Of a stretch of DNA of 64,000 bases, positions 1 to 64,000 are shown piece after piece. The translations under genes were made by a program, and so were the position numbers. Within the stretch, counting starts at the first letter, position 1. The number at the start of each line of letters is the position of its first letter. Source of the stretch: an uncultured Pelagibacteraceae bacterium (GTDB taxonomy: Bacteria > Pseudomonadota > Alphaproteobacteria > Pelagibacterales > Pelagibacteraceae); contig CACCXU010000002.1 in NCBI GenBank assembly GCA_902550055.1, forward strand, positions 71,770 to 135,769, in the 5' to 3' direction. The notes beneath the pieces were generated by a model. It was given only the letters and a program-made list of their open reading frames with translations. It did not search any database and was not told the DNA's origin.

Positions 1-125
1 CCTCCCATTCCAATAATTAAAACTTTTGCTCCAATAATTTTTTTTTGACCCAAGCTTCCAATATTTTTTAAAACTATTTGTCTTGAAAATCTCTCTATTT
101 GATTTTTATCTAAATTGATATTCAT
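1..125 (-). CDS. ThiF/MoeB/HesA family adenylyltransferase, 5' part only (runs off window start)
   Basis: Not in ORF track. Hand translation from ATG at 125 (ATGA overlap with dut stop): MNINLDKNQIERFSRQIVLKNIGSLGQKKIIGAKVLIIGMGG, the typical R(Y/F)SRQ...GQ.K....VL..G.GG N-terminus. Confidence 0.88.
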   Translation of the reverse strand, partial: MNINLDKNQIERFSRQIVLKNIGSLGQKKIIGAKVLIIGMG

Positions 126-559
126 TTACCTGTTGAACCAAATCCACCTTTACCTCTAATAGACTTAGGTAAATCATTTTTTTCTTCTAATTCCATCTTG
201 ACCACAGGTGCTAATATCATTTGAGCAATTCTATCACCATTATTAATTGAAAAATTTTCATTACCATGATTATAGATGATAACCTTTATTTCTCCCCTGT
301 AATCACTATCAATTGTTCCTGGAGTGTTTAACACACTAATATTATTTTTGGCTGCTAAACCTGATCTTGGTCTTATTTGAATCTCGTAATCTTCTGGGAA
401 AGCAACAGATAATCCTGTGGGAATTAAAACAGATGTTTTAGGTTCTAGATTAATGGGCTCTTTTATAAATGCGATTAAGTCTACACCTGATGCGCCACTG
501 GTTTTATATTCGGGTAATTCTACAGCTGGGTCAAGTTTTTTGATTAGAACTTTAACCAT
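122..559 (-). CDS. dut: dUTP diphosphatase
   Basis: Motifs PRSGLA, GTIDSDYRGE, GDRIAQ, RGKGGFGSTG; downstream of coaBC. Confidence 0.97.
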   Translation of the reverse strand: MVKVLIKKLDPAVELPEYKTSGASGVDLIAFIKEPINLEPKTSVLIPTGLSVAFPEDYEIQIRPRSGLAAKNNISVLNTPGTIDSDYRGEIKVIIYNHGNENFSINNGDRIAQMILAPVVKMELEEKNDLPKSIRGKGGFGSTGK

Positions 560-1764
560 TAATTCATTTGAGCAACTATTCTATCTACAATTTCCTCTGA
601 AATCTCTGACTTCTTTTTTAATGAAAGTTTCTCCTTTTTCATTTCTTTATTTTTATAGAAAATTGTAACTTCATTATTTTCATTATCAAAACCACTTTCA
701 TCTTTTGAGACGTCATTAGCTATTATCCAGTCGCAATTTTTATCTTTTAATTTTTGCATAGCATTTTTCTCTAAACTTGTTGTTTCAGCTGCAAAACCTA
801 TAACCATTTTTGGTCTCATAGAGTTATGATTAGAAACATAGTTCAAAATATCGATACTCCTTTCTAAATTTAATGTTAAACTATCAACTTTTTTAATCTT
901 TTCTTTATGTTCATAACTAGCTTTGAAATCAGCAACAGCAGCAGCAAATACAGCTATATCAGTTGGAAGACTTTTTTGAGTGGCCTTAAACATTTCTTCA
1001 GCAGTCTCAACTTTGATTAATTTAATATTTTCATCTATTTTTAGGTTTGTAGGTCCAGATATTAAAGTGGTATCAAAACCTCTTTTATAGAGCGATTTTG
1101 CTATCTCATAACCCTGTTTACCGCTAGATTTATTTGTAATAAATCTAACAGGATCTATATATTCATTAGTAGGACCAGCGGTTACTAGTGCTTTGAGTTT
1201 ATTATTTTTAATTTTACTTGATAAAAAATTTTGAATTTCTTCATAAATAACTAAAGGTTCAGACATTTTACCCTCACCATATTCACCACAAGCCATATCA
1301 CCTATTTCAGGCCCAATAATTTTGTAGTCAAAACCTTTCAATGTTTTAAGATTATTTTGTGTAGACTGATGTTCCCACATTCTAACATTCATTGCTGGAG
1401 CTAAAAAAACTTGTTTATTTGAAGCTAATATAACTGTGGATGCTAAGTCGTCTGAGTTACCCTGGCTTAATTTGGAAATGGTGTTGGCAGTTGCTGGAGC
1501 AACGATGATTACATCGGCCCATCTTGATAAAGAAATATGGTCCATTTCTGTCTCATTCTCTAGGCTAAATAAATCATCATAAACTTTTCCTTGAGATAAT
1601 GAGGCTACAGATAATGGGGTTACAAACTCCTTTGCACTTTTAGTTAGTATTGTTTTTATTTCAGCATTATTCTTTCTAAACATTCTTATCGTTTCAAGAC
1701 TTTTGTAAGCAGAAATTCCACCACATATTATAAAAAGAACTTTTTTGTTTGATAAATCTTTCAT
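559..1764 (-). CDS. coaBC: Phosphopantothenoylcysteine decarboxylase/ligase
   Basis: GGISAYK, APATAN, PAMNxxM, ACGEYGEG, TAGPTxEYIDPVRFITNxSSGKQG, GFAAET. Confidence 0.97.
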   Translation of the reverse strand: MKDLSNKKVLFIICGGISAYKSLETIRMFRKNNAEIKTILTKSAKEFVTPLSVASLSQGKVYDDLFSLENETEMDHISLSRWADVIIVAPATANTISKLSQGNSDDLASTVILASNKQVFLAPAMNVRMWEHQSTQNNLKTLKGFDYKIIGPEIGDMACGEYGEGKMSEPLVIYEEIQNFLSSKIKNNKLKALVTAGPTNEYIDPVRFITNKSSGKQGYEIAKSLYKRGFDTTLISGPTNLKIDENIKLIKVETAEEMFKATQKSLPTDIAVFAAAVADFKASYEHKEKIKKVDSLTLNLERSIDILNYVSNHNSMRPKMVIGFAAETTSLEKNAMQKLKDKNCDWIIANDVSKDESGFDNENNEVTIFYKNKEMKKEKLSLKKKSEISEEIVDRIVAQMN

Positions 1765-1772
1765 CGACTGAA

Positions 1773-3341
1773 TTAAAATATTAAAAGACCAAAAATTACA
1801 AGGATTAATAAACCAATAATAGATTGGTTTCTAAAAGCAGTCATTTCTGATTTTTGAGTGTTTAAGGCCGTATAGGAATTTGAGTTTTGTGGGATTTGTC
1901 CACTAGCAAGATAAGTAAGAGCTTGATTAGCTTTATCCATAATTTCAGGAAATTCCGGTAATCTTTTTATTACTTCAGATGTATTCTGAAATGTCTCATT
2001 TAGTTTTGTCATTGGATCTTTTGTTTCTTTTAGCCAACTTTCAAGAACTGGTTTTGAAGTGGTCCAAATATTTGTGTTTGGATTTAATTTTCTAGCTACA
2101 CCTTCAACAACAACCATTGTTTTCTGTAACATTAGAAGCTGAGGTTGAGTTTGCATGTTAAATTTTTCTGTGACATCAAATAGTTGCTTTAATAATTTTC
2201 CTCCAGAAATATCTTTAACTGCTTGACCAAAAATTGGTTCACCGATGGATCTTAGGGCTTGAGCCAAATCATCTATTGGAACTTCTTTTGGCACAAGACC
2301 TGCAATCAAATGTACTTCAGCAACTTTACGATAATCTCTTTGAATAAAACCAAATAAAATTTCAGCTAAAAATCTTTTACTCATTTTATCTAATCTACCC
2401 ATAATTCCAAAATCAATAGGAACAATTTGACCATCATTATCTATGAAAATATTGCCTTGGTGCATATCTGCATGAAAAAAACCATCTCTTACAGCATGTC
2501 TTAAAAAATTTTGAATAATATCTTCTGCAATTTTTTCAGTATTAAATTCTTTATTTTTTAGTTCTTCCGTTTCTCTAATAGATATTCCATCCACCCAATC
2601 TAGGGTCATTACATTTTCGCTTGTATAATTCCAATAAATTTTAGGAACTCTAAATCCAACATCATTCTTTGTATTTTCAGCATATTCATTTGCAGCAGCT
2701 GCTTCAAATCTTAAATCCATCTCTAGATTTGTGATTTCTTTTAATAAAAATACTACTTCTACCAGCTTGAGTCTTTTTGTCTTTTTAATAAATGATTCTA
2801 TTAAGAAAGCAAAAAGCATTATTGCATCAATCTCCTCATTGAATATTTTTTTTATGTTTGGTCTTAGAATTTTAATTGCAACGTCCTTAAGAATTCCATT
2901 GTCATTAATTTGAGCTTTGTGGACTTGAGCAATTGAAGCAGCAGCAACTGGTTCACTTAAATTTATTATAGAGTCATAACTTTCGTTACCTAGATCATTC
3001 TTAATTATTTCTTTAGCTTGTAACAGAGAAAATGGTGGCAATTTATCTTGAAGGTTTTCAAGTTTTTTGGAAAGTTCTTCACCAATTATATCAGGTCTGG
3101 TTGCTAAAAATTGACCAAGTTTAATAAAAGTTGTTCCCATTGACTCTAAAGAGTCAGATAGTCTCTCTCCCTCGTCTTTATTTGCATCTATTTGTTTTTT
3201 TGGTGAAAAGGAAAATGATAATATCTTAAATAAAATCTTTATAGATAAAGGTGGTTCCTTAAATTTTGATACAATATTTAAAATATCAGAACAAGCTACT
3301 TTTCTTCCAAGTTTAAAGAGAATAATTAATTTTTTTACCAT
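1773..3341 (-). CDS. ubiB: Ubiquinone biosynthesis kinase-like protein UbiB
   Basis: FIKLGQ, AAASIAQVHKA, VAIK, FFHADMHQGN, IDFG. Start placed at ATG 3341 (TGATG overlap with ubiE stop) rather than 3353. Confidence 0.95.
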   Translation of the reverse strand: MVKKLIILFKLGRKVACSDILNIVSKFKEPPLSIKILFKILSFSFSPKKQIDANKDEGERLSDSLESMGTTFIKLGQFLATRPDIIGEELSKKLENLQDKLPPFSLLQAKEIIKNDLGNESYDSIINLSEPVAAASIAQVHKAQINDNGILKDVAIKILRPNIKKIFNEEIDAIMLFAFLIESFIKKTKRLKLVEVVFLLKEITNLEMDLRFEAAAANEYAENTKNDVGFRVPKIYWNYTSENVMTLDWVDGISIRETEELKNKEFNTEKIAEDIIQNFLRHAVRDGFFHADMHQGNIFIDNDGQIVPIDFGIMGRLDKMSKRFLAEILFGFIQRDYRKVAEVHLIAGLVPKEVPIDDLAQALRSIGEPIFGQAVKDISGGKLLKQLFDVTEKFNMQTQPQLLMLQKTMVVVEGVARKLNPNTNIWTTSKPVLESWLKETKDPMTKLNETFQNTSEVIKRLPEFPEIMDKANQALTYLASGQIPQNSNSYTALNTQKSEMTAFRNQSIIGLLILVIFGLLIF

Positions 3342-4045
3342 CAAAATTTCCATCCACTATGAATAGAAACTATTCCACCTGATAAATTTCTATAGGTACA
3401 TTTTTTAAAATTGTTTTTAACCATTGCGTCAATTAATTCCTCCTGGTTTAAAAAATCTTCAATACTTTTAATTAGATATTCATACGGCTGCTTTTCACCA
3501 ACAACAAACTTGCCTATAGAAGGTATTAGCTTAGAATAATTTTTATAAAGGGTTTCTAAATTTGTATTCTGAATTTTTGAAAACTCTAAGCATAAAAAAC
3601 GACCCCCTGGTTTTAAAACTCTATAAGCCTCAGAAAGAGCCTTATCTATATTAGCAGTGTTTCTTAAACCAAAACTTATAGTATAAAAGTCAAATAAATT
3701 ATCAGATAAAGGAATTTTTTCGGCTGGAGATATAATCCAATTTATATTTTTAAACTTAGACAACTTTTCTTTTCCTTTACTTATCATCCCTTTATTTGGA
3801 TCGACACATGCAATACGAGATAATTTATTTACATGTTTAACAAATAGTTTAGCTATGTCTCCAGTACCACAAGCAACATCAATTAAATTTTGATTACTGG
3901 ATGGATTCATCATATTTAATAGACTTTTTTTCCACAATCGATGAATCCCTAATGACATAAAATCATTCATTAGATCATAACGATCGTACACTTGATTAAA
4001 CACATTTTGGACTAATCCTTTTTTATTTTGTAGATATTGTTGCAT
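3341..4045 (-). CDS. ubiE: Ubiquinone/menaquinone C-methyltransferase
   Basis: YDLMNDFMSLGIHRLWK, DVACGTGD, ISFGLRN, RVLKPGGRFLCLEFS; upstream of ubiB. Confidence 0.97.
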   Translation of the reverse strand: MQQYLQNKKGLVQNVFNQVYDRYDLMNDFMSLGIHRLWKKSLLNMMNPSSNQNLIDVACGTGDIAKLFVKHVNKLSRIACVDPNKGMISKGKEKLSKFKNINWIISPAEKIPLSDNLFDFYTISFGLRNTANIDKALSEAYRVLKPGGRFLCLEFSKIQNTNLETLYKNYSKLIPSIGKFVVGEKQPYEYLIKSIEDFLNQEELIDAMVKNNFKKCTYRNLSGGIVSIHSGWKF

Positions 4046-4077
4046 AATTCAAAAATATATAATCAATATAGTATTAA

Positions 4078-4941
4078 ATGCCAGAATTACCAGAAGTAGA
4101 AATTGTACGTCAATCTTTAGACAAAAAGATTAAACAAAAAAAGGTCAAAAAAGTAATAGTTAGAAATAGAAATTTAAGAACTAAAATCCCACTTAATTTT
4201 CCAAGATTCCTTGAAGGCAAAAAAATAATCAAAGTAAAAAGATTTTCAAAATATCTGATTATTTGCCTCTCAAATCAAAGTTATTGTCTTTTACATCTGG
4301 GTATGTCAGGAACTATTCATCTAATTTATAATCAAAAAAAAAGTTTGGTAACTAATACCAGTTTTTATAGCTCACCTACATTACCTAAAAAACATAATCA
4401 CGTAGAAATAGTTTTTGATGATCTTAAAATTGTATACAACGATCCAAGAAGATTTGGTTTTTTTGAAATAGTGGTTAATGAACGTTTTTTGGATAAAAGA
4501 TTCTCTAAACTTGGACCAGAACCTTTTCAATCAGAATTTAACTTAAGTTATATTTATTCTTTTTTAAAAGGAAAAACAAAAAATATAAAAAACTTTCTAT
4601 TAGATCAAAATTTTGTATCGGGGATAGGAAACATTTATGCAAGTGAAATTTTATTTTTATGTAAAATTAAACCTGATAAAAAAGTATCTTTATTAAATAA
4701 AGAAGATTGTAAAAAAATAATATTTAATTCTAAAAAGGTTTTGATTAATGCTATCAAAAAGGGAGGATCAAGTATTAGAGATTTTAAGAACACATCAGGT
4801 AAATCAGGAAATTTCCAAAAGAATTTTAATGTTTATGAGAGAAAAGGACTTAATTGTAAAAGGTCTGGATGCAACGGAATTATTAAAAAAAAAATGATTT
4901 CCAATAGATCTTCTTTTTTTTGTAATATCTGCCAAATATAA
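4078..4941 (+). CDS. mutM: Formamidopyrimidine-DNA glycosylase
   Basis: N-terminal PELPEVE, HLGMSG, DPRRFG, LLDQ..VSGIGNIYASE, C-terminal zinc finger. Confidence 0.97.
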   Translation: MPELPEVEIVRQSLDKKIKQKKVKKVIVRNRNLRTKIPLNFPRFLEGKKIIKVKRFSKYLIICLSNQSYCLLHLGMSGTIHLIYNQKKSLVTNTSFYSSPTLPKKHNHVEIVFDDLKIVYNDPRRFGFFEIVVNERFLDKRFSKLGPEPFQSEFNLSYIYSFLKGKTKNIKNFLLDQNFVSGIGNIYASEILFLCKIKPDKKVSLLNKEDCKKIIFNSKKVLINAIKKGGSSIRDFKNTSGKSGNFQKNFNVYERKGLNCKRSGCNGIIKKKMISNRSSFFCNICQI

Positions 4942-4952
4942 TAATTATTTAA

Positions 4953-4981
4953 TTGACCAAAATTCATTCTCAAGTTATACC
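4953..4981 (+). promoter_or_regulatory. Putative sigma70 promoter of rpsT (TTGACC-N17-TATACC)
   Basis: Hexamers at 4953-4958 and 4976-4981 with 17-nt spacer, ending 9 nt before the rpsT ATG. Confidence 0.6.
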
Positions 4982-4990
4982 CCTGCGCAT

Positions 4991-5251
4991 ATGGCTAACA
5001 CAAAATCAGCAATCAAAAGAATTAGAAGAATTTCAAAACAAACAGCTGTTAATAAGGCTCGAAAAAGTAGATATAAAAATGCTTTGAAGAAAATGAATTC
5101 TTTAATTGAAGCTAAAAAGAAGTCTGAGGCTTTAAAGTTCTTACCTAAGTTGAATTCTGAGTTGATGAAAATAGCTAAAACAGGCATCGTAAAGAAACAA
5201 AACGCTTCTAGAAACGTTTCAAGGTTTACCAAAAAAATAGCATCAATCTAG
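4991..5251 (+). CDS. rpsT: 30S ribosomal protein S20
   Basis: MANTKSAIKRIR...N.A.R; conserved mutM-rpsT-dnaA neighbourhood. Confidence 0.97.
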   Translation: MANTKSAIKRIRRISKQTAVNKARKSRYKNALKKMNSLIEAKKKSEALKFLPKLNSELMKIAKTGIVKKQNASRNVSRFTKKIASI

Positions 5252-5541
5252 TTTAATAACACTTCAGGTTGTTAATCCTAATACAACTTTTAAATCTACA
5301 AAATCTGTGATCTTAAAAATTCTCCACACAATATTTAGATTTAGTAAATAAACAAACTTATTTAATTCAATTATAAATTTTATTTATATTTTTTTTTTAT
5401 TTTTCTTTATTTTTTTTTGTCAAATACTTTTTTTTAAAAAAAAAAAATTTACACAATCCTAGATTTTATTTTTTTTTTATTTTTGAAAATTATTTGTTGC
5501 AATAATTTTATTATGGTTCTAACTGAACACTCTCCACATTT
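5252..5541. promoter_or_regulatory. AT-rich dnaA upstream region with degenerate DnaA boxes
   Basis: 290-nt gap with long A/T tracts; TTCTCCACA (5320-5328), ATTTACACA (5447-5455) and CTCTCCACA (5530-5538) are 1-2 mismatch versions of TTWTNCACA. Confidence 0.4.
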
Positions 5542-6960
5542 ATGAACAATTCTATAAATAATAATAGTTTAAAAGATTCTAAATCCGATATTCTTGATTG
5601 GAATTTAGTTCAAGCTGAAATGAAAAATAAATTAGGACTAGATATTTACGAAAGTTGGCTAAAAAAAATAACTTTTGTTGAGGAAATCAATAATTATATC
5701 TTATTATCTGTACCTACTAGATTCATTCGTGATTGGATTACATCTAGATACTTAGATCAAATCTTGAAAATTATAAAAAATTATAAAAAAGAAATTGTTC
5801 GTATTGAATTCAAAATAACTGAAAATAAACCCACTTCAACTCAGGATGAAAATAATACTAATGTCATAGAAAATAAAGAAAATGTTTCTTTTATAAAAGA
5901 CTCTTATTTACAATATAGTCGAATAGATCCTAACAAAAATTTTGAAAACTTTATTACTGGCTCCAGCAATAAATTAGCATACGAAGCTTCTGTAAAAGTT
6001 TCAGAGAATATTTCACATTATAATCCACTTTATCTTTATGGTGGTGTTGGAATGGGCAAGACACATCTTTTAAATGCAATTGGTTTTCACCTGAAAAAAG
6101 ACAATAAGGTTATGTTTATATCGGCAGAACGTTTTATGTACCAATTTGTAAAATCAATCAAATCCAATGATATGGTCAAATTTAAAGAGTATTTTCGTAA
6201 TACAGATATTTTGTTAATTGATGATATACAATTCATGAATGGTAAAGAGGCAATGCAAGAAGAATTTTTTCATACTTTTAATGCATTATTAGACAAAGGT
6301 TCTCAAATTATAATTTCTGCTGATAGATCTCCTAATAAGCTGTCAAGAATTCAGGAGAGGATAAAGTCAAGATTTGCAGGAGGTCTAGTTGTGGATATTC
6401 AAAAAACTGATTTAGCACTCAGAAAAAAAATCCTTGAAAGTAAAATAAGTGACTTAAATAATTTGTATCCTGAAAAGTTTAATATACCTGAGGAAATTAA
6501 GGATTTTATAAGCATTAAAATCACAACGAGTGTTAGAGAATTGGTGGGTGCAATAAATAGAATTATATCCTTTTCAAGAATTTATAACAAAATACCAAGC
6601 TTAGCTGAGACAAAAGTTATATTAAAAGATTTACTTAATTTAAATGAAAATAAAGTAACTATTGATCTCATTCAAACTATTGTGTGTAAATTTTTTAAGA
6701 TTAGTAAAAATGAAATGCTTTCATCAAGAAGATCTAGGTACCTAGTGAGACCACGGCAAACAGCAATTTATTTAACAAAAATTTTGACTTCAAAATCTCT
6801 TCCTGAAATTGGAAGAGAGTTTTCAAATAGAGATCACACAACTATAATTCACTCAGTTAAAACTATTGAAAAATTAAAAGAAAAAGATCCAGATATGATT
6901 GCAAATATAGATAAACTAAAAAATCAAATATTATATAGCAATAAAGAAAATGAAATTTAA
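5542..6960 (+). CDS. dnaA: Chromosomal replication initiator
   Basis: YNPLYLYGGVGMGKTHL, LLIDDIQF, QEEFFHTFN, SLPEIG..F..RDHTT. Confidence 0.99.
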   Translation: MNNSINNNSLKDSKSDILDWNLVQAEMKNKLGLDIYESWLKKITFVEEINNYILLSVPTRFIRDWITSRYLDQILKIIKNYKKEIVRIEFKITENKPTSTQDENNTNVIENKENVSFIKDSYLQYSRIDPNKNFENFITGSSNKLAYEASVKVSENISHYNPLYLYGGVGMGKTHLLNAIGFHLKKDNKVMFISAERFMYQFVKSIKSNDMVKFKEYFRNTDILLIDDIQFMNGKEAMQEEFFHTFNALLDKGSQIIISADRSPNKLSRIQERIKSRFAGGLVVDIQKTDLALRKKILESKISDLNNLYPEKFNIPEEIKDFISIKITTSVRELVGAINRIISFSRIYNKIPSLAETKVILKDLLNLNENKVTIDLIQTIVCKFFKISKNEMLSSRRSRYLVRPRQTAIYLTKILTSKSLPEIGREFSNRDHTTIIHSVKTIEKLKEKDPDMIANIDKLKNQILYSNKENEI

Positions 6961-8062
6961 TGTAAACCAACAAGACCTACAGCAAGCATTAAATTATTGT
7001 CAAGGAGTCATAGAAAAACGAAGTACACTTCCAATATTGTCAAACATATTGCTCGATGCACAAAATTCAAAACTCACTATAACAGCGACAGATTTAGACT
7101 TAATATTTATTAATCAAATAAATAACGTCGAAGTCATAGAGGAAGGAAAAACAACCACTACGTCGTCTACTATGTATGATATTGTTAGAAAACTCTCATC
7201 AGGAAAAAAAATTAATTTAACTTTAACAGACAATAGCAAACTTCATCTAGAATCAGAAAAATCTATTTTTAATTTAAATTGTATGCCCGCTTCAGAATTT
7301 CCTTTAACAGATGAAAATTTTAATGAGAATGAATTTAGCCTTAAATCAAAAGACCTATTAAAGTTGCTAAATAAATGTAAATTTTCTGTGTCAAATGATG
7401 AAACTAGACATTATTTAAGTGGAATTTATTTTCATCAAACAGAGGTTGAGGAAAAGAATTACTTAACTGCAGTATCAACTGATAGTCATCGTATGTCCAT
7501 TTCTAAACTCAGATTAAATGAAAAAAAAATTTTTGAACCGATTATATTACCTAAAAAGACTATTTTTCAATTAAGTTCATTATTAGAAAATTATGATGGT
7601 GAAGTAAAAATTTCAAATATGAAATCTAAGATAAAATTTGAGTTAAATAATAGTATTTTAATTTCTAAGTTAATAGATGGAAAATTTCCTAATTACATTC
7701 AAGTAATTCCAAAAAATAATCAAAAAAAATTAGAAATTGACCTTAAAATTTTTCAAAGTTCGGTTGATAGAGTAGCCTCAGTATCGCTTGATAAAAAAGA
7801 TGGTGTAAAATTTAGCTTAAGTAAAGATAAACTAGATTTGTCTGTAAATAATACCAATAGCGGTGATGGAAAAGAATCCCTTGTAGTGAAATTTGATCAT
7901 GATTTAGAAATTAGTTTTAATTCTAAATATCTTATAGATGTTGCTTCACAATTAGATGGAAATAATATTGAAATGTTTCTAAATGATTCAGGTTCACCTG
8001 CGCTAATCAAAGATCCTGGTGATTTCGATAGTATTTTTGTAGTTATGCCTATGAAAGGTTAA
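6950..8062 (+). CDS. dnaN: DNA polymerase III beta clamp
   Basis: TLPILSN, ATDLD, ETRHYLSG, TDSHR, KLIDGKFPNY, C-terminal VVMPM. Confidence 0.98.
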   Translation: MKFNVNQQDLQQALNYCQGVIEKRSTLPILSNILLDAQNSKLTITATDLDLIFINQINNVEVIEEGKTTTTSSTMYDIVRKLSSGKKINLTLTDNSKLHLESEKSIFNLNCMPASEFPLTDENFNENEFSLKSKDLLKLLNKCKFSVSNDETRHYLSGIYFHQTEVEEKNYLTAVSTDSHRMSISKLRLNEKKIFEPIILPKKTIFQLSSLLENYDGEVKISNMKSKIKFELNNSILISKLIDGKFPNYIQVIPKNNQKKLEIDLKIFQSSVDRVASVSLDKKDGVKFSLSKDKLDLSVNNTNSGDGKESLVVKFDHDLEISFNSKYLIDVASQLDGNNIEMFLNDSGSPALIKDPGDFDSIFVVMPMKG

Positions 8063-8760
8063 TTTAGCAATTTAAGTTCAGAATATATAGTTTTCTCTAA
8101 AATCCCTAAAAATTCTTCCTTGGAATAATCAGGTTTGATAGGTTCCAAAATTGAAATTGTAATTGTTTTGTTAATATCTTTTTTTCCTTTTTTTGGCCAG
8201 ACGTAACCAGAATTAATAGCAACTGGTTGGCATTTTATTTTCAATTCTTCGTAAATCCTTGATGCACCTTTTTTAAATGGAGGTTGTTCGTGGGGTAATA
8301 CTCGAGTTCCTTGAGGAAAAATTATTATTGGTCGATTTGTATTTGCAATTATTTTAGAAATATCTTCAAAAAAATTGATGTTTTCTTTCGATACCTTATT
8401 TCTTTTGATAGAAATTGATCCTATTTTTTTTAAGTACCAGCCAAAAATAGGTATCATAAGTAATTCTTTTTTTAAGATAAATACAGGAGAATTAAAAATC
8501 GTTTGTAGGAAAAAAGTTTCAAACATAGATTGATGAGAGGAAGCAATAAAAAATTTTTCATTTTTAATTAAATTTTCTTTACCTTTGACAATGATTTTAG
8601 TGGACAAGAAAATTTTTAAACAAATAGCAGCCCAATAACCCATTAATTTCCCACCAAAAAGTGTAAATTTTTGTGGTAAGATTAACGCTGGCAGAAAAAT
8701 AATTGAAATTAAAATTATTCCTGAAAAAAAGAAAATTGAAAATAGAAAGTTTCTTATCAT
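8059..8760 (-). CDS. plsC: 1-acyl-sn-glycerol-3-phosphate acyltransferase (PlsC family)
   Basis: SHQSMFE (HxxxxD/E), KKEL..IPIFGW, IFPQGTR. Confidence 0.85.
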   Translation of the reverse strand: MIRNFLFSIFFFSGIILISIIFLPALILPQKFTLFGGKLMGYWAAICLKIFLSTKIIVKGKENLIKNEKFFIASSHQSMFETFFLQTIFNSPVFILKKELLMIPIFGWYLKKIGSISIKRNKVSKENINFFEDISKIIANTNRPIIIFPQGTRVLPHEQPPFKKGASRIYEELKIKCQPVAINSGYVWPKKGKKDINKTITISILEPIKPDYSKEEFLGILEKTIYSELKLLN

Positions 8761-8773
8761 TAATTATCAAAAG

Positions 8774-9985
8774 CTAAATTATCTCATGGTGCTTTTGTCT
8801 TTTTTTAACTACTCTTATTTTAGATCCATTAATTAATATTTCTATAGGCTTAGGTCTGAGATTATAATTAGAACTGAGTGATATACCATAGGCACCTACA
8901 TCGCAAATTGCGATAAAATCTTTCTCTTTTAGTTCTTGAAAATTTTTTATGGACGTAAACTTATCAGTGCTTTCGCAAATTGGGCCAACAAATTCATAAA
9001 TTTTCTTTGATTTTTTACCTCTTTTTAACAAAGGTAAGATGCGATGTACTGCACCATAAAGTGCGGGTCTCATTAAATCATTCATAGCAGCATCTAGAAT
9101 AACAAAATTCTTTTTATAACTCTCTTTTATGTAAATTACTTTTGATATTAAAACTCCTGTATTGCCGATTATTGATCTACCTGGCTCAAATATAATCTGA
9201 GATTTTTTATTTTTTAAAAACTTTTTAATTGCTGAATGATATTTTTTATAATTTAGTTTTTTATCATTATTGTATGGGATGCCCATACCTCCCCCTAGGT
9301 CAATAAAATCAAATTTATATTGGGTTTTTTTGATGATTTTATCTAATATTCTTAACATTTTTTCATAGGGTTTATGATCTAAAATTTGACTTCCAATATG
9401 AACACTTAAACATTTTAAATTAATATTTTTAGAATTCTTACAATATCTTACAAGTTCAAAAAATGTTTTATCATTAACTCCAAATTTATTATCTTTTTTA
9501 CCTGTCGATATTTGGCTCAAAGTTTTCGCATCAGTATTTGGGTTTAATCTAATACCAATATTAACTTGTTTTTTTTTTATTTTAGCAATTTTATCAATTT
9601 CTATGATTTCGCTTTTGGACTCTGAATTTATTAATAAAATATTTTTATCAATTGCAAAATTAATTTCTTTGGAAGTTTTACCAACTCCTGAAAAAACAAT
9701 CTTCTTCGGACTAATTCCAGCCTTAAGAGCTAACATTAATTCACCCATTGATACAACATCTGCCCCAAGTCCAAATTTTTTTATTTCTTTTATTAAATTT
9801 AAATTAGTATTTGATTTAATAGCAAAACAAATTAATGGTGATATGGATTTAAAATTTTTTTTAAAATCATTTATATTTTCTCTAAGTTGTTTATACGAGT
9901 AGCAATATGCAGGTGTTCCATATTTTTTAGCAATATTTTGCAGGATTGTATTTTCAATCTTAAGTTTACTATTTAAAAATCTCAT
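8774..9985 (-). CDS. lysA: Diaminopimelate decarboxylase
   Basis: GTP.Y.Y, FAIKSN (PLP lysine), HIGSQ, EPGRS, RPALY, GPICES, GAYG...SSNYN. Confidence 0.96.
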   Translation of the reverse strand: MRFLNSKLKIENTILQNIAKKYGTPAYCYSYKQLRENINDFKKNFKSISPLICFAIKSNTNLNLIKEIKKFGLGADVVSMGELMLALKAGISPKKIVFSGVGKTSKEINFAIDKNILLINSESKSEIIEIDKIAKIKKKQVNIGIRLNPNTDAKTLSQISTGKKDNKFGVNDKTFFELVRYCKNSKNINLKCLSVHIGSQILDHKPYEKMLRILDKIIKKTQYKFDFIDLGGGMGIPYNNDKKLNYKKYHSAIKKFLKNKKSQIIFEPGRSIIGNTGVLISKVIYIKESYKKNFVILDAAMNDLMRPALYGAVHRILPLLKRGKKSKKIYEFVGPICESTDKFTSIKNFQELKEKDFIAICDVGAYGISLSSNYNLRPKPIEILINGSKIRVVKKRQKHHEII

Positions 9986-10116
9986 TAAGCTTTATTTAGA
10001 AAGTAGCTTGGTATTTTTGAATTACTTTGAGATTCTTTATAGACTGGGTCTCCTTTTTTTCCACAAGCGATCAATGTAGAAAATACAATTATTGCTAAAA
10101 TAATCTTTTTTTTCAT
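9985..10116 (-). CDS. Small lipoprotein, LptM/YifL (LppL) family, 43 aa
   Basis: Not in ORF track. MKKKIILAIIVFSTLIACGKKGDPVYKESQSNSKIPSYFLNKA: lipobox LIAC followed by CGxKGxxxY; ATGA overlap with argH stop and TAATG overlap with lysA start. Confidence 0.88.
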   Translation of the reverse strand: MKKKIILAIIVFSTLIACGKKGDPVYKESQSNSKIPSYFLNKA

Positions 10117-11504
10117 TTTTTTCTTTTATATTTCAATATCATTTTTTTAATATTATCAAAAGATGTTCCACCATATGATTTCTTAGAATTTACAGAATTC
10201 TTTAAATCAAACACTTTTAATACATCATTTGATAGTTTTGGTTCAATTTTTTTAAGTTCAGCCAGCGTTAATTGATCGAGATTTTTTTTCTTTTTTTCAG
10301 CAAAGTTCACAATATTAGCAGTCACTTTGTATGCTTTTCTAAATGGCATTGAGTGATTTTTTACGAGATAATCTGCAAGATCAGTTGCAGTCAAATATCC
10401 TGTGTTAGCTAATTCTATCATTTGTTTTTTATTTGGTGTAAAATTTTTAAGAATCTCATCAAGTATTTTTAAACAATTTTGTAGTGTATCATTAGATTTA
10501 AAAACAATTTCCTTATCGTCTTGAAGATCTTTGTAGTAAGATAAAGGTAAACTTTTTAAAACTGTAAGCATAGAAAACAAATTACCATAAATAATTCCAG
10601 ACTTTCCTCGTAAAAATTCCAGTAAATCTGGATTTTTTTTTTGTGGCATTATCGAAGAACCAGTTACAACTTTATCTGATAAATTTATTAGCTTAAAAGC
10701 ATCGGAGTTCCATATGATAAGTTCCTCAGCTATTCTAGAAATATGCATGGCACAGACTGAAATAGAGTAAAGAAAATCTAGCACAAAATCTCTGTCAGAA
10801 ATTGTATCTATTGAGTTATTAGTTGGTTTTGTAAATCCAAGTTTTTTTGTAGTGTAGTTTCTATCAATATTAAAAGAGGTTCCAGTTAAAGCTGCAACAC
10901 CCAAGGGATTTTCATTTAAACTATCTAAATTATTTATGAATCTCTTTTGATCTCTTTTAAACATTTCAACATAAGCCATCAAATAGTGGCCAAATGAAAC
11001 TGGCTGAGCATTTTTCAAATGAGTAAATCCAGGCATAAGAGTATATATATTTTTCTCTGCTGCTCTTATTACACTTTTAATTATAGTATCTAATAAAATA
11101 TTAATTTCTTTGGTTGATGATTTCATCCAAATTTTTAAGTCTGTAATCACTTGATCATTTCTGGATCGTGCTGTGTGAATAAAACCTGCATCTTCACCAA
11201 TTATTTCGAAAAGTCTTTTTTCAATATTTATATGAATATCCTCATATTTTTTATTAAATTCAAATTTTTTGTTTGTTATTTCTTTTTTGATTTTGTTTAG
11301 ACCATAAACAATCTTATTCTTTATTTTAAAAGAAATAATTTTTTGTTTAAATAACATTTCGACATGTGCAATAGATCCAATTATATCCTCTTTATATAGT
11401 CTCTTATCAACATCAATAGAATTTCCCACTTTTTGAAAAATTGATGAAGTGTTTTTTTTTATTCTATTGCCCCATATTGCCTGGTTGTTTTTATTTTTCG
11501 ACAT
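10113..11504 (-). CDS. argH: Argininosuccinate lyase
   Basis: EDIH, HTARSRNDQV, MPGFTHL, GSSIMPQKKNPD, YYKDLQDDK. Confidence 0.98.
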   Translation of the reverse strand: MSKNKNNQAIWGNRIKKNTSSIFQKVGNSIDVDKRLYKEDIIGSIAHVEMLFKQKIISFKIKNKIVYGLNKIKKEITNKKFEFNKKYEDIHINIEKRLFEIIGEDAGFIHTARSRNDQVITDLKIWMKSSTKEINILLDTIIKSVIRAAEKNIYTLMPGFTHLKNAQPVSFGHYLMAYVEMFKRDQKRFINNLDSLNENPLGVAALTGTSFNIDRNYTTKKLGFTKPTNNSIDTISDRDFVLDFLYSISVCAMHISRIAEELIIWNSDAFKLINLSDKVVTGSSIMPQKKNPDLLEFLRGKSGIIYGNLFSMLTVLKSLPLSYYKDLQDDKEIVFKSNDTLQNCLKILDEILKNFTPNKKQMIELANTGYLTATDLADYLVKNHSMPFRKAYKVTANIVNFAEKKKKNLDQLTLAELKKIEPKLSNDVLKVFDLKNSVNSKKSYGGTSFDNIKKMILKYKRKK

Positions 11505-11528
11505 GATAATTAATTATACCTATTTAAC

Positions 11529-12038
11529 ATGAGATTTTTAATAATATTTGCTTTTTTAATATCTAATTGTGTAGCGGCAGAAATCAAAGACATAAAAAAT
11601 CTTGTTATCAATAAAGAGCTTAAAAAATATGATGGATTAACGTTTTTAGATGATCAGAGTAATGAGATTCAACTTGATCAATTTGAAGGCAATTTGGTTT
11701 TGCTCAATTTTTGGGCAACTTGGTGTGCTCCATGTAAAGAGGAAATGCCATCTCTTGATCAATTGCAATCTCAAAAAAATTTAAACAATTTAAAAATATT
11801 TCCGATTAATGTTGGTCAGGATAATTTAGAAAAAGCCTCTAAATTTTTTGAGGATTTAGGTATAGATAATCTTAAGATATATTTCGACTCACCAATTACC
11901 TTAGCGAAAAAGTTTGGACTAAGAGGAGTGCCCACCACAATTTTGATAAACAAGGATGGATATGAGTTTGCAAGAATTGTTGGGTCAATAGATTTTAAGG
12001 AAAAAAATTTTGTTGAATGGTTGGCTAGTTACAACTAA
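11529..12038 (+). CDS. tlpA: TlpA-family thioredoxin-like disulfide reductase
   Basis: Signal/anchor, LNFWATWCAPCKEEMPSL, cis-Pro GVPTT; divergent from argH as in other alphaproteobacteria. Confidence 0.9.
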   Translation: MRFLIIFAFLISNCVAAEIKDIKNLVINKELKKYDGLTFLDDQSNEIQLDQFEGNLVLLNFWATWCAPCKEEMPSLDQLQSQKNLNNLKIFPINVGQDNLEKASKFFEDLGIDNLKIYFDSPITLAKKFGLRGVPTTILINKDGYEFARIVGSIDFKEKNFVEWLASYN

Positions 12039-12238
12039 TTTTTGAAAAAATATGCAAAACCAACCAAAGCAATTATTGCAATAAATTGAAGCAAAACTCT
12101 TAACTGCATTAATTTATTTGAATATTTTTTGCTGGTTTCACCACCTTTAAATAAAGTTCCGATACCAAGAATTAAAACAATCCCAACCGCCATTAACAAA
12201 ATTATAGATAATATTTTAACTACTATTCCAGATAACAT
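12035..12238 (-). CDS. Twin transmembrane helix small protein (HIG1-like)
   Basis: Two hydrophobic helices around SNKLMQLRVLLQ. Start moved to ATG 12238 to avoid overlap with the divergent gene. Confidence 0.8.
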   Translation of the reverse strand: MLSGIVVKILSIILLMAVGIVLILGIGTLFKGGETSKKYSNKLMQLRVLLQFIAIIALVGFAYFFKN

Positions 12239-12287
12239 GAAGGTATTGTAAGGTGTTTTTAAAATAAAAAAACATAATTCACACACT

Positions 12288-12947
12288 ATGACATTTTGCC
12301 TAGATTCAGTAATGGTCAAACCAGAGACTAATAAAAAGATTAAAAATGCTATCATCTTACTTCATGGTTATGGTGGTGATGGCAAGGATATTAGTATGCT
12401 CTCACTGAACTGGAAAAGACATTTACCTAATACTATTTTTATTTGTCCTAATGGTCATGAACCATGTAGTATAAACCCAAATGGATATCAGTGGTTTGAT
12501 TTAAGCAAAGATGATCCAGAGTATATTTTGGATCAATCTATAAAGGCTGAAAAAAAATTATCAAAATTTATTGATGAAATTAAAAATGAATTTAATTTTG
12601 AAAATAAACAAATTTGTTTATCTGGTTTTAGCCAAGGCTGCATGATGTCAATAAACTTAGGACTTACTTCTGAAAAACCTTTTAATTGTGTTGTGGGTTT
12701 TTCTGGAAAAATTATTGATGAAAAGGATTTGAAATTGAGAAAAAAAAACTCATCAAGTATTTTGTTAATTCATGGTGATTCTGATCAAGTTGTATCGCCA
12801 AATTTTATGTTAGAGGCAAAAGATTTTTTTATGAGAAATAATATAGACATTGAGACGCATCTTATAAAAAATTGTGACCATCATATTCCTGTAAATGCTT
12901 CAAGTATTGCATTGAATTATATCTTAAAAAAATTTAATAATTCCTAA
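12288..12947 (+). CDS. Phospholipase/carboxylesterase, alpha/beta hydrolase
   Basis: LLHGYG, GYQWF, GFSQG nucleophile, HGDSDQVV, His near C-terminus. Confidence 0.92.
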   Translation: MTFCLDSVMVKPETNKKIKNAIILLHGYGGDGKDISMLSLNWKRHLPNTIFICPNGHEPCSINPNGYQWFDLSKDDPEYILDQSIKAEKKLSKFIDEIKNEFNFENKQICLSGFSQGCMMSINLGLTSEKPFNCVVGFSGKIIDEKDLKLRKKNSSSILLIHGDSDQVVSPNFMLEAKDFFMRNNIDIETHLIKNCDHHIPVNASSIALNYILKKFNNS

Positions 12948-12950
12948 ATA

Positions 12951-12979
12951 TTGAAAAAAATTTTTATTTAAGTTAAAAT
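12951..12979 (+). promoter_or_regulatory. Putative sigma70 promoter giving a leaderless HNH mRNA (TTGAAA-N17-TAAAAT)
   Basis: Hexamers 12951-12956 and 12974-12979; ATG at 12985 coincides with the expected start site. Confidence 0.55.
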
Positions 12980-12984
12980 TTGAT

Positions 12985-13554
12985 ATGAATAATTTTATTG
13001 ATCAAGATGTTTCACTAGAAAAATGTCCTGCACTAGTTTTAAATGCTGATTATAGACCATTGAGCTACTATCCTCTATCACTATGGTCATGGCAGGATAC
13101 TGTTAAATCAGTTTTTTTAGATCGTGTAATTATAGTGAGTAATTACGACCGTGTAGTAAGAAGTCCTTCATTTAATATGCAATTGCCTAGTGTAATTGCT
13201 CTAAAAGATTATATTGTTCCTCAATCTAAACCAAGTTTTACAAGATTTAATGTTTTTCTGAGAGATAAATTTTCCTGCCAGTATTGTGGCAGCAACGAGG
13301 AATTAACTTTTGATCATTTATTACCTAGATCAAAAGGTGGAGAAACTAATTGGGATAACGTTGTTACAGCATGTTCTGCTTGTAACGTCAAAAAAGGAGG
13401 CAAACTATTAAAATTATCGGGCATGAAACTGACCCAACATCCTTATCAACCTTCAACAGAAGATTTACATCGTAATGGAAAAAATTTTCCCCCAAATTAT
13501 TTACATAAAAGCTGGATGGATTATTTATATTGGGATGTTGAATTAGAAGCTTAA
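12985..13554 (+). CDS. HNH endonuclease (stand-alone, McrA-like fold)
   Basis: LVLNADYRPLS, RD...CQYCG, TFDHLLPRSKGG..NWDNVVTACSACNVKKG. Confidence 0.93.
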   Translation: MNNFIDQDVSLEKCPALVLNADYRPLSYYPLSLWSWQDTVKSVFLDRVIIVSNYDRVVRSPSFNMQLPSVIALKDYIVPQSKPSFTRFNVFLRDKFSCQYCGSNEELTFDHLLPRSKGGETNWDNVVTACSACNVKKGGKLLKLSGMKLTQHPYQPSTEDLHRNGKNFPPNYLHKSWMDYLYWDVELEA

Positions 13555-13557
13555 GTT

Positions 13558-14088
13558 TTATACTTTTTCTGATATTCGAATTGCAATTTTTGAACCTGTT
13601 TTTATTATCTTATCCATAATTGAGTAAATGCCTTTTTTGGTAGCTCCTTTTTCATAAGCAATATCCTTGTGATGAAGCTCATCTTCTCTGAATTTTATAA
13701 TTTTCTTTTTAAGATTTTTTTCTTCTGGACCAAGTTGATTTATTTGATCTTGGTAATGTTTATCTATTACTTCTTCAACGGAGGCAGTGCACAGCATAGC
13801 TGCTTTTTTCCCAAGAATAGTAGACCCAAAACCCAAACCTACACCTAGCAGATCCCACAATGGTAAAAATTTTGTTGGCTCAATATTCCTTTTTTTTATT
13901 TCGTTTTCAAAAAATTGACAATGTTCAATTTCATGTTCTTTCATATCTTCAATTGTTTTTTTTAAATTTTCATTTTTAACAATTGTATTTAAAGCTAATA
14001 ACTGACCTTCATAAATTTTGACAGCACCCCTCTCGCCTGCATGGTCAACTCTAATGAATTCTTCAACTCTACTATTTGTTTTTTTCAT
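13558..14088 (-). CDS. coq7: Demethoxyubiquinone hydroxylase (di-iron, Coq7 family)
   Basis: IRVDHAGERGA..IY.GQ, ExxH twice, CT..VEEVIDKHY. Confidence 0.93.
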   Translation of the reverse strand: MKKTNSRVEEFIRVDHAGERGAVKIYEGQLLALNTIVKNENLKKTIEDMKEHEIEHCQFFENEIKKRNIEPTKFLPLWDLLGVGLGFGSTILGKKAAMLCTASVEEVIDKHYQDQINQLGPEEKNLKKKIIKFREDELHHKDIAYEKGATKKGIYSIMDKIIKTGSKIAIRISEKV

Positions 14089-14557
14089 ATTTAGTAAAAA
14101 TTTTTGCTAGAGTTATAATAAATAATATACTTATTACAATATTAATAGTAGTAAGTGATAATCCTAAAATCTTAAATGTCACATCTTTACAGCTTATAGT
14201 TTTTTCACTTAATTTATTTAGTAATTCCTCTTTACTTATATTTTCAGAAAAATTTTTTACACCACAAACAGTTGATTCTTGAAAAATGCCTTGTTCTATG
14301 CCGAAATGATAAAGTGAAATAAAAAAAGAAAAAATAAAAGTTAGTATTAAAAGCAAAATAAAGAAATTTTCATTTTTTTTAATAATAAACATTAGAGATA
14401 TCAAAATTATACTTAACCCATAAGGGATTCTCTCTATCAAACATAAATTACATGGTTGGTGGCCTAGAACATGTTCTATAAAATATGCAGAAATCAAAGC
14501 TATTAAACTAAATAGAAAAATTATTCTCAAGTAAATTTCAGCTTTAAGATTAAACAT
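14072..14557 (-). CDS. dsbB: Disulfide bond formation protein B family
   Basis: Four TM helices, PCNLCLIER, second Cys pair, ILGLSL. Confidence 0.87.
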   Translation of the reverse strand: MFNLKAEIYLRIIFLFSLIALISAYFIEHVLGHQPCNLCLIERIPYGLSIILISLMFIIKKNENFFILLLILTFIFSFFISLYHFGIEQGIFQESTVCGVKNFSENISKEELLNKLSEKTISCKDVTFKILGLSLTTINIVISILFIITLAKIFTKYEKNK

Positions 14558-15155
14558 GAGATTTAAAAATCAGATAAATTATTAAGCCAATAATAACAAT
14601 TAATATTCCAATTATTGTAAACCATTTTGACCCATGCTTATCCATATATTCATTAAATAAATCACCGAACTTATAAGAAAGGTATGATACGACGAAAAAT
14701 CTTAATCCTCGGGAAATTAAACTTATTAAAACAAAGATTAAAAAGTTAAATCCTATCAGGCCGCTTGCAATTGTAAAAACTTTATATGGAAGAGGAGTAA
14801 AACCGGCTAAAAAAAGTACTCCTAACCAAGCATAAAAACCATTACTATTAACTAAGTTTTCTTTAATTTTTGATAACTTGTCCTCATAACCATAAAAATT
14901 TATAATGTGTGCTCCGAATTCAAAAAAGAACACACCAATTAAGTAACCAAGCATACCACCCAAAACTGAAAAAATTGTAGTTATAAGAAAGATTTTAATA
15001 AAATCATTTTTTTTTGATATTACCATTGGAATAACCATCACATCTGGCGGAATAGGAAAAAATGAACTTTCAATGAAGGAGACTATTGCCAAATAATATT
15101 TAGAACTTTTGTGAGCTGCTAAATCTAAACATTTTTTGTAAAGACTTTTAAACAT
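14550..15155 (-). CDS. YqaA/DedA (VTT domain) membrane protein
   Basis: SFIESSFFPIPPD, GFTPLPYKVFTIASG, SRGLRFF. Confidence 0.92.
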   Translation of the reverse strand: MFKSLYKKCLDLAAHKSSKYYLAIVSFIESSFFPIPPDVMVIPMVISKKNDFIKIFLITTIFSVLGGMLGYLIGVFFFEFGAHIINFYGYEDKLSKIKENLVNSNGFYAWLGVLFLAGFTPLPYKVFTIASGLIGFNFLIFVLISLISRGLRFFVVSYLSYKFGDLFNEYMDKHGSKWFTIIGILIVIIGLIIYLIFKSHV

Positions 15156-15213
15156 TTTTTGGTTTTAATATAATTTTAGTTCTTATACTATTTAATAAAT
15201 TATTAAATAACTA

Positions 15214-15298
15214 GGGCGAATGGCGGAACTGGTAGACGCGCACGACTCAAAATCGTGTTTCGCAAGAAGTGAGAGTTCGATTCTCTCTTCGCCCACCA
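15214..15298 (+). tRNA. tRNA-Leu(CAA)
   Basis: Acceptor GGGCGAA/TTCGCCC, anticodon arm CACGA-CTCAAAA-TCGTG, long variable arm, GTTCGA T-loop, encoded CCA. Confidence 0.97.
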
Positions 15299-15302
15299 AA
15301 TT

Positions 15303-17000
15303 ATGGAATTAAGTAAAATTAACAGTTTAGTAGAACTTTTTTTCACGAAGTATAAGGAGTTAAACTCTAATTCTAATAAGCCATTTTTAAAGTGGTTAAA
15401 GGATAATAAGAAAGATTTTCTTACTTGGAAACAAGTTGAGAGAAATATTCAAATTTTATCTGAATATTTAAGAAAAAATTTATATAAAGGGGATAGGTGC
15501 ATTTTATTATCTGAAAATCGACCTGAATGGCTCATTTCTGATATAGCCATAATGAACGCTGGTGGGGTAACAGTTCCTTTATTCACAACTTATTCTGAAA
15601 AAGATTATGAATATATCATTAATGATTGTAATCCAAAAATTTGTATTGTCTCAAATAATACTCAATTAAAAAAAATAGATAAATTCATTTCATATAAAAT
15701 AAAAGTTTTATCAATAGAAAATATAAACAAACAAATTGATAGTATAGAAAATATTTTTGAAAGATTTTCTAAAGAAAAAACTTTAGATCATTTAAGCTTT
15801 AACCAAAATATTGAAAGAAAAGATCTAGCTTGTATCATTTACACATCAGGAACAACTGGTAACCCTAAAGGTGTAATGCTGAGTCATGGGGGTATTTTAT
15901 CTAATTGTGAGGGTGCGCAAGAAATTTTGAATTCGCTTGTTAAAGATAGTGAACCTGTTTTTTTGACTTGGCTACCTTTATCTCATTCATATGAACATGC
16001 TGTTCAATTTGTACAAATCACATTAGGAGCAAAAATTTATTATGCTGAAAGTTTAGAAAAATTATTATCTAATATGTCAGTTGCTAAACCAACTATAATG
16101 ACTGCTGTGCCTAGATTTTATCAAAATTTGTATAGCAAGATTTCGATTAATTTTTCAAAACAAACAGGTCTCAAGAAAAAATTAATATCTTCGACGATTT
16201 TGCTTGGAATAAAAAGACTAAATAATGAGAATATGAGCTTAAGAGAAAAAATACTAAATTATTTATGTGAAAAATTAGTAAGACGAAAAATCAAAAATCA
16301 GTTTGGTGGAAATTTAAAAGCTTTTGTTTCTGGAGGGGGTGCGTTAGATCAAAAAATTGGAGAATTTTTGAATTCTATCGGACTGCCAACTTTACAAGGT
16401 TATGGCCTAACGGAAGCATCTCCAGTAGTAAGTTGCAATATACCTGAAAAAATCAAGATTGATACAGTTGGACCTCCTTTTAAAACTAATGAGGTGAAGA
16501 TTGCACAGGATGGTGAAATTCTGGTTAAAGGCGAAAATGTAATGCTTGGTTACTGGAACATGAAAAAAGAAACAGACGATATACTTAAAAATGGTTGGTT
16601 ACACACAGGAGACATAGGTGAAATTACAAAAGAGGGAAATTTGAAAATTACTGACAGAAAAAAAGAAATTATTGTAAATTCTGGTGGTGATAATATATCA
16701 CCCTCAAAAATTGAAAATTTATTGTGTCTTGACGACAAAATTAAACAAAGTTTTGTTTATGGAGACAAAAAAACTTATTTAGTTGCTTTAATTGTAAGCG
16801 ATAGTGAAAAAAATGAAAAAGAAATTGAATTATATATAGATGATCTAAATAAAAACCTATCTCTTATTGAGAGAGTAAAAAAAATAAAATTAATTAATGA
16901 AGAATTTACAATTGAAAATGGAATGTTAACACCAACTTTAAAACTAAAAAGAAAAAAAATTTTAGAAAAATATAAAGAAGATTTAGAAAAACTTTATTAA
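15303..17000 (+). CDS. fadD: Long-chain acyl-CoA synthetase (AMP-binding)
   Basis: IIYTSGTTGNPKGV, QGYGLTEASP, GWLHTGDIG, DRKKEI, LTPTLKLKR. Confidence 0.9.
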   Translation: MELSKINSLVELFFTKYKELNSNSNKPFLKWLKDNKKDFLTWKQVERNIQILSEYLRKNLYKGDRCILLSENRPEWLISDIAIMNAGGVTVPLFTTYSEKDYEYIINDCNPKICIVSNNTQLKKIDKFISYKIKVLSIENINKQIDSIENIFERFSKEKTLDHLSFNQNIERKDLACIIYTSGTTGNPKGVMLSHGGILSNCEGAQEILNSLVKDSEPVFLTWLPLSHSYEHAVQFVQITLGAKIYYAESLEKLLSNMSVAKPTIMTAVPRFYQNLYSKISINFSKQTGLKKKLISSTILLGIKRLNNENMSLREKILNYLCEKLVRRKIKNQFGGNLKAFVSGGGALDQKIGEFLNSIGLPTLQGYGLTEASPVVSCNIPEKIKIDTVGPPFKTNEVKIAQDGEILVKGENVMLGYWNMKKETDDILKNGWLHTGDIGEITKEGNLKITDRKKEIIVNSGGDNISPSKIENLLCLDDKIKQSFVYGDKKTYLVALIVSDSEKNEKEIELYIDDLNKNLSLIERVKKIKLINEEFTIENGMLTPTLKLKRKKILEKYKEDLEKLY

Positions 17001-17119
17001 TTTTTCACAAAATATTTGATTATTAAGCGCATAAACACTAACTTTTTTACAATTTAAATTTTTTTAAAAAAAATTTTTATTTTAATTTTATTTTAAAAAT
17101 TTTCTTTAAAATTTAAGAT

Positions 17120-17148
17120 TTGACATAAGGCACATAAAAAAATAAAAA
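17120..17148 (+). promoter_or_regulatory. Putative sigma70 promoter (TTGACA-N17-TAAAAA) with upstream A/T tracts
   Basis: Perfect -35 at 17120-17125, -10-like at 17143-17148, preceded by about 70 nt of nearly pure A/T tracts. Confidence 0.55.
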
Positions 17149-17159
17149 TAGATTAATAG

Positions 17160-17175
17160 CGAATCAATTGATTCG
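17160..17175. promoter_or_regulatory. Perfect 16-bp palindrome CGAATCAATTGATTCG (two inverted GANTC sites)
   Basis: Read directly; lies between the putative promoter and the RBS of the basic peptide ORF. Confidence 0.6.
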
Positions 17176-17199
17176 TTTAACTTAAAAAGGGAGCTAAAG

Positions 17200-17277
17200 A
17201 TGCCTAAGAGAAGAAAAAAAGCAAAGAAGGCTAAGAAAAAAGCTAAGAAAAAAGCTAAAAAAAGAAGAAGAAGATAA
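17200..17277 (+). CDS. 25-aa protamine/histone H1-like basic peptide MPKRRKKAKKAKKKAKKKAKKRRRR
   Basis: Not in ORF track. Strong SD AAAAGGGAG ending at 17193, ATG 17200, TAA 17275-17277, own promoter and terminator; 19 of 25 residues are K/R. Confidence 0.8.
   Translation: MPKRRKKAKKAKKKAKKKAKKRRRR
17230..17265 (+). repeat. In-frame 12-nt tandem repeat (GCTAAGAAAAAA x2 plus one degenerate copy) encoding AKKK
   Basis: Read directly at 17230-17241, 17242-17253, 17254-17265. Confidence 0.8.
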
Positions 17278-17296
17278 TTACTTAGTATTCTTTATC

Positions 17297-17341
17297 AAAA
17301 ACGCTTCTCATAACGATTTACGTGTGAGAGGCGTTTTTTTT
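17297..17341 (+). terminator. Rho-independent terminator between the peptide gene and carD
   Basis: AAAAACGCTTCTCATA...TGTGAGAGGCGTTTTTTTT. Two G-U pairs form only in the + strand RNA and a T8 tract follows; may also act weakly on carD. Confidence 0.85.
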
Positions 17342-18212
17342 ATTCCTCTATATCTTCTTCATTTTCTGAAACAGCCTCTTCTTCAGGTAAATCTGATGAA
17401 GCTTGCTTTATTGGTGCTGCTTCTGGTTTAGGTTGAGTATTTAAGTTTCTTTTTAAAGCTTTATCTAATTTTTTTTGAGTATCCTCTAATGACAGATTCA
17501 GAATTATTTGAAATTCTGAAAGAATTCTTTCATATGCTTTTTCAAACAATTGTCTCTCACTATAAGATTGGTCAACCATCAAATCATCTCCCTTATTAAG
17601 GTCTCTTACTACTTCAGCTAGCTCATAAATTTTACCTGATGAAATCTTTGCTTCATATTCCTGTGCTCTCCTACTCCACATAGATCTTTTTATTTTAGGC
17701 TTACTTTTTAATATTGAGATGCATTTATTTACCTGATTGATAGTAGCTAATGGTCTTAAGTGTAATTGTTTATTAACAGGCACCATTCCATTTGCCTTGT
17801 CTTTTTCAAATTTTATAACGTAAGTTTCAACGTCTATTCCTCCAATATTTATTTTTTTAAATTCTGTTATTTGCCCAACACCGTGTTTTGGGTATACGAC
17901 GTAATCTTTGATTTTATATTCTCTTTTTTCTGTTTCTTGTTTTTTTACTTTTTTAATTTCTGGTTTAGCCTCATTATTTTTTGTAATTCTCAAACCACTA
18001 TTTTTCTGTTCTGTAGTTTTGACTTCAGATTTTATAGATTTTTTTAAAGGAATTTTTTTAGTTTTAATTAATTTTTTTGGTAATTTATTAATCTTTTTTT
18101 TTACTTTTTTTAATTTAACAACCTTTTTTGTTTTTGCCTTTTTTTTCGATTTAGTAGCTTTACTTTTTTTAAAGGTTTTCTTTAAAATACTTTTCAAACT
18201 TATTTTGCTCAT
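17340..18212 (-). CDS. carD: CarD family transcription regulator with Lys-rich N-terminal and acidic C-terminal extensions
   Basis: VVYPKHGVG (RID), [16 protein letters not shown] (conserved Trp), [17 protein letters not shown]; downstream of fdxA. Confidence 0.93.
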
Positions 18213-18495
18213 CTTTATATTCTTCGTGATCCGATGGAGGATCTTTCTTAACTGTTATATTTGGCCAGATTTCGGAATATTGTTTATTGATCTCTAGCCA
18301 TTTTTCAGACCCTGGCTCTGTATCAGCTTTTATTGCATCAACAGGACATTCAGGCTCACAAACGCCACAATCTATACACTCATCAGGTTTAATTACAAGC
18401 ATATTTTTTCCCTCATAGAAACAATCTACAGGGCAAACTTCAACACAGTCCATTAACTTGCATTTAATGCATTTGTCATTAACTATATATGTCAT
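18169..18495 (-). CDS. fdxA: 7Fe ferredoxin FdxA
   Basis: MTYIV...[19 protein letters not shown]...[17 protein letters not shown]. Confidence 0.96.
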
Positions 18496-18908
18496 TATAG
18501 ATTTTCTTTTTTAATTTTTTCTTTGATATCTCCCATGATCTTATTGTCAATATACAATAAGCCTGCAAGTCGTCTCATCAAATTAGTTTCAAACATATCT
18601 GCTTCTTTGTTTGAGTAAATTATTCTCCAAAGGGTTTCAATAATTTCAATTTTTTTTTTATCATCCATATTTTTAACTTCCCTTGTAAAATCCAAAATTT
18701 GGTTAGAGTTTTCATCTATTTCTTTACCTTCTTTTAAAATATTTTCTAAATTATCTTGGTCTGCACCTATTTTCAAAAGTGCTTTACTTATTATAACCTC
18801 TTCTTCTTTTGAAAAGTTCTCATCAATTTTTGCGGCATGAATCAATAATGCTGCAACTCTTGCTAAATCACTAGTTTTAGTATCTCCTTTTTTTTCTTTA
18901 AAAAACAT
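18495..18908 (-). CDS. TerB-family protein
   Basis: [23 protein letters not shown]....[12 protein letters not shown]. Confidence 0.8.
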
Positions 18909-18911
18909 TAC

Positions 18912-21389
18912 TTACTGGTTTAAATTTAAATTTTTTAAAACTTTGAAAGGACTTTCTTTAATGAATTTTTTACTTACTTTTTTTGAGCTTTTTCTTGGTT
19001 TGTATTTAAAAAATATATCATTATTTTTTTCAAAAACTTTATAACCCATAATTTTTAAAAGCTTTTTAAAGTTGTCCTTATTACATCCAAGTAAATTCAA
19101 CATTTCAGGAATTAACTTAATTTCATTCTTTTCTGTGTTTGAATTAATTATTTGAACAAATAATCTCTCTAAAATATCAATTCTTACGTAAAAATTGTCA
19201 AATTTCTCAAATCCACAAAGTAACATAAAATTTCTGTTTTTAATCTTGTCATTTTCTAAAAAATTTAAACCAAACACAGGAGGTTTTAAATTAAAATATT
19301 TTTGATGGTAATTTTTCCAAAGCAAAGTTCTCAGAGATACAGCCTCTGGTTTGATTAATTTATGTAAAAATACATGATATCTTCCAAATTTTACTCCTTG
19401 ATCTCTCAAAAATTTCCGCTCATTTTGTCCTAATATTTTTAGATAATCTTTAACTTGATCTCTTTGAAGGACTCCATTGTTCTCATATAACTGATATGCA
19501 AGAGCTTTAATTGATGAATTTTTTTCTTTAAGGTTTCTTAGATCAATTAAACTGCTCAAAACATTTTGTATTTTATTTTTTAGCCATTTAAATAAATAAT
19601 CATTTAATTTTTTTAATTGATCTGTTTCCAGAATATCATCAACTATAAGAACAATATTTGGATTTAAATAGTCTCTACCCGGTTGTAATTTTGCAATTGG
19701 AGACTTTCTCCAATAAATTTTAAAATCCAGGCTTAGTTCTATTAAACCTGTCTCGATTATTATATCTATTCTTTTTTGAAGTTCAGGACCAACTGTCTGT
19801 CTCGCTGCTTTTTTAAGCGATTTGATATCTGTTTCTAAAGCACCCTTTTTTAAATCTAGTTCTAATTTAAGTCCGTTTATCTTTCCAATAAATTGATCAT
19901 CAATCATTACTTCGTTGTTTTCTAAAATTTTAGTGTCAAATTCCATATCTTGCTTTAAGCCTCTCGCTAGGACGCTTGCCCTTTTGTCAATAAAAGTTTT
20001 TGTAAGCTCCTCATGTAATCTATCTGATAACTTATCCTCTAAGTGTTTTGTTTTTTCTATCCAATAGTTTTGATTTTCTATCCAATTATTTTTATTTGAA
20101 ACATATGACCAAGTTCTTACATTTGCAATTCTATTTGATAAAGAATCTACATTTCCATCTAATTTATCAAGTTTGACGAGTTGAAGTCGCATATAATCAT
20201 CTGTAATTTTACCTTTTTCACTTGTTAAATATTTAAAAACATTTTCAATAACTTCATAGTGATTGCCATAGGTTTTTTTAACAAAATCTGGTATTTGGCA
20301 ACATTCCCATAAAAGACTTAATTTATCTTTATCAAATTTGATATTTTCTAAATTTTTATCTCTTAAAAAAAATTTTAAGGCTTTCTCATCTTCACATTCA
20401 TGTATTTTTCTTAACCATCTTCTATTAGGTTTTTCCTCTAAAGATTTTAATAATTTAAAAGGACTTTCAAAGTTTAAATTTGAATTTCTCCAAAATAAAG
20501 ATTGGATTTCTTCAAATTTATGATTTTCCAATAAATCTACTTCATCAGCATTTATTTCTTTACATTCTCCTGTTATACCAAAATTTCCATTGTTCAAATA
20601 TCTTCCTGCTCTACCAGCTATTTGTCCAATTTCTGCTAAATTTAGCTTTCTTAATTTTTTTCCATCAAATTTTTTTAAATTGGAAAAATAAACATGATCA
20701 AGATCCATATTGATTCCCATACCAATAGCATCAGTTGCGACTAGAAAATCAACATCTCCAGATTGATATAGCTCTACTTGTGCATTCCTTGTCTTTGGGC
20801 TTAGAGATCCCATAACAATAGAAGCGCCTCCTTTTTGTCTTCTTATAAGTTCAGCGATGGCGTAAACTTCCTCTGCAGAAAATGCAATAATTGCAGTTTT
20901 TCTTTGAATTCTCGAAATTTTTTTATGACCAACATAAGAAAGTTTTGAAAGTCTAGTTCGATTTATAAATTCGATGTCACCATCAAGATTAGAAATAATT
21001 GGTCTTATAGTATTTGATCCCATTAACATTGTTAATTTTATTCCTCTTAAGTTCAATAATCTGTCTGTAAAAATATGACCTCGCTCATGGTCTGCGCACA
21101 TTTGAATTTCATCCACACCTACAAAATCTAATTCTTTATCAATAGGCATAGACTCAACAGTACACAGATAATACTTTGCATTTGTAGGAATTATTTTTTC
21201 TTCACCAGTAATTAATGCAACTTTATCTAAACTTACCTTTTTAATTACCTTGTCGTAAACTTCTCTAGCTAACAACCTCAAAGGAAAACCTATCATCCCA
21301 GTGTCAAACGACAGCATAGTCTCAATAGCAAGATGAGTTTTTCCTGTATTTGTTGGGCCAAGGACAGCTGTAATTTTATTTTTTATCAT
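18912..21389 (-). CDS. Suv3/MgpS-like superfamily 2 helicase
   Basis: LGPTNTGKT, PLRLLAREVY, DEIQ, ATDAIGMG, QIAGRAGR. Confidence 0.9.
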   Translation of the reverse strand: MIKNKITAVLGPTNTGKTHLAIETMLSFDTGMIGFPLRLLAREVYDKVIKKVSLDKVALITGEEKIIPTNAKYYLCTVESMPIDKELDFVGVDEIQMCADHERGHIFTDRLLNLRGIKLTMLMGSNTIRPIISNLDGDIEFINRTRLSKLSYVGHKKISRIQRKTAIIAFSAEEVYAIAELIRRQKGGASIVMGSLSPKTRNAQVELYQSGDVDFLVATDAIGMGINMDLDHVYFSNLKKFDGKKLRKLNLAEIGQIAGRAGRYLNNGNFGITGECKEINADEVDLLENHKFEEIQSLFWRNSNLNFESPFKLLKSLEEKPNRRWLRKIHECEDEKALKFFLRDKNLENIKFDKDKLSLLWECCQIPDFVKKTYGNHYEVIENVFKYLTSEKGKITDDYMRLQLVKLDKLDGNVDSLSNRIANVRTWSYVSNKNNWIENQNYWIEKTKHLEDKLSDRLHEELTKTFIDKRASVLARGLKQDMEFDTKILENNEVMIDDQFIGKINGLKLELDLKKGALETDIKSLKKAARQTVGPELQKRIDIIIETGLIELSLDFKIYWRKSPIAKLQPGRDYLNPNIVLIVDDILETDQLKKLNDYLFKWLKNKIQNVLSSLIDLRNLKEKNSSIKALAYQLYENNGVLQRDQVKDYLKILGQNERKFLRDQGVKFGRYHVFLHKLIKPEAVSLRTLLWKNYHQKYFNLKPPVFGLNFLENDKIKNRNFMLLCGFEKFDNFYVRIDILERLFVQIINSNTEKNEIKLIPEMLNLLGCNKDNFKKLLKIMGYKVFEKNNDIFFKYKPRKSSKKVSKKFIKESPFKVLKNLNLNQ

Positions 21390-21558
21390 TTCTATCTTTG
21401 GTATATCTTAATTTTTAGACACCAGATGTAGTTATTGTTAAAGAACAAAAATAGACTAAAACATGACCGAATCAGAGGATAAAAAGTTCTCATTTTTTTT
21501 TAAATAATAATTTAACTTAACATAATTAAACTAATTATAAAAATTATGTACTGAGTGC

Positions 21559-21969
21559 TTAGCCAGTTGTTTTGATTTTTAAAATTTTCCAAATTCCTGA
21601 TGCTGACGTAATTATCCTACCGTTACAATTTAACTCACAAAATAAAAACACAAGAGTTTTTGTTTTTTTTAATATTTTAACTTTCCCGTGGATTTCATCA
21701 TTAACTTTTGATGATCCAATAAACTTTATATCTAAAGAAATTGTTACGCAAGGTGCATTATCAGCTGATCGATGTGCTGCTGTGCCGGCACCGGCATCTA
21801 TCAGTGCAGACAAATAACCTCCATGAGTAATTCCTGCAGCATTTAAATGATTATTATTAATCGTTGATTTAAATTCGTATTCATTTTCAGAGATATTTCT
21901 AAATAAAAGGCCTCCGTTATGTTTCATAAAACCTGGTTTGAGACTGATTTGTTCAAATTGATTAGACAT
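21559..21969 (-). CDS. PaaI-family hotdog thioesterase
   Basis: HLNAAGITHGG.L..LID, CVTISL, ASGIW. Confidence 0.9.
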   Translation of the reverse strand: MSNQFEQISLKPGFMKHNGGLLFRNISENEYEFKSTINNNHLNAAGITHGGYLSALIDAGAGTAAHRSADNAPCVTISLDIKFIGSSKVNDEIHGKVKILKKTKTLVFLFCELNCNGRIITSASGIWKILKIKTTG

Positions 21970-21975
21970 AATTTT

Positions 21976-22074
21976 TTACAATACAAAAGTTAAAATTAAT
22001 ATAATTGCAAAAATAGAAACAAAAAAATATATTACTGACATTTGAAGAGATATTTTTTCTAACCATTTTAACAT
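21976..22074 (-). CDS. 32-aa single-pass membrane peptide MLKWLEKISLQMSVIYFFVSIFAIILILTFVL
   Basis: Not in ORF track. SD AAAGGGG 5 nt before ATG 22074, stop 6 nt before the thioesterase ATG, fills the tRNA-thioesterase gap. Confidence 0.6.
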   Translation of the reverse strand: MLKWLEKISLQMSVIYFFVSIFAIILILTFVL

Positions 22075-22089
22075 AATTTCCCCTTTTTA

Positions 22090-22166
22090 TGGTGCGCCTG
22101 CTAGGAGTCGAACCCAGAACCTCCTGGTCCGTAGCCAAGCGCTCTATCCAATTGAGCTACAGGCGC
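22090..22166 (-). tRNA. tRNA-Arg(ACG)
   Basis: Reverse complement GCGCCTGTAGCTCAATTGGATAGAGCG-CTTGG-CTACGGA-CCAGG...GGTTCGACTCC...CAGGCGCACCA. Confidence 0.97.
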
Positions 22167-22237
22167 ATTTATAAATATATTTGTTTATAGTATATCAATA
22201 TTTAGTGTATTTTAATGATAAGATAAAATTAAAATTT

Positions 22238-23413
22238 ATGAACAACAAACCTGATGACGTGGTAATTTGTAGTGCAGTTAGGACTCCTATTGGCACTTAT
22301 AAGGGATCATTAAAAGATTTGAAAGGAGATCAACTTGGTACTATCGTAATAAATGAGGTTTTGAAAAGAAGCAAGATATCTAATAATCAAATCGATGAAG
22401 TAATAATGGGCCAGGTTTTAACTGCTGGTGGAGGACAGAACCCCGCAAGACAAGCAGCAGTAAATGCTGGAATCCCTGTATCCAAACCTGCTTATTTAGT
22501 AAACCAAGTTTGTGGATCAGGACTAAGAGCCATTATTTCAGGCTACCAACAAATTAAATTAGGAGATGCAAATAATGTAATTTGTGGGGGTCAAGAGAAT
22601 ATGTCGATGACACCCCACTCTTATTTTTATTCAGAGAAAAAAGAAATTTCAAAAGATCAATTAATCAATACTATGATTCACGATGGTTTAATTGACGCTT
22701 TTAAAAATTACCACATGGGAGTTACAGCTGAAAATGTTGCAAGAAAGTTTGATATTTCTAGAAAACAACAAGATGAATTCGCTCTTCAATCCCAAAAAAA
22801 AACAGAAATTGCAATTGAAAATAATAAATTTGATGATGAAATAGTAAGTATAAATCATAAAGGTATTATTTTAGATAAAGATGAACACCCTAGAAAAGAT
22901 TTAAAATTATCAGATTTAGAAAAATTAAAAACAGCTTTTAAAGTTGGTGGGACTGTAACCCCCGGAAACTCATCTGGTATAAATGATGGAGCAGCTGCTT
23001 TGTTATTAACTACATTTAAGGAAGCTCAACAAAATTCACTTAAACCATTGGCCAAAATTATTTCCTGGGCATCTGTTGGTTTGGAACCGTCTTTAATGGG
23101 TCTTGGTCCTATAGAAGCTATCCGCCAAGCATCAAAAAAAGTAAATTGGAATTTAAATGAAATCGATTTATTTGAAATTAACGAGGCTTTTGCTGCTCAA
23201 GCTATAGCAGTTATCAGTGAATTGGGTATTGATGAAAACAAAGTTAATGTAAATGGTGGGGCTATTGCTTTAGGTCACCCAATAGGTGCATCTGGAGCAA
23301 GAATACTCGTGACACTTATATATGAAATGAAAAAACAGAATAAAGAAAGAGGTTGTGCCGCACTTTGTATAGGTGGCGGTATGGGAATTGCGCTATGTGT
23401 AGAAAAAATTTAG
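22238..23413 (+). CDS. Acetyl-CoA C-acetyltransferase (thiolase)
   Basis: RTPIG, GQNPARQA, VNQVCGSG, NEAF, GHPIGASG, CIGGGMG. Start set to ATG 22238. Confidence 0.95.
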   Translation: MNNKPDDVVICSAVRTPIGTYKGSLKDLKGDQLGTIVINEVLKRSKISNNQIDEVIMGQVLTAGGGQNPARQAAVNAGIPVSKPAYLVNQVCGSGLRAIISGYQQIKLGDANNVICGGQENMSMTPHSYFYSEKKEISKDQLINTMIHDGLIDAFKNYHMGVTAENVARKFDISRKQQDEFALQSQKKTEIAIENNKFDDEIVSINHKGIILDKDEHPRKDLKLSDLEKLKTAFKVGGTVTPGNSSGINDGAAALLLTTFKEAQQNSLKPLAKIISWASVGLEPSLMGLGPIEAIRQASKKVNWNLNEIDLFEINEAFAAQAIAVISELGIDENKVNVNGGAIALGHPIGASGARILVTLIYEMKKQNKERGCAALCIGGGMGIALCVEKI

Positions 23414-23526
23414 GAATTAATTTTTCCGTATTTTTCCTCTAACAATATTTTTTGGATCCACACATTAGCATCTTTATATGTGTTGAATTTTGATTGAATA
23501 AATATATTTAATAATTTTTTAATCAT
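23410..23526 (-). CDS. Possible 38-aa hypothetical peptide MIKKLLNIFIQSKFNTYKDANVWIQKILLEEKYGKINS
   Basis: Not in ORF track. Open frame fills the gap and ends with a 4-nt convergent stop overlap with thiolase; no SD, no recognisable family. Confidence 0.35.
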   Translation of the reverse strand: MIKKLLNIFIQSKFNTYKDANVWIQKILLEEKYGKINS

Positions 23527-23622
23527 TATTTGAGTATTTCAATAAAGAGTGTCAAAAAATTGGGTAGAATGTGTTAAAATTAAAGATTAAGTAAATTTTT
23601 TTTATGTATAAAACTTTAAAAA

Positions 23623-26600
23623 ATGACTGAAAAATTGTTAGTTCCTGACATAGGTGATTTTGAGAACGTGGAAGTTATAGAGCTTTTAGTAAAAGAGGGT
23701 CAAGATATTAAAAAAAATGATCCTGTTGTTACTATTGAAAGTGATAAATCGAGTGTTGAAATACCATCAATATTTTCTGGTAAAGTCGAGTCTGTAAATG
23801 TTAAAGTTGGAGATAAAGTTTCAAAGGGAGATCTATTAATAAATATTTCTTCAAATCAATCATTATCTCAAAAAGAAAGTGTTCCAAAAGAAACTGAAAA
23901 TTTAATTCAAGAAGCTGAGAGTATTTTAAGAAAACATCAGGACCAAAATATTCCACAAAAAATAATTGAGACCGAGAAACCAAAAATAATCCAAGTAGTT
24001 AAAGAAGGTGATATCGATCCACTAGAAACAAGTGAATGGCTAGAGTCTTTGTCAGCAGTAATAGAAAAAGACGGAAATCAGAGGGCACATTATTTAATTA
24101 AAGAACTTATCAACAAAGCTTATATGGAGGGTGCTAATATACCCTATACGCAAAATACTCCTTATATAAACACTATACCAATTAACGAGGAAAAAAAATC
24201 TAATGGTGATCAAAACATAGAGAGAAGAATTAGATCTTTAATTAGATGGAATGCCGCCGCAATGGTAGTTAGAGCAAATAAAAAATTCCCAGAACTTGGA
24301 GGGCATATTGGAACTTTTGCATCTGCTGCAACTCTTTACGATGTTGGTATGAATCATTTTTGGAGAGCTAAAAATAATAAATTTGGTGGAGATTTAATTT
24401 ATTTTCAAGGTCATAGTGCTCCAGGTATGTATGCTAGAGCTTATCTGGAAGGTAGACTTAACGAAAAACAATTAGATAGTTTTCGACAAGAAGTAAACCC
24501 TGGTGGTCTTTCCTCATATCCTCATCCTTGGCTGATGCCGAATTTTTGGCAATTTCCAACAGTGTCCATGGGATTAGGTCCAATGCTTGCAATTTATCAA
24601 GCAAGATTCATGAAGTACTTAATCAATAGAGGTCTCATCAAAGATGAAGGGAGAAAAGTTTGGGCATTTTTAGGTGACGGAGAAATGGATGAACCGGAAT
24701 CTTTAGGTGCAATTGGTTTAGCCGCAAGAGAAAAATTAGATAACTTAATATTTGTTGTAAATTGTAATCTTCAAAGACTGGACGGACCAGTTCGTGGAAA
24801 CGGAAAGATAATTCAGGAATTAGAGGGAATTTTTAGAGGTGCAGGATGGAATGTTATAAAAGTTATTTGGGGCTCTTATTGGGATCCATTGCTTGCCAAT
24901 GATAAAACAGGTCATTTAGTTAAAACAATGAATGAGACTGTAGATGGCGAGTATCAAGCAATGAAAGCAAGAGACGGTGCGTATGTGAGAGAAAAATTTT
25001 TTGGAAAATATTTAGAGACCAAAGAGTTGGTTTCCAGTCTTTCAGACAAAGATATTTGGCGACTAAACAGGGGTGGTCATGACCCTCATAAAGTTTTTGC
25101 AGCTTATGATAAAGCATCTAAAAACGTTGGAAGTCCTACAGTTGTAATTGCAAAAACTATTAAGGGTTATGGAATGGGCAAAAGTGGTGAAAGTGTAAAT
25201 ACAACTCATCAGACTAAGAAGTTAGATATCGACGACTTAATGTATTACAGAGATAGGTTTGATGTTCCATTAACAGATCAACAAGTTAAGAATATTGAAT
25301 ACTACAAGCCTGATCAAAATTCTCCAGAGATTAAATACATAAATGAAAGACGAATTCAACTGGGTGGTTTTATTCCTGAAAGAACAACTTACGCGAAACC
25401 TATTAAAGCACCACCAAAAGATATTTTCGATAATATGAAAGTTTCTACAGGTGAAAAAGAAATGTCGACCACAATGGCACTGGTCAGAATGTTAACAAAT
25501 CTTTTGAGAGATAAAAATGTTGCTCCAAGACTGGTTCCAATCATACCTGATGAGGCTAGAACATTCGGAATGGAAGGTTTTTTTCAAAAAATAGGAATTT
25601 ATGCTCATGAAGGGCAAAAATATGAGCCAGAAGACTCTGCTCAATTAAGTTCGTATAAAGAGGAAAAGAGTGGTCAAGTTTTAGAGGAAGGAATTAACGA
25701 GGCTGGAGCGATGTCATCTTGGATCGCTGCAGGAACTTCATATACAAACCATGATATAGAAATGATCCCAATTTATCTTTTTTACTCAATGTTTGGCTTT
25801 CAGAGAATTGGTGATTTTGCTTGGGCGGGTGCTGATAGCCAGTCCAGGGGGTTTTTGATCGGAGCAACCGCTGGAAGAACAACTCTTGCTGGGGAAGGTT
25901 TACAACATCAAGATGGCCATAGCCATTTAATGGCCTCAACTATTCCTAATTGCAGATCTTATGATCCAACATTTCACTATGAGCTTGCAGTCATTTTTCG
26001 AGAAGGTTTAAGAAGAATGCATGAGAAGAAAGAGAATATTTTCTATTATATTACGACCATGAATGAAAATTATCCTCATCCAGAAATGCCAAAAGATAAA
26101 TCATGTGAGGATGGTATTTTAAAAGGGATGTATAAAATAAAGGAGTTTAACAAGTATAAAAAAACTAAAATTCAATTTCTTGGATCTGGCACAATCTTAA
26201 GAGAAATGATAGCTGGCGCGGAAATATTACAAAATGAGTATCAAATCGATAGTGAGATTTGGAGCGTAACAAGCTTTAATGAATTAAGAAGGGATGGTCT
26301 TGAGGTAGAGAGATACAATCTTCTTAATCCTGATAAAGAGCCTAAAAAAAGCTATGTAGAAAAATGTTTGGGTAATACTGAAGGACCAATTTTAGCAGCT
26401 TCTGATTATATGAGAATGAATTCTGATCAGATTAGACCATATGTAAATAAAAGTTTTTATTCATTAGGGACGGATGGATTTGGTAGAAGTGATACAAGAA
26501 AGAAGTTAAGAAAATTTTTTGAAGTTGATAAGGAACATATCACAACATATGGGTTGAGCATTTTAGCTAAGGAACAGCTTATTGCATCAAAATATGCAAA

Positions 26601-26658
26601 AGAAGCAATCAAAAAGTATAAGATTGATATTGATAAACCTATGCCAACAAAATTATAG
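23623..26658 (+). CDS. aceE: Pyruvate dehydrogenase E1, homodimeric type, with fused N-terminal lipoyl domain
   Basis: VPDIG...IESDKSSVEIPS lipoyl domain; DIDPLET.EW, GGH, SSYPHP, GDGEMDEPES, GEGLQHQDG. Confidence 0.96.
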   Translation: MTEKLLVPDIGDFENVEVIELLVKEGQDIKKNDPVVTIESDKSSVEIPSIFSGKVESVNVKVGDKVSKGDLLINISSNQSLSQKESVPKETENLIQEAESILRKHQDQNIPQKIIETEKPKIIQVVKEGDIDPLETSEWLESLSAVIEKDGNQRAHYLIKELINKAYMEGANIPYTQNTPYINTIPINEEKKSNGDQNIERRIRSLIRWNAAAMVVRANKKFPELGGHIGTFASAATLYDVGMNHFWRAKNNKFGGDLIYFQGHSAPGMYARAYLEGRLNEKQLDSFRQEVNPGGLSSYPHPWLMPNFWQFPTVSMGLGPMLAIYQARFMKYLINRGLIKDEGRKVWAFLGDGEMDEPESLGAIGLAAREKLDNLIFVVNCNLQRLDGPVRGNGKIIQELEGIFRGAGWNVIKVIWGSYWDPLLANDKTGHLVKTMNETVDGEYQAMKARDGAYVREKFFGKYLETKELVSSLSDKDIWRLNRGGHDPHKVFAAYDKASKNVGSPTVVIAKTIKGYGMGKSGESVNTTHQTKKLDIDDLMYYRDRFDVPLTDQQVKNIEYYKPDQNSPEIKYINERRIQLGGFIPERTTYAKPIKAPPKDIFDNMKVSTGEKEMSTTMALVRMLTNLLRDKNVAPRLVPIIPDEARTFGMEGFFQKIGIYAHEGQKYEPEDSAQLSSYKEEKSGQVLEEGINEAGAMSSWIAAGTSYTNHDIEMIPIYLFYSMFGFQRIGDFAWAGADSQSRGFLIGATAGRTTLAGEGLQHQDGHSHLMASTIPNCRSYDPTFHYELAVIFREGLRRMHEKKENIFYYITTMNENYPHPEMPKDKSCEDGILKGMYKIKEFNKYKKTKIQFLGSGTILREMIAGAEILQNEYQIDSEIWSVTSFNELRRDGLEVERYNLLNPDKEPKKSYVEKCLGNTEGPILAASDYMRMNSDQIRPYVNKSFYSLGTDGFGRSDTRKKLRKFFEVDKEHITTYGLSILAKEQLIASKYAKEAIKKYKIDIDKPMPTKL
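23734..23765 (+). repeat. 32-nt exact direct repeat, copy 1 (lipoyl-lysine region of aceE)
   Basis: ATTGAAAGTGATAAATCGAGTGTTGAAATACC, identical at 26774-26805. Confidence 0.9.
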
Positions 26659-26659
26659 A

Positions 26660-27934
26660 ATGCCCAAAAAAGATATAAAAGTTCCAAATATTGGTGAATT
26701 TAAAGATGTAGAGGTTATTGAAATTATAGTCAAAAAAGGTCAAAAGATTAAAAAAAATGATCCTTTAATAACAATTGAAAGTGATAAATCGAGTGTTGAA
26801 ATACCCTCATTACATAATGGAATAGTTACAGAATTAAATTTAAATGTTGGGGATAAGGTTTCTGAAGGTGATAAAATATTAGAAATTGAATTAAAAGACA
26901 ATCAAGTAGAAACTAAATTAAAAACTGAAGAAATTAAAACAATTAAAAAAGAAAATACTAAGGAAACAAAAAAAGAAATTGAAAGAGAAGTTAGAAAAAA
27001 AAATGTTATTGTAAAAGATTTTTCTAAAAAAACTGCAGCCTCACCAAAAGTCAGAAAATTTGCAAGAGAACTTGGTGTTGATATTAGTAAAGTTGAAGGG
27101 AGTGAAAGACTAGGAAGAGTAACTGAAAGTGATGTAAAGTCATTTGTCGCAAATAAACCTGAGAGAAATTCTAAAAAAGAATTCAAAAAAGATAAAACGA
27201 TACAACTAGAATATCCTCACTCTGAATTTGGAAAAACAGAAATAAAGGATATCCCAAGAGTGAAAAGACTTTCGTCTAAATATCTTATGAATTCTTGGAC
27301 CAATATTCCTCATGTGACGAATCATGATGAAGCAGATATAACTGAATTAGAGGAGTTTAGAACATCTCTTACAGATATTTACACTGGAGAAAAAAAAAAA
27401 ATTACTCCTTTAGCTTTTATCGTCAAAGCATTAGCTGCATCACTTAAAAAATTTCCAAATTTTAATTCATCTATAGATGAAATTGATGAAGGAAAAATGA
27501 CCTTAAAAAAGTATTATCATATTGGAATAGCTGTAGATACGAAGCATGGGCTTATGGTGCCAAAACTAAGAAATGCTGACAATAAGAATATCTCATTAAT
27601 TGGCAATGAACTTAAAAAATTAAGTGATCAATGTAGGAATCTTAAAATTGATAAAAAAGAATTATTTGGTGGTTCCATGACAATAACAAGTCTAGGAGGT
27701 ATTGGTGGTTCTTTTTTCACACCTATAATTAACTATCCTGAAGTTGCAATTTTGGGAGTTGGCAAATCTCAAAAAAAACAAATTTCTATTGATGGAAAAT
27801 TTATTACACGAATAATGTTACCTTTATCTTTATCATATGATCACAGAATAATTGATGGAGCTGAAGCAGCTCGATTTAACAACGATTTGAAAGATAATCT
27901 GGGAAAAAATTTTGCTTATAAATTAGCTGTGTAA
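26660..27934 (+). CDS. aceF: Dihydrolipoamide acetyltransferase E2 (one lipoyl domain)
   Basis: IESDKS, ASPKVRKFARELGV E3-binding domain, DHRIIDG. Start set to ATG 26660. Confidence 0.95.
   Translation: MPKKDIKVPNIGEFKDVEVIEIIVKKGQKIKKNDPLITIESDKSSVEIPSLHNGIVTELNLNVGDKVSEGDKILEIELKDNQVETKLKTEEIKTIKKENTKETKKEIEREVRKKNVIVKDFSKKTAASPKVRKFARELGVDISKVEGSERLGRVTESDVKSFVANKPERNSKKEFKKDKTIQLEYPHSEFGKTEIKDIPRVKRLSSKYLMNSWTNIPHVTNHDEADITELEEFRTSLTDIYTGEKKKITPLAFIVKALAASLKKFPNFNSSIDEIDEGKMTLKKYYHIGIAVDTKHGLMVPKLRNADNKNISLIGNELKKLSDQCRNLKIDKKELFGGSMTITSLGGIGGSFFTPIINYPEVAILGVGKSQKKQISIDGKFITRIMLPLSLSYDHRIIDGAEAARFNNDLKDNLGKNFAYKLAV
26774..26805 (+). repeat. 32-nt exact direct repeat, copy 2 (lipoyl-lysine region of aceF)
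   Basis: Identical to 23734-23765, offset 3040 nt. Confidence 0.9.
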
Positions 27935-27937
27935 AAC

Positions 27938-28828
27938 ATGTCAAAAACTCTCTCATTATTTAGTGCACTACTATGCACTTTCATTTGGGGGACTACATTT
28001 ATTGCACAAGATACAGGCATGGACGACATTGGCCCATTCACTTTTAATTCAGTAAGATTTTTTGTGGGTTTTTTAGCAATTGTTCCTTTAGCATTAATGT
28101 TTGAAGCAAAAAAACTAAAAAAAGAATTTAGGTTTGATACAAAAACATTTGTTATCCTGTCCTTTTTAATTGGACTATCATTATTTTTGGGCTCAGCATT
28201 ACAACAGGTTGCGTTGCTTTACACTGATGTAGCAAATGCTGCTTTTTTTACAATTTTTTATGTGCCAATGGTCCCAATAATTATTTTCATCTTTAAAAAA
28301 GATTTTTTACATTGGAGTGTATGGCCATCGGTAATTTTATGTTTAATTGGTGGATATTTATTGACAAATTTCCAAGATGCAACTGTTAGATTAGGTGATA
28401 CCCTTGTGGTATTAGGAGCTTTATTTTGGAGTACACATATTATTTTTACTGGCATGATTGTCAAAAAGTACAATCTACCATTGACTATTGGTGCAATTCA
28501 AACTCTGCTAGTTGCTCTATTCTCATTTATAGTAGGTTTATTTTCTGAAGAATTTGTAATCGATAAAATATTAAATGAAATAGACTCAATTTTATATGCA
28601 GGTATTTTATCAGGTGGTTTTGCATTTGTTTTACAAATATATGCTCAAAGAAACATAACTCCAGCACCAGCAGCAATAATTTTTTCTTTGGAGGGTGTGT
28701 TTGCAACAATTGCCGCCTGGTTTCTTTTAAATCAAATATTGGGCATTAATAATTTACTTGGTTGTTTTTTTATATTAAGTGGAGTTTTATTATCTCAACT
28801 AGTTCCATTATTAAGGAAAGCAAGTTAA
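27938..28828 (+). CDS. DMT/EamA family transporter
   Basis: About 10 TM helices, IWGTTF, GPFTFNSVRF, AIIFSLEGVFA. Confidence 0.9.
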   Translation: MSKTLSLFSALLCTFIWGTTFIAQDTGMDDIGPFTFNSVRFFVGFLAIVPLALMFEAKKLKKEFRFDTKTFVILSFLIGLSLFLGSALQQVALLYTDVANAAFFTIFYVPMVPIIIFIFKKDFLHWSVWPSVILCLIGGYLLTNFQDATVRLGDTLVVLGALFWSTHIIFTGMIVKKYNLPLTIGAIQTLLVALFSFIVGLFSEEFVIDKILNEIDSILYAGILSGGFAFVLQIYAQRNITPAPAAIIFSLEGVFATIAAWFLLNQILGINNLLGCFFILSGVLLSQLVPLLRKAS

Positions 28829-29592
28829 CTATATATTATATAAAATAAAATTAAACCAAGAATTATCCGGTAAATTACAAATACATTAAAGGAAATTTTA
28901 CTTATAAATTTAAGAAAATACATAATTGTAAAAAATGAAAATATAAATGACAAAAAAGTAGCAACTAATAATAAATAATTTATTTCTATTGATTGTTCCA
29001 AAGCCTCCCTTAAACCTAGGAAGCTTGCTCCTGCTAATGCAGGTATAGATAGTAAAAAAGAAATTTTACTAGCATCTGTTCTATTGAAATTCAAAAATCT
29101 TGCTGCCGTAATCGTTATTCCAGCCCTACTAACTCCTGGTATCAACGCTAATATTTGAAATAAACCAATTAATAAAACTGATTTAATATTTAAATCTTTA
29201 GAAATATTTCGATCAATTTTTCTTTGATCAGCAAAGAAAAGTATAAATCCAAAAAATAGTGTTGTCGATGCAATTACTTTTGTATTTCTTAAAAGATAAA
29301 TAAATTGAGTGGAATATAAAATGTATCCAAAAAATATTAAAGGCAAGGAGCCAATAATTATTAAACTTAATAACCTATTATTATTTCTTAGATCAAATAG
29401 CTCTTTTCTAAAATAAAAAATTACTGCAATTAATGAGCCTAAATGCAGACTTATGTCTATTAATAAAGAACTTGTCTCTAAATCATAAAAGTTTGATACC
29501 AATATTAAATGAGCTGACGAACTTATGGGTAAAAATTCAGAAATTCCTTGAACAGCAGAAAGAATTAAAATTTCTATAAAATCTTGCAACAT
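28825..29592 (-). CDS. uppP: Undecaprenyl-diphosphatase
   Basis: QGISEFLPISSSAHL, PGVSRAG, SFLLSIP, F..YR. Confidence 0.95.
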   Translation of the reverse strand: MLQDFIEILILSAVQGISEFLPISSSAHLILVSNFYDLETSSLLIDISLHLGSLIAVIFYFRKELFDLRNNNRLLSLIIIGSLPLIFFGYILYSTQFIYLLRNTKVIASTTLFFGFILFFADQRKIDRNISKDLNIKSVLLIGLFQILALIPGVSRAGITITAARFLNFNRTDASKISFLLSIPALAGASFLGLREALEQSIEINYLLLVATFLSFIFSFFTIMYFLKFISKISFNVFVIYRIILGLILFYIIYS

Positions 29593-29776
29593 ACATGTGT
29601 CGTAGCTTAAAAAATATTCATTTTAAACAATTCGATTTAATCATATTAGGTATGCAAAAATCAGAATAAGTAGATTTTAAGCTAAATATTATTATAATTA
29701 AGTAATAATAACTGACCTATTTATTTCTTTTACTAATAAAAACTATGTATATTTTGCGGTAAATTTATAAAAATTT

Positions 29777-31216
29777 ATGACTGATAAAATGCTAAAATTC
29801 GTAAAAATAGGTCAACAAACCCCACCTAAAAGAGGAGTTGATAATAGGAAAGATGATTTTAATGAAATCTATGATGAATTTATCACCCAAAAAGCACAAG
29901 AGCAATCAAGTAGATGCTCTCAATGTGGAGTCCCTTTTTGCCAAGTCCATTGTCCTTTAAGTAACAACATTCCTGATTGGCTTAAATTGACTGCTGAAGG
30001 CAGATTGAAGGAGGCTTATGAATTATCTCAAAGTACAAATAATATGCCTGAGGTTTGTGGCAGAATATGCCCTCAAGACAGATTATGTGAGGGAAATTGT
30101 GTTATTGAGCAGTCAGGTCATGGCACTGTAACAATTGGATCAGTCGAAAAATATATTACAGATAGTGCTTGGGAAAACGGATGGGTAAAGCCGATATCAA
30201 TCAAACATGAAAAAGACCAAAGTGTTGGAATAATTGGTGCTGGACCTGCTGGACTGGCAGCTGCTGAACAACTTAGGAAAAATGGATATCAAATTACTGT
30301 TTATGACAGATACGACAGAGCAGGCGGTTTGTTAATTTATGGAATTCCAAATTTTAAATTAGAAAAACATGTGGTCGAGAGAAGAACAAAGTTGTTGAAA
30401 GATGGTGGAATTAAATTTGAACAAAATTTTGAGGTTGGTAAGGATGCAACTTTAGAGCAATTGAGAAAAAAACATGATGCAATTTTAATTGCTACTGGAG
30501 TTTATAAACCAAGAGAAATTAATCTACCAGGAAATGATTTAGATAATATTTTTCCTGCTATGGAGTTTTTAACTGCATCAAATAAAAAGGGGTTGGGAGA
30601 TAAAGTTGATTTGTTCGATAAAGGTATATTAAACGCTGAGGGTAAAGATGTAGTTGTTATTGGAGGTGGAGATACCGCAATGGATTGTGTTCGAACATCA
30701 GTTAGACAAAAAGCTAATTCAGTTAAATGTTTATATAGAAGAGATAAAGATAACATGCCTGGATCTGCAAGAGAAGTAGCTAATGCAGAAGAAGAGGGTG
30801 TTGAATTTGTTTGGTTGTCTAGTCCAAAAGAATTTAGAGGAAAAAATAAAATTGAAAAATTAATTGTAGATCAAATTCAACTTGGAGATCCAGATGATTC
30901 AGGTAGAAGAAGACCAGAAATTAAACAAGGATCTGAATTTGAAATTAAAGCAGATATGGTAATAAAAGCTTTAGGATTTGATCCAGAAAACTTGCCATTA
31001 TTATTTGAAGCACAAGAATTACAAGTTACTAAATGGGGAACAATTAAAACTGACTTTGATACTATGGAAACTAATATTAAGGGTGTTTTTGCAGCTGGAG
31101 ATATTGTAAGAGGTGCATCTTTAGTTGTTTGGGCAATTAAAGATGGTAGAGATGCTGCTTTATCAATCAAATCTTATCTTGAAAATATCGAATTAAAAAA
31201 ATCTAAAGTTGCATAA
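29777..31216 (+). CDS. gltD: Glutamate synthase small subunit
   Basis: RCSQCGVPFCQVHCP, CGRICPQDRLCE, GAGPAG, GGGDTAMD, GASLVVWA. Confidence 0.97.
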   Translation: MTDKMLKFVKIGQQTPPKRGVDNRKDDFNEIYDEFITQKAQEQSSRCSQCGVPFCQVHCPLSNNIPDWLKLTAEGRLKEAYELSQSTNNMPEVCGRICPQDRLCEGNCVIEQSGHGTVTIGSVEKYITDSAWENGWVKPISIKHEKDQSVGIIGAGPAGLAAAEQLRKNGYQITVYDRYDRAGGLLIYGIPNFKLEKHVVERRTKLLKDGGIKFEQNFEVGKDATLEQLRKKHDAILIATGVYKPREINLPGNDLDNIFPAMEFLTASNKKGLGDKVDLFDKGILNAEGKDVVVIGGGDTAMDCVRTSVRQKANSVKCLYRRDKDNMPGSAREVANAEEEGVEFVWLSSPKEFRGKNKIEKLIVDQIQLGDPDDSGRRRPEIKQGSEFEIKADMVIKALGFDPENLPLLFEAQELQVTKWGTIKTDFDTMETNIKGVFAAGDIVRGASLVVWAIKDGRDAALSIKSYLENIELKKSKVA

Positions 31217-34200
31217 TGAATACATATAAAAAAAATTTAGAATTACTTATTAAAAACAATGTTTATTCCAAAGAAATGGAACATGATGCATGTGGAGTAG
31301 GGTTAATTGCATCAACAGAGGGAAAAAAATCAAGAGAGGTTGTAGAATATGGAATTGAAGCTTTAAAGGCTGTTTGGCATCGAGGAGCTGTTGATGCTGA
31401 TGGAAAAACAGGTGATGGTGCAGGAATACATTTAGAAATACCCAAAGATTTCTTTGTTGAAAAAATAGAAGTTACAGGTCACACACATGATGGATCTGAT
31501 ATTTGTGTTGGAATGATTTTTTTACCAAGAAATGATTACTCCTCACAAGAAAGCTGTAAAACGATTGTAGAAAGTGAGTTAACCAAAAACGATTTTAGTA
31601 TCTATGGATGGAGACAGGTGCCTGTTAATCCAAAAGTTTTAGGTGAAAAAGCTTTCCAAACTATGCCAGAGATAATTCAAGTGCTTTTTAAATCTAATGA
31701 TAAAAATTTGCTTGATAAAGATCTTGAAAGAAAAATTTATGAAACAAGAAAAAAAATTGAGAATAAAGCATTCAATTTATCATTAAATAATTTTTATATT
31801 TGCTCAATAAGTTCTAAATCAATTATCTATAAGGGCATGTTTTTAGCTGAGGCTATCTCAGATTTTTTCTTAGATTTAAAAGACGAAAGATTTATTTCAA
31901 GATTTGCAATTTTTCATCAGAGATTTTCAACTAATACTGCTCCAAGCTGGAGTTTGGCACAACCATTTAGAGCAGTTGCCCATAATGGTGAAATTAATAC
32001 TTACAAAGGAAATAAAAACTGGATGAGAGTTCATGAACAAGAGATGAGCAGCCCTCTTTTTGAAAATGTAGAAAATTTAAAGCCAGTTATACAAAAAGGA
32101 GTTTCTGATTCTGCGGCACTAGATAATGTTTTTGAGTTATTAAATAAATCTGGCCAACCTGCACCTTTAGCAAAATTAATGATGATCCCTGATGCTTGGT
32201 CAAAAAGAAATAAAACTCTTCCAAAAAGCCATCAACAACTGTTTAATTTTTTAAATAGTACTATGGAACCTTGGGACGGTCCTGCCGCAATTGCCGCAAC
32301 AGATAATGAATGGGTCATTGCAGCAAATGATCGTAATGGTTTAAGGCCTTTAAGATACGCAATAACAAAAGATAAGTTTCTCTTTGCCGGATCTGAAACT
32401 GGAATGATTGAATTAAATGAAAAAAGAATTCTATCAAAAGGAAGACTTGGCCCAGGAGAGATAATTGGTGTTAGAATTGAAAAAGGCAAAGTGTTTACAA
32501 ATAATCAAATTAAAGACTTTTTGGCAAAAGAATATAAGCATTTCAATTCTCAGATAATAGATTTAGATGAAAAATTATCCATTTCAAATGAGAAGCATAA
32601 TTTTGATAGTGAAGATCTAAGGAGACGACAACATTCTTTTGGAATTAGTTTAGAAGACTTAGAACTAATCTTACATCCAATGGCTGAAGATGCAAAAGAA
32701 GCGACGGGTTCCATGGGTGATGATACGCCTTTAGCAGTTTTATCAGATAAATACAGACCACTTTATCATTTTTTTAGACAAAATTTTAGTCAAGTGACCA
32801 ATCCACCGATTGACTCTTTAAGAGAAAATAAAGTTATGAGTTTGAAAACTAGATTTGGTAATCTTGGGAATATTTTAGATTTTGATACTTTAACTAAAGA
32901 AAATATTTATGTTTTAAATAGTCCAATATTATCGAATTCTCAATTTAATAAATTTATTAATTTTTTTGGAAAAAACTCTGTCTCTATAGATTGTACTTTC
33001 TCGAATGATCAAAATTTATTTGATTCTATTAAAAGGATCCAAAAAGAGTCGGAAGTTGCGGTCAGACAGGGTGTAACTCAATTAGTTTTAAGCGACAAAT
33101 CTATTTCAGATACAAGGATGCCTATGCCAATGTTGTTATGCGTTGGTGCGATTAACACTTTTTTAATTGATAAAAAATTAAGAGGATATGTTTCAATTAA
33201 TGTTCAATCTGGCGAAGCTTTGGACACCCACTCTTTTGCAACATTAATAGGTGTTGGGGCAACAACAGTCAATCCATATATAGCTTTTGATAGTTTATAC
33301 CAAAGACATGAGAAAAAGTTATTTGGCCAGTTTAGTTTTGATGAATGTGTTGAAAGATATATCAAATCAGTGAATGCAGGATTATTAAAAATCATGTCAA
33401 AAATGGGTATATCTGTTTTAAGTTCGTATAGAGGCGGATGCAATTTTGAAACTGTTGGTCTAAGTAGATCAATAGTTGATGATTATTTTCCAGGAGTGAC
33501 TTCAAAAATTTCGGGTATTGGATTGTCGGGAATCGAAAAAAAAATACGTGCAATTCATAAAGAGGCATTTGAGAGTACCGATACAGTTTTACCTATTGGT
33601 GGTATTTATAGATACAGAAAGAATGGAGAAACACACCAATACCAGGGCAGATTAATCCACTTACTACAAAGTGCTGTAGGATCAAACTCGTATACAGCTT
33701 ATAAAAAATATGCTGAGGGAATATATAATTTGCCACCAATTAACTTAAGGGATTTGATAGATTTTAGAAAAAAAAAATTAGGACCATCTATTCAAATTTC
33801 TGAGGTTGAACCAATAGAAAAAATATTAAAAAGATTTGGTAGTGGAAGTATGTCTCATGGAGCATTATCCAAGGAAGCACATGAAACATTGGCTATTGGG
33901 ATGAATAGAATTAAAGGTGCATCTTGTAGTGGAGAAGGTGGTGAAGATGCAAATAGATTTAAGACCATGGACTCTGGTGATAGTGCAAACTCGAGAGTAA
34001 AACAAATTGCGTCGGCAAGATTTGGTGTAACAGTTAATTATTTAAACAATTGTAATGAAATTGAGATTAAAATTGCTCAAGGTGCAAAACCTGGTGAAGG
34101 TGGCCAATTACCAGGATTTAAAGTAACAGATGAGATTGCTAAGCTAAGACATTCAACACCAGGTGTAACATTAATTTCCCCACCTCCGCATCATGATATT

Positions 34201-35721
34201 TATTCAATTGAGGACTTAGCTCAGCTTATTTATGATTTAAAACAAATCAATCCTAAGGCAAGAATTGGAGTTAAATTAGTTGCGTCTTCTGGCGTTGGTA
34301 CTATTGCAGCCGGTGTGGCAAAAGCAAAAGCTGATATAATTTTAATTTCAGGACATAATGGAGGAACTGGGGCTACACCTCAAACCAGTGTAAAATACGT
34401 AGGTATTCCTTGGGAGATGGGTCTAACGGAGGCTAATCAAGTTTTAACATTAAATAATCTGAGACATAAAGTTACTTTGAGAACCGATGGAGGTATTAAA
34501 ACTGGAAGAGATGTTGTTATCGCAGCTATGATGGGTGCAGAGGAGTATGGTGTAGCAACTACCGCTCTAGTAGCGATGGGTTGTATTATGGTAAGGCAAT
34601 GTCATTCGAATACTTGTCCTGTAGGAGTATGTACACAGGATGAAAAATTAAGAGAAAAATTTATTGGAACTCCTGATAAAGTTGTAAATTTATTTACATT
34701 TATTGCTACAGAGGTAAGAGAAATTTTAGCTTCACTTGGTTTTAAATCTTTAAATGAAGTTATCGGTCGAACTGATTTATTAATGCAGGTAAGTAAAGCC
34801 TCACCTAATCTAGATGATTTAGATCTTAATCCACTATTCGTGCAAGCAGACCCTGGTAACAATAAGAGGTATTGTGAGATATCAGAAATTAATCAAGTTC
34901 CTGAAACACTGGATCAAGAAATTTGGCCTCAAATAGAAAAAGCTTTAGATAGCTCAGAAAAAATAAATAACGAGTTTTTAATTAAAAATACTAATAGAGC
35001 TGTGGGTACTAGAATTTCACATCACTTATATAAAAAATATGGTTATGAAAAATTAGAGGAAAATTTTTTAACTCTAGATTTTAAAGGTTCAGCTGGGCAA
35101 TCTTTTGGTGCATTTACTGCAAAAGGACTTAAACTTAATTTAAAAGGTGATGCAAACGATTATGTCGGGAAAGGTTTGTCCGGAGCAACCATTTCGATAA
35201 GACTTCCTGATGAAAGTAATTTAATTTCGAATGAGAATACTATTATTGGGAACACAGTTCTTTATGGAGCAACGTCAGGTAAACTTTTTGCAGCTGGTCA
35301 AGCTGGGGATAGATTTGCAGTAAGAAATTCTGGCGCCATAACTGTTATTGAAGGCTGTGATTCAAATGGTTGTGAATATATGACAGGTGGTACAGCAGTA
35401 ATTCTTGGAGATGTTGGAGATAATTTTGCAGCCGGCATGACAGGAGGAATGGCTTTTATTTACGATAAATCAAAAGAATTTGAAAAAAAAGTTAATCCAG
35501 ACTCAGTTGTATGGCAAAATGTTGAAACTGAGTATTGGTCGAAATTTTTAAAAGAATTGGTACTCGAACATAGTAATGAAACAGGTTCCAGTTTATCAAA
35601 AAAAATAATTAACGACTTTGAAAAAGAGTTAAAGAATTTTGTACAGGTTTGTCCAAAAGAAATGATAGATAAGCTTAAAAATCCAATCACTACAAAAACA
35701 AAAATACAAAAAGTTAGTTAA
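31216..35721 (+). CDS. gltB: Glutamate synthase large subunit
   Basis: EHDACGVG, HQRFSTNT, EPWDGP, QGAKPGEGG, CIMVRQCHSNTCP. Confidence 0.98.
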   Translation: MNTYKKNLELLIKNNVYSKEMEHDACGVGLIASTEGKKSREVVEYGIEALKAVWHRGAVDADGKTGDGAGIHLEIPKDFFVEKIEVTGHTHDGSDICVGMIFLPRNDYSSQESCKTIVESELTKNDFSIYGWRQVPVNPKVLGEKAFQTMPEIIQVLFKSNDKNLLDKDLERKIYETRKKIENKAFNLSLNNFYICSISSKSIIYKGMFLAEAISDFFLDLKDERFISRFAIFHQRFSTNTAPSWSLAQPFRAVAHNGEINTYKGNKNWMRVHEQEMSSPLFENVENLKPVIQKGVSDSAALDNVFELLNKSGQPAPLAKLMMIPDAWSKRNKTLPKSHQQLFNFLNSTMEPWDGPAAIAATDNEWVIAANDRNGLRPLRYAITKDKFLFAGSETGMIELNEKRILSKGRLGPGEIIGVRIEKGKVFTNNQIKDFLAKEYKHFNSQIIDLDEKLSISNEKHNFDSEDLRRRQHSFGISLEDLELILHPMAEDAKEATGSMGDDTPLAVLSDKYRPLYHFFRQNFSQVTNPPIDSLRENKVMSLKTRFGNLGNILDFDTLTKENIYVLNSPILSNSQFNKFINFFGKNSVSIDCTFSNDQNLFDSIKRIQKESEVAVRQGVTQLVLSDKSISDTRMPMPMLLCVGAINTFLIDKKLRGYVSINVQSGEALDTHSFATLIGVGATTVNPYIAFDSLYQRHEKKLFGQFSFDECVERYIKSVNAGLLKIMSKMGISVLSSYRGGCNFETVGLSRSIVDDYFPGVTSKISGIGLSGIEKKIRAIHKEAFESTDTVLPIGGIYRYRKNGETHQYQGRLIHLLQSAVGSNSYTAYKKYAEGIYNLPPINLRDLIDFRKKKLGPSIQISEVEPIEKILKRFGSGSMSHGALSKEAHETLAIGMNRIKGASCSGEGGEDANRFKTMDSGDSANSRVKQIASARFGVTVNYLNNCNEIEIKIAQGAKPGEGGQLPGFKVTDEIAKLRHSTPGVTLISPPPHHDIYSIEDLAQLIYDLKQINPKARIGVKLVASSGVGTIAAGVAKAKADIILISGHNGGTGATPQTSVKYVGIPWEMGLTEANQVLTLNNLRHKVTLRTDGGIKTGRDVVIAAMMGAEEYGVATTALVAMGCIMVRQCHSNTCPVGVCTQDEKLREKFIGTPDKVVNLFTFIATEVREILASLGFKSLNEVIGRTDLLMQVSKASPNLDDLDLNPLFVQADPGNNKRYCEISEINQVPETLDQEIWPQIEKALDSSEKINNEFLIKNTNRAVGTRISHHLYKKYGYEKLEENFLTLDFKGSAGQSFGAFTAKGLKLNLKGDANDYVGKGLSGATISIRLPDESNLISNENTIIGNTVLYGATSGKLFAAGQAGDRFAVRNSGAITVIEGCDSNGCEYMTGGTAVILGDVGDNFAAGMTGGMAFIYDKSKEFEKKVNPDSVVWQNVETEYWSKFLKELVLEHSNETGSSLSKKIINDFEKELKNFVQVCPKEMIDKLKNPITTKTKIQKVS

Positions 35722-36460
35722 TCATTAATTTTAACTCTTTTTTCAATATTTTGAGCCATTTTGGTGAAGATAAACTATGATCACCATTTTTTATAACTAC
35801 TAATTTTTTTTTTTTAGATTTAAATATTTTTAAAACTTTTTTTGAGTAAATTACAGGCACAGATTTATCTTTACTCCCGTGAACCATTGTTACATTTATA
35901 TTTAGATTTATTTTTTTATTTAAAATTTTATTTTTTCTTCCATCTTTAATCAATTGGTAAGTGATTGGGTATTCATAATCGCCATGTTTTAAATTTATGA
36001 CACCTTTTTTTTTGATTTCAATCTTCATTTTATTAGAAAATTTATTCCACATTAGTTTATCAAGAAATTCTGGCGCTGAACCTATTCCTAAAAAACCTTT
36101 AATTTTGTTTTTTATAAGATTAAACTGGTTTAAAGAAATCCAAGCCCCCATACTTGATCCTATAAATATAATATTGTTTTTTTTGACAACTTTTTGAATT
36201 ACTAAAGTAGTATCCCTAGTCCATTTTGAAATATTACCATTAATAAATTTTCCTGATGATTTACCATGACCTGAATATTCTAAAGAAAGAAAACCTAATT
36301 TATTTTTTTTTGCAAATTTTAAAAATGCTTGAGGTTTTTTACCTTCTAAATCTGACATAAAACCATGCAAAAAAACAATGTAGGTGGCATTTTTTTGATG
36401 GTGTTTCAAATATCTTATTTTTCTGGTACTTGAAATTTTTAAGTATTTAAAATTTGTCAT
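35714..36460 (-). CDS. Alpha/beta hydrolase
   Basis: FLHGFMSD..G.K, YSGHGKSSG, GSSMG, HGSKD..VP, GDHSLS. Confidence 0.9.
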   Translation of the reverse strand: MTNFKYLKISSTRKIRYLKHHQKNATYIVFLHGFMSDLEGKKPQAFLKFAKKNKLGFLSLEYSGHGKSSGKFINGNISKWTRDTTLVIQKVVKKNNIIFIGSSMGAWISLNQFNLIKNKIKGFLGIGSAPEFLDKLMWNKFSNKMKIEIKKKGVINLKHGDYEYPITYQLIKDGRKNKILNKKINLNINVTMVHGSKDKSVPVIYSKKVLKIFKSKKKKLVVIKNGDHSLSSPKWLKILKKELKLMIN

Positions 36461-36502
36461 AAAAGTTTATTAGTTATGTCTATTATTATATAATTATTTT
36501 AA

Positions 36503-37657
36503 ATGTCATCTAATTTAAATGTTTTACAAGTAATCCCAAAATTAGGTTACGGAGGCGCAGAAACTGGTTGCTATGATATTGCACATTTTTTACCTGAAAA
36601 TAATTGTAAATCTTACATTGTTACAAGTGGTGGAGAGTTAACTAAGTTTATTGATAATAAAAAAGTTAAATTAATAAGGCTTCCTGTCCATAGTAAAAAT
36701 CCATTGTTGATTTTGGTAAATTCAATAATTTTAATAGCAATAATTTTGATTTTTAATATTTCAATTGTTCACGCAAGGAGTCGAGCACCAGCTTGGTCGT
36801 GTTTATTAGCAACAAAATTAACTAGAAGAAAGTTTGTTACTACATTTCATGGGACTTATAATTTTAGAGGTAAATTAAAAAAATTTTATAATTCAGTAAT
36901 GGTAAGGTCAGATTTGGTTATAGCAGGATCAAACTTTATTTTTTCACATATTCAAGAGAATTATAAGGAATTCTTGAATTCTAAAAAAAAATTTTTAGTA
37001 ATTTTTAGGGGCATAAATGCAGATTATTTTGATCCAACAACCAAAATTGAAATCGATGAAAAAAAACTTTTAAATGAGTGGAGTATTACTGATGAAAAAA
37101 AAATAATTCTTATGCCAGGTCGACTTACGTCATGGAAGGGTCAAGAATTATTTATTGAGGCAATAAACTTAGTTAAAATTGAATTAGGATACGAAGCATT
37201 TCATGCTGTAATTTTAGGTAGTGATCAGGGAAGAGACTCTTACAAAGAAAAATTAATTAAATTAACTGAAAAATATAAACTGACCAATCAAGTAAAATTC
37301 ATAGACCATTGTAAGGATATGGCTTTAGCTTATAACGTTTCTGATATTATAGTTTCAGCATCAATTGAACCTGAAGCTTTTGGAAGAGTTGCAGTAGAGG
37401 CGCAATCTATGGAAAAAATAATAATTGCTAGTAATATTGGAGGATCAAATGAGACAATTTTAAACGAAAAAACTGGGTTGTTGTTTGAATCTGGTGATGC
37501 AGGCTCCTTGAGTAAAAAAATCATTCAAGCAATGACAATGGATGAAACTTCCTTAAAATTAATGGGTAAGGAGGGAAGAAAAAACATTATAAAAAAATTT
37601 AATGTTGAAAAAATGTGTTTTTCTACTTATTCAGAGTATAAGAGATTACTAAATTAA
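36503..37657 (+). CDS. Glycosyltransferase family 4
   Basis: GGAE, HARSRAPAW, TTFHG, PGRLT.WKG, EAFGRVAVEA. Confidence 0.93.
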   Translation: MSSNLNVLQVIPKLGYGGAETGCYDIAHFLPENNCKSYIVTSGGELTKFIDNKKVKLIRLPVHSKNPLLILVNSIILIAIILIFNISIVHARSRAPAWSCLLATKLTRRKFVTTFHGTYNFRGKLKKFYNSVMVRSDLVIAGSNFIFSHIQENYKEFLNSKKKFLVIFRGINADYFDPTTKIEIDEKKLLNEWSITDEKKIILMPGRLTSWKGQELFIEAINLVKIELGYEAFHAVILGSDQGRDSYKEKLIKLTEKYKLTNQVKFIDHCKDMALAYNVSDIIVSASIEPEAFGRVAVEAQSMEKIIIASNIGGSNETILNEKTGLLFESGDAGSLSKKIIQAMTMDETSLKLMGKEGRKNIIKKFNVEKMCFSTYSEYKRLLN

Positions 37658-39580
37658 ATGCCCATAATTACTTTACCAGACGGAAACAATTTAGATTTTC
37701 CTAAAAAAGTGACAGGCCTAGAGATTGCTGAAAAAATTAGCAAATCATTAGCAAAACAAGCCCTGATAATGAGTGTGAATGGAGAATTAAAAGATTTATA
37801 TTTTTTAATTGATAAAGATTGTTCCGTTAAAATTTTTACAGCAAAAGACCCAGAGGGTCTAGAGGTTATTAGACATGACGCTGCACATATCATGGCTATG
37901 GCAGTTCAAGAATTATATCCAGGTACCCAAGTTACTATTGGACCAGTTATTGAAAATGGATTTTATTATGACTTTGCCAGAAAGGAACCTTTTACAGATG
38001 ACGATCTCAAAAAAATTGAGGAAAGGATGTCAAAAATAATTGACAAAGATTTAAAAACAAGACGAGAAGTATGGGAAAGAGATAAAGCAATTAAACATTT
38101 TAAAAAAATTGGAGAAAAATATAAGGCAGAAATTATTGAGAGTATTCCGGAAACTGAAGAACTTTCAGTCTATCATCATGGTGATACTTGGTATGATTTA
38201 TGTAGAGGACCTCATTTAGTATCATCTAGTAAAATTGGCAAAGCCTTTAAACTTACAAAAGTTTCAGGTGCATATTGGCGAGGTGATTCAAAAAATGAAA
38301 TGCTTCAAAGGATATATGGAACAAGTTGGGCCTCCCAGAAAGATTTAGACGATTATTTAAAAAGAATTGAAGAGGCAGAAAAAAGAGATCATCGTAAATT
38401 GGGCAAAGAAATGGATTTATTTCATTTTAGAGAAGAAAGTCCGGGATCTGTTTTTTGGCATGAGAAAGGTTGGACGTTATTTCAAAAATTAATTAATTAC
38501 ATGAGAGCTAAACAGGACCTAGCCGGATACAAAGAGGTAAACACACCAGAAGTATTAGACAGATTATTATGGGAAAAATCAGGTCATTGGGAAAAATATG
38601 GAGAAAACATGTATACCTCAGAAACTCCTGATGAAAAAGTTTTTGCAATTAAACCAATGAATTGCCCTGGACACATACAAGTTTTTAATCAAGGTCTTAA
38701 AAGTTATCGAGATTTACCTCTAAGAATTACTGAGTTCGGAAAAGTTCATAGATATGAACCATCTGGTGCTTTACATGGGTTATTAAGAGTAAGAGCATTC
38801 ACTCAAGATGATGCTCATATTTTTTGCTCCGAAGATCAAATCACAAGTGAATGTTTAAATGTTACAAATTTGATATTAGAAATTTATAAAGATCTAGGTT
38901 TCGAAAATGTAATTCTTAAATATGCTGATAGGCCAGAGGTAAGAGTTGGTGAGGATAAGATTTGGGACAAGGCTGAAGCATCTTTGTTAAAGGCAGTAAA
39001 AGCTTCTAAACTTGAGTATAGTATAAATAAAGGTGAGGGAGCATTTTATGGCCCAAAAATAGAATTTGTTTTGAGAGATGCAATAGGAAGAGATTGGCAA
39101 TGTGGAACAATCCAAGTTGACTTAAATTTACCAGGTAGATTAGATGCATCATATGTAGATAAAGATGGTACTAAGAAAGTTCCTGTTATGTTACATCGTG
39201 CATTATTTGGATCACTTGAGAGATTTATAGGTATTCTGATTGAAAACTATGCTGGAAAATTTCCATTTTGGATATCTCCGTTACAAACAGTTGTTATACC
39301 TATTTCTGAAGACTTCGAAGAATACGCAAAAAAAGTTTCTGATAAGATAAGAGAAGTTGGTATTACATCAAAGGTTGATTTAAAAAATCATAATTTAAAT
39401 TACAAAATAAGAGATCATTCATTAGCAAAAATACCTCTTTTAATAATTTGTGGTAAAAAAGAAGTTGACAGTAACTCAGTAACTATTAGAAGATTGGATT
39501 CAAATAAACAAGAAAATATGGAACTAAACTTATTTCTAAAAAAATTTTCTGCTTTAAACAAAGCACCTTCAAATATTTAA
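37658..39580 (+). CDS. thrS: Threonine-tRNA ligase
   Basis: TGS domain, DLCRGPH, RDHRKLG, KPMNCPGH, RAFTQDDAH, GSLERF. Confidence 0.99.
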   Translation: MPIITLPDGNNLDFPKKVTGLEIAEKISKSLAKQALIMSVNGELKDLYFLIDKDCSVKIFTAKDPEGLEVIRHDAAHIMAMAVQELYPGTQVTIGPVIENGFYYDFARKEPFTDDDLKKIEERMSKIIDKDLKTRREVWERDKAIKHFKKIGEKYKAEIIESIPETEELSVYHHGDTWYDLCRGPHLVSSSKIGKAFKLTKVSGAYWRGDSKNEMLQRIYGTSWASQKDLDDYLKRIEEAEKRDHRKLGKEMDLFHFREESPGSVFWHEKGWTLFQKLINYMRAKQDLAGYKEVNTPEVLDRLLWEKSGHWEKYGENMYTSETPDEKVFAIKPMNCPGHIQVFNQGLKSYRDLPLRITEFGKVHRYEPSGALHGLLRVRAFTQDDAHIFCSEDQITSECLNVTNLILEIYKDLGFENVILKYADRPEVRVGEDKIWDKAEASLLKAVKASKLEYSINKGEGAFYGPKIEFVLRDAIGRDWQCGTIQVDLNLPGRLDASYVDKDGTKKVPVMLHRALFGSLERFIGILIENYAGKFPFWISPLQTVVIPISEDFEEYAKKVSDKIREVGITSKVDLKNHNLNYKIRDHSLAKIPLLIICGKKEVDSNSVTIRRLDSNKQENMELNLFLKKFSALNKAPSNI

Positions 39581-40126
39581 GTGGCAGATTTTAAGCAAAA
39601 CTATTTTCAAAGAAGAACCAAGGATCGTGGACCTCGATCAAATAACAGAATTTCCTCACCCGAGGTTCAAGTTATTGCAAGTGATGGAGAAAACTTAGGT
39701 GTTTTAAATACTAATGAGGCAATCTCAATGGCAAAAAATCAAGGTTTGGATTTAATCGAAATTGCCCCAAATGCCAATCCCCCAGTATGTAAAATTATGG
39801 ACATGGGTAAATATAAATATGATGCGCAAAAAAAAGCAAACCTTGCAAAAAAAAAACAAAAAATAATTGCTTTAAAAGAAATTAAAATGAGACCAGTAAC
39901 TGAAACACATGATTATGAGTTTAAAGTAAAAAATGCTAAAAAATTTATTGCCAAAGGTGATAAGGTAAAGTTCACTATTAGATTTAAAGGACGTGAACTT
40001 CAACACTCTCATTTAGGAAATGAATTGATGGCCAAAATTAAAGAGGATATGAAAGATATTGGTAAAGTCGAGTTGCACCCCAAGTTTGATGGGAAGCAAA
40101 TGATTATGGTAATTCAACCTTTATAG
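39581..40126 (+). CDS. infC: Translation initiation factor IF-3
   Basis: LDLIEIAPNANPPVCKIMD.GKYKY, KEIKMRP, GDKVK..IRFKGRE; GTG start directly after thrS stop. Confidence 0.96.
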   Translation: MADFKQNYFQRRTKDRGPRSNNRISSPEVQVIASDGENLGVLNTNEAISMAKNQGLDLIEIAPNANPPVCKIMDMGKYKYDAQKKANLAKKKQKIIALKEIKMRPVTETHDYEFKVKNAKKFIAKGDKVKFTIRFKGRELQHSHLGNELMAKIKEDMKDIGKVELHPKFDGKQMIMVIQPL

Positions 40127-40139
40127 GCTTTAATATAGG

Positions 40140-40168
40140 TTGTAAATTTTCTCCATTCTTTGTATAAC
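40140..40168 (+). promoter_or_regulatory. Putative sigma70 promoter of rpmI-rplT (TTGTAA-N17-TATAAC)
   Basis: Hexamers 40140-40145 and 40163-40168, 11 nt before the rpmI ATG. Confidence 0.5.
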
Positions 40169-40179
40169 CTCGTCCAATT

Positions 40180-40386
40180 ATGCCAAAATTAAAAACAAAA
40201 AGCTCAGCAAAAAAAAGATTTAAAATTTCAGCTAGAGGGAAAGTTATGATGGCCCAAGCTGGAAAGAGGCACGGCATGATAAAAAGAACTAATTCTCAAA
40301 TAAGAAAACTTAGGGGCACTACTGCGATGTCAAAACAAGATGGTAAAATTGTTAAATCGTATATGCCTTACAGCTTAAGGGGTTAA
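40180..40386 (+). CDS. rpmI: 50S ribosomal protein L35
   Basis: [15 protein letters not shown]...GKRH; infC-rpmI-rplT order. Confidence 0.97.
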
Positions 40387-40387
40387 A

Positions 40388-40744
40388 ATGGCAAGAGTTA
40401 AAAGAGGTGTAACAAGTAGAGCTAAACATAAAAAAGTTTTAAAAGCTGTAAAAGGTCAGTGGGGAAGAAGAAAAAATACTATTAGAGTTGCTAAGCAAGC
40501 TATGGAAAAAGCTATGCAATATGCATACAGAGATCGAAGAAATAAGAAAAGAGATTTCAAATCATTGTGGATACAAAGAATCAATGCGGGTGTAAGAGCT
40601 GAAGGTTTGACATATTCCAAGTTTATTTATGGTTTAAATAAATGTGGAATTAAAATTGATAGAAAAATTTTAGCTGAGATAGCCTACGATAGCCCAGAAG
40701 CCTTTAAAACTATTGTCCAAAAAGCACAATCTGCTTTAAATTAA
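40388..40744 (+). CDS. rplT: 50S ribosomal protein L20
   Basis: [33 protein letters not shown]. Confidence 0.98.
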
Positions 40745-40787
40745 TCTTCACTATTGTTTTATTTCGCTGAAGAAATAATCTGTAAAA

Positions 40788-41855
40788 ATGTCTGATCTAA
40801 AAAAAATAAGAGACGAATTTATATCAAAATTAAAAGGTAAATTAGATCTAGCAGAACTTAATCAAATTAAATCTGATCTATTTGGTAAAAATGGGTTGGT
40901 CTCATCTCAATTTAAAAAAATAAGTACTATTGATGTCTCAGAAAGAAAAAAATTCGCATCTGATTTGAATATAATTAAGGATGAACTTCATGATCTTATA
41001 AATTTAAAAATAAAAGAAATAGAAAAAGCAAATATTAATGAAAAATTGGAAAAAGAAAAAATTGATGTTACTTTACCAGAGCGATCATTTGTAAGGGGTA
41101 AAATCCATCCTGTATCACAAACAATTGATGAAATATCTTCTATATTTTCTGAAATAGGCTTTAGTATAGAGGAAGGACCAGATGTTGAAAATGAATATAA
41201 CAATTTTACTGCTTTAAATACTCCAGACAATCATCCAGCAAGAGATATGCATGATACATTTTATCTTGATGAAAAAAAAGAAAGATTGCTGCGTACACAT
41301 ACGTCTCCTGTTCAAATTAGAACAATGTTAAAAGACGAACCACCTTTTAAAATAATTGCACCTGGCAGAACATACAGATCGGATAGTGACCAAACACATT
41401 CACCAATGTTTCACCAAGTTGAAGGACTTCATATAGACAAAAATATAAATATGGGTCACTTAAAAGGTTGTTTGAATTATTTTATCAAAGAATTTTTTGA
41501 AGTTAAAAAAATAAAGATGAGATTTAGGCCAAGTCATTTTCCTTTCACAGAACCATCTGCCGAAGTTGATATTGGATATGAAATCAAAGATGGAAAAATT
41601 ATTATAGGGGAAGGTGATCAGTGGCTAGAAATACTAGGTTGTGGGATGGTTCATCCAAATGTTTTAAAAAATGTTAAGGTTGATCCAACTAAGTTTCAAG
41701 GTTATGCGTTTGGAATAGGAATTGATAGATTAGCGATGTTGAAATATGGAATTAATGATCTTAGAGCTTTCTTTGATTGTGATTATAGATGGTTAAACCA
41801 TTTTGGATTTGATCCTTTAGACGTACCTACGAACTATAGGGGCCTAAGTAGATGA
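40788..41855 (+). CDS. pheS: Phenylalanine-tRNA ligase alpha subunit
   Basis: [33 protein letters not shown]. Confidence 0.98.
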
Positions 41856-44263
41856 AAATCACATTTGATTGGTTAAAAGATCATTTAAAAACTAATCTGA
41901 AAGAAAAAAATCTTTTAGAACAACTTACTAATATAGGGCTAGAGGTAGAAAGTGTGGAAAGTCTTTCATCTGATAATCAACTATTTAAAGTTGCAAAAAT
42001 TATCAAGATAGAAAAACATCCAAACGCAGATCGACTTAAAGTTTGTGACGTAAATATCGGTGAGAAAGAGCTTAAAAAAGTTGTGTGTGGTGCCACAAAT
42101 GCGAGTGAAGGACTTATTACTATATATGCACCTCCAGGTGCAATTATCCCAAAGACTAACACAAAATTAGAAATAGCAAAAATTAGAGGTGTAACCTCTT
42201 ACGGAATGCTTTGCTCTGAGTCTGAGTTAAATTTATCTGATGAGAGTGACGGCATTACCGAATTATCTAAAAAATATGAAAAAAATATTGGTAAAAGTTA
42301 TTTTTCAAAATCAAAATCAAATCTTATTGATTTATCTATTACACCTAATCGACCAGATTGTCTTGGTATAAAGGGAATAGCTAGAGATCTTGCAGCTTCA
42401 GGTTTTGGAAGGTTAATAGTATCTAAAGAAAAAAAAATTAAATTAAAAATAAAACAAACTTTAAAAGTTAAGATTACTAAGGAGAAAGGACAAGGGTGTA
42501 ATGCTTTTGGAAGCTGTTTAATTAAAAATGTAAAAAATACTGAGAGTCCTCAATGGCTCAAAGATAAATTAATTTCAGTTGGTCAAAAACCTATTTCAGC
42601 TATTGTTGATATAACAAATTATGTAATGCTAGATATTAATCGACCATTACATGCATATGATGCTGACAAAATTGAAAAAGGGATAATTGTAAGAAACTCA
42701 AAATCTGGAGAAGAATTTACAGCATTGGACAATAAAATTTATAAATTAGAAAAAGGTATGTGTGTTATTAGTGACAACAAAGGAGTTTTAGGATTAGGCG
42801 GAATTATTGGGGGCACAAGATCAGGTACAGAATTTGATACAAAAAATATATTATTAGAGTCTGCTTATTTTGATCCAAGATCAATTAGAAATACAGCAAA
42901 AAAATTGAACTTAGATACAGATGCAAAATTTAGATTTGAAAGAGGAATTGACCCATTATCTATCGAAACTGGTTTAAAGAAAGCGGCATCACTAATTCAA
43001 GAAATTTGCGGTGGAGAAGTTAGTAAAATTGATATTCAAAAAGCTGAGTCTTATAAAACCAAAATTATAAACTTTGATATAAATTCTTTTGAAAATATAG
43101 TTGGATTTAAAATTTCTGAAAAGGAAATCCAAAGAATTTTGACTGATCTTGGTTTTATCATTAAAAAAGAAAAAAATTCTTTAAAGTTGATAGTTCCTTC
43201 CTGGAGACCAGATATTTCACAGCAAATAGACATTATTGAAGAGTTGGTGAGAATAAGTGGTTATGATAAAATAAAAACAATTGACCCAATTAAGGATAGA
43301 TCTAAATCCACTTTAACTCAAACTCAAAGATTATTTCATTTCTTACAAAGAGCAATTGCTTCGAAGGGTTATTTAGAGACAATAACATGGTCATTTACAG
43401 ATCAAAGTTATAATGATCACTTTAGAGAATCTGGTAAAGAAATAAAAATTGTAAACCCTATAAGTTCTGAATTGGGAGTTTTAAGAAATTCTATATTTTC
43501 AAATTTAATCATGTATATGAGTAAAAATTTGGATAGAGGCTTTAAAGATTTATCTATATTTGAGATAGGTCCTGTTTTTACTGGTTCAAATCCAGGTGAG
43601 CAAAAGACAGTAGTTTGTGGTTTGTCAGCTGGTAAAAAATCAAGACTTTCTTGGATCGATAAAGAGAGAAATATTGATTTATTTGATGCAAAAAGAGATG
43701 TAGTGCAAACTTTGAGTGAAGCAGGTTATAATTCTGATCATTTTTTTATTGATAGCAAAACACCAAATTATTATCATCCAGGTAAGTCTGGTAGAATTTT
43801 CTTAGATCATAGTAAGGATAAAGTTGCAGCTTATTTTGGTGAAATTCATCCTAATATTCTAAAAAAAATTGACATTAAAACTGAAAATTTAATAGGTTTT
43901 GAAATCTTTTTAGAAAATTTAAAACTTTCAAGAAAAAAATTGAAAGATCAAAAATTAAAGTTTTCTGTATCGGATTTTCAAAAATCAGAGCGAGATTTTG
44001 CATTTGTAGTTAATAAAGATGTAGAGGCACAAGAGTTAATAAGCGTAATTTCTAATGTGAATCCAAATCTTATTAGCAATATAAAAGTTTTTGATGTTTA
44101 TGAAGGTGAAAATATTCCAGATAACCAAAAGTCTATAGCGATTAGTATAACAATTCAATCATCAGAAAAAACTTTGAACGATAAGGACTTAGAGAAAATT
44201 AATAATTCAATCATAGAAGCAGTGGAAAATAAAACTGGCGCTAAAATTCGATCTTTAAATTAA
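41852..44263 (+). CDS. pheT: Phenylalanine-tRNA ligase beta subunit
   Basis: [33 protein letters not shown] domain. Confidence 0.98.
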
Positions 44264-44264
44264 A

Positions 44265-46070
44265 ATGAGTAGAATTGATAATATCAGAAATTTTGCAATT
44301 ATTGCCCATATTGATCATGGGAAATCTACAATAGCTGATAGAATAATCCATCAATGTGGTGGTTTAACAGAGAGAGAAATGAAATCACAAGTGCTTGATT
44401 CTATGGACATAGAAAGAGAAAGAGGTATTACAATAAAAGCACAGACAGTAAAGTTAAACTATAAAGCAAAAAATGGAAAAAATTATATTTTAAATATAAT
44501 AGATACTCCTGGTCATGTGGATTTTAGTTATGAAGTAAGTAGATCTTTGTACGCTTGTGAAGGATCAATATTAATTGTTGATAGTACTCAAGGTGTTGAA
44601 GCTCAAACTCTAGCCAATGTATATCAAGCTCTAGACATTAATCATGAAATAATTCCAGTTTTAAACAAAGTTGATTTACCTGCATCCGATCTGGATAGAA
44701 CAAAAAAACAAATTGAGGATGTGATAGGAATTGACACTGAAAATGCAATTCCTTGTTCAGGAAAAACAGGGGAAGGTATAAATGATATTTTGGAACAAAT
44801 TATAGATAAATTACCAAGTCCAAAAGGGTATTCTGAAAAAGATTTAAAATGTTTGTTAGTTGACAGCTGGTACGACGTTTATTTAGGTGTTGTAATATTA
44901 GTTAGAGTTATTAATGGTAAATTAACTAAAAATATGAAAATTAAAATGCTTTCTACAAATCAAGATTATATTGTTGAAAAAGTTGGAGTTTTTACTCCAA
45001 AAGCAAAAAATATAGATGAATTAAATACTGGAGAAATTGGTTTTATTACAACAGGAATTAAGATTCTTTCAGAAACTAAAGTTGGTGACACTATCTGTGA
45101 CGCTTCAAAACCAATTCCAGATGCACTACCTGGTTTTAAACCAAGTAAACCTGTCGTCTTTTGTGGGTTATTTCCAGTTGATAGTTCTGAATATCAAAAA
45201 CTTAAAGATGGATTGGCAAAATTACAATTGAATGATGCTAGTTTTTCTTTCGAACCAGAATCATCCTCTGCTTTGGGTTTAGGTTTTAGATGTGGATTTT
45301 TGGGTCTTCTTCATTTGGAAATAATTACCGAAAGATTAGAAAGAGAATTTGATGTCAATTTACTTACTACAACTCCTGGGGTTGTATATAAGATTAATTT
45401 GAATAGCGGAGAAATTATTGATTTACAAAATCCCTCAAGTCTTCCTGACTTAACTTTGATAAATTTTATCGAAGAGCCATGGATTAAGGCAACTATTATA
45501 ACACCAGACCAATATCTTGGATCAATTATCAAACTTTGTCAGGATAAAAGAGGGGTTCAAACAAATTTAAGTTATTCTGGAAATAGAGCTGTATTGAGTT
45601 ATGAGTTACCATTAAATGAGGTTGTTTTTGATTTCAATGATAGAATTAAATCAATGACTAGCGGATATGCAAGTTTTGATTATGAAATATTAGAACATCG
45701 TGAGGGTGATTTAGTAAAATTAAGTATATTAGTAAATGGTGAAACAGTAGACGCCTTAGCAATAATGATACATAAGGATTTTGCACAGAAAACAGGGAGA
45801 GAGGTATGTGAAAAATTAAAAACATTAATTCCAAGGCATAATTTTATGATACCTATCCAAGCAGCCATTGGAGGCAAGATTATTGCAAGAGAGACTATCA
45901 AAGGATTTAAAAAAGATGTTTTAACAAAAATTCATGGTGGTGGCGCTACCGATAGAAAACGTAAATTATTAGAGAAACAAAAAAAAGGAAAAGCTAGATC
46001 TAAACAATTTGGAAAAGTTGAAATTCCTCAAGAAGCATTTATTGGTGTCTTAAGAATTGATAAAAGTTAG
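44265..46070 (+). CDS. lepA: Elongation factor 4
   Basis: [51 protein letters not shown]. Confidence 0.98.
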
Positions 46071-46900
46071 TTTATTATTCTTTTTTCAATATTTTTGTCT
46101 ATCTTAAACAATAAATCATAAGATTTAAAAAATAATGATATTTCATTAATTTTATTTTTTTTATAAAATTTTTCTAAAAGTAATTTAATACTTCTTTGAT
46201 TCTTTTTTTTGTATCCATCATATATTTCTTTTTTAACATTTTTAAAAATGAATATTTTTTTTGTTTTATTTTTAAGAAAATTTGAAAACATTAAATATAT
46301 TTTTAATCTTTTAAATGAAAATTCAATCTTTAATTCCTCAAAAAACCCACTTTCTTTTTTGATTTTAGAGTAATTCAAAATCTTAAATTTTTTTGGAAAA
46401 CCGAAATATTTTATTATTAAAGCAAGTGGATGAGGCAACCAATCAAAATAAGGTTTTTTGGTGCTATTTTTTATATCTTTTTTACCATAGACCATTTCAA
46501 TTTTTTTGGAGTCTTTGTAACTTTTTTTAAAAATTTTAAATTTTTCAAAATTTAAAATATCATTATGATGTATCATAATTTTTTGTTTAAAATTTCTATT
46601 TAATTTGGATATTTTTTTAAGCTCATTGAAATTTTTAACTAAAGGTTTTTCAACAATTATATTCTTTTTATTTTTCATAGCATAATTTAGGTACTTATAG
46701 TGCGAGTCAACTGGTGAAGTAATTATAATAAGATCAAATATATTTGATCTAAAAAATTTTCTAATATTCAGTTTTTTTTTTAGTATGTCCCTTTTTGAGA
46801 AAATTTTAACTAAATTAAACTTATTCGACTTTTCAATTTCTCTTTGAAAAGCCTTACCCATTTTACCTCTGCCTATTAGTCCAATATTATATGCTTTCAT
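46067..46900 (-). CDS. Gfo/Idh/MocA-family NAD(P)-dependent oxidoreductase (putative sugar ketoreductase)
   Basis: [10 protein letters not shown] Rossmann motif, ITSP...H, VEKP, DxxxH; divergent C-terminal half. Confidence 0.75.
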
Positions 46901-48141
46901 TAAAGTAACCTTGGTTTTGGAAAGGGGATTAAAAATTTTCCTCCTTTTTTCTGAAATTTTTTATTTTTTTTAATTATTAGGTCTGCATAATTCCATGCAA
47001 ATATAATTAAAACGTCTATTTTTTTTCTATCTAAAACAGATGGATTTAAAATATTAATTTTTGTACCAGGGATACACAAGCCATGTTTTAATTTATTATC
47101 ATCAAAAATAAATTGAATATTTTTTTCTGAAATTTCAAAATAATTTAAAAAAGTAGTTGTTTTGGCTGCAGCACCGTAGCCTGCAAAATTCATACGATTT
47201 TTTTTACAATGCTGAATAATCGAGTGCAATTTATGTTTGCAATCTGCAATTTTATTTTCAAATTTTTTATAGGTGACAGTTTTGAATAAATTTAGTGTCT
47301 TTTTTTCTTTCAAGATTTGTTTTTTTATATTTTTTTGAATTCTAATATTTTTGTTTTTTGAAGTATAGACTCTTAACGAGCCTCCTTGAGCATCTGGGGT
47401 TTTAAAATTTATAACATTGAGATTGAATTTTTTTACAAATTTACAAATTGGATACAGCGCATGATAATCTAAATGTTCATGATAAATTGTATCAAATGTA
47501 TTTTTTTTTAAAACTGAGGCCCTATAAGAAATTTCAAATATAAATAATCCATCTTTTTTAAGTAGATTTTGAACCCCACTAAAAAAGTCACTTAAATTTT
47601 CCACATGGGCGCACACATGATTAGCGGTAATTATATCAAAATCACCATATCTTTTTTTTATTTTATCACTTTCTCTTTTAGTAAAAAAATTGTCTATTTG
47701 TATTATTCCTTTTTTTTTAGACAACCTTTTTAAATTTTTAGCTGGATCAATTCCAAGTCTAAAATATTTCTTTTTTTCAAAAAAATTTAGAAAGGTTCCA
47801 TCATTTGAAGCAATATCTAAAATTTTGCCACCACTGCTTTTGTATTTTTTTTTTATTTCATCAGCATATTCTTTAAAATGTAGAAAATTTTTTTTTGAGG
47901 TATTTGTTTTATAAAGGTAATTACTAAACATTTTAGACGGCTTAATAGAGTGGGTTAATTGCAGATGTCCACAATTAAAACAATATTTTAGGCCTAGGGG
48001 ATATCTTTTTAATTTCTTACTTATTTTAACTTTTGAGTAAGCATTTGCTAGCGGAGTTTTTCCTAAATCAATAACTTTCTTTAAATTTTTAGAATTACAT
48101 AAACGACAAAATTTTATCTGAACACAATCTTTTTTTTGCAC
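46900..48141 (-). CDS. NDP-hexose C-methyltransferase-like SAM enzyme
   Basis: N-terminal Zn motif CRLC...DLG.TPLAN...CFNC, DIASNDG, FDTIYHEH, GGSLR, GYGAAAK, AWNY, KFLIPFP. Confidence 0.88.
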   Translation of the reverse strand: MQKKDCVQIKFCRLCNSKNLKKVIDLGKTPLANAYSKVKISKKLKRYPLGLKYCFNCGHLQLTHSIKPSKMFSNYLYKTNTSKKNFLHFKEYADEIKKKYKSSGGKILDIASNDGTFLNFFEKKKYFRLGIDPAKNLKRLSKKKGIIQIDNFFTKRESDKIKKRYGDFDIITANHVCAHVENLSDFFSGVQNLLKKDGLFIFEISYRASVLKKNTFDTIYHEHLDYHALYPICKFVKKFNLNVINFKTPDAQGGSLRVYTSKNKNIRIQKNIKKQILKEKKTLNLFKTVTYKKFENKIADCKHKLHSIIQHCKKNRMNFAGYGAAAKTTTFLNYFEISEKNIQFIFDDNKLKHGLCIPGTKINILNPSVLDRKKIDVLIIFAWNYADLIIKKNKKFQKKGGKFLIPFPKPRLL

Positions 48142-48566
48142 TATTTATATTTTGAGATTATTTTTTTTATCCTTGGTTCTTTATGCATGTTTAATCTAAC
48201 CAAATCTTTTTCATAATCAAATTTGTCTCTTTTTCTACTACTATACGAGAGAAAGTGCGTATTCTTTAAAAAGTAGGCTAAATGATCTTGATTATAAGTT
48301 GTAAAAAATAAGTCGCCTTTTTTCATAACTTTATAATTCAACTTTGATCCTTTAGATCTATTTCTGTAAAAAAATAATATTTCTCCTTTTAATATGTAAC
48401 AAAAATGCTCATCTTTTTTGTGATAATGATTTGCTCTTATGGTTCCTTTTTTTGAAAAAATTTCTATTGATGATGAAAAGCCTTTATCTAATATTTTCAA
48501 TAAGTAACCTCTTTTGTCTTCAAAAACTTTTCCTGTCTTATGAACAAACTTAAATTTTTTTTTCAT
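48141..48566 (-). CDS. Cupin, sugar isomerase/epimerase-like (FdtA/WxcM/RmlC-like)
   Basis: FEDKRG, IRANHYH...E.....GEI cupin motif; context. Confidence 0.7.
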   Translation of the reverse strand: MKKKFKFVHKTGKVFEDKRGYLLKILDKGFSSSIEIFSKKGTIRANHYHKKDEHFCYILKGEILFFYRNRSKGSKLNYKVMKKGDLFFTTYNQDHLAYFLKNTHFLSYSSRKRDKFDYEKDLVRLNMHKEPRIKKIISKYK

Positions 48567-49528
48567 ATTTTTTTAAATATTTTGTGATTTCTTTTATACC
48601 ACTCAATTATCATTGGAAGATCCTTTATTAAATTTCTTTTTGGTCTCCACCCTAATTTTTTTATTTTTTTTGATGAAACTGAGTACCTTTTATCATTGTA
48701 TAATCTGTCTTTGGTAAATTTAATAAATTTTTTTGGATTTTTTTTGAAGATTTTACAAATATGCTTAGCAATGTTGATATTCTTTTCAAAAAAATTACTT
48801 CCAACATTAAATGTGCCTTTATCTTTCTTTTTTACTAAAAGTATTAGTGCGTTTGCAAAATCTTCTGCAGATAAATAATATCTGATATTTTTACCATTTC
48901 CGTGTATAGGGATTGGTTTATTATGAATTAGATTAACAATAGAAGTTGAAATAAGTTTTTCTGGATATTGTCTAATGCCATAGATATTATTAGCCCTTAC
49001 AATTATTATTTCTTTTTTATAAGTATATTTATAACTATTTATCAATATTTCAGCTGCAGCTTTCGATGCAGAATATGGGTTAGTAGGATTTACTAATTGG
49101 TTTTCAAAACAGGTGCCATTTACTTTTTCACCATATACTTCGTCTGAGCTTACATGTAGAATTTTTTTAACTTTTTTTTTAATACATTCTAAAAAAAAAG
49201 CATGAGCACCAATTGAATTGGTTTTTGTAAAATTTAGTGGGGAAATAAAAGAATTATCAACATGACTTTCTGCAGCAATATTTACGGCTAAATCACAATT
49301 ATTTAAAAAATTTGTATATTTTTTGGTATCATTTATATCACTCTTAATAAATTTCACTCTTTTTGATTTTAAAATTGAGGAAATAAAAGATTTATTTCCT
49401 GCATAAGTTAACTTGTCCAGGATTATTATTTTACTTTTAGTAAAGTTTTTAAAAAAAGCTTCAGATACGTGTGAGCCAATAAATCCAGCTCCACCGGTAA
49501 TAAAAATTTTTTTCAATTTATTTTTCAT
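48563..49528 (-). CDS. rmlB: dTDP-glucose 4,6-dehydratase (RmlB-like)
   Basis: TGGAGFIGS, DKLTYAG, AAESHVD, SSDEVYG, PYSASK, QYPEKLI, DR..ND.RY. Confidence 0.85.
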   Translation of the reverse strand: MKNKLKKIFITGGAGFIGSHVSEAFFKNFTKSKIIILDKLTYAGNKSFISSILKSKRVKFIKSDINDTKKYTNFLNNCDLAVNIAAESHVDNSFISPLNFTKTNSIGAHAFFLECIKKKVKKILHVSSDEVYGEKVNGTCFENQLVNPTNPYSASKAAAEILINSYKYTYKKEIIIVRANNIYGIRQYPEKLISTSIVNLIHNKPIPIHGNGKNIRYYLSAEDFANALILLVKKKDKGTFNVGSNFFEKNINIAKHICKIFKKNPKKFIKFTKDRLYNDKRYSVSSKKIKKLGWRPKRNLIKDLPMIIEWYKRNHKIFKKI

Positions 49529-49584
49529 TTGTTGTATAATGATGTAATAAACTATTTAAAAGCCCTAAATTTTGCAAATATAAA

Positions 49585-50403
49585 ATGAAGATATTTGATT
49601 GTTTCATGTATTTTGATGAAGATTTATTATTAGATTTGCGTCTTAACATCTTAGATAAATTTGTAGATAAATTTGTTATAGTTGAGTCAAATCTTACACA
49701 TACTGGAAAATTGAAAGAATTTAAATTTGATATAAATAAATTTAAAAAGTTTGAAAAAAAAATAAGTTATCATCCAATAGAAAATCTTTTAATTGATAAA
49801 AATTTGAAAATTAAAAAAAACTGGTCCCAAAACCATTTAGTTGATCAATCCATAAGAAACTCAATTTCAAATTATATCACTGATGCTTCGGATAATGATT
49901 GGATTATTATTTCAGACATAGATGAATTACCCAATCCTGATATAATTCAGCATTTTGATGTCAGAAATAAATACTCATTTTTTGAGCAACAATTATTTTA
50001 TTATAAATTTAACTTGAAATGTATTTCTGAGCCTTCATGGTATGGCTCCCGTTTGTGTGTAAAAAAATATTTAAAATCACCTCAATGGTTAAGAAATATC
50101 AAAGTGAAAAATCAAGATAATTTATTCAATAAAATTTTTAATAATCAGCAAATATTAAAAAATGGTGGATGGCATTTTAGTTCAGTGAAAAAACCTTCAG
50201 AAATTATAACAAAAATGAAATCTTTTGCGCATAGTGAACTTGTGAAAGATTATATGTTAAATGAAAACTATATAATAAAAAAAATAAATAATTGTGAAGA
50301 TATTTTTGAAAGAAACATTGTTATTAAAAAAGTCGAGTTAAATAATAATTTTCCTGATTATTTATTAAAAAACAAAAATAAGTATAATGAGTTTATAATT
50401 TAA
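49585..50403 (+). CDS. Glycosyltransferase family 17 (MGAT3/GnT-III-like)
   Basis: DCFMYFDE..LLDLRL..L...VD.FVIVES..TH.G, ISDIDELP (DxD), FYYKFN, GGWHFS. Confidence 0.8.
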   Translation: MKIFDCFMYFDEDLLLDLRLNILDKFVDKFVIVESNLTHTGKLKEFKFDINKFKKFEKKISYHPIENLLIDKNLKIKKNWSQNHLVDQSIRNSISNYITDASDNDWIIISDIDELPNPDIIQHFDVRNKYSFFEQQLFYYKFNLKCISEPSWYGSRLCVKKYLKSPQWLRNIKVKNQDNLFNKIFNNQQILKNGGWHFSSVKKPSEIITKMKSFAHSELVKDYMLNENYIIKKINNCEDIFERNIVIKKVELNNNFPDYLLKNKNKYNEFII

Positions 50404-50421
50404 CTATTATATCAATTTTTA

Positions 50422-50511
50422 GGAGAGGTGGCCGAGTGGTTGAAGGCGCACGCTTGGAAAGCGTGTAAAGGGGTAACTCTTTCATGGGTTCGAATCCCAT
50501 TCTCTCCGCCA
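50422..50511 (+). tRNA. tRNA-Ser(GGA)
   Basis: GGAGAGG/TCTCTCC acceptor, CACGC-TTGGAAA-GCGTG anticodon arm, long variable arm, GGTTCGAATCC, G discriminator and CCA. Confidence 0.97.
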
Positions 50512-50622
50512 TAAATAATCTTTATTTTATGCGGTCAATTTGACATTTTTTGTTAATTGATAAAATTATTAAATGAGCAATTTAGTGTAAAAAATGATAT
50601 AATTAATTTTTCCATAAAATAA

Positions 50623-52686
<2,064 letters not shown>

Positions 52687-52688
52687 AA

Positions 52689-53957
52689 ATGAAGTTTTTT
52701 GAAACTTCAAAACAATATTCTTTAAAAAAGTCAATTTATATAAATTTAAGATGGATTGGTATTATTGGTCAATTAATATCGGTATATCTTGTATATTTCT
52801 ATTTAAATTTTGACTTCAACTTTATTTTTGCAAATTTATTTATTTCTATTGGAGTAATTAGTAATTTATTTTTAATTTTTATTTACAAAAAAACTCAATT
52901 ATCAGATAGATCAGCATTTATTCATTTATTTATTGATATAATTCAATTAAGTGGACTAATTTATCTCACAGGAGGTGTAAAAAACCCATTTGTTATTTTT
53001 TTAATAATACCGAGTGTATTTGCCTCCTCAAATTTGAGTTTTAAAACTAATTCATTATTAGTATTATTAACCACTTTATCTATTGTAGGCTTAACCTTTG
53101 TTTCAAAAGACTTACCCAGACCCTTAAGTGATCATTTTCATGTGAGTAATTATTATATCTATGCAATTCCTTTAGCTTTAATAATTGCTCTTCTTTTTTT
53201 AAATTATTTTGCAATTATATTTGGTGCTGAAAGCAAGTTAAGAAAAGATGCTTTAAATAAAATGGAAGAAATTATGGCTAAAGAGCATGAGATGTTATCT
53301 TTAGGTGGACAAGCGGCTGCAGCCGCACATTCATTAGGGACACCTTTATCAACAATAAAGGTAATTACTCAGGAATTATCAAAACAACTAAAAGATCAAA
53401 AAGATGTTTCACAAGATATTAAATTGTTATTAAGTCAAGTTGAAAGGTGTAATGAAATATTAAAAAGATTATCCTTAAATCCTGATCAGGAGGACGAATT
53501 TATTGATGAAGATTTATCAATGAAAGAATATTTACGACAAATTATTTCATCATTTAAGGAAACAAGTAAAAAAGAATTTAGTCTTAATTTAGAACAAGAT
53601 TTAAATTCAAAGAAAATTTATAAATCAATTGAAATTGTTTATGGCTTAAGGAATTTTATCGGTAATGCAAATAAGTTTAGTAAAAGCAAAGTTTTTATAA
53701 ATTTGAAAAGTGATAATGATTTTACAGAAATTACAATTGAAGATGATGGTGATGGTTATCCAAGTGATATTTTATCAAAAATCGGAGAACCTTATCTAAA
53801 ATCATCTGATAAAAATAGTGGATTAGGTTTAGGATTATTTATAGGAAAAACTTTATTAGAAAAAAATTTTGCCATTGTTAATTGTTGGAATTCTCAAACA
53901 AGAAGTGGAGCTGAAGTGACAATAAAGTGGAAAAATAAAGATTTATTCAACCTTTAA
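52689..53957 (+). CDS. regB: RegB/PrrB/ActS redox sensor histidine kinase
   Basis: LRW, TGGxxNPF quinone motif, [12 protein letters not shown]-box, redox Cys in [18 protein letters not shown]. Confidence 0.9.
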
Positions 53958-55753
53958 TGTAAATTTTTTTTACTTTTAAAAAGTTCACTCAATTGAGAAA
54001 TCATGACATCTCCTAATTCATTGACATCTGTAATCTTTATCGCTCGATTATAGTATCTTGATACATCATGACCTATTCCTATCGCTAAAATTTCTGTTTC
54101 AGTTTTTTCCTCTATAAATTTCACAATTTTTTTAAGATGTTTCTCGAGAAAATCACCTGAGTTCACTGATAAAGTTGAGTCATCAACTGGTGCACCATCA
54201 GAAATTACCATTAAAATTTTTCTCTCTTCTTTTCTTTTTTTTAATCTATTAAACGCCCATGAGATCGCCTCTCCATCAATATTCTCTTTCAATAATCCCT
54301 CTTTTAACATTAAACCAAGATTATTTTTACATTGTCGCCAATGTGTGTCAGCCCCTTTATAAATTATGTGTCTTAAGTCATTCAACCTTCCAGGTGTTTT
54401 TGGTTTGCCCTCTTTATTCCAAAACTCTCTACTTTTTCCACCTTTCCAATTTTTAGTTGTGAAACCTAATATTTCAACTTTAACAGAACATCTCTCCAAA
54501 GTTCTTGATAAAATATCAGCGCAAATCGCAGCAATTGTAATTGGACGTCCTCTCATAGATCCTGAATTGTCTATTAAAAGAGTAACGACAGTGTCTTTAA
54601 AATCTAAATCTTTTTCTTTTTTAAAAGATAATGAATTATAAGGGTCCATTATTATTCTTGGTAATTTTGAACTATCCAATAACCCTTCCTCTAAATCAAA
54701 CTCCCAGGCCCTATTTTGTTTTGCCAATAGTTGTCTTTGAAGTTTGTTAGCAAGTTTGGTAATGACATCTTGAAAACCTATTAATTGATGATCCAAAGTT
54801 TTCCTTAATTTTGAAGCTTCATCAGAATTTTCTAAATTTTCTGCCTTCGTAATTTCATCAAACTGGGTTGTGAAGATTTTATAGTCTGTATTTAAATCAT
54901 TAATTGATTTTTTTTGGATAACTTGTTCATTATTTTTTTGATCAGATTCACTATCAATTAGTTGCTCATCTAGTTTATATTCATCTATGTCATATTCAGT
55001 GTCTAAGCTCGCCTCAGTCTCCTCATTGTCATTTTCATCTCTAGTATCATCTGAATTATTGTCTTGGTCATCATTAGAAGGATTATTTTGACCATCATCT
55101 TGGTTTTCTTCTCTAGTTTCCTCATTATCCTCATTTTTAAAAATATCCATTTCTTGTAATATTTCTGAAAACTTTGAAGAATATTCATTTTGATATTCTA
55201 AGTTTTCTTTTAAAAATTCAATGTGCTTATTCATTACTTTATCGAAGTCTTTTTCCCAAAAATTTAACATATTATTGGTTAAGGGATTTAATTTGACGTT
55301 TAAAAATTTCTTTAACATATACAATTCAAAAGCTTCAACAACTGGAACATCTTCTTTTGAATTTAATTGGTCTTTTCTTTTTAATTGGATTATTTGATTA
55401 TAATTTTCTTTAAGATTTTTTTCTATTCCTTTCAACATTTTCGAGCCCAGGCACTCATATCTTACTTTTTCTGCAATAGAATAAAGAGACTTATATGAGG
55501 AATTTAAAGGTAAATTCTTTTTATAAATCTCATCATTTGAAAATTTTTTTTTTAAAGCAGCCGAGTCGGACTCTGCTCTAGCTTTAATGAAATCTCTTTT
55601 TGAGTTAAGATTTTCAATATCAACAAAATTCAAATCTTTATCGTTCTTTTCATCAATATTTTTAAGATGGATATCACCAGAAATCACTCTTGCTGTTGAA
55701 ATTAAAGCTTGCTTAAGTTTTTCTCTTAAGTTTTCAGCCTTATTATTTTTCAT
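53954..55753 (-). CDS. cobT: CobT-family vWA protein
   Basis: Acidic linker, [31 protein letters not shown] (MIDAS), [19 protein letters not shown]. Confidence 0.93.
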
Positions 55754-56728
55754 TTAAATTTGAATATTTGCTAGTGACTCTGGTAGTTCTTCCCCGAAAC
55801 ATCTTTGATAGTATTCAGCAATTGTATTTTTTTCAATTTCATCACATTTATTTAAAAAAGTGACTCTAAATGCGTATCCTACATCTTTAAAAATTTCTGC
55901 ATTTTCAGCCCAATGTAATACAGTCCTTGGACTCATTACAGTACTTATATCACCGGCTATAAATCCTTTTCGAGTTAAGGATGCAACTTTTATCATATTT
56001 GAAACTTTCTCTTTTCCTTTGGGATTATTTAAAGATTTATTTTTAGCTAATATAATGTCCATTTCTTTATCTAGACTGAGGTAATTTAGTGTTGTTACAA
56101 TATTCCATCTATCCATTTGACCTTGATTGATTTGTTGTGTTCCATGATAAAGTCCAGTTGTATCCCCTAATCCAACTGTATTTGATGTAGCAAATAATCT
56201 AAAAAACTTATTTTGCTTTATTACCTTATTTTTGTCTAAGAGAGTAAAGTTACCCTCAGCTTCAAGAACTCTTTGAATGACAAACATTACATCAGGTCTT
56301 CCAGCGTCATACTCATCAAAAACTAAAGCAACTGGATTTTGAATTGACCATGGTAAAATACCTTCATTAAATTGTGTAACCTGTTTTCCTTCTTTAAGGA
56401 CGATTGCATCTTTACCAATCAGATCTATTCTACTAATATGGCTATCTAAGTTTACTCTTATACAAGGCCAATTTAATCTGGCAGCGATCTGTTCTATATG
56501 TGTAGATTTTCCTGTACCATGATATCCTTGTACTAGAACTCTTTTATTGTGTGCAAACCCGGACACAATTGCAAGTGTTGTATCTCTATCAAATTTATAA
56601 TTCTTATCTATTTCTGGAACATACTCACTTTTTTTTGAGAATGCGTCTACTTCCATTTCAGAGTCGATACCAAATGATTGTTTAAGTGAAATTTTAATAT
56701 CTGGTTGAATGTTAAGATTGGGTGTCAA
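55754..56728 (-). CDS. cobS: CobS-family AAA+ ATPase
   Basis: [49 protein letters not shown]. Confidence 0.95.
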
Positions 56729-57245
56729 TTTTTTTCCTATATGTATTCTTAAGTTGTGTATAAGCTAAAGTAATTAACTTCAGTTTTTCCTCATATTTTT
56801 TGTTGCCAGCATTCATATCAGGGTGAAATTTTTTGACAAGTGTTTTGAATTTTTCTTGAACTTTTTGCCATTTTAAACCCACTGAAATACCTAAAATACC
56901 AAAGGCTTTAATGTCCTTGTGATCAAATTTAAATTGACGCATATGATTGTATTCACTTTTGAATTTATCTTTATCCATTTCATCTTTTAAAGTTGTATTC
57001 CATAAAACTTTAAAGAAATTATCAGAGGAACTAAAACTTTGAGTAGGTTTATGCCAAATCATATCAGATTTTAAAAAATTAATTACTTGATCATCATCCA
57101 TACCAGAAAAATAATTCCAATTTTTATTAAATTCTTTGACGTGTTCTAAACACAACATTCTATATTTTTTACTATTATCTTTTTCAACTGGTGCTTTATA
57201 TTCACCAATTTCTTTACAATTATTCCAGTCGCAAATATTTTTCAT
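56712..57245 (-). CDS. J-domain protein with N-terminal Cys/His motif
   Basis: CDWNNC...G.YKAP...[18 protein letters not shown]; C-terminal J-domain with HPD. Confidence 0.9.
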
Positions 57246-57263
57246 GATAATATAATTATACTT

Positions 57264-57524
57264 ATGAATATAAATGATTTAATTGCAATCGTAAAAAAAA
57301 AATTACAAAGCCAAATTGTTTTAGAGAGCATATTAATAGAGGATAAATCTTTTCTTCATAAAAATCATACTGGGAATCAAGCAGGTAAATTTCATCTTAA
57401 AATTTCCTTAGTATCTAAAGAACTTAAGCAAATGAAAAGAATTGATAGTGATAAAAAAATTTATAAAATATTAAATGAAGAATTAGATAAATATATCCAC
57501 TCTCTTCAAATTCTAATTAGTTAG
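57264..57524 (+). CDS. BolA family protein
   Basis: IED.S..H..H.G...HLKI..VS..L....RI....IY.IL..EL...IHSL. Confidence 0.82.
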   Translation: MNINDLIAIVKKKLQSQIVLESILIEDKSFLHKNHTGNQAGKFHLKISLVSKELKQMKRIDSDKKIYKILNEELDKYIHSLQILIS

Positions 57525-58619
57525 CTCTTTTTTCAAAAATTCATGTAAATTTTTAACTGAATATTCTTGATTTAAAATTGCTTGACCCATTTTTTTTAAT
57601 AATACCAACTTTATTTTATTGGAATTATTTTTTTTATCCGTTTTCATAAATTTTATAATTTTATTAAGATCTTTTCTTTTGAAATATTTTTTAATATTCG
57701 AAGGTAATTTTGAATTTTTGTAATGATTTGTTATTAACTTATAATCATTAATGTTTAAAAATTTATTCCTAAGGCTAAATTTTAATGCCATCATCATTCC
57801 TAAAATAACAGCTTCACCGTGATTTAGTCTTTTAGAGTATCCTAATGAAGCTTCAAACGAGTGACCAAAAGTGTGCCCAAAATTTAATTTTTTTCTCAGA
57901 TTGCTCTCTTTTTCGTCTTTTTCAACTACATCTTTTTTTATTTTACAACTTTCAAATATCGCCTTTTCTATATAAGGAGATTTAAGTTTTATAATGTCAT
58001 CAAAATTCTGATCCAAATATTTAAAGAATTTTTTTTTAGAGATAATAGAGTGTTTTAAAATTTCACCATATCCACAAACAATTTCTCTTTTATTGAGTGT
58101 TTTTAAAGTATTTATATCACTTATGACTAATTTTGGTTGATAGAAGCTGCCAATGAGATTTTTTCCATACTTAGAATTTACCCCTGTTTTACCACCAATC
58201 GATGAGTCTACTTGAGCTAGAAGAGTTGTTGGAATATTTATAAAACACAATCCTCTTTTAAATAAACTTGCAGCAAAACCACCAACATCTCCAGTTATAC
58301 CTCCACCAATTGCTAATAAACTATCTTCTCGAGAAAAATTTTTATTAAGTAAAATTTCTAAAATTGAATTTATGGTAGTTTGGTTTTTATTTTTTTCGTT
58401 GGCGTTAAAATTGTATAAAAATACTTTTTTATTTCGCAGTTTTTTTTTTACTTCAGAAATAAAGTTTTTTGGAACATTTCTGTCGACTAATAATAAACAT
58501 TTTTTTGATTTAATGGAATTATTGACCATTAAACTTGATATTTTTGAAATGAGATTCTTTCCAATAAATATTGGATATTTTTCAGAATTAGTCTTGATTA
58601 TCAATTTAATTGGTTTCAT
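57513..58619 (-). CDS. aroB: 3-dehydroquinate synthase
   Basis: GGGITGD, PTTLLAQVDSSIGGKT, KNLIGSFYQP, LNFGHTFGH, HGEAV. Confidence 0.97.
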   Translation of the reverse strand: MKPIKLIIKTNSEKYPIFIGKNLISKISSLMVNNSIKSKKCLLLVDRNVPKNFISEVKKKLRNKKVFLYNFNANEKNKNQTTINSILEILLNKNFSREDSLLAIGGGITGDVGGFAASLFKRGLCFINIPTTLLAQVDSSIGGKTGVNSKYGKNLIGSFYQPKLVISDINTLKTLNKREIVCGYGEILKHSIISKKKFFKYLDQNFDDIIKLKSPYIEKAIFESCKIKKDVVEKDEKESNLRKKLNFGHTFGHSFEASLGYSKRLNHGEAVILGMMMALKFSLRNKFLNINDYKLITNHYKNSKLPSNIKKYFKRKDLNKIIKFMKTDKKNNSNKIKLVLLKKMGQAILNQEYSVKNLHEFLKKELTN

Positions 58620-59119
58620 AGAATATCAAAAATTTTATCTACAATTTCTTTTTTAGTTTTATCGTTACAATCAATTTCATTTTGTGCTTTTGCATAATAT
58701 TTATTACGACTTTTTATCATATTTTGTAAATCACTATTAGAGACATTATAAGCTAATGGTCTTTTAGCACTTTTTTTTATTCTTTGGATTAAAATATCAT
58801 CTTTGGTTTTAAGCCAAAAAGATATGTGGTTTTTTAAAACCTCATTTCTTATATTTTTATTTAAAAAAGCACCTCCGCCCAGAGAAACTACAATTCCTCT
58901 GTTTTTCATAAGTTCTAAAGTAATTTTTTCTTCATATTCTCTAAAAAATTTTTCACCTTTATTTTTGAATATTTTTGAAATTTTCATTTTAAGCTTTTTT
59001 TCTATGTAATGATCCACGTCATAAAAATCTAATTTCAGTTTTTTTGAAACTAAAAATCCGATAGATGTTTTACCAGATCCCATCATGCCTAAAAAAACAA
59101 TATTTCTATTAGATTTCAT
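58616..59119 (-). CDS. aroK: Shikimate kinase
   Basis: GMMGSGKT, GE..FR..E, SLGGG, RPL. Start set to ATG 59119. Confidence 0.95.
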   Translation of the reverse strand: MKSNRNIVFLGMMGSGKTSIGFLVSKKLKLDFYDVDHYIEKKLKMKISKIFKNKGEKFFREYEEKITLELMKNRGIVVSLGGGAFLNKNIRNEVLKNHISFWLKTKDDILIQRIKKSAKRPLAYNVSNSDLQNMIKSRNKYYAKAQNEIDCNDKTKKEIVDKIFDIL

Positions 59120-59176
59120 AACTTTCTTTATTGAAAAACCACAAATATGTCTTAATTTGAAATTAGTTAAAAGTAT

Positions 59177-59356
59177 ATGCAATTTATTAAAAAAACAAGT
59201 TCAAGCCGTAGTATTATAGGTATTGTAACTAAATTAGTTTTACTTTTACTTGTCTTTTTTTTAATAATTTTTTTACTGAATAAGATTGATTTTCCAGCTC
59301 CCAAAAAAGATATAGATAAAATTATTCCAAATGAAAATTTTAAAATTGTTAAATAA
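59177..59356 (+). CDS. 59-aa bitopic membrane protein
   Basis: Not in ORF track (just below 60 aa). MQFIKKTSSSRSIIGIVTKLVLLLLVFFLIIFLLNKIDFPAPKKDIDKIIPNENFKIVK: one TM helix; overlaps the next gene by 26 nt. Confidence 0.75.
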   Translation: MQFIKKTSSSRSIIGIVTKLVLLLLVFFLIIFLLNKIDFPAPKKDIDKIIPNENFKIVK

Positions 59357-61106
59357 AAAAAATTTTTTCATTTTATTTTTTTTATTTTTCACTTCCATTG
59401 TTAATGCTGATGAAAAACCAATTGATATTTGGAATATTGATAAAAAAGAAATTGAAGAAAATAAAATAACAAATAATTCAGAAATTTCAAATGGGGAAAA
59501 CATATTACAAGAAAATATTGAGCCGAGTATTTTTGGAATGCAAGATCAAAATCAAAAATCAATTATAAATCTTGACGAAAAGTTTGACTCAAAAGAAATC
59601 AAAATAATTGGATTATTTGACCCACAAAATTTTGATCTTAATGTAGATATGTGGTCTTACTCAGATGGCGATCAATTAAAAAATTTGTTAACAAAATTAA
59701 ATAAGATGGATTTATCTGATGATGCAATCGAAATTGTTAATACTTCACTATTAATCAATGCTCATAGTCCAAAAAAAAATATATCAGACAATGAATTTCT
59801 AAAATTAAAGTCAGATTGGCTAATAAAAAACTCAAACCTAGAATTAATCGAGGAATACTTAATCCAAAATCAAATAATTAATTTACACTCAGAACTCACA
59901 AAATATCTCGTAGATGAACATCTTTCCAATTCAGATATTGATAAAGCTTGCAGTATATTTTCAAAAAATAATGAATTAATCACAGATGAGTATTTATCTA
60001 AATTTAACATTTATTGTTTAATTAAAAATAATAAAAGAGAGGAAGCTCAATTAATTTTAGACTTAAAGAAAGAATTAGGTTTTAAGGATGAATATTTTGA
60101 AAAAAAAATAAATTATTTGCTAAAATATACAAAAAAAATAGATGAGACAGTGTCTGAAAAATCAATATTTGATTTTTATTTAGCTCATCAAACAAATCCT
60201 AATTTTAATTTCGAACCAAATGATAGAACCAAAAAGATAATTTGGAAATACCTTTCATCTGCAAATTTGCTAGGCTCGTTTAAACAAATTGACGTTTCTG
60301 AAATTGAAAAAATATTGACTATAGAAAAGGCTGTTCATGATAAAAATTATCCTGAAAAAGAATTATTTGATTTATATAAAAGATTTCAATTTGACTTTAA
60401 TCAACTTCTCAATGCTCAAAAAGAATATAAAAAACTCTCCAAATTAGAGGGAAGAGCCCTTGTTTATCAAAAAATCTTACTTGAGTCAGAAATGGTAGAA
60501 AAATTAAAGTTATTAAAAATATTAAAAAATTCTTTTAAAGAAGATGGATTAGATAATGCGTTTGATCTAGAACTTAAAATTTTTCTCGAGAAGATGAATC
60601 CTGTAGACATACCAGACAATTTAACCAGTTTTTATTATACAAATATTCAAATTGAAAAGGATGAAGATAAAAAAATTAAATTTAATAATGATATAATGCA
60701 TCAATCAAAATTAATTAATTATTTTAATGGTGATTATGCTAGTTCCAAAATTTCCAAAGACACAAATAATTTTTTAAAAAAAATAAAGAAAAATAAAAAA
60801 TATTTCCTATCTAAAAAAGATATCATTTTTTTAGAGTCATTGAGACATGACGGAATTAAAATTTCAGAAAAATATGATGATTTATATCAAATAGATGAAA
60901 ACGAAATCCCTACAGATATACAAATTATGATTAATAATAGGGAAACTGGCTTAGCACTTTTGCGAATAGCTGAATTGATTGGACAAGATGAAATTGAAAG
61001 AATAGATGAAGATACAATTTATTTTATAGTCACAGCTCTCAATAAGCTCAATATTGATTGGATGAGAAATAAGATATTACTTAAAGTTCTTCCTTTAAAA
61101 GTTTAA
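59331..61106 (+). CDS. Exported hypothetical protein, probably largely alpha-helical
   Basis: Signal peptide (KK, hydrophobic stretch, VNA cleavage-like site), PIDIW motif; no catalytic motif recognised. Confidence 0.8.
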   Translation: MKILKLLNKKNFFILFFLFFTSIVNADEKPIDIWNIDKKEIEENKITNNSEISNGENILQENIEPSIFGMQDQNQKSIINLDEKFDSKEIKIIGLFDPQNFDLNVDMWSYSDGDQLKNLLTKLNKMDLSDDAIEIVNTSLLINAHSPKKNISDNEFLKLKSDWLIKNSNLELIEEYLIQNQIINLHSELTKYLVDEHLSNSDIDKACSIFSKNNELITDEYLSKFNIYCLIKNNKREEAQLILDLKKELGFKDEYFEKKINYLLKYTKKIDETVSEKSIFDFYLAHQTNPNFNFEPNDRTKKIIWKYLSSANLLGSFKQIDVSEIEKILTIEKAVHDKNYPEKELFDLYKRFQFDFNQLLNAQKEYKKLSKLEGRALVYQKILLESEMVEKLKLLKILKNSFKEDGLDNAFDLELKIFLEKMNPVDIPDNLTSFYYTNIQIEKDEDKKIKFNNDIMHQSKLINYFNGDYASSKISKDTNNFLKKIKKNKKYFLSKKDIIFLESLRHDGIKISEKYDDLYQIDENEIPTDIQIMINNRETGLALLRIAELIGQDEIERIDEDTIYFIVTALNKLNIDWMRNKILLKVLPLKV

Positions 61107-61129
61107 AAATTAGTTTAATTATTTACTTT

Positions 61130-61651
61130 ATGCTTAGAGAAATTGTTACTGTTCCAGATGAAATATTAAAGAAAATTTCTGATCCAATTGAAAAAGTTGG
61201 AATTAATGAAAAAAAATTAATTGATGACTTATTTGAAACAATGTACCACTCCAAGGGAATAGGCCTTGCGGCAGTTCAAGTCGGTATACTCAAACGAGTT
61301 TTAGTTGTTGACGTTTCAAATAAAGATGAAAAAAATCAACCAATTGCATTAATCAATCCTTTTATAAAAAACTTAAGCGAAGAGACATCGGTGTATGAAG
61401 AGGGTTGTTTATCAATACCCGAAACTTTTATTGAAATTGAGAGGCCAAAAATTTGTGAAGTGGAATATATTGATGAAAAGGGAAAGAAGAAAAATCTTAA
61501 ATGTGATGGGCTTTTATCAACTTGCGTTCAACATGAAATTAATCATTTAGACGGCAAACTAATCATCGATCATTTATCAAAATTAAAGAAAGATTTTATT
61601 ATAAAAAAAATTTCAAAAATTAAAAAAAATCCAGACAGAATAGTAGTTTGA
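61130..61651 (+). CDS. def: Peptide deformylase
   Basis: GIGLAAVQ, EGCLS, QHEINHLDG. Confidence 0.97.
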   Translation: MLREIVTVPDEILKKISDPIEKVGINEKKLIDDLFETMYHSKGIGLAAVQVGILKRVLVVDVSNKDEKNQPIALINPFIKNLSEETSVYEEGCLSIPETFIEIERPKICEVEYIDEKGKKKNLKCDGLLSTCVQHEINHLDGKLIIDHLSKLKKDFIIKKISKIKKNPDRIVV

Positions 61652-61653
61652 AG

Positions 61654-62586
61654 ATGGCAAATAAGATTATCTTTATGGGTACACCGATATTTTGTGTTCC
61701 TATCTTAAAATCTCTATATCAAAATGGTTATAATATTGCTGAAGTCTATACACAACCACCGCAAAAATCTCATAGAGGACAAAAAATTAACAAAAGTCCA
61801 ATTCAGGGTATCTCTGAAACTTTAAATATAGATTATAGAACACCCAAGACACTTAAGGATAATCAGGAGGAGTATGAATTTTTAAAGGAGTTAAAAGCCG
61901 ATCTTGCAATAGTGTGTGCATATGGACAAATAATTCCTGAAAATTTTTTAAATTTAACCAAAAAAGGTTTTGTAAATATTCACGCTTCAATTCTTCCTAG
62001 TTGGCGAGGCGCAGCACCAATTCAGAGATCAATTATGAATTTAGATCCTGAAACTGGCATAAGTATTATGAAGATCAAAAAAGAATTGGACAGCGGACCA
62101 GTTAGTAATATTTATAAAATCAAAATAGATCAAAACCAAAATGCTCAAGAAATTTCAGAAAAACTATCCGCTTTAGCTGCTGAAAAAATTTTAGATAATG
62201 TGGATGATATACTTGAAGACAAGGCAAAGTTTATTGATCAAGATCATGCAAAAGCAACTTATGCAAAAAAAATTCAAAAAGAGGAGTCTCAAATTGATTG
62301 GAATGAGGATGCTCCTAAAATTATTGGAAAAATAAATGGATTATTTCCTTCTCCTGGAGCTTCCTTTAGTTTTAATGGTGAAAGATATAAAATTTTAAGG
62401 GCTGAAATAGGGAACGGCATAGGTCAAGTAGGAGAAATAATTTCAAATCAGTTAGAAGTGGCATGTAATAACAATCAATCTATCAAGATATTAGAAATTC
62501 AAAGACAAGGAAAAAGACCGCAAAAAATTAGCGAATTCATGTTGGGCTCTCAAATTAAAAAGGGCTCGAAGTTATTAAATGTTTAG
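61654..62586 (+). CDS. fmt: Methionyl-tRNA formyltransferase
   Basis: FMGTP, AYGQI, NIHASILP.WRGAAPIQR, LDSG. Start set to ATG 61654. Confidence 0.97.
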   Translation: MANKIIFMGTPIFCVPILKSLYQNGYNIAEVYTQPPQKSHRGQKINKSPIQGISETLNIDYRTPKTLKDNQEEYEFLKELKADLAIVCAYGQIIPENFLNLTKKGFVNIHASILPSWRGAAPIQRSIMNLDPETGISIMKIKKELDSGPVSNIYKIKIDQNQNAQEISEKLSALAAEKILDNVDDILEDKAKFIDQDHAKATYAKKIQKEESQIDWNEDAPKIIGKINGLFPSPGASFSFNGERYKILRAEIGNGIGQVGEIISNQLEVACNNNQSIKILEIQRQGKRPQKISEFMLGSQIKKGSKLLNV

Positions 62587-63319
62587 ATATCAGATATTAA
62601 TTGAATATGAGGGTACTAATTTCAGGGGGTGGCAAGTTCAAAAAAAAGGAAAAACTGTTCAGGGATTATTACAAGAGAAAATTTCAAAACTTTTAAAAGA
62701 AAAAATCATAATATATGGGGCTGGAAGATTAGATGTTGGTGTACATGCCAGAGAACAGTCAGCACACTTTGATTGTAAAAATAAGATTGTAAAATTTGAT
62801 AGATTTTTAAAATCAATTAATCATTTTTTAAATAAAGATGGAATAGCAATACTTAAAATTACAAAAAGAGGTAATAATTTTCATGCCAGATTTTCAGCTA
62901 AAATGAGAGTTTATAATTATGTGATTATTAATCGGATTAGTGGACCAGTTCTAGATAAAAATAGAGGCTGGCATATTATAAAAGATCTTGATTTAAAATT
63001 GATGAAAAGTGCTGCAAGAAAATTGATTGGTACTAACGATTTCAGTACTTTTAGAAAATCTAGTTGTAGGGCTAAAAGTCCAATAAAGACTATGAAGTCA
63101 ATAAAAATTAAATCTACAAAAAATAAGATTGAAATAGAATTCAGATCCAAATCTTTTTTACAACAACAAGTTCGGTCTATGGTTGGTTGTTTAAAATATG
63201 TTGGGGAAGAAAAATGGACGGTAAAAAAATTTGTAAATGTAATGCAGTCTAAAAAAAGAGAATTATGTGCACCACCCGCACCACCTCAAGGTCTCTATTT
63301 AACGAGAGTTATTTATTAA
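62579..63319 (+). CDS. truA: tRNA pseudouridine(38-40) synthase
   Basis: YEGTNFRGWQ, GR.D.GVHA, FHARFSA, DFSTFR, SFL..QVR.MVG, APPQGLYL; def-fmt-truA order. Confidence 0.96.
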   Translation: MFRYQILIEYEGTNFRGWQVQKKGKTVQGLLQEKISKLLKEKIIIYGAGRLDVGVHAREQSAHFDCKNKIVKFDRFLKSINHFLNKDGIAILKITKRGNNFHARFSAKMRVYNYVIINRISGPVLDKNRGWHIIKDLDLKLMKSAARKLIGTNDFSTFRKSSCRAKSPIKTMKSIKIKSTKNKIEIEFRSKSFLQQQVRSMVGCLKYVGEEKWTVKKFVNVMQSKKRELCAPPAPPQGLYLTRVIY

Positions 63320-63793
63320 TTTTTTTTTATTACTCATCGCAAATTTTTTACTTATTCGCCATCTACTTTCCTCACGAATTATATAACCGCAACAATTTTT
63401 TGATTTACATTTACAAGGAAATTGCTTGTAATCTTCTTGATCAAAACTAAAACCATAATCACAAGTGATCTCTTCGCCCTTCTTAATATCTCTATCAGCT
63501 GTTATCCAAATTTTTAAACCCTTACCATCATACCTGGCGTTAGCATTGCAACTATGATTAACTAATCCAGCAACGTTAAATGAAAAATCCCCATCCAAAG
63601 TAAATCTTTTATTTAAAGTAAATAAGTAAATAGGTTTTTTATTGTCGTATTTATCAGACTCTTCAACTTCTTTATTTGTAATTATTTTTCCTAAGTAATT
63701 AATAATTTTTGTACCCTCTTTAATATCTTTAGTAGCATAAAGTCCACGACCTTTATTATCAATTTTTGATTTTCTTATTTTGTATAGTTTCAT
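63299..63793 (-). CDS. SET domain lysine methyltransferase with post-SET zinc cluster
   Basis: GRGLYA, YLG, NHSCNAN, GEEITCDYG, post-SET CKCKSKNC. Confidence 0.93.
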   Translation of the reverse strand: MKLYKIRKSKIDNKGRGLYATKDIKEGTKIINYLGKIITNKEVEESDKYDNKKPIYLFTLNKRFTLDGDFSFNVAGLVNHSCNANARYDGKGLKIWITADRDIKKGEEITCDYGFSFDQEDYKQFPCKCKSKNCCGYIIREESRWRISKKFAMSNKKKLINNSR

Positions 63794-63823
63794 GAAGGTG
63801 ATTTATGATGAGTTAGATATTTA

Positions 63824-64000
63824 TCAATTGAATTCTACCAATGCATTAACATGTTCATTAGCGCTTTCTGCTAATGCATTTAAATCATATCCACCCTCAA
63901 GTATAGAAACAACTTTACCCGCGGTAAACTTATTGGTAGCTGTTAATGTTCTTTTAGTAATCTCATAAAAATCTTTTGAACTCAGTTGGAATTGAGCTAA
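63824..64000 (-). CDS. Histone deacetylase family (Zn-dependent) protein, 3' end only
   Basis: Not in ORF track. Hand translation LAQFQLSSKDFYEITKRTLTATNKFTAGKVVSILEGGYDLNALAESANEHVNALVEFN*; LEGGY with catalytic Tyr is the HDAC-family C-terminal motif. Confidence 0.88.
   Translation of the reverse strand, partial: LAQFQLSSKDFYEITKRTLTATNKFTAGKVVSILEGGYDLNALAESANEHVNALVEFN

What the first reader, a model, noticed from the sequence alone, without database searches (positions are those of the whole stretch)
17120..17341. Unannotated stand-alone gene for a 25-aa protamine/histone-H1-like peptide
Seen: a complete expression cassette in an otherwise minimal genome: A/T tracts, TTGACA-N17-TAAAAA, a 16-bp palindrome, a strong SD (AAAAGGGAG, rare in this window), ORF MPKRRKKAKKAKKKAKKKAKKRRRR (13 K, 6 R, 4 A, no acidic residue) and a terminator whose G-U pairs work only on the + strand. 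The G/C bases fall where Ala, Arg and Pro codons need them, which argues against random A-rich filler. Established: KAKK/PAKK repeats bind and compact DNA in histone H1, Chlamydia Hc1/Hc2, Pseudomonas AlgP and the mycobacterial HupB tail. Inference: a highly expressed nucleoid-condensing or polyanion-binding micro-protein. An alternative is a small basic ribosome-associated peptide of the eL41/bS22 kind. It would be invisible to gene callers (length) and to tryptic proteomics (K/R content).
Basis: partly seen in the sequence, partly recalled or inferred. Interest (0 to 1): 0.9.

Follow-up and report, generated by a model that had tools for sequence, protein, structure and literature searches.

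The report
Hidden polycationic mini-protein gene of SAR11
The gap between fadD and carD holds a real, strongly transcribed gene, kept across the SAR11 (Pelagibacteraceae) ocean bacteria, for a 25-residue peptide made only of lysine, arginine, alanine and one proline; it most likely coats DNA or RNA, but its target has not been shown.

Summary
The 25-codon ORF at 17200-17277 (+) has a perfect -35 box, a 5' stem-loop, a GGGAG ribosome-binding site (found at 2 of 706 long ORFs of this genome) and a plus-strand-specific terminator.

The cassette sits in the same fadD > peptide > < carD < fdxA position in all 19 genera sampled of the family (297 of 301 genomes by DNA search). The frame is intact in 86 of 89 loci read. 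I found 36 peptide variants of 21-58 residues. None has an acidic, amide, aromatic or large hydrophobic residue. dN/dS is about 0.24. Synonymous codons cap A-runs at about 7.

Metatranscriptome contigs from 8 studies hold the stretch. Population indels are 3 nt inside the ORF and 1 nt outside it.

No protein or RNA family matches. The function is inferred: a non-specific nucleic-acid polycation like a histone-H1 tail or protamine. A ribosome-bound eL41/bS22-like role is the main rival.

This scan found the same gene before in other SAR11 genomes. I tested one lead from those notes. In congeners, the loop of the orphan rhtB RNA hairpin (the 5' leader of a LysE-type exporter gene) is the reverse complement of this gene's SD-ATG region. 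That RNA is not in this 73%-complete assembly.

The parts
17046..17119 (+). A/T-tract region upstream of the promoter (possible UP element)
   Evidence: Sequence. A second, weaker promoter-like site lies at 17046-17074. The UP-element function is inferred.
17120..17149 (+). Sigma-70-type promoter: TTGACA (-35), 17-18 nt spacer, TAAAAA/AAAAAT (-10)
   Evidence: Best promoter-like site of the 2-kb scan, 10 of 12 matches. TTGACA is invariant in all loci whose printed upstream sequence reaches that far, from 16 of the 19 sampled genera. No start site was mapped.
17158..17177 (+). 5'-proximal RNA stem-loop of the mRNA (core CGAATC/GATTCG); contains GANTC sites at 17161-17165 and 17170-17174
   Evidence: Folds at -8.2 kcal/mol. 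In g5/g7/g8 the 3' arm reads GATTTG, a G.U pair possible only in + strand RNA. In g13/g15/g17/g20 longer, different stems form at the same place.
17189..17193 (+). Shine-Dalgarno GGGAG, 6 nt before the ATG
   Evidence: GGGAGCTAAAG-ATG is invariant in all genus-level loci. GGGAG precedes only 2 of 706 long ORFs in this genome.
17189..17209 (+). Stretch complementary to the loop of the rhtB RNA hairpin of congeners (SD, spacer, ATG, codons 2-4)
   Evidence: The G013 rhtB hairpin against the whole G000 genome: the best hit is the antisense of this stretch, 20 of 21 nt, E 0.002. Duplex energy is -31.7 kcal/mol, against a mean of -7.9 (sd 3.6, minimum -23.1) for 914 start regions. Sub-threshold antisense Rfam hits fall on the leader in G000, G013 and G063.
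17200..17277 (+). ORF of the 25-aa polycationic peptide (net charge about +19), stop TAA
   Evidence: Intact in 86 of 89 loci, 36 peptide variants, no acidic residues, dN/dS about 0.24.
17301..17341 (+). Intrinsic terminator: 10-bp G+C-rich stem with G.U pairs, then T8. The last Ts overlap the carD stop codon (17340-17342, minus strand)
   Evidence: Stem sequences differ between genera with compensating changes. An RNA contig ends at 17338 with a fold-back (table 7).

Best explanation
This is a real, independently transcribed and translated micro-gene.

How it is expressed: a strong promoter gives a short mRNA of about 185 nt. A 5' stem-loop and a strong intrinsic terminator bracket it, and both probably stabilise it. 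An unusually strong SD drives translation of a 25-residue peptide of Lys, Arg and Ala with one Pro.

What the product does: it has about +19 net charge and no hydrophobic core. It most likely acts as a genetically encoded polycation that binds nucleic acid through charge. In that role it would be a stripped-down histone-H1-tail or protamine-like counter-ion that helps neutralise and compact the chromosome, and possibly also coats RNA, in the very small SAR11 cell.

Extra control in the genus Pelagibacter: the translation-initiation region is the exact complement of the loop of the rhtB leader hairpin. The peptide mRNA and the mRNA of a LysE/RhtB-type exporter probably pair and regulate each other.

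Shown: the gene structure, conservation, coding constraint, presence of the RNA, and the complementarity in congeners. Inferred: translation, the binding target, and the direction and effect of the RNA pairing.
For: Cassette and coordinates.

Conservation: the ORF is present in 18 of 18 same-genus carD loci that reach the interval. DNA matches occur in 297 of 301 family genomes, 19 of 19 genera and 123 of 123 high-quality genomes. The fadD > peptide > < carD < fdxA order holds in every genus read.

Coding constraint:
- An unbiased read from the ATG to the first stop gives an intact basic ORF in 86 of 89 loci.
- In 1285 codons there is not one Asp, Glu, Asn, Gln, His, Ile, Leu, Phe, Tyr, Trp or Cys. 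Yet GAA, CAA, AAT and ATA are single-step neighbours of AAA.
- Third-position changes dominate (452, against 201 and 299). dN/dS is about 0.24.
- AAG makes up 29% of Lys codons (13.8% genome-wide) and GCT 78% of Ala codons (41% genome-wide). This keeps A-runs at 7 or fewer; 28 of 36 variants have P below 0.05 against genome codon usage.

RNA structures: covarying 5' hairpin and terminator.

RNA presence:
- 14 RNA runs of 8 studies hold the stretch.
- In a 0.83-Mb run only this gene is covered, at depth up to 80.
- In another run depth is 200-330 over the gene, about 18 over carD and 0 over fadD.
- Population indels are 3 nt inside the ORF (after 17220 and 17242) and 1 nt outside it (17167, 17183, 17315, 17320, 17333).

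Charge-driven, non-specific binding: there are 16 different lengths from 21 to 58 aa. One genus carries PAAKK/PAKKRK repeats.

rhtB link:
- True RF01814 hits (82 and 80 bits) in G013 and G063 have the loop CTTAGCCATCTTTAGCTCCC.
- The same 18-mer sits at a second locus in 24 listed congeners.
- Genome-wide uniqueness and duplex energy.
- The hairpin ends 13 nt before the ATG of a LysE-type ORF.

Precedents: sRNA control of a histone-like protein (PMC3469542). Small basic DNA-binding proteins in Coxiella that may replace polyamines (PMC4766238).
Against: - No protein-level evidence exists: no Ribo-seq and no mass spectrometry.
- No family match supports DNA binding.
- HU/IHF genes are present in three copies both in this family and in the sister family that lacks the peptide. 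The peptide therefore does not replace a lost nucleoid protein.
- Lys and Arg are nitrogen-costly for an oligotroph.
- RNA depths come from runs chosen because they hold this stretch. The A-rich transcript may also be over-captured by oligo-dT or A-rich priming, so 'highly expressed' is semi-quantitative.
- The rhtB RNA is absent from this 73%-complete assembly.
- That RNA fell below the Rfam threshold in the seven other genera tested, so it is a genus-level add-on.
- Leader and loop are both invariant within the genus, so there is no covariation to prove the pairing.
Confidence: 0.55

Rival explanations
1. Ribosome-bound micro-protein. The peptide is a functional analogue of eL41/bS22/mS38 (or bL37/bTHX): a single basic helix lodged in an rRNA pocket, overlooked because it is so short.
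For: Its size and composition match eL41 (25 aa) and bS22. Borrelia bS22 is 61% K/R and was unannotated; the authors of that work predict further undiscovered cases (preprint 10.1101/2023.04.16.537070). No COX24_C/bS22 homologue was found elsewhere in SAR11 genomes, so the pocket has no known occupant. The strong promoter and SD fit a product needed in ribosome-like amounts.
Against: No match to PF08213 or to any ribosomal family, even at E 10. Lengths vary from 21 to 58 aa across 36 variants within one family, and one genus has Pro-rich repeats that cannot form one helix. By contrast, bS22 differs by one residue across the three Borrelia groups. The sister family of the same order lacks the gene with the patterns used.
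Confidence: 0.22
2. Mainly regulatory RNA or ORF. The transcript is a trans-acting mRNA whose RBS region pairs with the rhtB leader, and/or the Lys/Arg-rich ORF senses Lys/Arg-tRNA supply. The peptide is a by-product.
For: There is 20 of 21 nt complementarity to the loop of the leader of a LysE-type (basic amino acid exporter family) gene. 76% of the codons are Lys or Arg. The SD-spacer-ATG is absolutely invariant in the genus that has the rhtB RNA but variable in other genera. SAR11 lacks Hfq, which would favour long, perfect pairings.
Against: The gene is family-wide, whereas the rhtB RNA was found only in one genus. There is no cis-regulated gene: the ORF is followed at once by a terminator and the convergent carD. 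Non-basic positions are restricted to small residues and never become acidic, amide or hydrophobic. That is selection on the product, not only on K/R codons.
Confidence: 0.12
3. Non-coding small RNA or A-rich filler, with an ORF that is open only because the tract lacks T.
For: A purine-rich tract has few stop codons in any frame. The 12-nt and 3-nt repeats would produce in-frame indels by slippage alone.
Against: The SD and ATG are invariant at fixed spacing, and the stop comes directly after the Arg run in 86 of 89 loci. There are no +/-1 changes in the A-runs of the ORF, while A and T runs in the UTRs vary by 1 nt. The in-frame codon set has 0 GAA/GAG, against 233 and 190 in the other frames. 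dN/dS is about 0.24. No Rfam family matches on the + strand.
Confidence: 0.04
4. Secreted antimicrobial or cell-penetrating peptide.
For: A near-identical synthetic 22-mer (MR-22) kills E. coli at 16-32 ug/ml and damages membranes (PMC10847306).
Against: There is no signal peptide, no neighbouring exporter or immunity gene, and the position is a conserved housekeeping one. MR-22 activity falls to 256 ug/ml when sodium is added at the level that paper calls physiological, and seawater is far saltier.
Confidence: 0.03

Closest known systems
Bacterial histone-H1-like lysine-rich proteins (Chlamydia Hc1/HctA and Hc2, Pseudomonas AlgP, mycobacterial HupB tail)
   Same: K/A-rich low-complexity repeats, with PAAKK-type repeats in one SAR11 genus. 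There are no acidic residues and the length is variable. The nearest named cluster by protein-language-model features carries Pfam HC2 in 23% of its members (a lead only).
   Different: These proteins are several times longer and are usually tails on folded domains. There is no profile match to PF07382. DNA binding by the SAR11 peptide is untested.
IhtA small RNA repressing hctA translation in Chlamydia (PMC3469542)
   Same: A trans-encoded RNA is complementary to the translation-initiation region of a gene for a potentially toxic polybasic nucleic-acid binder. In Pelagibacter congeners the rhtB hairpin loop matches SD-ATG over 20 of 21 nt.
   Different: The SAR11 partner is the 5' leader of an exporter mRNA, not a free-standing sRNA gene. 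Regulation has not been shown. The partner was found in one genus only and is not in this assembly.
eL41 / bS22 / mS38 ultra-short polybasic ribosomal proteins (Pfam PF08213)
   Same: They are 25-35 aa, more than 60% K/R and easily missed by annotation.
   Different: There is no sequence match. The SAR11 peptide varies freely in length and repeat number, and it lacks the conserved Met/His/Leu positions of that family (those positions are from my own knowledge).
Coxiella burnetii ScvA and Hq1 (small basic DNA-binding proteins of the small cell variant; PMC4766238)
   Same: ScvA is a stand-alone, very small, very basic peptide associated with condensed chromatin. It has been proposed to take over the nucleic-acid-stabilising role of polyamines.
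   Different: ScvA belongs to an unrelated lineage and is developmentally regulated. From my own knowledge it is Arg/Gln-rich. No sequence was compared here.
rhtB RNA motif (Rfam RF01814; Meyer et al. 2009, PMC2704228)
   Same: The window's leader gives a weak hit to this model (24.2 bits).
   Different: The hit is on the opposite strand and far below the gathering score of 55. It is the antisense target of the motif's loop, not a copy of the motif.

Membership tests
bS22/eL41/mS38 (Pfam PF08213 COX24_C) | Sequence match to the family profile | tested here: not met
   No Pfam or NCBIfam hit at E up to 10 for the window peptide or four variants. PF08213 found nothing in five SAR11 genomes.
bS22/eL41/mS38 (Pfam PF08213 COX24_C) | Near-invariant length and sequence among relatives, as expected of a pocket-bound helix | tested here: not met
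   There are 36 variants and 16 lengths (21-58 aa) within one family.
bS22/eL41/mS38 (Pfam PF08213 COX24_C) | Bound in the 16S h27/h44/h45 pocket of the ribosome | not testable with these tools
   Needs cryo-EM or ribosome fractionation.
Histone-H1-like bacterial proteins (Hc2 PF07382, AlgP-type KPAA repeats) | Profile match or KPAA/AKKA-type repeats | tested here: inconclusive
   There is no profile match. KAKK repeats occur in all variants, and PAAKK/PAKKRK repeats occur in the 50-58 aa forms of one genus.
Histone-H1-like bacterial proteins (Hc2 PF07382, AlgP-type KPAA repeats) | Binds and condenses DNA | not testable with these tools
   Needs a binding or condensation assay or localisation.
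Protein-coding gene (as opposed to a non-coding RNA) | Frame, start and stop are kept, and substitutions are biased to synonymous or conservative changes | tested here: met
   86 of 89 loci are intact. dN/dS is about 0.24. No acidic codon occurs in 1285 codons. Natural indels are 3 nt in the ORF and 1 nt outside it.
Protein-coding gene (as opposed to a non-coding RNA) | Translation product detected | not testable with these tools
   No Ribo-seq or proteomic data were available.
Trans-antisense control of a polybasic protein gene (IhtA-hctA type) | A separately encoded RNA complementary to the translation-initiation region | tested here: met
   Met in congeners G013 and G063 and in 24 listed genomes. 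The partner RNA was not found in this incomplete assembly.
Trans-antisense control of a polybasic protein gene (IhtA-hctA type) | Pairing changes translation or stability | not testable with these tools
   Needs reporter or binding experiments. No covariation is available because both partners are invariant in the genus.
Rfam RF01814 (rhtB RNA) | Score at or above the gathering threshold, on the strand of the motif | tested here: not met
   24.2 bits against a threshold of 55, on the minus strand.
Leader peptide / transcription attenuator | A regulated gene downstream on the same strand, after the terminator | tested here: not met
   The terminator abuts the stop codon of the convergent carD.
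Secreted cationic antimicrobial peptide | Signal or leader peptide, dedicated exporter or immunity gene, activity at ambient salinity | tested here: not met
   There is no signal sequence and there are no such neighbours. The synthetic relative loses activity when sodium is added.

The most novel reading that the evidence does not exclude
SAR11 cells make a genetically encoded bulk polycation that takes over part of the counter-ion role of polyamines and Mg2+ for DNA and RNA in one of the smallest free-living cells. In the genus Pelagibacter its mRNA is wired by direct mRNA-mRNA pairing (peptide RBS with the loop of the rhtB leader) to a LysE-type basic amino acid exporter. Together they form an Hfq-independent Lys/Arg-homeostasis circuit, which would give the orphan rhtB RNA motif of 2009 its first function.
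Probability: 0.2. Interest if true: 0.9.

Novelty: new variant of a known kind. Interest (0 to 1): 0.74.

Why it matters
SAR11 is the most abundant group of marine bacteria, and its genomes are held up as fully streamlined and well annotated. A conserved gene has escaped annotation and tryptic proteomics, although its RNA assembles even from very small metatranscriptome runs. Its product is almost pure positive charge. If real in the cell, it would change three things:
- how nucleoid compaction, charge balance and nitrogen budget are viewed in these cells;
- how intergenic reads at this locus in ocean metatranscriptomes are read;
- which target is proposed for the rhtB RNA motif, whose function has been open since 2009.

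It is also a clean test case for gene callers on ultra-short, low-complexity ORFs.

Tried and rejected
- **Homology searches gave nothing.** I tried Pfam, NCBIfam and a PDB profile. The word-index protein search refuses queries under 40 aa, and the 58-aa form found nothing. Exact look-ups of 13 variants found nothing.
- **A peptide HMM over genomes was too insensitive.** It hit 15 of 77 same-genus genomes, while DNA search finds the gene in 86 of 86 same-genus genomes. Its 0 of 60 in the sister family is therefore uninformative.
- **Pattern searches in the sister family found no gene.** Result was 0 of 60, and a looser pattern gave only out-of-frame false hits.
- **Pattern searches across about 400 alphaproteobacterial genomes found one plausible analogue,** in one GC-rich genus. 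A second pattern using the leader motif added none.
- **Hfq-sponge idea rejected.** The ORF is an (ARN)n tract, but no Hfq gene was found in five genomes, while the control genomes were positive.
- **'Replacement for a lost HU' rejected.** HU/IHF is present in three copies in both families.
- **DNA-operator reading of the palindrome rejected.** There are G.U pairs and covarying stems. Only the 5' GAATC is conserved, so a CcrM-methylation role for that single site stays open (GANTC methylation in Pelagibacter: PMC9516812).
- **A mirror mini-ORF** (MAKKDY...) on the opposite strand of the rhtB leader is not conserved between G013 and G063, by my own reading of the sequences.
- **A sliding duplex scan of the whole genome timed out**. 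I replaced it with blastn-short plus start-region duplexes.
- **The rhtB leader in RNA runs:** This is weak evidence.
- **RNA contigs cannot give a start site.** One contig begins upstream of the promoter (17101), so read-through or DNA carry-over is not excluded for that run.
- **Literature searches** found no description of this gene.
- **Structure prediction was not run.** The peptide is below the 30-aa limit, and a lone helix would not discriminate between the hypotheses.
Full report
**1. What is in the window**

- TTGACA at 17120, followed after 17-18 nt by TAAAAA/AAAAAT. This is the best promoter-like site in the 2-kb scan.
- A perfect 16-nt palindrome at 17160-17175.
- AAAAAGGGAG ending 6 nt before the ATG at 17200.
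- A 25-codon ORF, MPKRRKKAKKAKKKAKKKAKKRRRR, with stop TAA at 17275-17277.
- A 10-bp G+C-rich hairpin at 17301-17334, followed by eight T. The last of these T overlap the carD stop codon.

No Pfam, NCBIfam or PDB sequence matches the peptide. No Rfam family matches the plus strand. In the whole 859-kb assembly this is the only SD-preceded small ORF with at least 60% K+R and no acidic residue. GGGAG precedes only 2 of 706 long ORFs.

**2. Conservation**

I fetched the carD neighbourhood from 40 relatives. A basic ORF of 21-30 aa was present in 18 of 18 same-genus loci that reach the interval. It was absent next to carD in a sister family of the same order.

A DNA search with 241 nt of the cassette matched 297 of 301 genomes of the family. 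That covers all 19 genera and 123 of 123 high-quality genomes. In every other genus read, the gene lies in the same fadD > peptide > < carD < fdxA arrangement.

An unbiased read from the SD-linked ATG to the first stop, with no composition filter, gave an intact ORF in 86 of 89 loci. Two exceptions are contig ends. The third (L081) has eight A where seven are expected, which shifts the frame. That is a homopolymer error or a real lesion in one MAG.

**3. Is it coding?**

Across 49 distinct DNA versions and 36 distinct peptides (21-58 aa, 16 lengths), the 1285 internal codons encode only K, R, A, T, P, G, V and S, plus one internal Met. There is no Asp, Glu, Asn, Gln, His, Ile, Leu, aromatic residue or Cys. 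Yet GAA, CAA, AAT/AAC and ATA are one-step neighbours of the commonest codon, AAA. Read in the other two frames, the same DNA would give 233 and 190 GAA/GAG codons.

Among same-length pairs, third-position differences dominate (452, against 201 and 299), and dN/dS is about 0.24.

Synonymous choices are unusual for this genome. AAG is 29% of Lys codons, against 13.8% genome-wide and 16.9% in the ribosomal-protein cluster. GCT is 78% of Ala codons, against 41%. The effect is to break up A-runs. The longest run is 7 in most versions, shorter than expected from genome codon usage for 28 of 36 peptides. That fits selection against slippage in a translated frame.

Natural populations show the same pattern. 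In metatranscriptome contigs the indels inside the ORF are 3 nt (after 17220 and 17242). Those in the hairpin loop, the UTR A-run, the terminator loop and the T-tract are 1 nt (table 4).

One caveat: the 12-nt and 3-nt repeats favour in-frame slippage. The indel argument therefore rests mainly on the absence of +/-1 changes in the A-runs.

**4. The RNA elements**

The palindrome is an RNA stem-loop, not a DNA operator. In three genera the 3' arm reads GATTTG, which gives a G.U pair that exists only in plus-strand RNA. In four more distant genera a longer, different stem forms at the same place. Only the 5' ACGAATCA is conserved in sequence. It contains one GANTC site, a motif known to be methylated in Pelagibacter (PMC9516812). 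I did not follow this further.

From the promoter geometry the hairpin should lie within a few nucleotides of the 5' end, where such structures protect mRNAs. This is an inference, since no start site was mapped.

The terminator is kept in every genus, with different but compensating stems. In 35 of 40 distinct versions it is more stable on the plus strand (mean -16.7 against -11.8 kcal/mol; 62 G.U pairs).

**5. Expression**

Fourteen RNA runs from eight studies hold the stretch, including oligo-dT and polyA libraries. I laid four runs on 2 kb:
- A run of only 0.83 million letters covers just 17193-17339, at depth up to 80.
- Another run has depth 200-330 over the gene, about 18 over carD and none over fadD.
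- One contig ends at 17338 in the T-tract with a fold-back.

Three caveats apply. The runs were chosen because they hold this stretch. Contigs show neither strand nor start. An A-rich RNA may be over-captured. The RNA clearly exists and is abundant in some samples, but its rank in the transcriptome is not established.

**6. What it is like, and what it is not**

Sequence membership in bS22/eL41/mS38 fails. So does membership in Hc2 or any other family.

The ESM Atlas holds the 30-aa and 58-aa orthologues letter for letter among 'hypothetical protein' clusters. The nearest named neighbour carries HC2 in 23% of its members, which is only a lead.

A synthetic 22-mer of this family, taken 'from the UniProt' by an antimicrobial-peptide predictor, kills E. 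coli at 16-32 ug/ml. It loses activity when sodium is added (PMC10847306). With no signal peptide and no export genes nearby, a secreted role in seawater is unlikely.

The free variation in length and repeat number, and the Pro-rich PAAKK/PAKKRK repeats of one genus, fit charge-driven, non-specific binding. This is the behaviour of an H1 tail, AlgP, Hc2 or protamine. It fits less well with a fixed rRNA pocket. bS22, for comparison, differs by one residue across the three Borrelia groups (preprint 10.1101/2023.04.16.537070). That is my main reason to rank the nucleic-acid polycation reading above the ribosomal one. It is an inference.

HU/IHF genes are present in three copies with or without the peptide, so the peptide is an addition, not a replacement. 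Hfq is absent. This removes the idea that the (ARN)n tract is an Hfq sponge.

**7. The rhtB link (a lead from earlier notes of this scan, tested here)**

My first Rfam scan gave a sub-threshold rhtB hit on the minus strand of the leader. Earlier follow-ups on other SAR11 genomes said the RBS is the complement of the rhtB hairpin loop. I checked this independently.

- Two complete congeners have true RF01814 hits (82 and 80 bits) at distant loci. Each also gives a weak antisense hit on its own peptide leader.
- The hairpin has a 10-bp stem around a 27-nt loop. The loop contains CTTAGCCATCTTTAGCTCCC, the reverse complement of GGGAGCTAAAGATGGCTAAG. That stretch is the SD, spacer, ATG and codons 2-3. 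There is one mismatch where codon 2 is CCT.
- I searched the G013 hairpin against this whole genome. Its best hit is the antisense of 17189-17209 (20 of 21 nt, E 0.002). The predicted duplex is -31.7 kcal/mol, against a mean of -7.9 (sd 3.6, best -23.1) for 914 other start regions.
- The 18-mer core lies at a second locus in 24 listed congeners.
- The hairpin ends 13 nt before the ATG of a 204-aa LysE/RhtB-type membrane protein. This agrees with the original description of the motif (PMC2704228).

The link has limits:
- The rhtB RNA is not in this 73%-complete assembly.
- It was below threshold in seven other genera.
- Neither the effect nor its direction is known.

The closest precedent is IhtA repressing the histone-like HctA in Chlamydia (PMC3469542). 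A link between a Lys/Arg-only peptide and a basic amino acid exporter family is suggestive, but it remains speculative.

**8. Range outside the family**

Patterns for the N-terminus with an SD found nothing in 60 genomes of the sister family. Among about 400 alphaproteobacterial genomes they found one plausible analogue: 28- and 34-aa basic ORFs with a GGGAG SD in two genomes of one GC-rich genus (after gatB in the one read), 68% identical in DNA with in-frame differences. These searches are narrow, so this is 'not found with these queries', not absence.

**9. Verdict**

- The gene is real. I put coding plus transcription at about 0.9.
- A nucleic-acid-binding polycation of the H1-tail/protamine kind is the best-supported function, at about 0.55 together with the RNA-level control.
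- A ribosome-bound role is the main rival, at about 0.2.
- Relative to the literature I could search, the gene is undescribed.
- Within this scan it has been found repeatedly on other SAR11 genomes.

Noticed in passing
window 17340-18212 (-): CarD is 290 aa, with about 95 Lys-rich residues before the RID domain (Pfam hits start at residue 99) and an acidic C-terminus. Same-genus CarD aligns over residues 1-290. In most other genera the alignment starts between about residue 35 and 95 (two align from residue 1), so the basic tail diverges there.
   Followed up: partly
L081 (G049:C5), complement of about 1560-1640: This is the only orthologous locus with a broken frame. A run of eight A where seven are expected shifts the Arg run to Lys codons and reads past the usual stop. 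It may be a homopolymer error in a MAG or a real lesion.
   Followed up: partly
L076 (G083:C6:3500-9624): The whole fadD-peptide-carD-fdxA block appears twice as a perfect mirror image on one 9.6-kb contig. This is probably a palindromic assembly artefact.
   Followed up: no
L110 (G701:C30) and L126 (G791:C3): Two genomes of a GC-rich (about 60%) alphaproteobacterial genus carry 28- and 34-aa basic ORFs (MAKRRRKVKK... and MAKRRKRRKT...) with a GGGAG SD and an upstream GATTCG motif like the SAR11 leader; in L110 the ORF follows gatB. This could be a distant relative or convergence.
   Followed up: partly
table, e.g. G081, G106, G134, G141, G186, G207 at C1:about 11680-11980: In many complete same-genus genomes the peptide gene lies about 11.7 kb from the start of the record. 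If those records start near the replication origin, the gene has a high-dosage position.
   Followed up: no
L143:1501-1583 (-) and its opposite strand: The opposite strand of the rhtB leader carries the same GGGAGCTAAAG-ATG-GCT-AAG start as the peptide gene, followed by a short ORF that is not conserved. The similarity runs over about 31-33 nt, which suggests the hairpin loop arose by inverted duplication of the peptide gene's 5' end.
   Followed up: partly
window 15214-15295 (+): A tRNA gene (58.5 bits) lies directly upstream of the fadD-like gene.
   Followed up: no
window 18169-18495 (-), fdxA: Metatranscriptome contigs of one run pile up to a summed depth above 3000 at the 5' part of the ferredoxin gene just upstream of carD. 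Depth from contigs is not a ranking.
   Followed up: no
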